From Novakomyces olei (lineage: Eukaryota), in assembly GCA_016906335.1 (NCBI GenBank), contig JADEYG010000009.1, positions 868,001 through 932,000 of the forward strand: a DNA stretch of 64,000 nt, in the 5' to 3' direction. The notes under the pieces were generated by a model. The model worked only from the letters and a program-made list of their open reading frames with translations, was not told where the DNA came from and ran no database searches. Of the stretch, positions 1-64,000 are shown in pieces. The translations under genes were made by a program, and so were the position numbers. Each line of letters opens with the position of its first letter. Positions within the stretch are counted from its first letter, which is position 1.

Positions 1-889
1 AAAGTTTCCCGTACACAAGCCCAAACTCCGCCGTGGAATCGTGCCGCGTCTACTTGCATACGCACTTTTATCGTGTCAAACGGGTGGCCAACTACGAGCT
101 TTGTCACGCCTGACGCGGTTCCCGCTATAAAGCCGCGCAAGGGCGAGTGCTGCTCTTTTGACATTTGGCCTTGATGCAAACGTATGCCTCTCTATACCGT
201 AATCTTTTTGATTATTTATATACGCGCACAGCTAAATTGGAGACGTATATTATACGAAGGAATATGAACATTCTTTGGATAAAAGTTTAAATGTGTTCAT
301 GTAAGTTTAGATATTTCCTCTACGACTTTTCACTGTTTACACGAGTACAAAGGCCTCCGCCAGCGACTGGACGCGCCATTCGAGCCGTCTGCAGTACGTA
401 ACCAAATATAATTTGAATTTATATACAATTCAAATACAATTAAAATTCAAAATACTTCAAACATACTTCCAATACAATTCAAATACAATTCAAATACAAT
501 TCAAATAATGTAATTCAAGTTCAAACATACTTCAAATTCAATCCACATTTTGTTTACGTTACTGTGGCTAATTGTTTCGGTTTTTTAAAAGGTTTGACAT
601 TACAGTGGGCCGAGCCACTTTGCAAAGTATCAGCTTCACTATACAATCCACACAATGTTATCCACAAGCCTACAAGACTATAATAATCTCCTTTTATGTC
701 TCATACTGCCCACCTTTCACGACCAATCACGGTACTTTAATTGAGACACGATAACCGACCTGCCTCCGATAGTGGAAATGACAAGACGACCAAAGTAGTA
801 CAGCCCACATTAGAAGTAGACTACCGCGATTCCCTCAATACTTTTGCCTTTGATTGCGAGCGGACGTAGAGCCGTTTGTCGCAGCCGAC

Positions 890-2209
890 ATGACTCAAGC
901 GCCGGTTCGACTAGCCGTAGTGGGCGCCGGCGCTAGAGCTAATGCCTATGCACAGTACGCGGCTCTGCACCCTGACGCTGTACACTTTGTGGCGGTAGCG
1001 GAGCCGAATGCTTATCGTAGGGAAACGTTTGCCTCAAAGTACGGTGTTGCCAAAGACCGATGCTACACGCACTGGCACGGTCTCGTAGCCGCTGGTCGCA
1101 CTGCCATTGGTGCGGCTGGAGTTCTTGTATGTACTCAGGATCAAATGCACTATGAGCCCTGTATGGCGCTCTTGGAACAAGGCTACCATGTCCTGTGCGA
1201 AAAACCCTTGGCAACAACAGAGTCCCATTGCCGAGATATAGTAGACGCAGCCGAGCGGGCGGGGACACTTTTCGCAGTGGGCCACGTGCTGAGGTACTCG
1301 CCCCACAACAAACTTTTGCTCTCGCTTTTGAGGCAAAAGGTTGTAGGCGACGTAGTCTCCATCAGCCACATGGAGCCAGTTGGCCATGAGCACTTTGCTC
1401 ACAGTTATGTGCGGGGGAACTGGCACCGAGAATGCACAAGCTGCTCAAGTTTGCTGGCCAAATCTTGTCACGATTTGGACCTGCTAACGTGTATGATGGC
1501 CGACGGCCAGGCTAGACTGGTTTCGTCTTTTGGAAGCTTGACTCATTTTAGACGCGAAGCCAAGCCGGCCGCCGCCGGGTCCGCCACACGCTGCTTGGAC
1601 TGTGCTTTTGAGCATAAATGCCCTTACTCTGCAAAACGGATATACATGGACCCCAACGCTGATGGCAGTAGTACAAATCTTAAATGGCCAGCGAATAGAG
1701 TGGTGGATACAAAAGCTGAATTGGAGTCAGCCTTACGCACAGGCCCGTACGGCCTTTGTGTTTATGAGAGTGACAATGACGTCGTTGACAACCAGCATGT
1801 CAATATAGAATTCGAAACGCCTTACGGGAAAGCTCACGCAAATTTCAGTATGGTTGCGTTTACAAGGGCTCAGTGTGTACGGAAAACGCAAATCTACGGC
1901 TCGCTTGGCCAAATTGTAGCGGATGGAGAGTCAGAGATTGTGGTTGACTCTTTTGTCACCGGCAATTCTGCTCGCTATACTGTGGAGAAACCGGGAAACG
2001 AAGCGGAGGGCTCACACGGAGGCGGTGATATGGGGTTAATGCATAGCTTTGTTACCGCTTTAAGGGAAGTGCTAGGCGGTGGTAGTGTTGAGGGGGCTCA
2101 GGCTGCTCATATAAAATGTACTCCACGCGATGTGCTGCGCAGTCATTTGCTTGTGTTTGCCGCGGAAGATAGTAGGAAGAGGTCACAAGTCAATACTCTC
2201 GACTGGTAG
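890..2209 (+). CDS. Gfo/Idh/MocA family NAD(P)-dependent oxidoreductase, GIG1-like (GlcNAc-associated)
   Basis: First ATG at 890 (ORF track starts at TTG 854). Rossmann motif VVGAGARA, EKP motif (LCEKPL), VGHVLRY, SYVRGNW, KSCHDLD, terminal HGGGD. Intronless; adjacent to GlcNAc kinase. Confidence 0.9.
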   Translation: MTQAPVRLAVVGAGARANAYAQYAALHPDAVHFVAVAEPNAYRRETFASKYGVAKDRCYTHWHGLVAAGRTAIGAAGVLVCTQDQMHYEPCMALLEQGYHVLCEKPLATTESHCRDIVDAAERAGTLFAVGHVLRYSPHNKLLLSLLRQKVVGDVVSISHMEPVGHEHFAHSYVRGNWHRECTSCSSLLAKSCHDLDLLTCMMADGQARLVSSFGSLTHFRREAKPAAAGSATRCLDCAFEHKCPYSAKRIYMDPNADGSSTNLKWPANRVVDTKAELESALRTGPYGLCVYESDNDVVDNQHVNIEFETPYGKAHANFSMVAFTRAQCVRKTQIYGSLGQIVADGESEIVVDSFVTGNSARYTVEKPGNEAEGSHGGGDMGLMHSFVTALREVLGGGSVEGAQAAHIKCTPRDVLRSHLLVFAAEDSRKRSQVNTLDW

Positions 2210-2394
2210 TGTAGTAGGGGAAAGGGTCAATTAAAGTGAATTAAAGGAATAAACATACTATTTTTATCATTATTATTATTATTATAATACAAAGCCTACA
2301 GCGCTGGCAATAATTCTGGAAAAGATAAAATCCTTTCAAGTCTATCGTTTTAGTATAAAACTATGCATACATCTATCTCCGTCATAAAAATCTA

Positions 2395-4005
2395 TCATAC
2401 ATCAGGCATGCAGCGTGCAGCTTCAGCAGCACCCAAAAGGCACTCTGTGTCTGTTGTCATTTCCAGCTCAACGCCAGCATTTGTCAGCCGGGCCAAGCCC
2501 ATACATATCCATAGTTCATCGAGTACTTGCTGACACCGGGAGAAAAACCTGGGATATTTTTCCATTACTGTTCCGGTGACAGCCACACCCACCATTTTCC
2601 CATTAACAGATCCGTTAGATGCGCCATTAAGCTTTGCCTTGCTGTCCATAGTCTTGCACTTTGTTTCAGCCTTGGCTCCCTGGTTGCTGTATTTTGTATT
2701 TAAAAGAGCAATCAGTGAGATAGCCACTAATAAACTTGCTCTAGTGGAAACGCTTTCACAGAGCAATTTAATGGCCTGCATTTCACGCGGAGTATACGCC
2801 CGATGGTTGAGTGGATGCGCCTGGAGGAAAGCTGCACTTCCGGGCCCTTCGCTTCCATAATGACCTTGATATAAATCCTCTTCTAGCTCAGCCATTAAAG
2901 CTGTAGTCAAAGCATAAGGGGTCTGCAAGGACAAAGGAAGCCCATCAAAGAGCCGAGTATTCCGACAAAGGTCAACGAGTATCAAACGAACAAGTTCACC
3001 GAGATACCGACCGCTCACCATTTGCTCAAGCGGCTGAAAACCGGGCCGTTCTAAACCCGCATCTAAAGCACGGTCCCAGGGCGACAGAGTAGGGCCACTA
3101 AACTGATCGAGTTCGGTATTTATAAGCTCAAATTCGCCCTTTTGCAGATGAAGTAAGCTCTGCTTTTGAGGGCCCAATAGACTCACGGGGTAGGAGACAG
3201 CTGCATTACAACCCGTGCCCATAATAAGCCCGACTTCAGTGAGAGGGTTCACTGCCCTCTTACTGAGTAGAGTAGCGGCAGCATCGTTAATCACCACTTT
3301 TAATTCTACTCGCAAGCCGTTTCGTTGCAGGGCTTGTTCAAAAAGCTCTCTAATATCACATCCAACGAGCTCGTCTGCCACTGTATAACCTTTCCCCATG
3401 GACATTAGCAACGCTGTCCTTGCTCCCGTCTGTTGAAGGGGAAAAGAAAAGATCAGTCCCATCGGAATAGACTCTGCCAAATCATGCTTTGCTAAAACCA
3501 GCGTGTCCTTTACACGATGAGCAATCCAGTCAAAAAACTCTGTAGCCCGGGACCGTTTAACGCCTTCTTCAACTGTCCATTTCAAGGCAATACGTACTGT
3601 TGGTTCTTTGCCGCTGAAATCGATAATAGCCGCTCGGAATGTTGATCCACCCAAATCTAAAGCCAAATAAGTACCCTTTTTTGAAGAAATCCGGTCCTCT
3701 ACAAACGTGGGCAGCATTAAACTCGGATCGTCATCAAGCGCATTCGTGCACGATCTGCGTAAGTTTGCCTCCAAGTCACAGACTTTATGCCACTGTGAAA
3801 AATCCGATAGTAATATTGCTCTAATCTTTTGCAGCTCTTGGATCAGGGGATCATCCTTATCGCACACGGAGGGCTCTGATGAAGAAGAAGCCGTTTGATC
3901 GCGAAACTGACCGTCTGTACCCCATGTATAACGCGTCTCTTCGGCTCTTGAGGCTATCGGCAGCGCTGATACTGCCGGCATTGCCGGTTTATGTTTGCTC
4001 AGCAT
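2395..4005 (-). CDS. Hexokinase family protein, probably N-acetylglucosamine kinase (C. albicans Hxk1 / Trichoderma Hxk3 type)
   Basis: MLPTFV, ALDLGGSTFR, MGLIFSFP, MGKGY, INDAAATL, IMGTGCNA, NTE, FQPLEQMVSGRYLGE motifs. ATG at 4005 (alternative 3981). GlcNAc specificity inferred from cluster context. Confidence 0.88.
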   Translation of the reverse strand: MLSKHKPAMPAVSALPIASRAEETRYTWGTDGQFRDQTASSSSEPSVCDKDDPLIQELQKIRAILLSDFSQWHKVCDLEANLRRSCTNALDDDPSLMLPTFVEDRISSKKGTYLALDLGGSTFRAAIIDFSGKEPTVRIALKWTVEEGVKRSRATEFFDWIAHRVKDTLVLAKHDLAESIPMGLIFSFPLQQTGARTALLMSMGKGYTVADELVGCDIRELFEQALQRNGLRVELKVVINDAAATLLSKRAVNPLTEVGLIMGTGCNAAVSYPVSLLGPQKQSLLHLQKGEFELINTELDQFSGPTLSPWDRALDAGLERPGFQPLEQMVSGRYLGELVRLILVDLCRNTRLFDGLPLSLQTPYALTTALMAELEEDLYQGHYGSEGPGSAAFLQAHPLNHRAYTPREMQAIKLLCESVSTRASLLVAISLIALLNTKYSNQGAKAETKCKTMDSKAKLNGASNGSVNGKMVGVAVTGTVMEKYPRFFSRCQQVLDELWICMGLARLTNAGVELEMTTDTECLLGAAEAARCMPDV

Positions 4006-4610
4006 GAAGCAGAGCAAAGCTAACGAAAAACGAGAATAGAATTCCGGAAAAATAAATAAAATCTATTCGAAAACGAATAAGAGCAGAGTCTATACAGGAA
4101 TCAAAACGGAAACCGTGAAAGAAGCGTGAAAATAAAAGCACAAGCTATCCGGCGGAGATTTTCCGAGCTATCAAAGCCTAGTCCCGCTACCCAGTGCTCC
4201 GGAGCTAAAATAGCGTTGCTAGTGTTACGGTTCGTTATGAGACAAACGCTCCCACACAATGAAGGTTAATAGCAATGAGGAGGGACTAGTTGAATAAATC
4301 AACGATATTCCGACGCTAATTTTCCAGTTTCGATTTTCCCAATTATTCGGGGGTATGTAAGGAATGAAATGTGTGCCTTGAGGCCTTTTTAGAAGCTCTA
4401 CACGCGGATCATGAGAGCCCCCGGCCGAATATTTTAGGGCCGAATTTGTTAAATAGTCGGGTGTTGCACGACATTTATGTACGCTGTAATAATTGCAAAA
4501 GGATAATATTATGCAACCATCTATCCGTTTCGTAACACATCACATGTGTACAACGGTATGCGCGTATGAAATTCGCACTAGAACTATATAATGTGGGTGA
4601 ACAGATCTGC

Positions 4611-4707
4611 GTTACACAGGGCTGTGTAACTTCACTTTCGCTAGCGTTACACTAACCCGGGCGAGGCTCATTGTTACACGAGCACGAGTATTACTTTGAT
4701 GTTACAT
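4611..4707. promoter_or_regulatory. Cluster of GTTACA(C/T) motifs upstream of the hexokinase, including a perfect palindrome at 4611-4630
   Basis: GTTACAC at 4611, 4624 (minus), 4646, 4673; GTTACAT at 4701. Further copies at 5012, 6926, 6951, 7338. Function inferred. Confidence 0.5.
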
Positions 4708-5246
4708 CGGTCTCCAATATTTTCGGGTGGGCAAAGAGATAGAGATGAAGAAATAGTGATGGAGCGGGCGAGTTTGGTGGTTTTGCCGCGCGTCGTTCTA
4801 TTGATACACGGATGCAAGACATGTGCGGAAATCGTAGTTTGTGACTAACATACTCGGGCATTCAAACCCTGATGTGTTCTGCTCTCTCGTTATGAGGTGT
4901 GCGTCATGTAGAGCTGTGACTAACATTATTCCAATACAATGAGGGTGCGCACAGGGTATGAAAGGCCCGGCCCGTCTTTGCTTAGGCCATCCGTAAATGT
5001 TTTACATCAGTGTTACATGCATATTCACAAAGGCCATCCCATTGACTGATTTACACTTTAGCTAGAGACGGTGCGATGGACTCAATTGGCACCAATGACT
5101 ATACAATACTAGCACCTGTTTGCAAGAGATTTAAAATTTATAAATTTATCCCATACGCTATCCACATTTCACTTTAATGGTTATTTAAATTTTTTTCCTC
5201 CTCCTCGCTCTCTAATGCTTTTTGGAACCAAACACCCCGTATATCA

Positions 5247-6818
5247 TCACCGCCATGCGCGCTGAGTAACACGTTCCACACGCCGACCCGCAAAATAGAC
5301 ATCCTTCACAAACCCCTCCGCGTCAAAGACAACAAGGTCAGCTCTGCCTCCTGCTTTAAGCGACCCACGGTGCGGATACTCATTCAACATCTTTGCTGGG
5401 TGCTCCGTGACACATGCGAGGGCAACGGCTAAACCAGCACCTGACCATTGTGCAAAGTTACGGACGCAAACGTCCAGTGTGACTGCGCTACCGGCAATAT
5501 TGCCTTCCTCAGCGAGCAGTAAATGACCCTCATCGTCCTTTATAATTTTCTCTCCGTTAGTCCAGTCATACGTGCCCGGAGGAAGTCCCAGCATGGTCAT
5601 GGCATCAGTGACCAAGATGGTTCCCTCAGGATTTGCATGGTGAGCCATGCTGACACAGCTTGGGTGCACATGGAAATTGTCGGCAATAATACCATAATGC
5701 ACTCGCCGAGTCATTTCTTTATCGCCCAATAACCCGAGAACCCCAGGATTACGGTGATGCATTGGGTTCATTGCATTGAACAAATGCGTAATCATACTGG
5801 CTCCACGCTGAACTGCTTCGCGTGCTTGTTCAAAGGTAGCGGAAGTGTGTCCGATGGAATATACAATCTCGCGCCGTACCAGTTCTGCAATAATTTTGGG
5901 ATCGGAGAGCAGGACTTCCGGGGCCGCAGTAATTTTACGGACAGGCCCACCATTGCGTAGATTATCTGGACCGTAGCATTCTTCTAGAGACTCAAAATTT
6001 CGTGCTGTACGAATGCATTCGCTAGCATGGATTCCCTTTTTCTGGGGCGAGATAAAAGGCCCTTCAGCGTGAACTCCCAATACGGCCGCCACGGGCTGCG
6101 AGTGCTGGCGGTCAGAATTGTTGTATGCTCAATACAAATTGAGTGCTTACCTCTCCTCCCTCCTTACTAGTGCCATTCGCTTCTCTCTTGCTTGCCTCCT
6201 GCTTTTGGCGATAAGCATCAAATACGGGCAGGACGGTTTGGTAGAGCTCCGGGCTCTGTGTCGTGATTGTCGGCATGTAAGCAGTAACACCAGACTGCAG
6301 CAAGTACCGCCCTACGTGGTCAATGCCCGCTGCGTAATTGGAGCAGTCAGTAGAGAAATCGAAGCCGAGCGCTCCGTTCAGCTGGACGTCCAGCATGCCT
6401 GTTGCCAGTTAGAAGAGTGCCAGTTAAAAGAGTGCTAGTTAGAAGAGTGCCAATTAGAAGAGTGCCAGTTAGCAGAGTGCCAATTAGCAGAGTGCCAATT
6501 AGCAGAGTGCCAGTCAGAAGAATGCCAGTCAGAAGAATGCCAGTCAGAAGAAGAGGCCAGTTAGAAGAGTGCCAGTTAGAAGAGTGCCAATTAGAACAGC
6601 CAGGCGCCAACGCCAGCGCCTAGTGTGGCTCTAGAGTACTTACCGGGAGACAGGATACACCCGGCCAGGTCTATAGTCTGCGTCGCCGCTCGAGCGTCAG
6701 AGTAAAAAGCGTCTTGCCCGTCCACGATTACTCCCTTGTCCGTGTTGACCCATACATCGCGGCGCTCAAAGACACCGCCTTCGCCGACACACTCGGCATT
6801 GGCGAACCGTACCAGCAT
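5247..6818 (-). CDS. DAC1: N-acetylglucosamine-6-phosphate deacetylase (NagA family), 3 exons
   Basis: Exons 6818-6644, 6398-6151, 6104-5247; introns 6643-6399 and 6150-6105 have GTAAG donors, CTRAC branch points and CAG acceptors. Spliced product has SPGMLDVQLNG, PTITT, GVHAEGPFI, SIGHT, THLFNAM, VTDAM, IAGS. Confidence 0.95.
6404..6598. repeat. 15-bp minisatellite (CCAGTTAGAAGAGTG consensus, ~13 copies) filling DAC1 intron 1
   Basis: Directly visible tandem units with variants CCAATTAG/CCAGTCAG. Confidence 0.95.
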
Positions 6819-7511
6819 TCTGCGATCTTTTGCGTCTACAAGATCTTTTGCTCCTGCAAAGATCTTTCTTTTGCGCCAGCAATGCCGGACTCGTCTCGAC
6901 GCGCTCTTGTACTCTTACTGGCCATGTTACACAAGCCCGTCTCGTCTAAGGTTACACTAAATGTTTGTGTGCCACCGAGTGCGACCAATCAACTAATTAA
7001 TCAATCAATTAATCAATGAATCAATTATTTATTTATTCGCAAATTATTCGTTCGCAGCGGAGAATATTCGTCATAGAACGCAAACAACGCGTCACTGTGA
7101 CCACAAAAGTATAGTCAATTTGACGCGCGACCTGTCAATCTCGACCCGAAGATTTACAGCAAACCGCCAAGCATTCTACCAAGCAGACCCGTTTTTGAGT
7201 AAACAAGCATTCCTCCCTTTCCGAGTTCGTCGTGTTGACGTGTTGCTGGCCGTAGCTGCCGACTAGTGTAGTGTAATAATTAGTGCAAAACTTTACAATC
7301 ACCAGTCTCAGTGCTGCCTCATTGCTGGCATATTAATGTTACATTGCGGGCTCATTGCTGGCGTTGGCCCAGGCTCGTAGCCGTGTCCCGTATAAAAAAG
7401 TAAAACAATAATGTCTGCTGTAGTGACCCACATTATAATAATGCCTGCCTGACGATGAGCAAGAGCTCTCACTATGCGACCACCTTGTGAGCCATAGGGG
7501 CTGCGCGCCAT

Positions 7512-10467
7512 ATGGATCCGAGTATATACAAGTAGGCTTACCCTCCGCGAGTCCAGGTCTGGCCTGTCTACTGTCTAACCTTCTACAGATGCCTCGGGCA
7601 GATGATGCTCGTCGGCTTCGACGGGTACACGGTAACGGACGAAGTACGGTCTCTAATCAAAGACCATTATGTCGGAAACATTATGCTGTCGCGTAAAAAC
7701 GTGCAGTCGGCAGTGCAGGTAATGCAATTGGTACAGGACTTGCAGAGGATCGCGTTTGATGCGGGCCACGAGTTCCCCCTGGCAGTCTCAATCGACCAGG
7801 AGGGTGGGATGATGAGCTCAATCACAGACAGCGAGAGTCTTACCATGTTCCCTGGTGGGATGGCTCTTGTGGCTACGGGGAGCAGAAGCTTGGCGGAGAA
7901 GGTTACCCAGGCAGCCGCCAGTGAGCTCCGATCACTCGGGATTTGGTGGAATTTTGCACCTGTACTCGATGTCTTGACCGACCCGACAGCCACGCTTATC
8001 GGCACTCGAGCCCTGAGCGACTCGCCCAAGACTGTCGCAGAGTATGCTGTTGCAATGATCAAGGGGATGCATACTGCCGGCGTCTCTGCCCTGGGGAAGC
8101 ATTTCCCTGGCTACGGAGCCGTTCACTGTGAGAATTTGGGTACCGCTGCGGTTACTGAGCCCCTGGAGCAGCTGGAAGTATCGAGCTTTTTGCCCTTCCG
8201 CAGCAGTATTGAGCATGGAGATCTGGATTCTATCCTGGTGGGCGCCTGTACCATGCCCAACCTCATATCAGACGGCCTGGTAGCCTGCCTGTCTGGACTG
8301 ATTGTCAAAGACATACTCAGACACGAACTCAACTTTGAAGGAATAATCGTGTCTGACTGTCTCGCCATCAACACGGTTTACGACAACTTTGGAGTACGAC
8401 AGGGCACTGTGAGCGCAGTCAGTGCTGGCTGCGATATAGTGCTTGTCTGCCGTTCCTACCACATCCAACAGGAAGCTATTTCTGCTCTTAAAGAGGCAGC
8501 TCAAACCGGAGCAATTGACGTTAAAGACATCTACACTTCATATAACCGTATAAAGCGCTGGAAACAACGCTACGTTACCTGGGATGCCTGCTTCCTGCCC
8601 GCTCAAAGGAGCCTGGACTTGCTTAGGCAGTTGCGCTCTTACAATTACGAACTAGTTACGTGTGCTTACCGCAGTGCTATTACTGTAGTCCGTGATGACA
8701 ACCATACCCTGCCATTGACAAAGCACTTGTCCCGGCCTGGCGCTACCATTGCTCTGCTTACTCCTCTAGCACTGGCGGGTCCCTATCGAACAAAAGACGA
8801 TACAGCGGCCGCCGCCGCTTTAGACTTGGCTCCTGGCGAGCTGACCTTCCGCATGTTTGGCCTGCAATTGGCACAGTACCATAAACCGGTGGAGCATACT
8901 TCTTATTCCTCTCACGGGCTCGATGATATGAGTGAAAGGCTTGTGCTGCAAGCTGATGCAGTTGTGGTGGTAACTGCTAATGCTGCTAATAACCTTTATC
9001 AGCGTAGTGTAGTCCGCCACGTTCGCGCTCTTTGCAACTGTGGCGGCAATAAGCCCATGGTGGTCATTGCCGTGAGCAATCCGTATGATTTTGCTCTGGA
9101 TGATTCAGGTATACATGATTATATTTACATTTATATTTGCATTTCTTTTTTGCATTTCTTTGTATTAATCGCAGTGTCGGTTTACCTGTGTACGTACGAT
9201 ATATCAAAGCAGGCACTTCAAGCCTGTACTGACGTCATGTTTGGCGCTCTTAAAGCAGAGGGTTCTCTGCCTGTATCCACAAAACCCAAATTGCAGCCAC
9301 CCGATCGGTTCAGACAATATGAGAATACCTGGAGCGTTGAACCCTGGACGTCCAAGCAAGGCGTTAGCGATATTGGTAAGTTAATGACCATTTGTAATAT
9401 CAAAATTTCGGCGTTTCACTTTTAACCATGTCTAACCCAAATTTAGCAAGCCTTTTGCGCGAATGCTTCCCTGAAATTCGGCTAGATAATACCCTTCTTC
9501 ATGAACTAAGTCAGCCTCGGGTGTGGTCTTGTGTGGTAAGAGACGAAAGCCAAGTCGTCGGTCTTTGTGTAACTGTCAGCATGGAGACACGACAAGTAAA
9601 TGGCTTAGTGGGTCCAACTGGCCGAGTGGCAGTTTTGGCTGTACGTCCCTCTCATCGGCGGCAGTTCATTGGTCAAACTCTTCATCACGCTGCTCTTAGA
9701 CATTTGTTTCGGTCACGTAACGTTTCTCGGGTGGGATTTGCTTACGAATACGTGCTGTTATTGCCTCCGCCATTATTACGAAAGTGTTCGCAAATGCTCC
9801 AGTTTCTGATCGCACAAGAATGGCATATTGAGGGAGCGCTTGATTTGTTTAGTATAGAGCGGCTACCACAATGGCAGCCGCCCTTACAGCAGCTGGAAGA
9901 GTGTAGTAATCAGGATATAAAATTCATCAACGGGTCTGACGAGGTTCTCATGCAGATTTTCACGCTCATGTATGCTTATAGCGATACAATTATGAGCCTG
10001 TTTTTGGATATTGTTGAGACTACGGATCTCGATAATGTCATTCTTGCCATACACAGTAAGTGATTGGTCATGCTAACCTGTCTTTATTCTTTTTTATTTA
10101 TCGGTTAATTTTCAATAGTCCTTTAATATTTATATACTTTCTTCTATTTACTGATACAATAGGTGACCACGAAATAGCCGGTCTCATTGTGACTGCAAAA
10201 ATTCTGGATGCGCCTAATGTAACTAGCGTTGGGCGTGTGCACTCGCTGAATTTGTTTTCAAAAGACAAGCTTGTATACGATCTTGCTGCTATTGGGCTTT
10301 TAGTCTCCGCTGTGATGAAGCTGCAAAAGCAGGGATACGATGAGTGCTTTCTCGAAGTCGTCAATGAAAAGCTGCCCGATATGCTGTTTGAAGAAGTGGG
10401 ATTTGGTGGCCGAGTGCGAATGCCCGTCCTTTCACGTTACTCGGGAGAGTTTCATTTCGTGCACTGA
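7512..10467 (+). CDS. NGS1: GH3 beta-N-acetylhexosaminidase-like domain fused to C-terminal GNAT region; NGS1-like GlcNAc sensor/acetyltransferase
   Basis: ATG 7512; introns 7532-7588, 9109-9174, 9376-9446, 10056-10162 restore one frame (MDPSIYKCLGQMMLVGFDG...). GH3 motifs IDQEGG, NFAPVLD, KHFPG, LRHELNFEGIIVSDCL, AGCDIVL, NPYD; GNAT motif A-like VLAVRPSHRRQFIG. Divergent from DAC1. Confidence 0.85.
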
Positions 10468-10695
10468 CGGCAGACACATCCTTTTATACAAATATGATAC
10501 CACAATGAATAATCGCTTCTTCACCTTTGTTTTATATATAATAATTGATACTTTTACCCTTGCTTTGCGACCAATACAGGTAGAGTTCGTATAGTGAGCC
10601 AAACCAAACCAATCCCAACCTCACTGTACGTACAGACGAGAAATAGGCCTTTTATATCCATTAAAATCTTTCATTGCTGCAATATATGTTTTGAT

Positions 10696-10935
10696 TTATT
10701 CTTCAGCTAGAGCGTCTAGAGCGTCACAAGCATCACGAAACCTTTGGTCAAGCGCAAGAGTGTCGCCGTTATGCCTTTCGAGCCACTCGCGAGCAGTTTG
10801 TCCGGGATCTCTATCTCTCTCCGCTGTCAGTTCAGTGAGCGGGTGCAATAGCCCTCTGCCCTCATTGTACGATAACGATGCACGCATCGAGACCAAGTCC
10901 GACATGATTTGTGCCACATTTAGGCCGCGGTCCAT
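10696..10935 (-). CDS. Small hypothetical protein (79 aa)
   Basis: ATG-initiated ORF with helical, protein-like composition (NVAQIMSDLVSMR...) in its own slot between NGS1 and ALE1. An upstream exon is possible (in-frame TAG acceptor at ~10966). Confidence 0.45.
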   Translation of the reverse strand: MDRGLNVAQIMSDLVSMRASLSYNEGRGLLHPLTELTAERDRDPGQTAREWLERHNGDTLALDQRFRDACDALDALAEE

Positions 10936-11264
10936 CGTTTGGGATTCGATCAGTGTGGCCTTTTGCTATTCTTGTCATATATCTAGTGCCGATCACATGT
11001 ACAAAACCTAACCCTAACCCTAACATTGACTATATTTATTTCACGTACATACGGAGAATGCAATCCCACGTCTTTTCACAACGGCCCAAAATATCCTGCT
11101 ACTACAATATTCCCCTCCTATTAATATTTATTATTATTTATTAATATTTATTAATATTTATTAATATTTATTATTGTTTAGTGTTGAATCCAACGTAGAA
11201 TTGTCCATATGACGTCTCGACGAGTCTCGACTTGAGCGCCAATCGCCGCATAAACAGCATAAAA

Positions 11265-13263
11265 ATGATACACGCGCTGCACGCGCTGTTGGCGGCGGCA
11301 GCGGCGCGCATCGGTCTCGCGCCTGATCCATTTAAGCTTTTGTTCTGTATGATCATAGCGTTTCCGTTATGTGCCGTTATGAAACGTCTGCCTGACAACA
11401 ATTTTGCTCTGCGTATTGCTTTCTCCACAAGGTAACAAGATCTTGGCTGGTCAATTTTCTGGGGACTTTATGCTCTCAGTCTAGAGTTAATGAAAAAAAA
11501 AAAAATTAAAAAAAAAAATTCAAACTTGTGTGTCTACGCGGTATCTAACCTTTGCCAGTGTCTCTCTCTTCTATCTTATTGGGGTTTTCAACTTGTGGAG
11601 GGGTCTCGCAACATTGTGCATAGACGCTGTTGCCACTTATACAATTGCGGCTAAAGTACGATCGCCGTTGATGCCATGGCTCGTTTTCTTGTTCCTTATG
11701 GCGCACGTCGTTTATAGGTATTGCCTAGACTTTCCAATTGCTGATGTATAGTCATCTCATACGCCAACGGCTTAATGACGACGATATTGTCGATATTACT
11801 GGCGCACAAATGGTGCTGGTAATGAAGCTTTCTGGTTTTGCGTGGAACGTTTACGATGGCCGTGTCCCAGCAGACGTAAGACATATTATGTTTGTTTGTT
11901 TGGGTTTTCATACTAAATTCACGAACACTAGAAACTATCTGCGAGACAACGTGACCGTGCCTTGCTTCGGCTTCCTCGAATACTCCACTATATTGGATTT
12001 ATCTTTTTCTTTCCAAGTCTTCTTATCGGCCCCTCGTTTGATTATGTCGAGTATCGTCGCTGGCTTGATCTCTCAATTTTTGATGTCCCAGCAAGCACCA
12101 TAGCTATAGGCCATTTACGTCGCAATGCAAGGCGCAAAATATTTCGGTCTGGCAGACGATCTGCTCGTACTGCTGCGCAAGGACTAATATGGCTTTCGCT
12201 CTTTTTTGCACTCTCTCAACGGTACAATGTGCAAACGGTCCTTGATCCAAATTTTAAAGCAAGATCATTTGCTAACAAACTTTTGTATCTCTATTTACTC
12301 GGATTAGCCCACCGTACAAAATACTATGGAGCTTGGGCTTTAACAGACGGAGCTTGTATACTCAGTGGCATCTCTTTTAATGGCTTGGATGCGCATGGGC
12401 TACCGCGCTGGGACCGAGTAGTAAATGTAAAGCCATTGCGACTTGAACTAGCTCAGAATACAAAGGAACTATTAGACGCATGGAATATAAATACTAATCG
12501 GTGGTTGAAATATTGTGTTTACCTACGCGTCACTCCACGTGGAAAACTGCCGGGTACAAAGAGCAGCCTCGTCACATTTACAACCAGCGCTCTGTGGCAC
12601 GGAACCCGTCCTGGATATTTTCTGGCGTTTATCACTGCAGGCTTTACTCAGGTTCTCGCAAAGGGTAAGATTATTATTTTTCATTTTAGTTATCACATTG
12701 CTCTTTCTATTGTTAGTTTTTAGTTCAACATTTTTGTCGTACTCAGTGTATTGTGTTTCATTCTCTAATATCTTACAGCTTTCCGTCGCGCAGTTAGGCC
12801 GCTGGTCTTAACGCCGGACCAGGAGCATGCAACATGGGTAAAAGTGCCTTATGATATCATGAGCTGGCTCGCTACACAGATAGCTTTTGCCTACATAGTG
12901 CAGCCTTTTATTATACTGGGCTTGAAAGATTCACTAGTGTTTTGGTCTCGGTATCGGGTAAGGGGACGCAGAAAATTATTGCCTTCTAAACCTTTTTAGT
13001 TTTTCGTTCATATCGGATTGGTACTGCAGTATGCTTTCTTACGATCTCCGCTTCGATCACTTCTCTATGCGGCACAGAAGAATTACGTTAAAAAAGAAAG
13101 CAAGTCTCAAACTCCAATTCATTCGTCGGCTTCAGCGAATGACGTCAAAGCTGCGCGAAATGCTTCTCATAATTCGTCAAAGCCGACGATTGAAGCCACC
13201 GGCTTAGATGCAGAAAATATAGAGCAAGAGCTGCATAGGACACCGCATTTGAAGTCTAAATAG
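11265..13263 (+). CDS. ALE1: Lysophospholipid acyltransferase (MBOAT family), 6 exons
   Basis: Introns 11432-11558, 11718-11751, 11876-11931, 12665-12778, 12958-12999 join in frame. Motifs DITGAQMVLVMKL, GPSFDY, WNINTNRWLK, SALWHGTRPGY. Confidence 0.93.
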
Positions 13264-14573
13264 AATTTTAAAAGAGAAAGAAAAAGAGTTTTAAAAGAGA
13301 AAGAAAAACAAAAATACACGACTGAATATTAATATATAAATGATGATTATGACCAGACTTATTTTTCGTCAAGGGCGATTGAAGCGTATTAATTGATTCA
13401 ATTTTGCTATTTAATGTTCTCAATGTATAGAGGTAAAGCCAAGACAGCGTACCATCAACGGCAATTAAAAGAGCCGGAAATCATATTTATTTTGGTCAAG
13501 AAAAAGTCAGGATTTCACCTAAATGTAACAATTCATGGTATTTAGACAATTAGATAAGTTGAATTTTCAAATTGGCGTAAAGCTGAACATATCTTGCAAA
13601 ACCGTATCATTATGCAATGTGAAATACAGTATATTTTGACTAAACAATGTGTTCATTCGAGCCTCGATTACCACTTTCTGCTCGTATTTATCAAAATTGC
13701 GCTGGTTTGTTTCCTATATATATTTAATGTATTTAATTAAAACTGCAGCCATTAACTAAATAATGTAATAATGATGGCTGTAAACTAATGTAATAATTGT
13801 AGTCTATGTAATAATTACAATGTAATAATTACAGTAAATGTTATCGTTGCAGTAAACAATGCGCGGCCCACGCAAACAATGTACTCAAATTGCGGAGCAA
13901 AAAGCAAACAAGAAAGAATTGGAAATCAGCCAAAGGAAAAGATTAGAAAATGGCACGGAAAATGCTTTTTCTTTTCAATCCCGTTTTCCTGACGCGTGAC
14001 TTTTCGGAGACGCGTAAATCGCTAAACTTGTTTACACAATTTTTTGACAGCAACATCTTTTTGACATCTCGGAGAACAGTTTCGTGACAGCAAAAAGGGG
14101 TATAGCAAAGATATAAAGAGGATGGCCCCGTCAGCTCAGACAAGAGAGTCATTGGGTGCTGAAGGCTTTGGAAAGGCCCATTGTGCTGTGTTTCGAAACC
14201 TTGGTTTGATTGTGATTAAATTGGAAGAACAAAAGACTCGTCCGTCCAAAGTCAAGTTTTGCCAGAAAGCAACACTCAAATTATAGCGTCGTTGGATCAA
14301 TCAATTGGGAGTGACATCTGGCCGTAGGTTACGCCGTTGGACTATTCTTATCGGGCTGTGCGCCTTTTGTACGAGTGAGGAGGGAAAAGAGCGTCTTGAT
14401 TATTTTGTGAAGACCGTCAGAAACTTGTTGCACTTCTCCAGAATTATACTCAACATCTTTGGTAGACCTGCCAAGTATTTCGGCTCCGTCTAACGTTCAG
14501 AAGCATACAATCTTGCTATTTTTCTCGTCAATTATTACTGCCGCAGGCTTATATAGAAGTATTAGCTGCTTCT

Positions 14574-16561
14574 ATGGATTTCCCTTACAATGCACCCACG
14601 TCTAGTGGACCGCCTTTCCCCATGACACGCTCTGGCGCAGAGCCTTTGGGTGAAAACCGTCGACGGCTTTACCCGAGACTCAAGGACTCGATCGGGGACG
14701 CTGCCCAGTTGAACGCCTACACTGACCAGGAAAGACAATTGCCGCCACTTTTCTGGCCGGCTTCACGTGGCCAGGGCAGTCAGTCTCGGGGGTTCGACTC
14801 GCACCCTTCTTCGAGAAACCCGGCCGTTGAAAATATTGTGGAAGCACCTCAGAGAGCGGTTATCGTGCTAAATGCTTTATTAAATGGTCCTGCCCGTGAA
14901 TGGCGCACCTATGCTTCTGTATGTATCAGTTATAAATCTTTTTAAATTTTTTTATTAGTCAATTAATTAATTAATTTATTTATTAATTTATTTATTTATC
15001 AATTTATTAATTTATCTATAACTTTATTAATATCTCTGTTACATTTTCACCCTTTGACTTTTATTTTGAACGCATATAATCCTCAGCCGCCTCTGACCTT
15101 TAGCGATTCGGTGATATAAATTGCTTTTGGAGCATAACACATGGCCGTTACGGAGACAGTGTTGTCGTTTTGTTTTATGATTATCGTAGTGCCAAGCAAA
15201 TGTGCCGGGCGCTTGATTCTCTGCCTATTCGAACAGAACGAGCGGCGAATGCTCATTTTGTCCCATTTGAAGGTATGCAAGAGCTAGTCTACGATGCAGA
15301 TGTGCCACTTCAATGGGACGTTATATCAGCAAGAGGGCTCGTGACAGTTCGTGCGTCTTCTCCACTGGCAGTGCCAAAGATCAAAGAGATTCTTTTGTCA
15401 TTTGGACCTCTATTGTACTGTAAGGCAGCAGCCAATCTACAATACTTTAAAGCCGAATTTATGGATATTCGTGATGCCAGAGTATGTGCATGCGAAGCAG
15501 CCAGCATTTTCAAGGCAGACTACCATATTACAATAGCGCTTTCGGAACCTGCGCAGCAGACAAGTGCAGGATCAGAGGCCAATCCAAATCTTGCCGTTCG
15601 GCAGGAGAGCCTTCTGGAGCCTCTTGGCCAACAGCCTAGACAAGAGACTTTTACAGGCCATCAGTTTGTGAGACGCAGGCTGCCTCTCGCTGAAATCCGT
15701 GGGGAAAGCAATGTACAAAAGGCTCGGGAGAATGATGCTTATAAACCGTGGACTGAAAAACCGCGGACTGACAAATCGTGGGCTGACAAATCGTGGAGCG
15801 AAAAACCGTGGAGCGAAAAGCCGTGGAGCAATGGCTCTCTGAATAGAAAAAATCTGAAAAAAGAATTGATTGATATAGACTCTGAAACTAGTGCTAATCG
15901 CATTTCTAACACAAACTGGAAAGAGCCTGCACTGAGCCATGGAATTTCCGCAGACAAGCAGCCTGGTTGGACATCTAATGTTAAAAGCATCAAACCGGCT
16001 ACTGGAGTTGAACCCGCTAAATCTACAGGCGAAAACGAGATAAACCTCGAACTGCTTGAGCTAGGGGTTGAGACGCGTACAACAGTCATGATCAAAAACA
16101 TCCCCAACCGTCTTTCTCAGCAGCAGCTTCAGCACTGGCTGAACGTGACGTCAGCCAGACATTACGATTTCCTGTACCTTCGTATGGATTTCGCAAACAG
16201 GTGCAATGTGGGCTATGCCTTTGTTAATTTTGTAGCGGCCAGCGACGTTGTGCATTTTGTGCGTTGCCGTATGGGACAGGCCTGGAATTACATGTTTTCC
16301 GAAAAAGTTTGCAGTGTTAGTTGGGCAAACATGCAGGGCAAAGAGGCACTCGTGGAAAAGTTTCGAAACTCTTCGGTCATGGACGAGGAGGAGTCTTACC
16401 GGCCCCGTATTTTTGTTTCCCGTGGTGCAGCCCAGGGCGATCCTGAACCGTTTCCCCTTCCAAACGATCTGTCTCGAAAGATCAAATCCATCGTGAATGC
16501 ACAACAGCTCGGCCTGTTTAGTAGTCGCAACCGCGCTGTTAAGGATGGAGATGATAAATGA
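14574..16561 (+). CDS. mei2: Mei2-like meiotic RNA-binding protein (two N-terminal RRMs plus C-terminal RRM3)
   Basis: Intron 14919-15103 joins 14574 ORF to 15170 ORF (ASRFGDI...FYDYR). RRM3 signature TRTTVMIKNIPN...YDFLYLRMDFANRCNVGYAFVNF...QGKEALVEKFRNSSVM. Confidence 0.88.
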
Positions 16562-16946
16562 GCAATAGACGGTTATAGTACTTTTCAATCATATTATTCA
16601 ATTGATTAATAAATTTCCATTTTCATTCGTTATTATTACTCAATCGTTCAATTCAATTCTTTTATAATCGCCAATCTTGGCTCAATGCCGATCCGTCTCG
16701 TCACAATGCCCGTGCAATTTGCATTGGGCGTGTAACGCGTAACGCGAAACGCGTTACCGCGTTTAGCATCAGCTCCATATCTACGTCATACTGCTCCGAG
16801 CGACAAGGACCGCCGGCCCACACCTATTTCATGGCAGCGCAAGTACATATAGACAAACGTTACTGCTAGTAATTACACCTGACCAATTCTACGCTAAACA
16901 CTACACATCAAACGTCACACGTACACTCTAGTGAAGCACACGTGCC

Positions 16947-18113
16947 TTACTTTTTCGAAAGATCAAGGACAATTCGGCCTGCTAGAGCACCGGCTTCCAT
17001 CTCCTTGTACACGTTTGTCAGGGTTGAAAAAGGCTCAATGCGCATGTGCGGCGCCACGAGTCCACGGGCGGCAAAGTCCAGTGCCTCCTCCGTGTCTGCA
17101 CGGTTTCCGACATAACTGCCCTTGAGCTTGAGGCATTTTACAGTAAACCAAAACATATTGGCCTGTAGTGTAGCTTCGGCAGGGAGAGAAATAGTAACAA
17201 CTGAGCCCAGCGGCCTCGAGTACTCGCAAGCCTGAGAAAAGGCCTTAATATTGGTAGCGAGAACCAGCGATCCATGCGGCCCACCGCCAGTAACGTCCTG
17301 GATAGCCTTGACCAGGTCCTTGTGCTCTGCAAAATCAAGGAAAGCTTCGGCTCCCAGACTGTTGCACAGATTCTTCTTGTCCTCGCCGTGGTCAATCGCG
17401 ATTACACGCATGCCCATGGCTTTAGCGTACTGGATGGCCAAATGGCCCAGTCCTCCACCAGCGCCAGAGATACAGATCCACTCGCCCGGACGCACTTCAG
17501 AGACCTTGAGGCCCTTGTAGACAGTCAGGCCAGCACACAGAATAGGGGCGGCTACTGCCAGGTCCAGGTCGTCGGGGATATGAGCCATTTGCGAGCCCTG
17601 GCCCAGAGCGTACTCCTGAAACGTCCCGTCAATAGTGTACCCGGAGAGCTCCGCCTTGGCACAGTTGGGCTCATGGCTTCTCATGCAAAATTCGCAGGAC
17701 AGGCAAGATCCGTTAAGCCATTTAATGCCCACACGATCACCGACCTTGATGTTGTTCACGTCCTTGCCCACTTTGACTGCAATCCCGGCTCCCTCGTGGC
17801 CGCCGACAAGAGGCAGTTTGAGAGGCAAGGGCCAGTCGCCTTGCCAGGCGTGCAAGTCGGTATGGCAGACACCAGAGTACTTGATATTCACCAGCACTTG
17901 GTCATCCGCCGGTTCAGGGACGGGGATACGTACAATCTCAATAGGGCCCTTGTTCTCCTTAAACTGAGCTCCCCATTGTTCTTTGGGAATGGATACTGAA
18001 GGCATATTGCACTTGGCACTAGTCGTCAATGGCGAAGCGCAATAGACAGATGCGCGCTGCGGCTTTAATGTACGTGGAAAGATGGGTAATAGCGCTGCCC
18101 CTCTTTTAAACAT
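16947..18113 (-). CDS. Zinc-dependent alcohol dehydrogenase (yeast ADH1/ADH3 type) with probable mitochondrial presequence
   Basis: GVCHTDLH, GGHEGAG, structural-Zn cysteines CLSCEFC...C, APILCAG, GAGGGLG, GSYVGNR. First ATG 18113, second in-frame ATG 18005. TATA-like TATAAAA at ~18160-18166 on the minus strand. Confidence 0.95.
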   Translation of the reverse strand: MFKRGAALLPIFPRTLKPQRASVYCASPLTTSAKCNMPSVSIPKEQWGAQFKENKGPIEIVRIPVPEPADDQVLVNIKYSGVCHTDLHAWQGDWPLPLKLPLVGGHEGAGIAVKVGKDVNNIKVGDRVGIKWLNGSCLSCEFCMRSHEPNCAKAELSGYTIDGTFQEYALGQGSQMAHIPDDLDLAVAAPILCAGLTVYKGLKVSEVRPGEWICISGAGGGLGHLAIQYAKAMGMRVIAIDHGEDKKNLCNSLGAEAFLDFAEHKDLVKAIQDVTGGGPHGSLVLATNIKAFSQACEYSRPLGSVVTISLPAEATLQANMFWFTVKCLKLKGSYVGNRADTEEALDFAARGLVAPHMRIEPFSTLTNVYKEMEAGALAGRIVLDLSKK

Positions 18114-19199
18114 ACAGTGTCTACTGACAAACAAACGTTTGCCGGCGCCAGAGCCCTGGCTTTTATACAGTTCCCTGCTAATTGCTATTCCTTTTGTTTT
18201 GCGATTCTTATTGTCTCTAAGCTCTCCAGTTTTCCGTTTCTGTCAGAATCGTGGGCTAATCCAAACACTATGACGTTGCGCATTGCCGTAAATGTCGGGT
18301 CGGCTGTCTTTTGCCCCCGAGATTTGCCGGTACAATACTCTGCAGCGAAAAACACGTGACATATTGTATGGGACTGATAAGAGCGCGATCTGGGACGACA
18401 AGTTTGCAAGTAACATGCGAGCGTTGATAATGAAGGCTTATCCATATAATTAAATAGAGAAAAACGGGCGATTGGCAAGACTCAAATGAAAAAGATAATG
18501 CTTTATTACAAGATAATATTACAAGACGATAGTTTATCAAGATAATGGCTTACTACAAGATAGTGTTTTATTAAAGATAATAGGTTTATTTAAAGTTTTA
18601 TTACAAGAGCTGGGATTCGCTGCCGGCCGCTCCAGCGAGTAAGGCTTAGAATATAAACTTTAATGCAGTCGAAAGAGAATTACAATGAAGCACGGAGAAA
18701 GCCGATTGCCCAATAAAGCTTATGTAAATCCAGAAGAGTAGTCTGCGATACAATTGCAACAATCGCTATAATTGCAGTACAATGCAATTTAATAGCAATA
18801 CAATAGCAATACAATAGCAATACAATAGCAAATAGATCCGCAGTGGGCACGATTCAATAGGAAAGCAGTGTATTGGCTGTTTGTATTTCGTGCAGGTACA
18901 CGGCACAGGCACTACTATCGGGTAATATTACGCGCGCGGCGACAAGTGGGCGGAGCCAAGGGGCAATTTTCCACGGCCGAGTACAATCTCAAAGCACGTG
19001 ACATGATAATTTCTTTTGGTAATATGGCAATCGGATCCATCGGCGTGGCGAGACACTGAAAGAACGGGCAAAGATCATGTGATCCCGTGTTTGGAGTCGA
19101 ACGGTGGCGGAGAAATTATTGAAGAACCGGTCGAGCCTGACCATTACTTGTTGTCTTGCAACACGTGATTGCTTGGGCATCTTGTGGAGGTCTCCAGAC

Positions 19200-19357
19200 T
19201 ATAATTGTAGAAGCCAAGTTATACATAACCCTAACCCTATCATCAAACACTTTTTTTTGCCTGGTGAATTGGTGTGCCAGTTATAATTGAATAAAGCCAT
19301 GATATACATAACCCTAACCCTAAACTCAAATACTTTTTTTTGCCTGGTGAATTGGTG
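19200..19357. repeat. ~82-bp tandem duplication containing TAACCCTAACCCTA
   Basis: 19200-19274 and 19282-19357 share ...TATACATAACCCTAACCCTA...CTTTTTTTTGCCTGGTGAATTGGTG. Confidence 0.9.
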
Positions 19358-19683
19358 AGGCGGCATGGATTATGGAGCCTATATTGAACTGTGGCAGCAT
19401 CAGCAAAAGGCATAATTACACATTAGACAGGCTACAATATAGATAATGTGTGAGTATTGCATGCCGATATTGTCAACGTTGTGGACAGCGCGTCGACATC
19501 CTTACATCTACAATCAAGCTACAGATTCGTACAGCAAAAAGAATTAAACCAGTTTCATTCCAAAGCTAAACAAGGCTAAACGTGTCTATTCCACGTAGTA
19601 TTAGGGTATCGATAACGAACAAAAGGCAAAAGTATAATAGTGACAGTAAGCACGGCTAAAGTACAGATTTCAGTCTGTCCACA

Positions 19684-22011
19684 CTAAACGGCCAGACCAA
19701 TGTGGCTTACAAACAGCTTACCCCAGCGCCTGCGCTTGGGTGCGCTCGCCAAAGGAGGAGTGCCTGGTTCCTGCAGCTTTGGGAGCGGTTTGTTCACGTC
19801 AGCCGAAGCCAGCCTTTGATGCCTGTTTCTCCGTGCGTTGTGGGCAGCAGGATTTTTCAGTGGCTCTGCCAGAGATGGATTGCGTGGAGCAGGCAGAGTA
19901 GAAGGCAGAGTAGAAGGCAGAGTAGAAGGCAGAGTAGAAGGCAGAGTAGAAGGTAAAGGAGCAGGCAGAGGAGCAGGCAGAGGAGAAGGTAAAGGAGCAG
20001 GCAGAGGAGCAGGCAGAGGAGAAGGCAGAGACGCACTAGAGGCCAGCTTTGAGACCGGCCGCTGCTCGTCCCGCTTCCCAGGTAGTGAAGGAGTTAAAAG
20101 AGCATTAGTACGAGGCCTTAGACTGCGGAACCTGTCTAGAGACTCCGGGTAGGCAAGCTGGCTCTGCGGAGAGCCATGCTCCACTCCTGCATCCCTCAGC
20201 AGTGGCCGATCGAGACCTTGAGCAATCTGCGGCTTTGCGACTCTATCGCCAGACGGCTCCACCGGACTCTGCGGCAGGGTCACGAGTGGCTCTTGAGTGT
20301 GAGCGAGAAAAGGAGCAGTGTCAAAGTACGCCAGTTCCCCGTCCGTGTGCAGAATAAAGAGGCCCGACTTTTCAGCGTTTGTGCTCGTTACTCCAGAGTG
20401 TAGGCTTACAATCTGCTTGCGGCCGCGGTAGCTGTAGAATACTTTATGGCTGCCGGCTTTGAGTTCCGTGTCGGCTTTGAGTTCCGTGTCGGCTTTGAGT
20501 TCCGTGTCGGCTTTAGGTTCCGACTCGGCTTCAGCCTGGCAGCTCTCTGTCGGCTGCGAGACCCGGTCCAGCGGCTCCAGCACCTTGTAGAGCGTCGACT
20601 TTCTCTGCAGGCCAGACGCTCCACAAGAGGCAAACGGAGGCGTCCACTGCAGCAAATCGAGCCCGCCGAGTCTGCTGTGCCTTTCAGCCGGCGGCAAAGG
20701 CAGCGGAGCTGCCTGTGGATGGAACCGCCCAGCGGCCCCGCGCAGCCGCTCACAGTCGATGACGCGAAGCTCTCCCGAAGCGGAGAGAGCTGCAAAGCAC
20801 GAGCGGCTCACACTGCTCCAGCAGAAATCGACCACTGGCTCTGCACACACTCTGACTTGGTCAAGCGGACAAGTAAGCTGCCGAGTATCGTAGATCCTGA
20901 CGTACCCGTCCCCACCAGCGGCCGCCAGCGTTGACCCGCCAAACGGGTTCCATGCTACTTTGAGCACTCTTGCGCCCTCAGTAGAAAATGTCAAATTGCC
21001 ACTGCCACTGACACTCCTGTTGCTGTTATTACTGCTCCTATTACTGTTATTGCTCCGTGTGTCTACAATGACGACACCGTCCTGAGCTCGGCCAATGCCG
21101 CCGACAGCCATAACGCTGCCTTGGCAGTGTACGCTCGTGAGCCGTGCGCCTGGACGCGGGTCGAGTTCCCGCGTCCACAGCGGAAGCTGTTCCGCTCCGC
21201 TCCACACGGAAGCAGTTCCCGCACACAGCGATACAAACTCGTTGTTGTTTCTACTACTGCCACTAATACTATTAAATTTAGGCGCCAATACAGACACGGG
21301 CCCCGTGTGGGCGGCTAACTTGGAGTGGTCATAGACGGCCACTACGCGCGGCAGCTCGCGAGCCATATCGAGCTGCTGTACAGATCCGCTGCCGTCGCCG
21401 AGGAGAAGTGTGTCCATTGCGCCGCCGAGGTAGAGCAGACTCGTGACTGCGTCCTTGCGCAGCAGAGCTTTTTGCTGCTCAAACACGGGAGCGCCTTTTC
21501 TGCCGCCCGCGCTATAAGCAAACAGCAGTTTTCCCGCTGCCATTGCCACTGCGCCCGTCGCCGCACTGATAGCCAACGCGTTAACTGCCGTCCGCGGCCG
21601 TCTCTCTGCTGACGCGTCTATTGACGCGTCAATAGATTCATCATTGGACGCGTGCGATTGGCTCTTGTATTTTCGAGAATTGATAGAGCTTTCATAACTG
21701 ATAGACTCTCTATCTTTAATAGACTCTCTATAGTCTGACTCTCTATCGTCTGACCCTCGAGAGGTATTAAAACCTGAGCTGCCTCCAAGTTTCCCGTCAG
21801 AATCCTGTTGAAAAAAGGGCAAACTGCTCTTGTCGCTGTTGGAGCTGTCGGCACTGCTTTCTCCACTCTCGCCGATACTCGCACCACACTGCCGCTCAAT
21901 TTCGTGGTACAGTAGCTCTTGTTCCCGTAACAGCGTTCGCGCGTTCCGCTCGCTGATTCGCTGCTCGAACCGAATTGACGGCCGCGGCCGTAACTTTACC
22001 GTCGCCGACAT
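19684..22011 (-). CDS. WD40-repeat protein with low-complexity termini, function unknown
   Basis: 775-aa ATG ORF. WD-like blades (VAWNPFGGSTLAAAGGDGYVRIYDTR, VVDFCWS); Pro-rich PSTL/PAPL repeats and (KADTEL)3. Confidence 0.75.
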   Translation of the reverse strand: MSATVKLRPRPSIRFEQRISERNARTLLREQELLYHEIERQCGASIGESGESSADSSNSDKSSLPFFQQDSDGKLGGSSGFNTSRGSDDRESDYRESIKDRESISYESSINSRKYKSQSHASNDESIDASIDASAERRPRTAVNALAISAATGAVAMAAGKLLFAYSAGGRKGAPVFEQQKALLRKDAVTSLLYLGGAMDTLLLGDGSGSVQQLDMARELPRVVAVYDHSKLAAHTGPVSVLAPKFNSISGSSRNNNEFVSLCAGTASVWSGAEQLPLWTRELDPRPGARLTSVHCQGSVMAVGGIGRAQDGVVIVDTRSNNSNRSSNNSNRSVSGSGNLTFSTEGARVLKVAWNPFGGSTLAAAGGDGYVRIYDTRQLTCPLDQVRVCAEPVVDFCWSSVSRSCFAALSASGELRVIDCERLRGAAGRFHPQAAPLPLPPAERHSRLGGLDLLQWTPPFASCGASGLQRKSTLYKVLEPLDRVSQPTESCQAEAESEPKADTELKADTELKADTELKAGSHKVFYSYRGRKQIVSLHSGVTSTNAEKSGLFILHTDGELAYFDTAPFLAHTQEPLVTLPQSPVEPSGDRVAKPQIAQGLDRPLLRDAGVEHGSPQSQLAYPESLDRFRSLRPRTNALLTPSLPGKRDEQRPVSKLASSASLPSPLPAPLPAPLPSPLPAPLPAPLPSTLPSTLPSTLPSTLPSTLPAPRNPSLAEPLKNPAAHNARRNRHQRLASADVNKPLPKLQEPGTPPLASAPKRRRWGKLFVSHIGLAV

Positions 22012-22119
22012 TGCTCACGTGTTTGCTCTCGGGCGCCATCGCGTCGCAGCGTTTGTAGATATATACACGCTTGCCAGCCACCTGCATGTGAAAATGGCGT
22101 CCACTGTTTAATAGTTGAT

Positions 22120-22210
22120 AATAATAGTAAATAATAGTAAATAATAGTAAATAATAGTAAATAATAGTAAATAATAGTAAATAATAGTAAATAATAGTAA
22201 ATAATAGTAA
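22120..22210. repeat. 10-bp tandem repeat (AATAATAGTA) ~9 copies in divergent promoter
   Basis: Directly visible. Confidence 0.95.
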
Positions 22211-22479
22211 TAGAGAATAAATGTCGAGAAATTGACTCTATATAACTCGTAATATTATCTCTTTCAAATAATCTGTCTACATGGGTATTTCTGTCTACAT
22301 TTTCTCATTGAATTCTATAAATTCTGTTGAGATAAAGGGCTGGAATTTGTTCTTTTGGTAAATTAAATGAATTAGAAACTCACGATTGTTTTAGCTGAAT
22401 CTCCGAAGGGTAATAAATAAATAAATAAATAAATAATTAATTAATTAATACTAAAAAACATGACGGCCACTGCGTCTTT

Positions 22480-25005
22480 ATGCTCCTTTATGACTGTTGC
22501 AAGTTGCTCGAGCGACTCGCCTCCGCGTCAAGCGCACAGTCGCGTAATGAGATCTTGCGGGCCGCAATATCAGCGGGCGTGATCGATTTACGCGACGCGT
22601 CGCAGGTAGTTGCCCTCGTAAACTGTCTGTGTCCGGACGCGTGTGTTGAGCGACGAGCGCGGTACAGACTGGGAGCAGACGCGTTGGCGCGTTTCATCGT
22701 ACAGTATTGGTGCCTTGGAGAGTGCCAGTCAGAGCGGCTCAGGAACTGGCGAAAAGAGTCTGTGTTTCCGAGGGCAGTAGAGGCAGTTGCCGGCCAAGTG
22801 TTCCCTAACGCCTGTGCTTCGCGATTGACATTGAAGCAGGTGGACGCGTGGCTCCGAAATGTTGGAGGGCAAAGCCGTAAAATGGCCGTCAGTGGAGGCC
22901 TTAACACTGGGCAGAGTGGCGACGAGAGGCAAAGCACACTGGCCAGCTGCCAGTGGGCGGAGACGGAAGGGCACGACTGCCACGACTGCCATGACTGCCA
23001 CGTCCTGGCAGGCGTAGATGATCGGGACGGCAGTCGTGCTCGGCCCGATACAGGTCCCGGTCGGCCCGATACAAGTGCCGGTCGGGCCGATACAGTGTCT
23101 GGAACGGAGCTGGAGCAGCTATTTAGCGTACACAATGCTCTCGAGGCCAAATGGATTACTTGGATGGTCCTGCGGTCAACGCTTATGCCGGTGGAGGCGG
23201 TCGTAGAGTGTATCGATGGGCGACTGTACGACGCCTATCGCAGCGGTATCGCCAGTGTGTCTGTAATGCTGAAACGGACAAATCAAGAACAAGGACAGCA
23301 GGCAGGCGACAGGAAAGGTAAAAGAAAAAGAGACAATATTCCCACTCAAACGCCGCCTTTAAGCACTGCAAATTGGCCTTGTTCAATTACAAATGGACCT
23401 GCAATAGGCACACCTCTACCCGTCCCTGAATGCATTAAAGGCAGGAACCTTTGCTCGTTAAACCAGGCCTTTGCCGCCGACGTAAAGTACGATGGTGAAC
23501 GGATGGAGATTCATTTTAGCCCCACTGAATTTTGTATTTTTTCAAAAAGCCTTCGTAACAGTACACAGGACAGAGCGGCTATAGTGCCCGTGCTGCAGGA
23601 TTTCTTGCGGAGAAACGTCTTTGTCAGCAGCGTGATATTGCACGCAGAATTAGTGGCGTGGGACCAGACGAAGGAGCGTGTTGCCCCGTTTTCCTTTATT
23701 CAAGATTTAGTACGTGGCGGAAAAGGCCGGACGGGTGTGTGCTTGAACGCTGTTCTTTTTGACTGTGTTTATTTGAACGGAAAGAGCCTTTTAACAGAGC
23801 CGTGGCAGCACAGGCGAAGAGTCTTGGAGCAATTGTATTGTCACGGACCCAGTACAATGCGTATTTCGCTCTCGCAAAACCGTATTTTCGATGCATTGCA
23901 AGACTATACTGCTTACTTTGCTGCAATCACAGCTCAACAGCACGAAGGGCTTATTCTTAAACCATTAGCATCCGAGTATGGAGCAGGCTGGGTCAAAGTC
24001 AAGCGGGATTATATTCCCGGCATTGGTGATTCTGTCGATCTTTTCTTGGTCGGAGGCTATTGCGATCAGGAACGGGCGGCAGAACGAAAAACTGGAAAAT
24101 TATTGAATACATTCTTGCTTGCATGCCACACTGGAACAGGGGCCCTTTTTGTTATTGCCTCTACTTGCTACGGTCTGCCGAACGACGTGGTTACAAGATT
24201 GCACGCCGAGTTTGCTCCCTTTTATATTCCTGCCGTCCCGCGAGAATCAGATCTGATAAGATCTGATAAGATTAGATTTGACAAGCAAATCAGATCTGAT
24301 AAGATAAGATTGGAGCCGACTTTGGAAAGACACGATTCGATAAGGACAGACTTTTACGAGTGCCGACTGCCTAAGCAAAGGGAGGCAGTGCTGTTCAATG
24401 TGCCGTTAGAACGGCTTGCAATTGCTGATGTTTATGGCGCCGGCTTCACTTATTCCCGTTCACAAGGATTGTATACTCTCCGTTTTCCTCGAATAGCTAA
24501 ATTGCACACAGACGGCCGTTCATGGACGACTGCTGTACCTACTCTGCAAAGTATACAGGACCAAGCACGGAAAGCCTTGTCCCACCCGGAAACTGCTGCA
24601 GAAATGACGGAACGCATATCGTACTGGACGCACCGATTAGAGGGAGGCAAAGGTCGGAAAACGACCATATACCGATACTTTGCTTTCCGACTGAATGCGG
24701 ATGATTTGGCTCGACTAAGTGCTGTTTTAAAAGAGGACATAATGCATTTTGATTTGGTACAGGACTTGCTGGTCTATATAGAAAAAAACAGCAATTGTCT
24801 ACATTTTCCACTTTCCTTGTTCGCAGAAGTACGGATGCGTGGCTGCACTCGAGCCTTGATTAGAGCATTAGCTCTCTTGAGGCGAAAGCTTGAGTTAAGT
24901 CAAACATTCTGGGCCTCAGTCTATGTCTATGACCATCGAATTCGAGATCCTTTCGCCTTGAAGATACCAGAGATGCGGAACCCGTTTCTTGTTTGCGTTA
25001 TTTAA
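22480..25005 (+). CDS. ATP-dependent DNA ligase family protein, Adl1-like, no BRCT domain visible
   Basis: Nucleotidyltransferase motifs in order: I KYDGER, Ia FSKSLRNSTQDR, III LHAELV, IIIa VLFDCV, IV EGLILK, V WVKVKRDYI, VI LRFPR. Confidence 0.85.
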   Translation: MLLYDCCKLLERLASASSAQSRNEILRAAISAGVIDLRDASQVVALVNCLCPDACVERRARYRLGADALARFIVQYWCLGECQSERLRNWRKESVFPRAVEAVAGQVFPNACASRLTLKQVDAWLRNVGGQSRKMAVSGGLNTGQSGDERQSTLASCQWAETEGHDCHDCHDCHVLAGVDDRDGSRARPDTGPGRPDTSAGRADTVSGTELEQLFSVHNALEAKWITWMVLRSTLMPVEAVVECIDGRLYDAYRSGIASVSVMLKRTNQEQGQQAGDRKGKRKRDNIPTQTPPLSTANWPCSITNGPAIGTPLPVPECIKGRNLCSLNQAFAADVKYDGERMEIHFSPTEFCIFSKSLRNSTQDRAAIVPVLQDFLRRNVFVSSVILHAELVAWDQTKERVAPFSFIQDLVRGGKGRTGVCLNAVLFDCVYLNGKSLLTEPWQHRRRVLEQLYCHGPSTMRISLSQNRIFDALQDYTAYFAAITAQQHEGLILKPLASEYGAGWVKVKRDYIPGIGDSVDLFLVGGYCDQERAAERKTGKLLNTFLLACHTGTGALFVIASTCYGLPNDVVTRLHAEFAPFYIPAVPRESDLIRSDKIRFDKQIRSDKIRLEPTLERHDSIRTDFYECRLPKQREAVLFNVPLERLAIADVYGAGFTYSRSQGLYTLRFPRIAKLHTDGRSWTTAVPTLQSIQDQARKALSHPETAAEMTERISYWTHRLEGGKGRKTTIYRYFAFRLNADDLARLSAVLKEDIMHFDLVQDLLVYIEKNSNCLHFPLSLFAEVRMRGCTRALIRALALLRRKLELSQTFWASVYVYDHRIRDPFALKIPEMRNPFLVCVI

Positions 25006-25475
25006 CTAGTACTATGGGCGTACGCCAATTGAGTAATGGATGTTTAGAACTTTTGGTGTAAAAAGACTATAATTAAAAGCATGAAGAATGTTTGGATTGA
25101 AGTTGATGTTATTAATTTACTTGTAGGCCGAAAAAAACATTTGGGGAGGAAAAAGTAAAATTTAATAAAAAAAAAGTGCTTGGACCGTAGAGTGTGGAAA
25201 TGGGTTAATGTAAGATCGGAATTGAAATGAAATGTTGAAAATTAAATTATTAATATATAGTATAATATAAGGCTAAATCCAATGGAAATCAAAACTCTCT
25301 TTAACACGTATTCGACGTCTGTATAGCGCGACGGCAATAGCTTAGTATAGACTATCGAGCAGAACCCATTATGGAGAAACCTTATTGGCCCTTAGCATAA
25401 AAAGACTAATCGGGACCGGATAGAAGCGGTATCAGCATAGAAGAAAAGGAGCTTTAAAAAGGCAGCCAAACATTT

Positions 25476-28204
25476 TCAAACATTGCTCACTATCTCTTGT
25501 GCTTGAGTGAGAGATTCCACCATACGCTGGCACTCTTTCCGGCGCTGGACCGTATACTCACTCTCTTTGAGCAAATCATCCAAAATGTCCTGGCGATACA
25601 TCTTTTCCAATAGCTCTCGCTGCATATGCTCTCGTGAATAAATAACCAAATTTAGCATAATTGCCTTTGGCACCATGTCGATCATCGTACGTTTCACGAT
25701 ATTGTAATACGAAGAAATGAGCAATTCTAATCATTGTTAGTGGGCTGAAAGACTAGGCAAAACGGTGAAACAGTATATAGTGAGTAAAAATGAAGAGTCA
25801 AAGAGTAAAGAGTAAACGAGTAAAGAGTAAAAGAGTAAAGAGTAAACGAGTAAACGAGTAAAGAGTCAAAGAGTCCTCTTACTTATAACTTCAATCTCCA
25901 TTGCCTCACGCTCAGAAAGAGTTCCAGAAGCCCGCAAAACAGGAGGAGGCGGTTCCATTGCCGCCATTTTCTTTTTGTTTTTTGAGGCGAAAAAGCTTCC
26001 AAAAAATCCAGTATCCTGTGTATTGTCTAAAGATTGCGATGTCTGCTGCTGGATAGGCAAAGGCTTTCCCGTCTTTGGGTCGACTTGGACTGGCCGGCTT
26101 GCTTGAGTACGCTCTTCTACGATAGCCATAGCCTTGTTATGATTAGTCAAGGAAAATCATTTAGCCTTACCCTTTGGCCGCTCAAAAAATCGGGATGGCC
26201 TGTGTTTATATAGCATGATTCAGCCCTAAAATCAGATTAGAAGAAGATTATTCAATAGAAACCAATGCCATTAGAATAGCCAGTAATTAAACTAAACCAT
26301 TGAAAAAAAATAATTTTTTGTGATTGGTCTTTGACTTTTGAGGAGGAAAAATGCTATTCAAACTTACGCAACAAGATCGGACACGAGTTTATTAGCCGGC
26401 TCCATTGCACTTTTGTAGAAAGAAATAACAACTTTGTGAAATTCTTCGCGCAGAGCAGGATAACGCTTGAACAACTAAAAATTAGAAATCAACCATACTT
26501 TCATTGGCTTGTTTTCTATTTTTTTTTTTTTTTTCATGTTTAATGCTTACCGGCTTGCTGAGCAACTGTGACAAGATTCGAACCAGTTCATCGTACGTCA
26601 GGGAGACACATTTGAGACTCGGGTCTTCGAACCGTTTAATCTGCTGTTTTACAATCAACTCAAAAGCCGCTGTTCCTACAAAAAGCGCAGGAGCAGAGCC
26701 AGACGAGTTGTATAGGATTGTGCGAATGTCGATATCTTTAACCTGATCAAACGGATCAACAGCCTTCACACCGTTCGCATAGAGTTCATGAAACACAAAA
26801 GCAATACGAGCGCCACCGGACAGTTCCATACTCGAAAGATCTTGGCTGTTGCCATCGAGTATGGTACGAAACTCGTTGCAAAACTCGGTGATAATGTTCA
26901 AAACAATGTTGGAACTGCTGCCGAGCAGTGATCCGCCCAGGGACGCAAGCTCAGCCTGATACTTTTGCAGCATTGCATTGATTCGTGCCTTAATCTCGGG
27001 GAGAGTATTGCGAATATGATGCATGAGAATCGTATTCAGTTTTTTGGCCAAATAAGGTGTCCCACAGTACTGAGACTTGGAGCGGTAGGAAGGATGCTCT
27101 TCAAAGTACTTGCGCTCATTGTCCAAAGCATCGCGAATAGATTTCTTGTTTTCTATATCACGCTGACCCCGATTGATTACCGGTACGTATCCCAACCGCA
27201 GGGGAATCACGCGGCCGGCCAAGACCTCCACCACGTCTGTACCGGCATCCATCAGATCAACTTTAGTCAAAACACCAACGGTGCGACTGCCTTCAGGATC
27301 GACTTCTCGAGCGAGCTTTAAACCATCAGAATTTGCCAGATCCGTATTAGCTGCAGTCACAGCGAGAATGATAGCATTAGGCTTTGTGATATACTTCAAA
27401 ATCATTTCACGAATCTGCCGCTCTATATCTTTAGGCTGATCACCAATAGGGACTTTGGTCAGACCCGGCAGGTCGACCAAAGTCAGTGTCAAAACGTGAG
27501 GCGAAAAGATACGTAGATTGATCGGGACGGCACTAATTCCCACATTCTTTCCCGTCTTGGCTTCCGTCTCGGCCACGATTTCTTCACGGATTTTATTGAA
27601 ATCAAAAAACTTCACGCCCGGTTTGTGGAGAAACTCGCCCCACTCGTCTGCATTAGCGGCACTGTCGCCTGATTTAGCGTTTTCCGCATGTTCTCCATTC
27701 ACTTTGTGCTCCGTCGCGGGCCGATTAATTAATTGCAGCACCTGTGAATGTTAGAGATTAGACGCGGTAGAGAAAGGAGGTGGATTGAGTATGGATACAG
27801 CAGCCACGGCGCTGATATTAGACGGCAAAGCAAGAGACGCTCTTCAACAGCGGTCGCTTTAAACTTTCCAGTATATTGTTCCAAGTATATTGTAGTGCCA
27901 CGAATCCACTCGATACACTGTACGCAACACTTACCAAAGGGCGCCGAGTGACAATTCCCGTTCCTACAAGATTAGAATAACACATTGCAGTATAACGAAC
28001 CGCGGGGCAAGAAATCGCGTCCAACGATATTCTCCAGAACCGAGGATTTGCCGCTTGATTGTGAGCCGACCACCTTGACCGTCAGTTGCAGCTTTTATAC
28101 AATTTGCATACAGTTATTTGGGGCAAATCTATCGGGTTTTGAACGCCAACAGCAGTAAACGCATCCTGCAGCCTGTTGATGGTCTTGATCAGATGCGGAT
28201 CCAT
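25476..28204 (-). CDS. VPS1: Dynamin-like GTPase Vps1, multi-exon
   Basis: [16 protein letters not shown]...[65 protein letters not shown]. Introns include 28111-28074, 28000-27964, 27934-27742 and further ones between ~26550 and ~25726. Confidence 0.95.
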
Positions 28205-28825
28205 CTCGCCTACTAAAAAGATTAGTATTGCATTGCTCTGGCTGACGAGATCGAAGCTTTTGCCGCCAAAATCCCGACTCGACTTACACCTATATTGGCT
28301 TCGTGTCTACCGGATCATGCAGCAAACAAAGAGATGGAAGAATAATATAAGGGAAATTGTATGTACAACGTGCTCTTGTACGCGCAATATGCTTATTATA
28401 CGTACAGTTAGGGTTAAAGCACTATATTTATAAAGCTGTACATTATAGAGGCTACATTGTAAAGTAGTACTAAAGATACGGATCTCTGCCTCGTACATAC
28501 AATACTTTGTATACATTACAGAGGTAAACGATGGCTCAAATTGTACGCGATTATTGTTTATTTACAGGCCGATAAGCTCGCTACGCGTCCGTCCATAGGC
28601 AAATAGAGCCGTAGCCACAAGTTAATTCGCAACGATTTGACTCTGATCAAACTGCCTTTGTGGAATATCCTTCTTCGCTTTGAAACCGCGTCATTATTAT
28701 TCATTTTAAACTCGTAATACACGTTATACTAGTTGTATTATCCAGTGTAATTTCATAATCTTGAGCTGTCGAAGCTCTACCAAGAAACTTTGGGTTTAAA
28801 CATACCATGAGCTTTGCATGCGCCA

Positions 28826-30665
28826 ATGCTGAACCATTCGAGCAACTATCGGCTGCTCAATAAACTGGGCGAAGGCTCGTTTGGAGTCGTATACAAAGGT
28901 GCGGCTATCACTGCAAGCAAACACTAAGTCTATAAGCGCGCCGTAAAGATGGAGAGGTCTGTGCAATTAAACGAGTAAGCTGCTGACGTTCCTCGAATGA
29001 ATGCTTATCTTTGTCGAGATCAACTTGGAAGCTTCTGATGACGAGATGATCGATTTCATGAAGGAGATTTCCGTTATGAAATTGTCGCATTCTGAATTCA
29101 TCGTTCGCTATTTCGAGAGCTTTGCGAACGCTCATGAACTTTGGATCGGTAAGACAGAGCATTTCGCTTTTTCGATAGACAAGATTAGGCTCTCAGCTAA
29201 AATCACTAACAAAAGTCATGGAATACATGAATGCCGGCTCAGTTGCAGACCTTGTAAGCTAAATGAATCTCTTAAGGCTTGTCTAATGCTCTCAGATAAG
29301 GACCAAGCCTCTGTCTGAACGGATGATAGCTCTAGTATTAAAATGCATGCTGCTGGGTCTCGATAGCCTTCATTCTGACGGAAAGGTACACAGATTTCAT
29401 GGACAATCTCCATGCTTTGCTATACGGAGACTAATGCCCAAGATTCATCGTGATATAAAAGGCGGAAACGTTTTACTCTCTAAAAGAGGCTCCGTGAAAC
29501 TGGGTATATACCTGTTTTTATTCTGCAGTTTTCTAATTACAGCCGATTTCGGTGTCTCTAGTCAAGTTTCCGACGGCAATGACCGCTCTTGGGCCGGCAC
29601 ACCTGTAAGGAAACCAATATATGTTCTATTTGAAACTCTTTCTTACCATGTTTCCTGACAGTTTTGGATGGCGCCCGAGATTATTGATCAGATTGGCCAT
29701 GATTCACGGGCTGACATATGGTCTCTTGGCATCACAGCCATAGAAATGGCAACGGGAAAGCCACCCGGGGCTGGTAAGCCTCCATTACAAGTTATGCGTC
29801 AAATTTCCCGGCTGCCAGCTCCGAAATTGCCTGCCGGATACTCTATTGAATTTCAGGACTTTGTAAAACAAGCTCTTACGAAGGATTTCAATCTACGGCC
29901 CACTGCAAAGCATTTATTATCTCACAAATTTATCGGTCTAGCAGCCAGCACTTTTGAATTTTCCCAGTTTATTGTTTCTACATCAGGCGCAAACTCGCTA
30001 GTTGGAACAGAGTACTCTGGCACAGTGTACGTAAAATTCTTACTTTTGTTTCGCCGATTTTGGGTCTTGTCTTGAAGCTGTTATTCCTCCTTTTCCTCTA
30101 TTATTTCGTTACTAATAAAAGTGTGTCTGCCATGCCGGACGATTATGCTTCAATGTGGTCATTTGGAACTATGAACACAATTTCTCATAAAAAGGGCCAA
30201 GCTACTTTACGGTCTGGAACTACAGCGTTACAGACGGGAGAAGAATCATTAAAATCTGAAAGCCAAACAATACGATCAAAGCCTCGTCGGCAGGCGGCTG
30301 CGCCTACTGTTATGCTCCCCGATTTACCCGCTTATCAAGCTGCCTCTGGAGACAGTCCCCAACACAATTCTGAATTGCTAGAGCAAATTGCTCGTCTAGA
30401 TCCAAGCAATAGCGATATACAGCGGATTTCTCAGTCACTAGAGCGATTACTCGTTGATGATCCATCAAAAGCGGCTCACGTAGTTGGTTTACTGCATCAA
30501 TTAAAAGCTATACCGCAACAAGCACCAATTTTCCAGCAGGCTTTGGATATTGAAAGAGCTGCTGAAATTGTACGCAAAGCACTGGGTATGAATAACGTGG
30601 ACAATATAACGCGAATGTTATTGCCTCAGTGTATGGGGCAGTTGAGTGACCGGTGGGTGGTTTAA
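28826..30665 (+). CDS. STE20/GCK-family Ser/Thr kinase (Sid1/Sps1-like), about 9 exons
   Basis: Spliced: [62 protein letters not shown]. About eight short introns. Confidence 0.85.
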
Positions 30666-30931
30666 ATGTACATGGATTGGGTTTGTATGATACACAAGAG
30701 TCAAAGCTGATTGATAAACAAGCAAATTGGCAGATAATAATATTGAATGATTAATTGTGAATTATTACAGCAAAAGGTTAGAGTCAGTGTTGGGTCTACA
30801 GAATCATAAAATATACACACGCGATGCATGTTTTCCATTTTAGCATGTAAACTATATTGCAGAGGCTGTCATACTCTAACCTTCTCCGCGTGTAAAAGCT
30901 ATCAATGACGAGGCAAGGGCATATCTACGTG

Positions 30932-31810
30932 CTACCTTTTCCCATGAATCAAAGTCAAAAACTCCTCTCGCGTCTTGCTGCGGCCACGAAAACAGCCGAG
31001 CATAGCACTCGTTACCGTCATACTGCCCGGTTTCTGTACCCCTCGCATCACCATACATAAATGACTCGCTTCCATTACGACAGCAACACCTTGTGGTTTT
31101 AGCACTTCTTGTATGGCCGTGGCCACCTGCTTTGTAAGCCGCTCTTGTACTTGTAATCGCCGGGAAAACATTTCGGCGATACGAGCCAGTTTAGATAGGC
31201 CCAATACCCGTTTCCGCGGGATGTAGCCAATATGCATTTTGCCGGTAAAAGGCACTAAATGATGTTCACACATACTAAATACGTCAATGTCCCGAACGAT
31301 TACCATTTCATCGTGATCCTCCTCGAAAACGGCATTATTAACAATATCATGCATACTCTCCTCATAGCCTTTAGTTAAAAACAATAAAGCTTTAGCGTAA
31401 CGATCTGGTGTAGACAGTAATCCTTGACGGGAAGGATCTTCGCCAATACACTCGAGGACTGTACGAACCGCACCGGACAAACGCGCGAGCCGTGCTTCAT
31501 GTGATTTTTCATCGTCTAATAATCGTTCACGAGCTCCAATACTGGGCCAAGATAATCCGTCCAAGTCTACGCTTGGTGTGACCTCCCTATTGCTGCCATC
31601 AAGACCACCATCGACTCTGTCTTGAGTGTCATTGGGCTCGTCTTCAATGGCAGACTGATCGTGCTGTGGATGATGCTTCTCGCCGTGAGCGAAATTAGTG
31701 CCCTGATCACGCGAGCCTCGCAATTCTTCAGTGAGAGAAAGCCGCTTTAAATGTGACGAGGCAGAGCTGCGACGGGCCGCCAGCATCTGCGCCTCGTCCG
31801 TATTGCTCAT
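30932..31810 (-). CDS. FOL2: GTP cyclohydrolase I
   Basis: [55 protein letters not shown]. First ATG 31810; a probable 3' splice site at 31852-31854 suggests an upstream exon. Confidence 0.95.
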
Positions 31811-32383
31811 GAGCGAACTGCAGTCGGGTTGATCCACTGTACTGTATTGCACTGCTTTTTCGTCAGTTTATCTATTACTATTAGAATGGTGTTGCTATTG
31901 TGTAATTAAAAATCATTAATCATTATAATATTAATTAACTAACTATGAACGAATTATTTAACACTTCATTTAATTATTCATTTAATAATACAATCTCGTT
32001 TTAATTCAAATCTCAAAACGAGACTGTATTTAATCCGATTTAATTCAATTGTTTTCGATAAATCTGATAATGGAGCAAATAGGTTTCAACGCGTCCTCAA
32101 TTTTTTAAACTTTATGCAACGTAACGCAAATGAGAGAATCCAGATCCACTTTTCTTTTCATACTAAATATACATCAATAAGCTATCAATTCGTTCATACT
32201 TTTTCTGCGCAATTACAACTTTACCGCTTTATTCTACAAATTAAAGCTTTAATTTAATCTAAATTATCAATCAAAAGACAGAATAAAAGACAATACTGAT
32301 CCATTCTTCATATTGCTTAAATTTCGTCGTCATTCTATGCCGTAATGTCTATATCATCATTATATTTGCGTCAAAAAAGTTCC

Positions 32384-35300
32384 CTAACATTTCCAAAGCA
32401 ATTTCATCGCACGGGGCACGCTTCCCTGGCACTGCAGTAAAGCCTGCTTTGACTGCTCCTCACCAAACTGACCCGTGCCCATAATGTATTGTAATTTCAC
32501 AGAATAAACTGCATCCTGCGCCTTTCGCTTCCAGTCCTGTGCCACCCTTTCAAATATCCGCTGCTTCTCCTGTGGATTCACAGTTTTAACCCTAACCCTA
32601 AATGAACCCGTAACCGGTCTGTGGTCAGACAAGTAAATCTCGTGCCGATTATAGGCAGCACACGTGACCGTGTCCTCCGACTTCCACAGAATCCGATCAC
32701 ACCAAGCGGGAACGCGAAACTTTTCACTGCTGTCATACGTGTCTGTGCCCACATCGTACTTATAAGTTGGAGCAAAGCTTATCTTTGCCTCCGTAAACAT
32801 CCGCAATCGAAGCATCGGGTTACGTTTCCGTTCAATCGTTAATTGGTCCAGTTCCAGCAGCCTATCAATGTCTCCAGCCTTAATTTTGTCTTCCACATGG
32901 CTTCTCTTGCCGGCAATTCGATAATTCAAGTCTCCGTTCCAGAAGCAAACTTCATGGTCCAGCACCATTGATCCATCGCCCCCACCAGTGAAGATATTAT
33001 TACGAATTGCTTCGTTCCGCTCGGGCTCCAGAGTACTTGACTCTAAGATTTCGATAGCATTTGCATTTCGAGCATTTAAAGCATCTTGCCCTGCAGCTAA
33101 ATGTGCATTTACAAAGCACATCGACGTGTCCTCGAATATAAGACGGGAAACTAATGCTCCTTTGTTGCCTAGCACACCAGCAAAACCAGTCTTGACTGTA
33201 GTAGAACGAACACCCCGCATGGAAGGCAGATTAGGTTGTTTAACAAAGATACAGGTGAAAAGCCCCACAAGCTGTGCAGTGTGAACGTGCTCATACGTAT
33301 TTTCATTAATGCTACCGCTATTTTCCAAATCACGCATGGCCTGAATCAGGTAATCCCGCCAGTGTTTGTACTGGTGGGATAAAAAATCCTGAATTTCTCC
33401 ATTATCGTTCTTTTTCGATGTAAGAAGACTTTTGGCCGTGAGCTTCTTGTCTTCCAAATCAATCAGCTCTTGGAATCCAAACACGACAACGTCTGGAGCC
33501 GGTGATGCGCTGACAAAAGACACCAGGTCTACGTCAGAGGCGACAGGTGGCCTTGCTGCTCCCACATTATAGGTACATATAGCAACGTTAATGTCTTTAA
33601 AACTGCAGTACTGTGATTTTCTTTGCTTCATTTGCTCTTCAAGCCAATCGTCCATTAGTAACCCGTCCCAAAGCTTGATCTCGCCGCCACTTCCACCCGA
33701 CATTGAGACTACTTGAATGCGTTTGATTCGCCATAGGCAAGACACGTCGACGCAGAGTGTAATTTGTGAGTTTTTATGTGCTCTCCACTGTTTCAACAAT
33801 GTCCATGAGAAAGAGTTATCACAATTATCATTATCATCATTGTTATTAGTATTATCATTAGTGTTAGTATTATTACTGTTGTTAGCATTATTGTCATTGT
33901 TTTCATTTTTATCCTTATTATTATCATAAGGAGAATATACGCAGATATGCCCATTCTCATGAGACACCCACAACGCCTCGTCGACTACTGCCATTGATGT
34001 GATGCCCTGGCCAAAAAGATTTATTGAATAAATAAAGGCCAACTGTGATTTAGAGTAAACGGAAACGTTCCCGTCTTCATGGCCGAAATAAACTTCGTCC
34101 CGGCCGGGCCAAATGCAACCAGAAGTAATTGCACTGTTCACTTTAGGTGCAGAAAGAGGCTTTGACCCTACTTTGAAAAGGCTCAGTGTATGTGCTCCGG
34201 CTTCCGGGTCAAATATCTTAATTTGTCTTCCAGATCCCACCCATAATTGGCCGCCCACGCAAAGAGAAAACGAATGCTTCGGGCCGAGACGGAAAGAATG
34301 TGCCGGGCTGCTCATATCAATCTCGGCTGGTGATGCCGAGGCCGAGGCCGAAGCCGAAGGAGCTGGCAGGCTGCTCTGCCATACTAAAAGCCGTCCGCTC
34401 TCATCGATGCTCAATACTTTTGTTGGAGTATTCAGAATGCGTACAACTGGAGCGCGATGCGAATGCATTTGCCTGGCCACAACCATTCGCTTCGCAATAT
34501 CCATTTGCCATAACGAACCGTCTTTGAACCCTAGCCAAACAGTGTTTTGTGCAGGAGTTAAAGAAGCTGAATCTCCATCGTTCGCATCAAAAGGCGATCC
34601 TACAAAGGCGATGGCAGTGCACTTTGTAGCGTCATGATTAACTGTCCATACAAGTGTCCCTGAATTTGCATTGTAAACCTGAGTAAATGAATGGAAGGCC
34701 ACACATATAAATGAGCCTGAAACTGCTAGTAAACGGGCTTCCCCGTTTACATTAAAGGGTATCTCTGACACGAACTGTTTGCCAAATACCGGGGGTCGAC
34801 GATTGACGTGAGTAGCATCTGGCGGAGAAAGAACATACCCGTTTGAAGTGAAATAAGGGCCAGAATTATTAATGTTAATGCTGGCGTTTGAGGCGAGAGT
34901 TGGCTCTTCCGTTACAGACTTTGTATGAGCCAAAAAAGCAGCTGAAGAGGCAGGCACCTCAGGATTAATCAACGAGTTTGCTATATGTGATGAAGGAGTA
35001 GGAGGAGGCCGAGGAAATTCACGTTTTATAAAAGTTGTAGATAGAGTATCTGCAGGGCCATTATTACGTGAAACTGCTGAAGTAATAGCCGAATTTTTTG
35101 TAATGGAAGCCTTTCGATCAAGGTCGACTCGACGAGGAGGCGGAGGCAGAGGAGAAGAGCCCTGTAGGGTCGAAGAAGGTAGAGGATGAGAAGAAGGAAG
35201 AGGATGAGAAGAAGGAAGAGGAGGAGGATGAGAAGGAGATTGAGAGTTTGACAGCAAAGGCATGGAAGAATTGCTCAGAAAATGAGACGGGAGAGACTGC

Positions 35301-36503
35301 CTTTCTTCCCTTGAGGCTTCTGCCCGCATGGCTACAATAGCATGATGAACTGGCGGAGGTGGCATTGGCTTATAAGGAGCCTTTAAAGCTGGCGCCTCTA
35401 CCGGAGCATTTGTGCTTGCTGCAATCATATTAGAAGCAATTGGAACTGGGAGCGTTCGTCTTGGTGGAGGAGGTGAAGGGCTGGGTAAAGTGTTACCTGC
35501 TGGAGACACTGGAGAAGATCCACCAGAGCCGGAAGACCTCGTTCCACTACTAACGCCAAGCGTGCTTGTAGCAATCGGACCGGGAGAAGAAGAAATATTG
35601 AAACTCGAAAGCCTTGTATGATGAGAAAAGTCTGGTCGTGGGGACCGCGAACTGCGATCTTGGCCATTGGCAGTGATATTGTTCGGTGTACTGCGCCCAG
35701 AACCAGACGGGCTCGATCTCTCATTATTGCGAACAGCCTCTTGCAGAGGCGAACTAAGCCTGAAATCGCCAGCAGCTTTGCTACCCGCAGCGTTACTGCC
35801 CATAACAGAACCAGGCGATGCATCAGTCACAGAGACGGAGGGCAGATGATGCTCATGAAATTTGGGTTTAGTCGCACGTACGGGAAAAGGCGTGTGCACG
35901 ACACGTTCGTGCACTGGACTTGCTGGCCGACTCGATTTTGCTGCGCCTTAGACGTTAGTTATGTTAATACAGATGATCGAATAAAGGAAAGGAAACTAAA
36001 ACTAGACTCAAAGTAAAACTCAAAAGTAAAGAAATTAAATTAATATTTAGAATTATATTGAATTAAATTAAATTAAATTAATATTGAAATTGAAATTGAA
36101 ATTGAAATTGAAATTGAAATTGAAATTGAAATTGAAATTAGAAATAACAGTGGAAAGAGCACTTTATTTTCCTGCCCTAAATCCAGCACCAAAAGTCAAG
36201 CGCATGAACGTAAATATGGCAGCATTAAACCATAAAATAGTAATAAACCAATAATGACCCATAAAAAGGCCAGCATCAATTTAATGAAAATAACCATAAC
36301 AAAGGCGTACCATCAAGGGCTTTAGCTGCCACGATCTTTGCTCCCGTGTCCGGATCACTGAGCTTTCTCACTGTAGGCGGCAATGGAGGAGGCGGTCGAC
36401 GTCTGTCTGCCGGAGGATCTACACCATTCCCAAGCGCGAGCCGTTCGTATTTGTCTTTGAGAGAGGAAAAAGACAATGTCTCTTCGCTGCTGCCATTGTC
36501 CAT
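32384..36503 (-). CDS. Inositol polyphosphate 5-phosphatase with Pro-rich N-terminus and WD40-like region
   Basis: IPPc motifs GFQELI, GNKGA, FVNAHLAAG, WNGDLNYRI, PTYKYD, PAWCDRIL, SDHRPV. Exon 1 36503-36311, intron 36310-~35941/35947. Confidence 0.9.
36083..36138. repeat. (TTGAAA)n hexanucleotide microsatellite in intron
   Basis: About 9 copies directly visible. Confidence 0.95.
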
Positions 36504-37164
36504 TGCGCTTCGCACTCGGCAGTGCTCCACAAGACACAATAAGATTTGATCACGATACAATGCGATGTTTTTGCTCTTTACTATGGGTTCGCGACTTTTC
36601 CGCGGCCATTCCAATTGCTGTCCCCACAATACTGTTTAACTAACGGCCATTATAGATTGGGAAAAATCCACGCGCGAGCGTAAATTATATTAATTAAACT
36701 ACGAAGTCTTAGTCTCAAGTATCCGAAGGAGTAGTTGTACATAATTTGGCCGTTGCTTCGAAAATAGTAAAGTAATCAGCGAAAAAAATCAAGTAATCAG
36801 AGAAAAGGTTATTTAAGAAAGGATGAAATTTACGACGACACCCTTCAACCGCTAATATGCATGACCCAAAATTTATTAAATTAATCACACTGATAATCTA
36901 TGGAGCTAATAGTATGAATAATTACGTCTAGTTAGTTATATGATGTATTTAATTAGGCTGTCTTGCTCCGAGGATAATAGCCTTCATGCGTTGAATAATG
37001 TACCTGCTTTTTATTATCTGATTTGCTCGTGTAATTTGAAACACTACTTTGGATTTGCCGTGGATATAGGCTGCTTTGTACAGATACAGCAGGCTATAAA
37101 GGGACCGGTAACGATAAACATTTCATTAATTGTACCAGTCTATATCCAACATATTTTGCAGACG

Positions 37165-37763
37165 TTATTCAGTAATAATATTAAATATTTTTTCGCCAGA
37201 AGCAAACACAGTCAAACTGCCATCGACCCCGCTGGTCACCATTGCGGGGCGTGTGGGATGCATGGCGACGGCAGTGACAACACGACCGTCATGATCTGGC
37301 AGCTCATAGGCCAAACGGCCGTCCAGAAGATCCCACGCACGGATGACCCCATCTTCGCCGCCGCTCACTGCATACTCGTCGTTCACAGAAAAGGCAGAGC
37401 GACTACGATACTGGGAATTTTTATTGCCTCTAAATTCTTGCAACATCCCGCCATTGGCCTTGTCAAAGAGCCGTAGACAGGAATCTAGGGAGGTAACGAG
37501 AACGCAATCTGCGTCCTGTGTAAGGCAGATACTCGTTATAGGCGCACCAACAACGTCTGTAAATAACTGCCCCATACGAAGGTCGTATGTTCGTAAGCGG
37601 CCATCTACGCTTCCGGTAATGATTTCGTTCTCCGTGATGGCCAATGAAGTTACACTATCGCGAGCGTCGTCCAAAATTTGTATCGGAGCATTAGATTGCG
37701 ACTTGCAATCCCACAGGCGTACAGTAGCATCAAACGAGCCTGAAATGATAATTAATTAACAAA

Positions 37764-37854
<91 letters not shown>

Positions 37855-38273
37855 AAAGCAATTACCACTAGCGAGTACAGTAGCATCTTTATTATAAGCG
37901 ACCGCATTAACACGTTGAAGATGGCCGTGAAACCGCCGAACAATTCTGCCTGCCCCTACATCCCAAGTGTAGACAGCACGATCTCCGCCACAGCTGGCGA
38001 AACGGCTGCTGTCCGCAGTAACACAAATATCTAGTACCTCATAGCCATGTCCTTTTTATTAAAGTTAGGATCTGATTAAGTTTATGATTCGCTACCTGTA
38101 AAAGAACGAATATGTGAGAGGGACTGTGGGTTCCAAAGATCAATTGACCGATCATTGCTTCCAGACAAAACGTATTGGCCTGAAGAATTGTATACTACGC
38201 AGTTGATAGGCGCTTGCAATTGCTCATTTTTGCGAGCCCGAATCGATCCTTTCCTTTGAGCCGGGAAAGGCAT
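37165..38273 (-). CDS. WD-repeat protein WDR83/MORG1 homolog, 3 exons
   Basis: GQYVLSGSNDRSIDLWNP, GHGYEVLD, FASCGGDR, SGSFDATVRLWD, ITGSVDGRLRTYDLRMG. Introns 38095-38052 and 37865-37740. Confidence 0.88.
37760..37855. repeat. (AAAT)n microsatellite, ~24 units, inside WDR83 intron
   Basis: Directly visible. Confidence 0.97.
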
Positions 38274-38596
38274 TAGTCAGTCATGACGATTGTGTCTGAT
38301 TTTGGTCATTTGCAAATAATACCTTTTAGAAGTGAATATTTAAATATAGCACAACACTTTTGCAGTCATTAAACGTAATTATTTTAGTGAAATTCTTATA
38401 CACAAATAATAAAGTGCCCTAGAAAATACAGCTCCAGTGCATATATTATATATCTGTACAATATTTGCAGTTATCCACGCAGTTCTCATTAAATGTAATA
38501 GGAAAAGTATATATTTAGTGAAATTCTTATACACAAATAATAAGTGCTCACACAAATACGGCTCCAGTACAATCCTCCGTTTCGACTGCGGGTACA

Positions 38597-39137
38597 ATGG
38601 TAAAAGGCCGATCGTCTCTCGTCAATGCTAATCCGCTGTGTAGTCGGTGCAACAGTCTGCAGGAATTCAAACGCTTCTAGAGGTTTGACTCCTAAATTTG
38701 CTGCTTCCGACTAACCTTTAATTAGGCAGAGAAAGAGGCCTCAAAGATTGTAGAAAAGGCGCGGCAATGTACGATGCAGTGTTATGCTTTACTATTAACG
38801 CACTTTAGATCGTTCGCAGCGCGTCAAGGATGCACGGGCCGAAGCAGATCGGGAGATCGAGGCCTATCGCGCCAGCAAGAATGCTCAGTTTGAAGATCTG
38901 GAGAAGCAGGTAAGTGCGAGCCGGATAAGAAATGAATAAAGAGCACTTTACTAATCCATCAAGAACTCGGGCAAAAACGAGGAGGCTGAGAAGGAGGCAG
39001 CTGCTGACGTGAAAAGCCAGCTAGCTGTGATTGAAGAAGCTAAAGCAGAGGCAAAGGAGAAATTGGTAGATTGCCTTTTGGCCTCTGTCTCAGCAGCCAG
39101 AGCGGAGCCTCATATCAATGCCAAGATTGAGCTTTAG
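38597..39137 (+). CDS. VMA10: V-type ATPase subunit G, 5 exons; absent from the ORF track
   Basis: ATG-only first coding exon 38597-38599. Spliced product MSVQQSAGIQTLLEAEKEASKIVEKARQYRSQRVKDARAEADREIEAYRASK...PHINAKIEL, TAG at 39135-39137. Confidence 0.92.
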
Positions 39138-39473
39138 TGAATGGACAATTGGTTGAATAATTGGTCTGTGGAATTGCATGATTTGGCTGTGATTTATCTA
39201 TATAATTGATGAAATTACGCCGCTTCGCAAAGTACCTACGTATGTGATATATAAATATAATTAAAGTTTGCGAATCAATCAAAGTTGGTCATTTATGAAA
39301 TTAAAGCACGCAGAGGACTAGGAAAGGAGAATGTAAATAAAAAACATATTTGAAAAAAAAGAATGCTGAATATCGAAACATTCAGAAGACGGTAACCGCA
39401 AACCCGACTCTTCTTGACACCTCTCGAGGCTGTATATTGTGTGTCTAGCTCAATTTGAGACTCAAAGTCGAGA

Positions 39474-40714
39474 TTAGCGACGCCTGGAGCTCCCCCCATT
39501 ATGCCCGTTTGTAAGTTGCATCGACTCAACCTCTTCCTGGAGCTGTTTGACGCCATGATGAGCCTGCTCCAGGTCGCGATTGAGCTGATCGCGTTCGGCA
39601 ATAAGCCGCTGCTCCCAGGATCGGAATCTAGCTTCTTCCTGCTTAACCTGCTCAGTAAACCGTTTTCGCAAGGCCTCTTCTTCCTCCTTGAATTTTGCAT
39701 TATCAATCTTGACATTTTTCGTAGCTGGCCGATCTGACATGAGCTGGGAGGCACGATAATGCTCGTAATGAATTTCATCTGTTGCCAATAAAAGATCGAG
39801 CATGTGAGTGCGCAAAAGCAAGTTTCTCAACTTTCTAAAGTCGCAATGCTCATCATTTTCAACCTCTGCAACGCCCCAAGCGTACTGGCGGCCCTTCACA
39901 ACTCGTCCATCCGCAGTCTGCACGTCACTCTCGCTGCCAATTACGCTAAAAGGCATCGCATTGATGAGTGACTGTGTCGTTTCCACACTGCGTGGGTCTT
40001 GTTCATTGATCGGCGGAGTAAAAATTTTGATCTCTTGAGCTTCAATTACAGCCATAATGCGCTCTTTAAAGGCTTGCATATCGTCCGGACCAAGCGTATC
40101 CGCCTTTGCAATTACAGGGATAACGTTTACACGCGAGCACAACGACTTCAAGACTTTAACGTCCAGTGGCCGGAGCGAATGACCCGTGGGCCGAATAAAG
40201 TACAGGCAAGCATGAACACGGACATCAGACTTCTCCTGGCGCCGAGGTTGCCGATCTTGCCGCATGTATGATTCGTGCTGGTCATCGATAAATTCTACAA
40301 TACTTTCCCAGCAGCCATTGTTGGAGACAAAATCGCCAAGGCCAGGGGTGTCAATGACCGTCAAATGCACAGTAAATCCACGCTCTTCCAGCTCTGCACG
40401 GTTGATCTCAATACCCACTGTCTTGTTCATCTGCAGCTCATGCCGTTTTTTGTTATTGAAGGGACGCTTCAATTGCGTAGTAAATAGCGTGTTTAAGAAC
40501 GTTGTCTTTCCGAGCCCCGTTTCACCTGAATTTCATACGTTAGCCAAAGGTCAATGTTAAGGTATAAGCGTAAAAGCTGAAACCATAAAGTATAGGGGAA
40601 CAGGTACACACCCGCTAGCATCAGCGTAAAGTATGCGCCTTTACGATTCACGATCCGATGCCTTTGATTTGGCAGATTGGCAATGCCTACATCAAGGCCT
40701 GCGTCTAATCCCAT
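39474..40714 (-). CDS. CDC12: Septin Cdc12/Spn4
   Basis: VGIANLPNQRH, P-loop GETGLGKT across intron 40611-40526, DTPG, AKAD, GRQYAWG, C-terminal coiled coil FKEEEEALRKRFTEQV...AERDQLNRDLE. Confidence 0.92.
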
Positions 40715-41129
40715 CGTGGAACACTGATCTACTGCTCAGAGAAGCGTCGACAGTTGGCGTCACGTTGTCCGAACGATCACACTTTTCGACTCGAACTTAA
40801 ACGAGTCTAGAGCAAAAGTGTACGAATCACACTCTCGTGGCAACACTGAAACGCGATCGATGCGTATAATCTGCGCGTGCCTTGCTGCTTTAGCGCCTGA
40901 TTGACAGAGTTCTTTGGCAGTTTGTGGTGAAGGTAATATGGCGCGTTCGGTTATTATACTGAGCGCGTTTTTCCACTGAGGCGCTTTCTGGCGAATAGCG
41001 GTCGTTAGGGTTTTTATTGTTACTGCAGGTTAATATTAATATGGCTCAGATTTGTGCTGTAGCGTAACTTGGCTGTTATAATAGATATTTTATTTACAAA
41101 AAGTAGAAAAATATGTTGAGTGAAAATTA

Positions 41130-41130
<1 letters not shown>

Positions 41131-41178
<48 letters not shown>

Positions 41179-41235
41179 AATAAATAAAGAAAGAAAGAAA
41201 AAAAGAATTAATTAATTAATTAATTAATTAATTAA
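41131..41235. repeat. Compound (AAAG)n/(AATT)n microsatellite in CDC12-PWP2 divergent promoter
   Basis: Directly visible. Confidence 0.9.
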
Positions 41236-41457
41236 AAAAAAGATATAACAATAATAATAATAATAATTAAACTATTAAACAATTAAAAAAAAAAGATTAA
41301 ATTAAAAAAAAAATCAAATAATAATTTATTGGATACATTGCGCAAAGGCGAAAAAGATTCAGGCAGTCGCAAATTAAGGCTTTACGACATTGGTGACGAC
41401 GAACAGACGATTACTTTTCGCTTCTTTTCAACGTCTTATTGATACACTTATGGCGCA

Positions 41458-44400
41458 ATGAAGACAAACTTTCGCTTTACCAATTTACTGGGAACAGTGT
41501 ACAAGTCGGGAAATCTTTTATTCTCGCCAAACGGCGAACTTTTATACTCTCCTGTTGGAAATCGAGTATCATGCTTTGATCTTGTTAGGTAATTCAGTTT
41601 CGAGTCTCTGCTTTGAGTCATCGTCCGTTCCTTTTTTGCTGTTGAATTTTTTGTTTCTTTTTCTCCAAGAATCGTTACGCTCTGTTGTAGTGTCTATAAC
41701 CATCGTCCCGGTTTGCTTTTACCGATACTTCACCTCAAGCCACGTTTGTCTATACCCAACACGTCTACTTGCTTTGACTATCTGTTTCCAATGCTGCAAT
41801 TAGCTCTCTCGAGAGCATTTTATTCGTCTATATAACCCTGTCTCCATACCTTTTTTTCTTGACTTGCTACCCTCCTCTCATCCCCCGGTTGAACAGTCAA
41901 ATACAGCTCTCTACACTCTTAAGCCTATTATTCCCCTCTCTCACACCCTTCTATTCATTTTGATGCCTTAAATGTCAAAAGCAGCTCCTCTAATCAATCA
42001 CAGAAACAAGTTTTTCACATTCCCCTTTGAAAACCGCAAAAACATCGCGTGTATTGCTCTTTCACCGCAGGGCACACTTTTGCTCAGTATCGATGTGGAA
42101 GGCCGTGCCGTCCTTGTCAACGTTGTTCGGCGCACAGTGCTGCACCATTTTAATTTCAAAGACCCCGTAAACTGTGCCGCCTTTTCTCCCGATGGCCGCT
42201 ATATTGCAGTCGGACTTTCGCGGCATGTTCAAGTATGGAGGACTCCGTTGGCGGAGGAAAGGCTCGAGTTTGCTCCCTTTGTCCGTCACCGTGTCTACAC
42301 TGGGCATTATGATGCCGTTACATCGGTAGTTTGGTCCGGGGATAATCGGTTTTTCCTGACTGCCAGTCGGGACATGACGGCAAGGATCTACTCGCTGAAC
42401 CCGGAACCCGGGTTCCAGCCAACCGTGCTGGCTGGGCATAAGAGTGCCGTTGTAGGAGCCTATTTTACCCCCTCACAGGAGACGGTGTACACTGTGGGAC
42501 AGGACGGGTCCCTGTTTGAATGGGCCTTTCAGCCTCTTTATCGTGAGGGAGAGGTGATGGACGAGGCTGGGGACGACGCAATGGAAGGCCAAGATGGAAC
42601 AAGCCAAGATGGAGAAACGAGTGACTCTAATCCTGCCCGACCCTGGATCTGGATGATTAGAGCGAGACACTACTTCAACCAGGCCAATGCCCGGGTCCAG
42701 TGCTGCACTTTCCACACGGCCACAAACCTTTTGATTACAGGGTTTTCCAATGGAACCTTTACGCTGTACGAACTGCCCTCCTTTTCCGCAATCCACACGC
42801 TCAGTATCTCCAACACTGCCGTTGACCAAGTGGTGGTAAATGCCTCTGGAGAATGGCTTGCCTTTGCATCCTCTAAAGCGGGTCAGTTGCTGGTGTGGGA
42901 GTGGCAGTCCGAGTCCTACATCCTCAAGCAGCAAGGCCACAACGACGCCATGTCGTGTGTGGCCTATGCCGTTGATGGGCAAAGGCTTGCTACTGGATCG
43001 GACGACGGCAAGATCAAAGTATGGGACGTGCAGTCCGGGTTTTGTCAGGTAACATTTGACCAGCACAAGGCAGCCGTCACTGGTCTCGAGCATTCACGCA
43101 GGGGTAACGTCCTCTTCTCCAGCTCGCTCGATGGGTCAGTTCGGGCCTGGGATCTTGTACGGTACAGGAACTTTAGGACTTTTACGGCTCCCGGCAGGGT
43201 ACAGTTTTCGTGTGTGGCCGTTGATCCTGGAGCAGAGGTAGTGGCAGCAGGCAGTCTGGACGTCTACGAGATCCACCTCTGGTCAGTGCAGACGGGCCAG
43301 TTGCTGGACAGGCTGGCGGGCCATGATGCTCCAGTATCCACTCTTGCTTTTGCTCCAGATTCTGGTCTTTTAGCCAGTGGCTCATGGGACCATTCGGTAA
43401 GGGTTTGGGACATATTCTCTCGGAGTCGCAGTGTCGAGCCTTTGCGGACAGACTCTGATGTGCTCGACATCGCTTTCAGACCGGACGGACGGGCTCTCTG
43501 CATAGCCACTCTGGATGGGAACCTCGTGTTTTGGGATCCTCAGGAGGGTCAGCAGGCGGGGACTGTAATCAACGGCCGAAGGGATATTGTTGGTGGAAGG
43601 CGGCAGGACGATGCTGCTACTGCTGCCAATTCAATGGCCAGTCGGCACTTTAGCTGCGTCTCTTATTCAGCGGACGGCAGAGTCGTAATTGCCGCTGGAC
43701 GGTCCAAATTCGTTTGCATGTACGATGTTGCGAGCCAAACACTGTTGAAAAAGTTTGCCTTTTCCAACAATGCTTCGCTCGAAGGCACCAGAGACCTGCT
43801 GGACTCGCGGGAGATGACGGAGGCTGGTCCACTCGCCCTGATCGATACTCAGGGTGAGGCCTTGGACCTGCAAGACCGGCTGGACACGAGTCTTCCAGGC
43901 GCCCAACGAGGCGCCGATTTCTCTAAACGATCGGCTCTTCGGCCCGAAGTCCGGGCTACAGGGCTCCGGATATCTCCGACAGGCCAGGCGTTTGCTGCCT
44001 CCACGACCGAGGGTCTCTGTGTATACTCACTGGACAATGATTTCCTGTTTGATCCTTTCGACTTGGACATCGATATTACGCCAGAGGCAATTGAGCAGAC
44101 ACTAAAGGGCGATAATGTGCAGTACACTCTCGCACTCGTAATGGCTTTTCGTCTGAATGAACGACGCCTCATTCACACTGTGTACGAGTCTGTTCCACCA
44201 AAGGATATAAGGCTCGTTGCTGAATCTGTGCCGCGTACGTACTTGTCCCGATTGCTTTTGTTCATCGGGTCCATTGCCGACGAGTCTCCCCACATTGAGT
44301 TTCACGTTCGGTGGATAGACGCTTTGCTCGCCTACCACGGCCAATGGATAAAGGCACACGCAAACACTTTTGCTGTTGAGCTGAGGGGCTTGCAAAAATG

Positions 44401-44497
44401 CGTGCTGCGTATGAACCACGATTTTGTTCGGCTCGCTGACAGAAACAAGTACGCTGTCGACTTTATACTAAGCAAACGCTCCAAAATGATACCATAG
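41458..44497 (+). CDS. PWP2: SSU processome WD40 protein Pwp2/Utp1
   Basis: Exon 1 MKTNFRFTNLLGTVY...SPVGNRVS; intron 41589-42003. GQLLVWEWQSESYILKQQGH, VRAWDLVRYRNFRTF, FDPFDLDIDITP. Confidence 0.96.
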
Positions 44498-44610
44498 CTG
44501 GATGTAAAAGATGGAAGGAAAATAAAATAAAGAAATCTCAAAATCAATTCAATTCAATTGAATAGATGTAAAGACCAATGTACATGTATTTTAATTCTTA
44601 AAATTATCGA

Positions 44611-44775
<165 letters not shown>

Positions 44776-44864
44776 TTAATTAATCAGTTTATTCATTCAT
44801 TAAAAAATTGTTTATCTATAATTTATTTTATTAGTTGGTTACTATTTATCTATGTATTTATTGC

Positions 44865-46662
44865 CTAAGGCAGATACTTGTAAGGGGAAAGAATACCCTT
44901 GGGATCGAACAGCGCCTTGACCCGTTTCATGTACTCTATCATTTCAGGCGACTTTGAGAAATGCAGATAAGGCCGCTTGAGCAAGCCCAAGCCGTGCTCT
45001 GCAGAGATACTTCCGTGCCGTTTAGCCACCCATTCAAAAACCCAAGGCTCTAGGGCCTTTTCCACAGTTTTGTCGTAGCGTCGAACAGGAACATTCAGGT
45101 GGATATTTCCATCGCCAACATGCCCATAGCCAACAACGTCCACTACAGGATGCTCAGAGTCTTGGCCGATCAAGTTTTTGTCAGCAAGCCGTTCACGCGT
45201 CTCGTCAACGATTTTGTACAAGTCTTCCAGAGGCAGGCTTAGATCGTACTTGTAAGTGCCCCCGTCTTTACCCAAACACTCGGTAATTGACTCGCGGCAG
45301 GACCACAAGTTTTTGATCTGTGTCTCGTCTTGAGCAACGACTCCATCCGCAATTATTCCATTCTCCAAAAGCTCTTCCAGTAATCCAGTCAGCTTTTCGT
45401 CATCATGATCTTTGTTGCTGCCTGAAGTTTCGATTAGGCAAAAGAACGGGTACTCGCCGTCAATAGGGTGGTCAACGGCCCCGTGTTTCTTTACAATATC
45501 TTGAGTACGGCCGTCCATTAGCTCAAAGGCGGACAGAATCTCACCCAGCCTTTGTTTGGTAAGGGTGAAGGCTTTCAGAACATTTTCGTACTTCTCAACA
45601 GCTAAAAAGGCAACATTAATGGCGGACGAGCGTTGAGGACACAGAATGGAGACTCCGGTAATAATGCCAATAGTGCCCTCGCTGCCAATAAAAAGCTGCT
45701 TCAAATCGAACCCGGTATTGTCCTTGCGAAGAGTGGAAAGATTATGCAGTACACTACCATCAGCAAGAACGACTTCCAGTCCCAAGACAGATCCATGAAG
45801 AGATCCGTAGCGCAAAAGACGTAGACCTCCAGCGGCAGTAGCTACATTGCCTCCAATCTGACAACTGCCCTTGGCTCCCAAGTCAAGAGGGAAAATATGA
45901 TCGTGCTCTGCCAGGAAGGTGTCCACAGCCTCCAGAATACAACCGGCATCGGCAACAAGAGCGCCGGAGACGGGGTTAAAGGAGCGAATACTGTTCATGT
46001 TTTGCAGGTTAATCACAACTTCATCAAACACGGGCGTCGAACCACCGACAAGTCCGGTATTTCCGCCTTGTGGTACGATTGCAATGCTCTGGTCATTGCA
46101 GTACTTTACAATCTGCTGTACCTGTCCCGTCGATCTCGGCTTCAAAGCAACAGTAGACTTGCCCTGGAACTTGCGCATCCAATCCGTATTGTACGCCTCC
46201 AGATCTTGGGCATCCAGGACAATGCCATTAGGGTCGACAATGGAGGTGAAATGTTCAATGTCAGAAGGCGTAAGCTAAGAATTAGCAATTTGTGTCTTGA
46301 CCAGACTTTGAGAATGGAGTTTAACGAATTAGACAGACCAACAGAAAAGAACATTTTAAATATTTAATTATAAAATTATAAAAATATAAGAATATTGAAT
46401 AAAATTAAATTGAAAAAGTATAGGCGACTACCTTTTTGAAACGCGGATCGCGTTTGATTTCCGGGTAAGAATCGCTCGTGTATTTCACGGCACGAGCAGT
46501 CGTGGTAGCCGAGAAGCATCGCAGTCCAAGCCGGGGTTTAATGCCACGGTAACTGACCGGACCAAGGAGCACAGGCGCCGCTGCTTTCCGCAAGGGTTTT
46601 GCAGTGCTGGCGCTATTACAGCGATAGCAGGCTCTTAAGGCCGCTACACAGGACCGCGCCAT
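44865..46662 (-). CDS. DLD2: Mitochondrial FAD-linked D-2-hydroxyglutarate/D-lactate dehydrogenase
   Basis: Arg-rich presequence MARSCVAALR...; intron 46431-46275. PQGGNTGLVGGS, PLDLGAKGSC, LRKDNTG, GHVGDGNIH, SISAEHGLG. Confidence 0.92.
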
Positions 46663-46928
46663 CCAGAGCCAGTCTAAATACTTTTGCTGGTGCTTTAGTT
46701 TTCGAGACGTGGGATGAAAATGCTCATTAGGCAGATAAATACTGTGCAAATTGTATACTTTTGCAAAAATCTATTGTATTTTATATGTGGTTTAACTGGA
46801 AACTCGACACCAATATCGTACTTAGTCTGGCGGCCATAATCTTTATTGTATGAAACTGTACATACATATTGTAATTGATTTATTGCTTAACTGTGCACTG
46901 AAACTATCTATACATTTTATAACCTCTT

Positions 46929-47060
46929 TAATATTCCTGTAGTATTCCCGTAATTCCTGTATTATTCCTCCAATATCTGTAATATTCCTGTAATATTCCT
47001 GTAGTATTCCCGTAATTCCTGTATTATTCCTCCAATATCTGTAATATTCCTGTAGTATTC
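46929..47060. repeat. Higher-order repeat: ~11-bp TAATATTCCTG units organised in a ~62-bp duplication
   Basis: TAATATTCCTGTAGTATTCCCGTAATTCCTGTATTATTCCTCCAATATCTG occurs twice, with flanking partial units. Confidence 0.9.
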
Positions 47061-47199
47061 TTGTCTTATTACGCTATACTCGACTATACTGCAAAAGAAT
47101 GTCGCCCGTATATTAACATTTGTCCACTATACATTATTCATAGTGCGTATCAGCCGCAGAGTGTACACGTACGTGAGCGCAACCTGATTTAATTAGCAC

Positions 47200-47208
47200 T
47201 TTGCCACT
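47200..47208 (-). promoter_or_regulatory. PACE-like (Rpn4-type) element AGTGGCAAA upstream of proteasome gene
   Basis: TTTGCCACT on + strand, ~50 bp upstream of PRE6 ATG; matches RGTGGCAAA. Confidence 0.55.
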
Positions 47209-47255
47209 GTTTCGCGAGTCACTTTGAACAGCAGCGTTGCACTTTCTCTGCCGCA

Positions 47256-48273
47256 ATGTCGGGGTACGACCGCGCGCTATCCGTGTTTTCGCCCGATGGA
47301 AGGTAAGTGATGACGAATTGCCATAGTCAGAGGATCTTGTTGCGTAAGCGACTAACACGCTGCAGATTATTGCAAGTTGAGTATGGATTAGAGGCAGTAA
47401 AGCGAGGAACGACAGCGGTAAGGCAATGCGTCGGTTTTTTTAATGTGATTCTTATTCCAGGTTGGTGTGCGAGGAAAGACGGTGGCCGTCCTCGGAGTGG
47501 AAAAGAAATCGGCACTCAAACTGCAGAATCTGCGCACAATGAGAAAGATTGCCGTAGTGGACGACCACGTTTGTTTAGCTTTTGCCGGGCTTAATGCAGA
47601 TGCACGTGTGCTTATTGATCGGGCTCGTGTAGAGGCGCAGAGCCATAAGCTTTCGCTGGAAGATCCGTGCTCTGTGGAGTACATAACGAAATATATTGCA
47701 GGCGTACAACAGCGCTATACTCAGGCAGGAGGAGTTCGGCCGTTTGGTGTCTCGACGCTCATTGTGGGGTTCGATCCTAATGACGCCACACCTCGCCTGT
47801 ACCAAACGGAACCAGCTGGAATCTACAGCGCATGGAAGGCTAATGCTATCGGCCGGTCGAACAAGACTGTCCGCGAGTTTCTGGAGAAGAATTACCGCGA
47901 TGATCTGGACAGGGACGAGGCTATTCGTCTTGCTATTCGCAGCCTTCTTGAGGTTGTGCAGACGGGCGCAAAGAATATAGAAATTGCCGTCATGGATCCC
48001 GATAAACCTATGGAGGTATGGCGTTGACGAGAAGATATATTTCAAGAAAGACAAGGAAAAAGGAAAACAAAAGGCACTAGAAATAGCCACGAAGCAATTA
48101 CTATTGTCCAATATTGTCCATTCCCAGGTACTAACATTTAGGTGCTTGATCTTGACACTATCGAGGCTATTGTAAAGTCTATCAATGACGAAAAAGAAGC
48201 CGAGTCAGCAAGCCGGCAGAGCGCACGCACTGGTGCTCTTGGAACGAATACGCCAACGACGTCTTCATCATAA
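47256..48273 (+). CDS. PRE6: 20S proteasome subunit alpha-4, 4 exons
   Basis: [55 protein letters not shown]. Introns 47303-47365, 47418-47460, 48016-48141. Confidence 0.96.
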
Positions 48274-48656
48274 GAGGAAATCTCTGTAATTTAATCCTAA
48301 TTTCACCTATTTCTAATCTCCGTCAAAGGACGCGTGGAATGTAGATATTCAATTGGCAATTAATAGAGTCAGAGAACTTAGGGTTGCGTAACCTTTAATT
48401 ACCGATTTCGCCAATTATTACTTGCGTCATCAATGGAAGCAGCACAAGCCTAAACAAACAAAACAAACCAAAAATTAAAATAAAATAAAAATAAAAATAA
48501 ATAAATAAAAAAAATAAAAAGCCTTGATTCAGGCATCTATAAATTTTCCTTTGGCGCCAGAATACATATACGATAAATAACTGTCCACTGGTTCTATTAC
48601 AGACGGTTTAAATACTATTAGCATTCACAGCTTTGTGAGTTTTAATGTCTATTGTA

Positions 48657-49169
48657 TCATCCAATTTTACCCAGCAGTTCATCCTCCTCCTCAGGAGTGA
48701 TAATTAGCTGGTTCCGTTGAGAATCTACTTTTGCCCCAATTTGTTCCGCAAGAATTCTGCATTGTTCTCTTAGTTTTATTTCGAATGCTCAAGTTCTTAC
48801 CTCGGATCTTGCGGCCGGTCTGGTGCTTGTGTCCCACCAGCACGCGTTCCCGGCGTTTGTGCCGGTAGAATAAATTGATTGTCGCAACTTGACGTTAAAA
48901 TTATCCAATAAATTCCAAAAATATTATATTGCCTCGATAAAGGTAAAAGGCAAAACTTACTGTGGACAAAATTCGGCTGCTTCGTCCTCCACGAAATCCT
49001 CAACATTACGACGAAACGCTTTCCGGCACTTTTTGCATACAAACGAAAGTTCGTCACGTTTTAAAAGTGGATGGTCAGAAACTTCAGCATGGCATTCAGG
49101 GCAGTCGAAAAAGCGTCTACAGCAAGGCGCCCGAATTGCCACTTGGGCGTTTATCACATGCTTGCACAT
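48657..49169 (-). CDS. Small CHY-type zinc-finger protein, 3 exons
   Basis: MCKHVINAQVAIRAPCCRRFFDCPECH...CKKCRKAF...FCPHCDN. Introns 48960-48888 and 48800-48757; TGA at 48659-48657. Confidence 0.85.
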
Positions 49170-49528
49170 GGAAACTTGCTGGTAAAGCAGAATAAAAGCC
49201 GACCGCGTCTGCAGTTATCCAACTGTTTAATTATAGCTTGAGGACTGCGCGTATTTAGGATTAGTATCACATAATATAAATTAATATAAATTAATATAAA
49301 TTATATAATTAATTAATTTTTATGAATTAAAGCAAAATATATAATGCAAAATAAGGATGATGATAATGAACTCCACTATTAATAATAACAATGATAAACA
49401 GTTTAAACAAATCTAATTATTAAGCTAAAGGCATTGGAGTACGAGATCAATCCAAACCGAGACAATAAACATGGCCAGTCCCATAAAATTTTAAACTAGT
49501 TATCTGCTACCAAGCTATGTGCTTCCAA

Positions 49529-51336
49529 TTAATCTCTGCGTGCGCGTTTCGCACTGTGATCCTCGCTCTCCCGTTCGTCCACGACAGTGGCCAAAAACGC
49601 GTCAGTTCCAAAAGGATCAGCTTCGTCCTTTTCAAAAATAACTGGCCCTGATCTCGTAGCAGTCCCAACGGCTTCTTCTTCTCCCGCCGCCAGTCCACGT
49701 CTACCACGTCCAAGCGCGTCACCAAACCGATCGCCACGTGTAGCTCGTTCCAGTTCCGCGTCCTCATCAATATCTTCCTGGCCCAGTCTAGCTGATGGAT
49801 TATAGATATGCTCTGCTACCGACTGATTCCATGGCTGGTCATAAACGGCATAAGCATCTTCGTCCCGGAACCCAGAATCAAGGCCGCCAGTTTGGTTAAA
49901 TAGCCTGGCGTCATACATACTGTCCTTTGAAGCCGAAGGTTTAGCCAGTCCAAGAGCAATTTTTTCCGATATATCCCGACCTTGTTCCCGGGCCATCACT
50001 TTGAGCCGCTGCTCGTGCCCCATATGGCTCAGGCGCATATTACGCTCAGTTTGCTGACGACGTTCGCGACGCAGAGCTTCACGTTCCCGTGCTGCTTCCA
50101 GAGCAGAGGAAGAATCTGCCTCTGAGTCTGATCCAGATTCTGATGGGGCACGTCTTTCCTCAGAGCCAAATTGCCTTCTTGGAGGAGTAGCACTCGACAC
50201 TGAACTGCCCCCGGCCACAGATCCATCGTCCGAGTCTGGTGTAGCTGATCTCCGTCTTTGAGCAGCGCTTGCCGACCTGTTTTCCCTGGCCTTTTGTGCA
50301 AGTAACCTTAAATGTTCTTCTTTTTCCTGCTTTTCCTTTTGTGCTACCTTTTGCTGCATTAAAGACCGCTGTTTAACCTCTTCACGAGCATGCCTGTCTG
50401 CCATAAACAGGGCCTCGCTGAAAGCTGCAAATCTATCGTTTATCTGTACATCCTGCATATCTCGGCCATCAGCAGCCAACCGTTTATCCAGTGGAACAGT
50501 ATAGCCATTAGGGTTTTTCCAGTTGGAAACGGCTGGGGGAATAGTCCAGTCCTGCTGGTCTTGAGCTGTAAGCTTACGTGGAGGAGAATGCAGGACTGGT
50601 GGAGGCGGTGACCCTGGTTCACGCGGTACTTTACGCGCTCTAAACTTTGGTGGCTCCATCGGATCAGACTGCCGATCCATCATTTTTATCACTCTCTGGC
50701 CGTGCGTGCCCGCCGAGGACTCCCCCATCTGGTTCGCGGGCGTGTAACGTACAAAAGTAGCCTCCCGTCTTTGTGTAACATTGACATTCTTGGGCTGAGT
50801 GGCTGCCAGTCTCCCAGACACCAACTTGTCAAGAGCCTGTCTCGTCCTTTCTGCCGTACTGACCGCCGTCTCCTCGCTCGGCTTTGCAAAATCGAGTTCT
50901 TGGCTTGTTCTGTTACGCAGTGGAACCGTGTCCTGGAAGCTCGACTGTACTAGTCTGCCTTCGTAGTGGCCCTGACGAGCGATCGCATCGTACCGAATTT
51001 TGCCTTGCGCATCTACCTGCAAAGTGAGAGATTTAGAGGTCGCAGTACTGCCTCCCCGGCCCATTTCTCGAGGGTACTGGGCGATATTGACCTCGGGAAA
51101 AGCACCGCCGTCCCCATAGTCCTCCTGCCGACGAGGAATCCAGCCTGAGCGGCGTCCGTACGGCGGAGCAGTACTGCGCTTGGAAGCTATTTGATCTTGT
51201 GGATCTGTATCGCCTTCGTCATTGCCTTGCGCAGAGGTTTCACGAAATTTTGGGTTTGGCAGTATCCTGAATGTTTAGTCCACACACGGCTCGAAATAAT
51301 ATCTGAAACTTACCGCGCCAGTGAAGCAGACGCCAT
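49529..51336 (-). CDS. PRP45: Pre-mRNA splicing factor Prp45/SKIP (SNW domain)
   Basis: DPMEPPKF, PPPVLHSPPRKLT, WTIPPAVSNWKNPNGYTVPLDKRLAADGR, RDISEKIALG. Intron 51313-51267. Confidence 0.95.
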
Positions 51337-52339
51337 GATAAAGCTGGATGCCGTGCACAGCGCTGTGAATGTATGATAATGTTTTCGATATTATTATTTA
51401 TTATTTATTATAAGTTAATTATTATTCAATTGGTATATATTAATTGATTATTCATTTTTTAATTATTGATAAACTAATTATTTCATTTCATTTTTAATTT
51501 ATTATTCTATTATATTTCAGTGTTTAATGTATTATTACTGCCCTCTGTAAAACATATAATATACTACTTTTTCGTTTTGTTTGGTGTATAGTCTTTGCCT
51601 TTATAATTCACAATATTCATACGTTCTCGGTTCCAGGTTTTTGTTATAGTCATCCATCGCTAATACCAGTTTTACCAGACTTAAACAAAATGTTCTTACC
51701 CTTACAAGCCTAAAAGTGTTTGATGAACGGCAATGCTCGGATTTGACTACTTTGAACATATGCGCGCGCAGTACTTTGTGTAGTGTGTACGATTTCTACA
51801 CAATATTGTTCTTTTTGTCAATAATTTGCGTTTAGGCTCACTCAGCTATAGCGCAGACATATATAGGTCGTCCACCAATGTATAAAGTCACCATATATAT
51901 AATCGTATTACTGCGAGCATGCCACCTTATGATTATAATTTATGTATGTCATAACTGCGGCAGGGATCAAATTTTGGTATATACATACCGTCATTAGGCA
52001 GACTAATTATCTCGAAACAGCGGGCCATTATTACCGGTACGGAGGACGGCATTGACGCGTATAAAGATCAGCAAATCTGACGGCTCAACAGAGTTGCCTT
52101 AAACCCTAAACTCTTGCCGTTTTACCGCTGTGATTACTGGTTCCAATTGGGCCCCGGAGCTCCGTTTTGTTTTGAATCCAGAGGAAGCAAATTAATAGAA
52201 AAGCAAGTTCAAAGCAAAGAGCAGCAGGTGTATCAGCTTGGAAGGATAGCTCTACGAACAGGTACAGAGTGCTTTACCCCAGACTGCTTTTTCCAAGAGC
52301 CCAGTGCGTACAGTTTTCTGGCTCTGGCTTTTTGTCTAG

Positions 52340-55300
52340 ATGAGCCAAGAAGACTCGGTCCGAAGGGCCGCTGAGGCGCCTCATGAGAACGGAAATGTAC
52401 CGCTCAACGGCAATAAAGGCTCTGGCGGCGGAGACGTGCTGAGCGCTTTTGAGCCGGATGCCATAAAGCCGTCTGTTGTTCAGGGTGTTCCCCGTACATC
52501 TTTGAATAGTGATTCTATGGACGTTGACGAAGCACATGAAGCGCCTTTGCTCGCTACCGATGGTAAGATTGCTACCTTAATTGCAAGCAGCTTTTAACAA
52601 ATATTATAGTCGAAGGCCTGAAAGCCAAATTCATGACAAACCGTGATCTGGAGGAGGACGCTTGCGGAGTCAGCACGTGGCACGTAACGGATTTCGGAAA
52701 ATTGGAAAGCAAAACTCACGGGCCCGAGTTTCAACTGTTTGGGTACCGTTGGCGGATCTTGCTTTTCCCCTTTGGCTGCCAGCAAAAAGAATCAACATCG
52801 ATTTTCCTCGAATGCTGCGGACCCGTCGGATACGAAGCTCCTGAAGACGGTCAGCCAGCTACTTACCCTCATATTACTGCCGATTTTATTCTTATTCTGA
52901 GTAACGCTCACGACCCCAGTGTCTTTGAGGCTAAATACGCGCATCAGCGTTTCACTCCCCGGCAGACAGACTGGGGATTTGTTCGATTCTACGAGATTCG
53001 TCGCCTTACGCAATCCGCTCCCGGAAAATCCGGGCCTCCGATCCTGGAGAATGGCGAATGCAACATCTCTGTCATTGTTCGTAAAGTCAAAGACCCGACT
53101 GGAGTGTTATGGCATGATTTTGAGGATTATGATTCGAAAAAAGAGACGGGTTACATTGGACTTAAAAACCAAGGAGCGACATGCTACATGAACTCTTTGC
53201 TGCAAAGCTTATGGATCACTGCACCGTTCCGCAAAGCCGTTTTCAAGATTCCAACACAGAATGATCAGCCTACGGACAGTATTGCTTACGCGCTGCAACG
53301 GATCTTTTACAATTTGTTCCGTGACAGCGAGGCAATCGGCACGAATGAGCTAACAAAATCCTTTGGCTGGGACGCTATGGATTCCTTTATGCAGCACGAT
53401 ATTCAAGAGTTTAATCGTGTGCTGCAGGACAGTTTGGAGTCGAAAATGAAAGGCACTGAAGCGGAAGGCGCTCTTTCCAAGATATTTGTGGGCAAGATGA
53501 AAAGCTATATAAAGTGCTTGAACGTGGACTATGAATCCTCGAGAACGGAAGAGTTTTGGGATATCCAATTGAACGTAAAAGGCATGAAAACCCTGCGAGA
53601 TTCGTTTAGAGACTATGTGCAGGTGGAGACGTTGGACGGGGACAATAAATATTTTGCAGAGGGCTATGGTCTTCAGGATGCCAAAAAAGGCGTAATATTT
53701 GAGCAATTCCCGCCTGTACTGCACCTGCAGCTGAAGCGGTTCGAGTACGACATTGAGAGGGATGCGATGGTGAAGATAAACGACCGGTTCGAGTTCCCGT
53801 TGGAGATTAACCTGGAGGAGTTTGTGGATAAAGACTGTGCTCACGCTGAGCCCTACGAATACTGCCTCGCTGGGGTTCTTGTCCACAGTGGCGATTTACA
53901 CGGGGGCCATTACTATGCGCTGCTGAAACCTTCACCCAACGGGCACTGGCTCAAGTTTGACGATGATCGGGTGACAAAAGCAACGGTGAAAGAGGTCCTT
54001 GATGAAAACTATGGCGGAGATCTTCCCTCAGGTGGTCGGCCAATGTCACGTCAGGCGCAGCTGAGGCGGATGATGAACGCCTACATGCTCGTGTACGTAC
54101 AAAAATCGCGTTTGCAAGAGCTTTTGGGAGCCACAGCGGATGCGGATGTACCGCTCTACTTACGGGACCGTATCGACGTTGAGCGGCAGGAGGCAGAGCG
54201 GCAGGCGCAAGAGCTGGCAGAGGCGCACCGTTATATTGTCGTCAAAGTAGTAACGATGCAAGACTTTCAAAAGCATACTGGCTTCGACTATGTACCGCTG
54301 GACGAAGGCACAAGGACAGTGGTTTGCAGCCTGAGCATAAAGGCAGAAAAGCAGCAGACTTTCAAGTCCTTCAAGGCAGCAGTAGCCTCTGCCACCGGTC
54401 TGCCAGTGACACAGTTCCGCTTTTGGCCGCTCGTTAACCGTCAAAACAAGACGCTAAGGGCGGATACGATCCTGGCAGAGGCGTATGAGCAGGAAGCGAT
54501 GACGATGGAGCGGCTGAGGGACCAGTTGAACTCGCGAGTGGATACTATACGGCTTTGGCTCGATGTTGCTCCTGTAGCAGTGCCTGACCCTCAGTACTGG
54601 CCAGCGGCAGTAGAGGAAGGCACTTTAGACTCCTCTACTACTGCTGCTGGCGGAGTGGACGACAGGTTCCTTCTTTTCCTAAAGTACTTTGACTGGGAAT
54701 CCCAGTCGCTGCACGGAGTAAGCACTCTGTACTGCCGTCCTGGCGAGCGAATTGCCGACCTTGTTCCCAGAATCTGCCGGCTTATGCAGTGGCCAGCAGC
54801 TACAGCGATCAAGTTGTTTGAGGAGATCAAGCCGAGTATGGTCGATGAGATTCGGCCCAAGCTCTCCTTCATTAACGCCGAAATATCTACTGGCGATATT
54901 ATCACCTTCCAGCGAGAGTGCCCAGAGTCAGCGGCCGCTGACTTGGCGGCAAGGGACGCTTACGCGTCCACTGTCCAGTACTATGACTTTCTCCAGAACC
55001 GCGTACGCGTCTGCTTCCGGCCGCTGCCTTCTATGGCTCAGACTTCGGCTCCGGAAAGTGTTGCCGGTCCCGAGTTTGAGCGTGTACTAAACTCTAAAAT
55101 GCCCTACGACCGTTTAGCCGCTTCAGTGGCTAAACGTGTCGGCTGCAGTGCCGAGCATGTCCGCTTTGTTACCGCCCACCCGGCAACTCTGCAGCCGGCG
55201 CAGGTGGTCAAGCGTACTGCAGGCGTAACGCTGGCTAATTTACTACAGCCTTCTTACTCTGGAACGATAAACAGTTTCAACAACAACAATATAAACAGCA

Positions 55301-56079
55301 ATATTGGAGGCAATATTGGCAACAACAGCAACAATAATAATAATAACAATTATAGTAGCGTCAATAGCAATAGCAATAGCAGTAGCAATGGGAAGCAGCT
55401 GCCTGCGGGTGTCGTTTACTACGAGGTGATGGAGCTCAGTCTGGCGGAAATGGAGTCGCGCAAAGCTCTGCGTATAGTATTCCTGTCTCACGGGATCAGC
55501 AGGGAGGAGGCAGTTGAAGTTTGGCTGCCAAAGCAGGCGCAGATGCGTGATGCAGTGAGGGCAGTGCTGAAGAAGCTCAAGCTGGAAGGCGCAGACGATG
55601 ATTCTCTGGTCGAGAGGATCCGTCTTTACCAGGTCCACCAGAGCCGTATCCAGTCTGATTTGAGCCTCGACTCCTCTGTGCTCTCTGTGTCGGTCTATAT
55701 GACCCTCTACGCTGAGGAATTGCCTCGTGAAGAGCTGGAGAAAGCGCCGCGTGACCGGGTTGTTAACGTGTTCCATTACAACAGGGAACCGTCAAAGCCT
55801 CACGGGACCCCGTTCAAATTTCTCATCAAGGAGAGGGAAGCGTTTGCGGATACACGGAAACGGCTGCAGGAGCGCACGGGGATTAAGGATACGCTGTTCA
55901 ACAAGATTAAAATTACCTACGTGCCCGCAGACAGGTTCTCTCAGCCACAGCCCTTGGAGGACGACGATGCTGTGCTCTACGATATGATTCGGCAGGACGA
56001 TATGATTGGATTGAACCATGCGGAAAAGACTACTCGCAGATTCGGACCCATGGAAAGAGCCATCCTCATCAAGGGATAG
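52340..56079 (+). CDS. UBP15: Ubiquitin-specific protease USP7/Ubp15 (MATH + USP + UBL repeats)
   Basis: Intron 52563-52609. MATH WRILLFP...DWGF, Cys box GLKNQGATCYMNSLLQ, QHDIQE, His box LVHSGDLHGGHYY, C-terminal AILIKG. Confidence 0.95.
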
Positions 56080-56567
56080 GCAGTAGTTGATTGCTGCTTT
56101 TTCGTTTTTGTTTTGTTTTTATTTTGTTTTATTTTATTTTATTTTTATTTTATCTTATTTTATCTTATTTTATTTTATTTTATTTTATTTTATTTTATTT
56201 ATTTTATGTACTATTTCGTTTATGTTTGTTCATTTTTATTCAAACTATTGGTGCGGGAGGAGGACCCGTGTGCGCGTGGAATCATATAGTGACAGCTAGA
56301 GAACTGGAAAGATGGCCTTACGGGATCATATTGCTTGCAAACAGAGACGTAAAGATTCACATTATTGTGTCCATGTTGTGTATAGAAGGCCATTTATATT
56401 GGTACCAATAGTATACAGGTCAAAATAGCCAAACAGCAACGGCCGCCCGTTTTACTGTGCGTAGTTAAACACTCTACCGAGAAAATTGTACGGCGCAGAT
56501 ACATCTTTGTGAATTATGTATATGTGTAATATCTCAAATGCAGATGCTAAAGTCCCATAAAACCCGG

Positions 56568-57439
56568 TCACACCTTAACAGCCGTGCGACGAGTGAAGAA
56601 AGTGCGAACAATAACTACTTGGAGAGCAGAAAGAGCAATCATCAAAGCAGATCCCACGAGAGAGAACCAAAAAATACGGGACTCGGTTGACCGGACGGTG
56701 GCAAGGTTACGGTTTTCCCGTGTGCGAAAGTATTTCTGACTTCGGGAAATCGAAGTTACCTGACTGGCCAGTTTAAGCAGACTCTCTTCGATTTCCGAGG
56801 TCTTTGCTTGAGGTACGCCTGGTTTGAGAGGCAGTTCGGCACGGGGCTCGTTTTGGAGCTATTGTGACTTGAGCAAATGAATAGCAAATAAATAATAACG
56901 AGACAAGGCCTGTATACCAGTCATAAAGCCTTGTGCTGGTGATAGAAAGAGAAATAATGAAAAGAGAATAATTAAAAAGACAAAATAATAAAAAAGGAGA
57001 CAAAATAAAAAGCGAGAATCAGGTCAAATTTTGTCGAGCTAAAGACTTACTGCAATCTCAAAGTCGACCAGTTTATCCGTCACTGTAGACATCTCATTCG
57101 AGAAGCAAAATTCATATTCTCCCGGCATTACAGCAGAAAAAACAATATCTCGCTGCCGCTCTTTACGCCCGTCCGCGACAATGCCTCCTTGAGGGTCGCG
57201 TACTGTGAAATCAATATCAAAAGCACCGCCTTCTTGCACCTTTTGTACAGTTAGAAATCAATTGATTAGCGATGCCTTACCGCGAAAAAAAAGGCTATTT
57301 TCTCGCCAACTTTATCCGCGTGTGTATAAAAACATGAATGCTCATTTGATCCCACATTATAAGTTAACGCGGTCGCGTATACGCGCACAGCAAACGCGCA
57401 AAGCGAAATTGCTGCACTCGCCACGGCCTTTCCAATCAT
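56568..57439 (-). CDS. p24/EMP24/GOLD family cargo receptor (Erp-type), 3 exons
   Basis: Signal peptide MIGKAVASAAISLCAFAV; GOLD CFY...FAVQEGGAFDID...YEFCFSNEMST; QKYFRTRENRNLATVRSTESRIFWFS; TM helix; VRTFF tail. Confidence 0.9.
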
Positions 57440-57462
57440 GTTTGTGGGTAAAAGCAGTAATC

Positions 57463-57532
57463 AGATATTTATTGATATTTATTGATATTTATTGATATTT
57501 ATTGATATTTATTGATATTTATTGATATTTAT
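57463..57532. repeat. 10-bp tandem repeat (GATATTTATT) ~7 copies in divergent promoter
   Basis: Directly visible. Confidence 0.93.
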
Positions 57533-57674
57533 TCATCATCATCATTATTTATACAGATCTTCTTTGTTTAATCATTAAAGCATGCTACTGTATGAGCTAT
57601 TAGCTGTGTGAGCTCGTAAACATGTTTGCTGGCCGAGACGTCTTTGATTGAGCGAGTGCAGCTGCTCTTGCAGT

Positions 57675-60590
57675 ATGGACACGTCGACGCCTCGGCGTTC
57701 TGCTCCAAAATCTTTGCCGTCTTCCGAGGTATAGTGTCGTCTTCATCAGAGACTAATTGTTAAAGAAGAGCAATGATTTACGGCATAGTATATTACCGCC
57801 AAAGCGACGACCGGAATTGCCGAGTGATGCTAAGCCTATAGCTTTGCCTTCTTCATCAATAGTAAGTATCGGTCAGAATTTTTATTTATTTATTTTTATT
57901 TTTTATTTTTTTTCCGGTTTTTAATTTATTTTAATTAATTTTATTTTAATTTATTTTATTTTGAAAGAGATAGAAGAGTGATGGATATCTTCTTGAACAG
58001 CACAGATCTTACTAACACGCTCAAGCCGCATACTTTTGGTACTTTCACGCGTTATGCTCCCTTGAATACTATTAAAAACTCGTCCGTAATGAAAACGTAC
58101 ATGAGCAACCGTAAACGAAAAAATTCGAATCCCTCAGAGCAATACGAGAAGGGGAGCCGCGACGGAATCAAGATTGGAGACGATCCCGGGTCTGTTGATG
58201 AGAAATATGAAAAACTCAATGGTTTAGCCAACAAGGCAATAGTGCGGAGATCCGAATCTCCAGACTTGCTCCAGAGCGAGCAAATGTCCCGGTCAAGAAT
58301 TACAGCGGTCCCGTCTTATGCTTTGCGTGAAACCTATAGCAGTGGGATTCCATTTGAAGGACGCAAATTTAGGTTACGAATTGCTCCAGAGGCGGAGGCT
58401 GTAGAGTTTGAGCGGGATGGCAGTATAATGCCGGGCTCGAGGATTACTGATTCTAGTGTAAAGTCGATAAAGGTATACATGACCGAGTCCTTAGCGTTGA
58501 TCAGCATAAACTAATATCTAGTACTGTGAAAATTGGCGAGCTTTAGAGATTCAATTGTCAAATGCTCATGGTAAGAATAATGCTATTTCTGGCCTAATTC
58601 TTTAGCTTTTCCGGGTAACGGCATGGATTTGCTTTTAGTACTCGACGCAGATGACAAAGAATTTGAAAATGCAATCCGGAATTTGTCAAAAGCATTCAAA
58701 TCGCCTCTTGTTAGTTGGTAAGATTGGCATTTCTTCTTTATTTGGCATCGTTTTTTCTTTTTCATCCTTATTTTATTTATTTATTTTTTTTTCTTTTGGT
58801 TTTTCGTTACTTTAGTTTTCCATTCTGAACGCTAATCTCTAGTGTTACAAATAGCAGTTATGTTTCACTTAGACTCGAAAAGATTCATGCCCGACTTTCG
58901 GTCCAAATGGAACAGAAAATAGAACAAAAAATAGGGAAAAAGCAAGAGAGAATGCTTGAGCAGAGTTTGGGAAGGAGTCCAGTTGGTGGCGACACGAAAT
59001 CAAATCAGTCGGCCGAAGAAAACTTAGGCCAGGAAGCTGATACATCGCGCGTTACCAGATCGATTTCGCGAGCAACGACAAAAAGCGTGATCGGCCAGGC
59101 CAGTAAAGAGTATGAAAATATAAAACAGGTTGTCTGTCGACTAATCTCTTTAATAAAGAATCTTAGAATACCCCTTCAAAACGAAAGGTTCCGTCTCGAT
59201 TCATGCATCCGATCTTTCTCGATTGGACGAAGGCGAGTTTCTCAACGACGTTATTGTAGATTTTTATTTCAAATACTTGGAGCGTACAGTGCTACCAAGC
59301 AGTGTTGGAGCTGAGAACGTGTACATATTTAGCTCTTATTTTTTCGACCGGCTTTCAGCTAAAGATCGAACAGGGTATGTAGACTGTTTGTGGTGCAAAC
59401 GAAAAGTATAATTAATTAAGCAAGCAAGCAGTCAATTAAGCAAACAAATAATTGGGACAATGAATAAAAGAGACAAGAAAATGCAGAAATGTTTTTATCT
59501 AAATATTTGATTTTGTTTATTTGCTTGTCTCTTTTTAAAAGTACTGACTCTCGTGAATAGGAAACGCATTGGTTATGAAGCTGTCCGGCAATGGACGCGC
59601 AAGGTCGATATTTTTTCTAAACGTTTCGTCGTAATTCCGATAAACGAAAACCTGCATTGGTACCTTGCTATAATATGCAATCTCGACAAGATCAAAAGGC
59701 GGCCCAAAACTGTCCAAGACAATAACGATAATGATAATGATAATGAGACCAGCGGCTCATCCTATACTGGTGATATGGACGTTAGTGATTTCAGTATTGA
59801 TCGAGATGGCAATGAAACGGCTTCGCCTGGACGGTTAAAAGAAAGGACACGAACCCAAAGTCAGGCCAGTAATTTTTCTGTGGATATAGTCCATGAGCCA
59901 GTCCAGCAGCAAGGACGCCTTCATAAAACGCGGTCAGGTAAAGGAGGAGGACCGAGCAAATACACATCAGCGACTAAAGTAAACCTCGTCGACAGTCTGC
60001 AAAGTGATGATGAAAACGATGATGATGCCTTTGACGAAGTAGAAACAGAACAAGGCAAGAAAAAATATGATGAAAATAGTGATTTGACGAGGCCGATTAT
60101 AATAATTTTTGACTCTATGCGTCTAACACATCGCTCAACCATAAGATTACTGCAAAATTATTTGGTTCAGGAAGCGCGGTACAAAAAGGGCATAGACATG
60201 GGATCCGAAAAAGTCAAAGGTGTTCATGCCAAAGTGCCAGAGCAGTCAAACTATTCAGATTGCGGCGTATTTTTACTTCACTTTGCAGAGACTTTTTTCC
60301 GGAATTCTGACCGGATTCTTCCGGATATCTTGAACCGTCGGGATCATTCGAGTAGCGTTAAGAGCTATCGGGATATGTGGGACAGCGATGGCATGATTAG
60401 CAATAAACGTCGTGATATCTATGAGCTGATTCGACGTATGGAAAATGAACAAAGGCGGGAAACCAACATGTGTACAAAGGAACGCGAGCAAACTTCAAGT
60501 AAAGGTTCGAGCAATGGATTCAGTAGCGATTCACGTCCAGGCCAGACTGCCGCTGCTTATGATGCAGATGATGATATCCAGATTATATGA
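57675..60590 (+). CDS. ULP2: SUMO-specific protease, Ulp2-like, multi-exon
   Basis: C48 peptidase motifs LDEGEFLNDVIVDFY, FSSYFF, VRQWTRKVDIF, HWYLAIIC, FDSM, QSNYSDCGVFLL. Start at 57675 and N-terminal exons less certain. Confidence 0.85.
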
Positions 60591-61328
60591 GTGAATTGAA
60601 GAGGTCGGGGGTTAGACAATGAATGGGCTATTAAAAATGCCCCGGAGTTGAGTATAGTCTGTATAACGGTCTTTGTTACTGCATTTTATTTTATTCATTC
60701 CTTCTAACGCGAAAACTGGCAAACATTTAGAGGTAAAGTACTTGGGACAGTGAGTAAGCTTGAGTAACGTGAATCCAAAAGCTGCAGACATACTGACGCA
60801 AAACGCTTAATTTTGCGAAAATAGAGAGAATAAGAAATGCTATTATTGATTGTTAGTTAGTTTATTGAATTGGAATATCACTTGGTATATTAGTGAGTGA
60901 GTGTATAATAAATTGTTAAATTATTGAATTATTGAATTATTGAATTATTATTATTTCAACTCTTTCACTCCAACTACACCGCTTAATATGTCAGGCAAGT
61001 CTTTTGGAAATTCTCGACATTCTAAACTGCATCATTAATCAATACGGTTGGTAGTGAACAATTTTATTAGAGCTGTAGTGCCACACTTATGTACAAAGAG
61101 CCATTGCGCAAAAGAAACCCCCAAATTAATCGTTATAAGTCATTATCCGTCTTCATCATAAATTTTCATAATCTAAATGTACAAGTCAAAATTTCAAGGT
61201 GAAAAGCACAATAGAAGCTATAACGCGTCTGCTGCTTTACCCAAATTTATCCTTATCATAATATAAGGCCAAACGGCCTTGCAGCCATCAAAAGATTCCA
61301 GACCCTTTTCCGTCACAATCTCGATACT

Positions 61329-61709
61329 TTACTCGCGAGCCTTGTGAGCCAATCGCTGAGCTGCACGAGCATATTGGCGGCGCGTATGATCAAAAATACG
61401 GCGCGAATACTCCTCACGAGGATCAGAAGCTTCGCGTTGTCCATTCACGTAATCGCCTAAAAGCCCACTGGCGTCGGCCGCACGGATCTGCGCTTCAATT
61501 CCATGCATACCGCCCATTCCCCTATGATTGCTGTGTGTTTGCAAGTCATCTTTCCCGCCGTAATCACTCCTCTCTGATCGCGCCTGATTCTGTCCATGCT
61601 GGCTGTAATATGGAGAAGGCTCTGCCAAAGAAGGGTCGGCCGTAGTATGGGCCAAAGTATCTGAAGGCGTGCGCGCAAGTGGCGAAGGCGGGTAAGCTTG
61701 AGCAGTCAT
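61329..61709 (-). CDS. Small hypothetical protein (126 aa)
   Basis: ATG 61709; GC-richer coding-like island flanked by AT-rich DNA; helical C-terminal EEYSRRIFDHTRRQY. Confidence 0.55.
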   Translation of the reverse strand: MTAQAYPPSPLARTPSDTLAHTTADPSLAEPSPYYSQHGQNQARSERSDYGGKDDLQTHSNHRGMGGMHGIEAQIRAADASGLLGDYVNGQREASDPREEYSRRIFDHTRRQYARAAQRLAHKARE

Positions 61710-62392
61710 TGTTTGGCGGCACTTTAAGAGAGGCAAAAGGCTGTGGTCGCGTCAAAAAATATTTGACCTGCGGAAAGTGAGTGATATGTATTTATAGATA
61801 AATATTTATAGATTTACATTTGTACAGTATTTTCTGCAGGTATTATTGTAACAGGAAAGTATTATTATGTCATTAAGCGGACGCATAACGAGACTGCTGA
61901 TTCGAGCACACGCGCCAGGGTTCTATGGTCGAGCGGCTCCGCGTATTTGTTTCGCGCTTTTTAAGCAAAGCTATTTCAGGGAAAAGGGTTCGCCAGAACG
62001 GGCGATCCACCGCCAATTAGCTCTGACGTCGCGGTATTATTGGCCTGCGTCATACTTGCCGAATGCGTTAAATCGTCCGAAACATCTAGCGCGAATTCCG
62101 TAGCAAATATAGACATGTAGGTGGTAGAGAAAACCCTGAGAAGCGACGACGGATTGACGGAGGTGGCGGACACGTGAAAACCCCGCGACTGTTACTTGTG
62201 CTATTATATATGTATCATAACTATGATGAAATACAATGATATCAGGTAGCAATTAAAGGCGACAGCAATTTTAAATCTTCACTCCCTACACTTCCTATTC
62301 TATCTTTTGGCTAGTTTTCGAATTTGCAAATGACATAGCGGCCAGCGGAGAGCCAAAGTATTCGAGCCAAAATGTTCGTCGCCGCGGGAATT

Positions 62393-62678
62393 GAATATGG
62401 ATAATGTTTCCCATAGTTATAACAATATCTATTGTACTCGTAGAGATGAGATCATAGGACGCGTCACCAACCTAATTTCTTTGCCGTTTGCCTCATTGCC
62501 AAATAAAATTACTTCAGAATATTAATTACTCTGCACCTGTTCATATTTTTAATCCTCATAATAATCATAATACTGAATGGGAATAATGTTCCCCGTTACA
62601 GTAATATCTATTGTACTCGTCAAAGAGATGAGATCATTGGAAGAGTCCCCCAAATCCAATTCTTTGCTACTTGCTCAT
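62393..62678. repeat. Diverged ~105-bp direct duplication
   Basis: 62393-62497 and 62575-62678 share ATAATGTT.CC, AATATCTATTGTACTCGT, AGAGATGAGATCAT, TTCTTTGC...CTCAT. Confidence 0.85.
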
Positions 62679-63128
62679 ATTCGAATTAATAATATAGTCG
62701 CTAATTTAGTCGCTTGCTCCTCACTATTGTAGCGGGTTTGAAAATTGCGTCGGCAACGTTACATCTATATGATATACCGCTGTATGCGTTCCAGGCACAT
62801 TTGTCCGCACTACATTATGCAATGTCCTCATCAATTCACACGGGCGCGTGTATATATTGATTGACATTAAATTGTCAGGATTGAGATTATTGGGTGTTGA
62901 CGCCTAATTTTGTTTACGCATTGCTAGCCCTAACTAACCCTAATTATCTCGCAAGTATTGCACCCATATCTGTTCTTAACAATATCGTCTTGTTCGATAC
63001 TCTCATTCTTTGTTTTGCTACAGATTACCCGTCTGTTTGTAATAGTAACTAAATCAAGTCATAGTAGCTATGGGACAACAAAGACGGACTAGCATGATTT
63101 TTACTGTTAAACTAAATATATGTACACA

Positions 63129-64000
63129 TCAATTGCCCTGCTGCTGCAGCTCTTCCAACTCTAAAGTCATTGTATCGTCAGGAATTCCAGCTCCAGCGTA
63201 GAGGTAATATGCGGGTCTTCTAGCTCCGCGACTCGAGCGAGACTGCATCATTTGTGCTACTCGTTGAAACATGACTTGAAGCACTTGCTGACGTCTTTGT
63301 AACTGATCTTCCCTCCGCTGATAAGTACGCACAAGATTGTGAAGGTAGCTTTCTCTGTACTGAACAGTATTTTCATCGGCCTGTTTTTGCAGACGCTCTA
63401 CTTGTTCTTTGAGAGCCATGTTTTCAGCTGCTATACTGCTCACATTCGCACAAGACTGTTGATACATTGTCCTTATAAACTCAAGCTCTTCTTTTTGCGA
63501 TTGAGTTTGGGACTTGAGACGTTCATTTTCTTGCTTTAAATGCTCATTCTCAAGAACCAAGTTCTCTTCTGGCTTCGTTTGTTTGCTGTCTGCTTGGCTT
63601 TTATCCGTTTCTACAGTCTTAGTCCGAACGCTTGCTAAATCTGCGACTGCAGGTGCACCACTTTGCTTAACTTCATTTCTATTCTCGTTTTTAGCGGCTT
63701 TGAGTTCTCGCAAAGATTCGCGCACAGACACAAGTTTCCCGTTCAATCGTTCAATCCGTTTCTTGTCAGACTCCTGAGCCTTTGCGAGAGCAGAATTACG
63801 CTGCATTTCCACGTCTAATTCCTGTCGGAGCCGATGGAGACGGTTGAATAATCGAAAATATAGAAGTTTGCCTTCTTCCGAGTCTATGCCCATCTCTACC
63901 AAGGAAGCTCCTTCTTCTTGGCCGACGAAGAAATCTTCCCTGGGCGTTAAACGCTCAGGAGGAGCTGGCTCTGTCTCGCCATGATCGGGCTCTGTGTCAT
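63129..64000 (-). CDS. 3' part of a coiled-coil protein resembling Ccq1 / HDA2-HDA3-related proteins (5' end beyond window)
   Basis: Long heptad coiled coil with ELEFIRTMYQQSCANVSSIAAENMALKEQVERL, recalled as similar to the C-terminus of fission-yeast Ccq1. Frame appears open to the window edge. Confidence 0.55.
   Translation of the reverse strand, partial: DTEPDHGETEPAPPERLTPREDFFVGQEEGASLVEMGIDSEEGKLLYFRLFNRLHRLRQELDVEMQRNSALAKAQESDKKRIERLNGKLVSVRESLRELKAAKNENRNEVKQSGAPAVADLASVRTKTVETDKSQADSKQTKPEENLVLENEHLKQENERLKSQTQSQKEELEFIRTMYQQSCANVSSIAAENMALKEQVERLQKQADENTVQYRESYLHNLVRTYQRREDQLQRRQQVLQVMFQRVAQMMQSRSSRGARRPAYYLYAGAGIPDDTMTLELEELQQQGN

Follow-up and report, generated by a model that had tools for sequence, protein, structure and literature searches.

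The 64-kb stretch of DNA analysed here (the window) probably carries part of a GlcNAc utilization cluster of the known ascomycete type, and the oxidoreductase gene that borders it most likely stands outside the GlcNAc regulon, as a neighbour (probability of about 0.72). GlcNAc is the sugar of chitin, and the kinase, the deacetylase, and the sensor-type gene of the window would form a cluster for its use. As judged by orthology, the GlcNAc-type hexokinase would phosphorylate imported GlcNAc to GlcNAc-6-P, which Dac1/NagA would deacetylate to GlcN-6-P. The divergently encoded GH3-GNAT protein would be a sensor of the Ngs1 type: its NagZ-like domain, devoid of the catalytic dyad, may bind GlcNAc and thereby activate the acetyltransferase domain at its C terminus; this would happen at promoters that the sensor reaches through recruitment by an Ndt80-family factor.

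Table 1. Features of the GlcNAc locus and its left flank (window coordinates)
Feature	Position	Strand	Description and basis
Mitochondrial-carrier gene, 5' part	3..191	-	Pfam Mito_carr, E 6.2e-9; ORF extends past the left window edge
Gfo/Idh/MocA-family NAD(P) oxidoreductase	890..2209	+	439 aa, single exon; Pfam GFO_IDH_MocA, E 5e-21
Hexokinase-family kinase, putative GlcNAc-kinase type (Hxk1/Nag5/HXK3 type)	2395..4005	-	Single exon; Pfam, tree, scores
Spacer, DAC1 stop codon to kinase start codon	4006..5246		1.2 kb; no recognisable ORF
GlcNAc-6-phosphate deacetylase DAC1/NagA	5247..6818	-	426 aa; predicted exons 6818-6644, 6398-6151, 6104-5247
15-nt tandem repeat	6403..6596		12.8 copies, most of DAC1 intron 1; Tandem Repeats Finder
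Divergent DAC1/NGS1 promoter region	6819..7454		636 bp; 6 CRCAAA sites (consensus may not be that of the host's own factor)
NGS1/nag3-type GH3-GNAT protein	7455..10467	+	888 aa, predicted model, Pfam; 5 exons: 7455-7486, 7589-9108, 9175-9375, 9447-10055, 10163-10467

Organization of the locus

A Pfam search of the window returns, at the same positions, the four genes that an earlier note had recognised: a Gfo/Idh/MocA oxidoreductase, a hexokinase-family kinase, a NagA/Dac1 deacetylase, and a GH3-GNAT protein. The spliced models of DAC1 and of the GH3-GNAT gene are predictions from canonical GT..AG introns, and their starts (6818 and 7455, respectively) bear out the divergence of the two genes described in that note. 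The oxidoreductase gene occupies an edge position, adjoining the kinase gene, with which it converges, the stop codons being separated by 185 bp. The kinase gene and DAC1 are in tandem; the sole ORF of at least 70 aa in the spacer between them, 4228-4539 (-), is without a Pfam match, and this spacer presumably serves as promoter of the kinase gene. On the left, outside the cluster, a mitochondrial-carrier gene diverges from the oxidoreductase gene; because this carrier gene starts at the window edge, the immediate left neighbour is no GlcNAc gene. The next gene on the right encodes an MBOAT acyltransferase.

The Glucosamine_iso, NDT80_PhoG, and MFS families return no Pfam match among the 17 ORFs with 200 aa or more and another 88 with 70 aa or more in the 64-kb window, in agreement with the earlier note, which had seen neither deaminase, nor transporter, nor Ndt80-type regulator. 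The module is not "self-contained", as the same note would have it, with all three missing from the window, among them the Ndt80-type factor, the kind that recruits Ngs1 according to excerpts of Su 2016 (PMC5063960). The genes for these three proteins must lie in other parts of the genome.

Deacetylase, kinase, and GH3-GNAT protein

Pfam assigns an Amidohydro_1 domain to DAC1 (5247-6092, minus strand). Its exon 3 alone returns 10 distinct matches in the structure database, all of them with NagA, the best being human AMDHD2 (7nut, E 1.7e-53). Each unit of the tandem repeat in intron 1 has CTAAC on the DAC1 gene strand, and the same motif precedes the acceptor at short distance in two further introns of the cluster.

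The kinase ORF has its first in-frame ATG at 4005 and a second one at 3981 (528 aa counted from the second). An ordinary glycolytic hexokinase or glucokinase in a coincidental neighbourhood would fit the presence of both hexokinase Pfam domains (Hexokinase_1, E 1e-38, and Hexokinase_2, E 7e-47; 2395-3981, minus strand) and the conservation of the sugar- and ATP-site residues in an alignment to human HK1. However, in a tree of 123 rows, which do not include the characterised CaHxk1 and TrHXK3, the kinase and its 59%-identical relative P0121 fall in a 63-row clade (SH-aLRT 99) together with Pezizomycotina proteins, among them P0162, with the record name 'N-acetylglucosamine kinase 1'. The canonical hexokinases, including P0489, form the other clade (54 rows). 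Against the ascomycete group the kinase scores 230-258 bits, but solved single-domain hexokinases of the structure database give it only 108-127 bits; P0489 mostly reaches 216-268 bits with these same structures, glucokinases included. With the tandem arrangement of kinase gene and DAC1, which resembles that of published clusters, a glycolytic enzyme is highly improbable. The kinase thus lies outside the canonical glucose hexokinases and groups with ascomycete proteins, one of them named GlcNAc kinase; the label of the clade as putative GlcNAc kinases draws on this one database name and on the orthology statements of Kappel. A grouping with glucose hexokinases was what the earlier note had expected to speak against its reading, and the separate clade therefore leaves that reading standing on this point. 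As for the GH3-GNAT protein, Pfam reports Glyco_hydro_3 (7590-9107, E 1e-68) and Acetyltransf_1 (9449-10054, E 6e-6) domains, both on the plus strand. Its best solved relative is RmNag (PDB 4zm6, E 1.7e-71), a GH3-GNAT β-N-acetylglucosaminidase of Rhizomucor miehei with the same two-module architecture, and at the position of the RmNag/NagZ nucleophile the protein retains Asp (SDCLAI), where 8 of the 12 relatives in the alignment have Glu; the protein might then be an active enzyme that frees GlcNAc from chitooligosaccharides, and not a sensor. Against this, the catalytic Asp-Ser-His of RmNag is replaced by Glu-Asn in a loop one residue shorter, with Asn in place of the dyad His, a residue essential in NagZ enzymes (Su 2016, PMC5063960, in excerpts), and no Asp-x-His occurs in the dyad-aligned stretch of 12 GH3-GNAT relatives. 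Similarity also places the protein with ascomycete NGS1/nag3-type proteins (420 bits, vs 244 bits for RmNag), its best database relatives being ascomycete GH3+GNAT proteins (37-39% identity over the GH3 query). The KHFPGYG stretch, including the Lys-His GlcNAc-binding pair, is kept, and motif A reads V..RRQFIG, with the same Val-Gly spacing of 10 residues as V686/G696 of CaNgs1 in the excerpts of Su 2016. The protein has kept the GlcNAc-binding pair and motif A and has lost the catalytic dyad, as in Ngs1 proteins, and an active glucosaminidase is improbable. The closest named relatives of both the kinase and the sensor-type protein are from Pezizomycotina, at only 34-39% identity. Taken with the tree, the structure-database matches and the residue checks agree with the earlier assignment of the three genes to the HXK1/NAG5/hxk3, DAC1, and NGS1/nag3 types.

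The oxidoreductase

The oxidoreductase belongs to a family that spans bacteria, archaea, fungi, and animals; its fungal, animal, and bacterial homologues are 35-50% identical to it. A 14-sequence alignment reports the EKP and KSCHDLD motifs and three invariant cysteines (Cys235/238/244). Its AlphaFold2 model (pLDDT 86) returns Foldseek matches only with generic sugar and inositol dehydrogenases. It shares the Rossmann and α/β dimerisation domains, the EKP motif, and the His of the KSCHDLD motif with glucose-fructose oxidoreductase (1evj/1ofg), scyllo-inositol dehydrogenase (5yab/6ktj), NAD-dependent glycoside hydrolases (8qc2), and levoglucosan dehydrogenase (6a3g). However, identity to these enzymes is only 13-18% in structural alignments, and they lack its extra segment of ~80 residues with an invariant CxxCx5C. 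None of the NCBIfam equivalog cut-offs is reached. In a 70-row tree, the protein belongs to a fungal clade of 28 rows (SH-aLRT 99) that also holds chytrid and basidiomycete members, and none of the named proteins among its 120 best homologues is from ascomycetes. It is an intact, vertically inherited protein of ancient fungal descent, and its family of sugar-type dehydrogenases is uncharacterised. The neighbours of its relatives at 70 prokaryote loci are heterogeneous, the commonest being sugar ABC transporters and ROK regulators (ABC permease at 15, ROK at 11, solute-binding protein at 10 loci), whereas GH20 genes are rare.

If the oxidoreductase did belong to the GlcNAc regulon, it would use NAD(P) to oxidise or reduce an amino sugar, at C1 or C3 of GlcNAc or GlcN, of a phosphate ester thereof, or of a side product such as ManNAc, and would be an ancestral cluster component lost by most Ascomycota. 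Its position beside the kinase gene and its intact catalytic motifs would suit this assignment, as would the sugar ABC/ROK loci of its bacterial relatives (~15/70) and the GH20 β-N-acetylhexosaminidase beside 3/70 of them; yet these three loci are all from Actinophytocola by record titles and may represent one event, and on the NgcE model, with its cut-off of 399.65, the solute-binding protein encoded in the bacterial operons reaches 28.9 bits. The best NCBIfam match is UDP-GlcNAc 3-dehydrogenase, but at 69.6 bits, far under the cut-off of 450, and limited to the Rossmann half. The 9-mer CCCACATTA is found upstream of the oxidoreductase, kinase, and NGS1 genes, each time in gene orientation, and in 5 copies in the window against 0.4 expected; a 9-mer common to all three upstream regions nevertheless arises in 207 of 2000 Markov shuffles, and CCCACATTA is therefore weak evidence. 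The spacer between DAC1 and NGS1 is six-fold enriched in CRCAAA, which we take to be like the Ndt80 MSE core (9.4 per kb vs 1.56 per kb in the whole window), a consensus that may not be that of the host's own factor. By contrast, the 698-bp region upstream of the oxidoreductase gene has none and is shared with the mitochondrial-carrier gene, not with a GlcNAc gene. The earlier claim that physical linkage implicates the oxidoreductase in amino-sugar metabolism is not supported: the gene has an edge position, a separate promoter, and no sites where the spacer has six. Nor does a term search of Kappel 2015 (PMC4950302) show an oxidoreductase or dehydrogenase as a gene of the fungal GlcNAc cluster. 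Altogether, membership in the regulon is unlikely, and an amino-sugar role is possible but unsupported; the oxidoreductase is best regarded as a neighbour.

Gig1 of Candida albicans is reportedly the product of GlcNAc-induced gene 1. The "GIG1-like" label that the earlier note gave to the oxidoreductase is unsupported, the note's own suggestion being the sole parallel between the two. GIG1 is described as "a gene of unknown function" in a 2019 review (PMC7151181), and reviews place it apart from the NAG regulon.

Comparison with known GlcNAc clusters

The arrangement is not new. Kappel 2015 (PMC4950302) and Su 2016 (PMC5063960) had described ngs1(nag3)-dac1-hxk clusters from each of the three ascomycete subphyla, and the cluster of the window therefore belongs to a known kind, being only part of one. 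Inclusion of the GH3-GNAT gene is likewise shared with Pezizomycotina, whose GlcNAc clusters contain nag3/ngs1 according to excerpts of PMC4950302, PMC5063960, and PMC12176254. In Trichoderma reesei, the order given in portions of Kappel 2015 and Ullah 2025 (PMC12176254) is nag3/ngs1-hxk3-dac1-dam1-ngt1-ron1, and the kinase, deacetylase, and GH3-GNAT genes are contiguous in the window as well. A further likeness to ascomycete clusters is the CRCAAA enrichment between DAC1 and NGS1, insofar as this consensus applies to the host. Unlike the T. reesei cluster as described there, that of the window is devoid of deaminase (dam1/NAG1), transporter (ngt1), and Ndt80-like regulator (ron1) genes within 64 kb, and an unrelated oxidoreductase gene abuts the kinase gene. 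The C. albicans NAG regulon (HXK1-NAG1-DAC1, with NGS1, NGT1, and GIG1 unlinked, in excerpts of PMC3551598 and PMC5063960) would cover the same enzymatic steps with the same type of sensor, in which the NagZ dyad His is replaced and the KH pair and GNAT motif A are kept. The linkage is the opposite: in the window NGS1 is linked, with a promoter region common to DAC1, and the deaminase gene is not. Identity between the proteins of the window cluster and their closest named counterparts in ascomycetes is only 31-39%.

Organization of the cluster

Pfam domains were found at each of the four positions where the earlier note had placed a gene, corresponding to a Gfo/Idh/MocA oxidoreductase, a hexokinase-family kinase, the deacetylase DAC1 and a GH3-GNAT protein of the NGS1 type (Table). 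The exon models of DAC1 and of the GH3-GNAT gene are predictions from sequence and homology only, with canonical GT..AG introns, and two introns of these spliced models display a branch-point-like CTAAC motif near the acceptor. The divergent orientation claimed for these two genes holds, their predicted start codons being 636 bp apart. The oxidoreductase and kinase genes form a convergent pair, and the kinase and DAC1 genes are arranged in tandem on the minus strand with 1.2 kb between them. At the left edge of the window, the mitochondrial-carrier gene diverges from the oxidoreductase gene with a common spacer of ~700 bp, and the 5' region of the oxidoreductase gene is therefore shared with this carrier and not with a GlcNAc gene. 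The cluster is followed on its right by an MBOAT acyltransferase and then by housekeeping genes, among them a DNA ligase, a dynamin, a GTP cyclohydrolase I, a septin and USP7.

The features of the region and the copies of the 9-mer CCCACATTA, in window positions
Feature	Positions	Strand	Evidence or model
Mitochondrial-carrier gene, start (left window edge)	3-191	-	Mito_carr, E 6e-9
Oxidoreductase, GFO_IDH_MocA (PF01408)	890-2209	+	Pfam, E 5e-21
Kinase, both hexokinase domains	2395-3981	-	Pfam
DAC1, Amidohydro_1	5247-6092	-	Pfam
DAC1, predicted exons	6818-6644, 6398-6151, 6104-5247	-	3 exons, 426 aa
GH3-GNAT gene, predicted exons	7455-7486, 7589-9108, 9175-9375, 9447-10055, 10163-10467	+	5 exons, 888 aa
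GH3-GNAT gene, Glyco_hydro_3	7602-9425	+	Pfam; E 1e-68 on exon-true frame
GH3-GNAT gene, GNAT domain (Acetyltransf_1)	9428-10063	+	Pfam; E 6e-6 on exon-true frame
CCCACATTA copies	804-812, 4589-4597, 7427-7435, 33561-33569, 57351-57359		

The interval that separates the stop codon of DAC1 from the kinase start (4006-5246) is unusually long and has no recognisable ORF. Intron 1 of DAC1 (245 nt) consists mostly of a 15-nt tandem repeat at 6403-6596 (12.8 copies, 88% match). Each repeat unit carries CTAAC on the DAC1 gene strand, the same motif as that near two other acceptors of the cluster, so that this intron has roughly a dozen candidate branch sites.

Kinase, deacetylase and sensor-type protein

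The best single-domain relative of the kinase in the protein database is the unnamed P0121 (56-59% identity), followed by Pezizomycotina proteins of 470-570 residues (230-258 bits). From 150 cluster representatives collected, those of 400-660 residues were assembled with eight named ascomycete matches and the window protein into a tree of 123 rows, leaving out shorter, longer and two-domain proteins. The window kinase and P0121 belong to a 63-row clade (SH-aLRT 99) that holds all eight named ascomycete proteins, while a separate 54-row clade includes the database relative P0489. The latter scores mostly 216-268 bits against solved single-domain hexokinases and glucokinases, which come from plants, yeasts, animals and a protist. 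The window kinase reaches 108-127 bits against solved single-domain hexokinases (127 for S. cerevisiae Hxk1, 108 for Hxk2), and P0162, a Pezizomycotina relative bearing the database name "N-acetylglucosamine kinase 1", reaches only 165-171 bits against yeast hexokinases. Since the window kinase lies in the 63-row clade, apart from that of P0489, it does not group with the glucose hexokinases in this tree, whose clade labels derive from bit scores. The earlier note had named a grouping with glucose hexokinases as fatal to its reading, and the tree does not show one. The kinase is predicted to be of the dedicated GlcNAc-kinase type (hxk3/NAG5/HXK1), the tree rows comprising no biochemically characterised GlcNAc kinase and the clade name resting on one database label and on the orthology of HxkC and HXK3 with C. 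albicans Nag5, as stated in Kappel 2015 (PMC4950302). In the alignment with human HK1, the sugar- and ATP-site residues are conserved, and hence the kinase looks catalytically competent.

The dac1 gene adjoins that of the kinase. Exon 3 of DAC1 alone returns ten distinct matches in the structure database, all of them GlcNAc-6-P deacetylases (NagA), with human AMDHD2 as the top match (7nut, E 1.7e-53), and the catalytic part is most similar to the NagA amidohydrolases. Exon 2 reads DVQLNG, which we take to be the E. coli/human-type motif replacing HxH.

The nearest solved relative of the GH3-GNAT protein is RmNag, the active GH3-GNAT beta-N-acetylglucosaminidase of Rhizomucor miehei (4zm6, E 1.7e-71). 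Its nearest database relatives are ascomycete GH3+GNAT proteins of 800-930 residues (Patellaria, Aulographum, Kalaharituber), which share 33-39% identity with the GH3 query and 31-36% with the full spliced model. The GlcNAc-binding Lys-His pair is conserved (KHFPGYG in the window, KHFPGHG in RmNag); the corresponding K175/H176 are named as GlcNAc-binding sites of CtNgs1 in Su 2016 (PMC5063960), which also calls the Asp-His dyad essential for NagZ catalysis. This catalytic dyad is replaced: the window stretch KHFPGYGAVHCE-N aligns with KHFPGHGDTATDSH of RmNag, E-N standing for DSH, and Asp-x-His is absent from the dyad-aligned stretch in all 12 aligned GH3-GNAT relatives. The aspartate at the RmNag/NagZ nucleophile position is conserved in the window protein, and a glutamate occupies it in eight of the 12 relatives. 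Motif A of the C-terminal GNAT domain, VRPSHRRQFIG, exhibits a Val-Gly spacing of 10 residues, the same as that of V686 and G696 in CaNgs1, which are described as contacting acetyl-CoA (Su 2016, PMC5063960). The predicted protein thus associates a NagZ-like GH3 domain that keeps Lys-His, the loss of the dyad and a C-terminal GNAT motif A, which are hallmarks published for Ngs1/nag3 in PMC5063960 and PMC12176254.

Comparison with known GlcNAc clusters

According to Kappel 2015 (PMC4950302), GlcNAc clusters occur in all three subphyla among 18 ascomycetes surveyed, "right down to" Saitoella, and nag3 and ron1 are often additional members. Su 2016 (PMC5063960) adds that in Pezizomycotina Ngs1 orthologues often reside inside the cluster, which is not the case in C. 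albicans. Because these two studies report such clusters, the contiguity of kinase, deacetylase and sensor is a further instance of an already described arrangement. As compared with the cluster of Kappel, the kinase and the adjoining dac1 are present here, whereas dam1, ngt1 and ron1 are not within the window: none of its 17 large and 88 further ORFs (at least 70 residues) across 64 kb matches Glucosamine_iso (the deaminase dam1/NAG1), MFS (ngt1) or NDT80_PhoG (ron1). The deaminase may be encoded in another part of the genome. The earlier note was right that deaminase, transporter and Ndt80-type regulator are missing from the window, and for the same reason its description of a self-contained module for sensing and catabolism does not hold. 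Published GlcNAc clusters are often split too, that of A. nidulans for example. As for its interpretation of the genes, the kinase, deacetylase and sensor stand as a known kind of cluster, and the Gig1-like oxidoreductase of amino-sugar metabolism finds no support beyond adjacency. The known cluster is hereby extended to a further lineage, in which the proteins share only about 31-39% identity with their closest named ascomycete counterparts, in a variant layout where sensor and deacetylase have a promoter region in common and the deaminase is not linked within the window. This is not surprising, and is of use for annotation and for studies of cluster evolution.

Promoter motifs

The DAC1-NGS1 spacer (6819-7454, 636 bp) contains six occurrences of CRCAAA, an Ndt80 MSE-core-like site, amounting to 9.4 per kb as against 1.56 per kb window-wide; two occur upstream of the kinase and none upstream of the oxidoreductase. 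This density in the spacer fits a putative control by an Ndt80-type factor. According to Su 2016 (PMC5063960), a factor of this type tethers Ngs1 to promoters.

The 9-mer CCCACATTA is present in five copies in the window for 0.4 expected, a count that none of 100 shuffles reaches. Three copies are located upstream of the oxidoreductase, the kinase and NGS1, all in gene orientation, and TA follows directly in four of the five. As a signal common to these three promoters it is not significant, some 9-mer being shared by all three in 207 of 2000 Markov shuffles, and it is therefore treated as a lead only; a role as a general promoter element in the N. olei genome is possible. Another motif, GCAAAAGATC, which recurs in the DAC1 leader, shows no enrichment over the window (8 matches, 7 expected).

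The oxidoreductase and its possible link to GlcNAc

The Gfo/Idh/MocA oxidoreductase is intact and carries a glycine-rich loop, an EKP motif and a KSCHDLD motif. It has the N-terminal Rossmann fold and the C-terminal alpha/beta domain of this family, and Foldseek relates it to family members with a probability of 1.00. In an alignment of 14 family sequences, G12, G14 and E104-K105-P106 are invariant in 14/14, and so are a CxxCx5C triad (Cys235/238/244) and Cys193. The CxxCx5C segment is absent from solved Gfo/Idh/MocA structures, and these cysteines may form a metal site. Searches for a more specific assignment returned generic hits: only generic dehydrogenases of sugars and inositols with Foldseek (13-18% identity), only generic Gfo/Idh/MocA clusters in the ESM Atlas, and no score reaching an NCBIfam equivalog cut-off. 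A metagenome scan with the oxidoreductase yielded only one 2-kb locus, at 37% identity. A limited literature search on the family returned nothing relevant.

The best 120 of 7803 significant matches were considered. They are 35-50% identical to the window protein and belong to Basidiomycota, Ustilaginomycotina, chytrids, Kickxellomycotina, a few animals and Actinobacteria, with no ascomycete among the named proteins of these 120. The family as a whole is found in fungi, molluscs, a springtail, a fish, Actinobacteria, Chloroflexota and Asgard archaea, with identities of about 35-50%. In a tree of 70 rows (30 named and 39 unnamed sequences from the best 120, and the window protein), the oxidoreductase groups with two unnamed relatives, P0001 and P0008 (SH-aLRT 99), within a 28-row fungal clade (SH-aLRT 99), and the named bacteria fall in the other clade. 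This placement indicates that the gene is of long standing in fungi and was not recently transferred. The lack of a named ascomycete among the best 120 homologues speaks mildly against the "GIG1-like" label. Reviews present GIG1 as a conserved fungal gene without linkage to the NAG regulon, and as one of unknown function (the last in PMC7151181), and the T. reesei orthologue is given by its identifier only, TRIREDRAFT_54819, in PMC12176254. No Gig1 domain or sequence was found by a literature search that did not include the original GIG1 description.

A scan of prokaryote genomes yielded at least 600 relatives of the oxidoreductase. Of these, 80 loci were kept, and with a GC3 filter the gene and its neighbours were called in 70 of them, the other 10 being discarded for want of a predicted gene at the match. 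Among the three genes on each side, the most frequent families are sugar ABC permeases (15/70), ROK proteins (11/70, nine of them immediately upstream) and sugar-binding proteins (10/70). GH20 hexosaminidases are found in 3/70 loci (Actinophytocola, going by the record titles), two-domain GH3 enzymes also have a count of 3/70, and Asgard and other lineages display unrelated gene contexts. The binding protein of the bacterial operon scores far below the cut-off of the NgcE model. These neighbourhoods point to a carbohydrate as the substrate without singling out an amino sugar.

The earlier note had proposed that linkage implicates the oxidoreductase in a redox step of amino-sugar metabolism, for which nothing beyond adjacency was found in support. 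That this deeply conserved Cys-cluster enzyme, present in chytrids, Basidiomycota, Kickxellomycotina, animals, Actinobacteria and Asgard archaea, would be a member of the GlcNAc module oxidising or reducing an amino sugar, with a linkage retained from an ancestral state of fungi and since lost in most Ascomycota, is in our estimate improbable (about 0.15). The oxidoreductase is nevertheless the only potentially new element of the cluster. A tie to amino sugars, if demonstrated, would matter because the family is large, conserved in bacteria, fungi and animals, and devoid of an assigned function; it would provide the first substrate class for this whole uncharacterised enzyme family and a redox branch in fungal GlcNAc metabolism.

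Among the prokaryote loci, a conserved protein of ~750 residues, which did not return any Pfam, NCBIfam or structure-database match, is encoded directly upstream of the oxidoreductase relative in five Streptomyces loci (L026, L028, L033, L042 and L059). In these same five loci, a sugar ABC transporter follows and an IclR regulator flanks.
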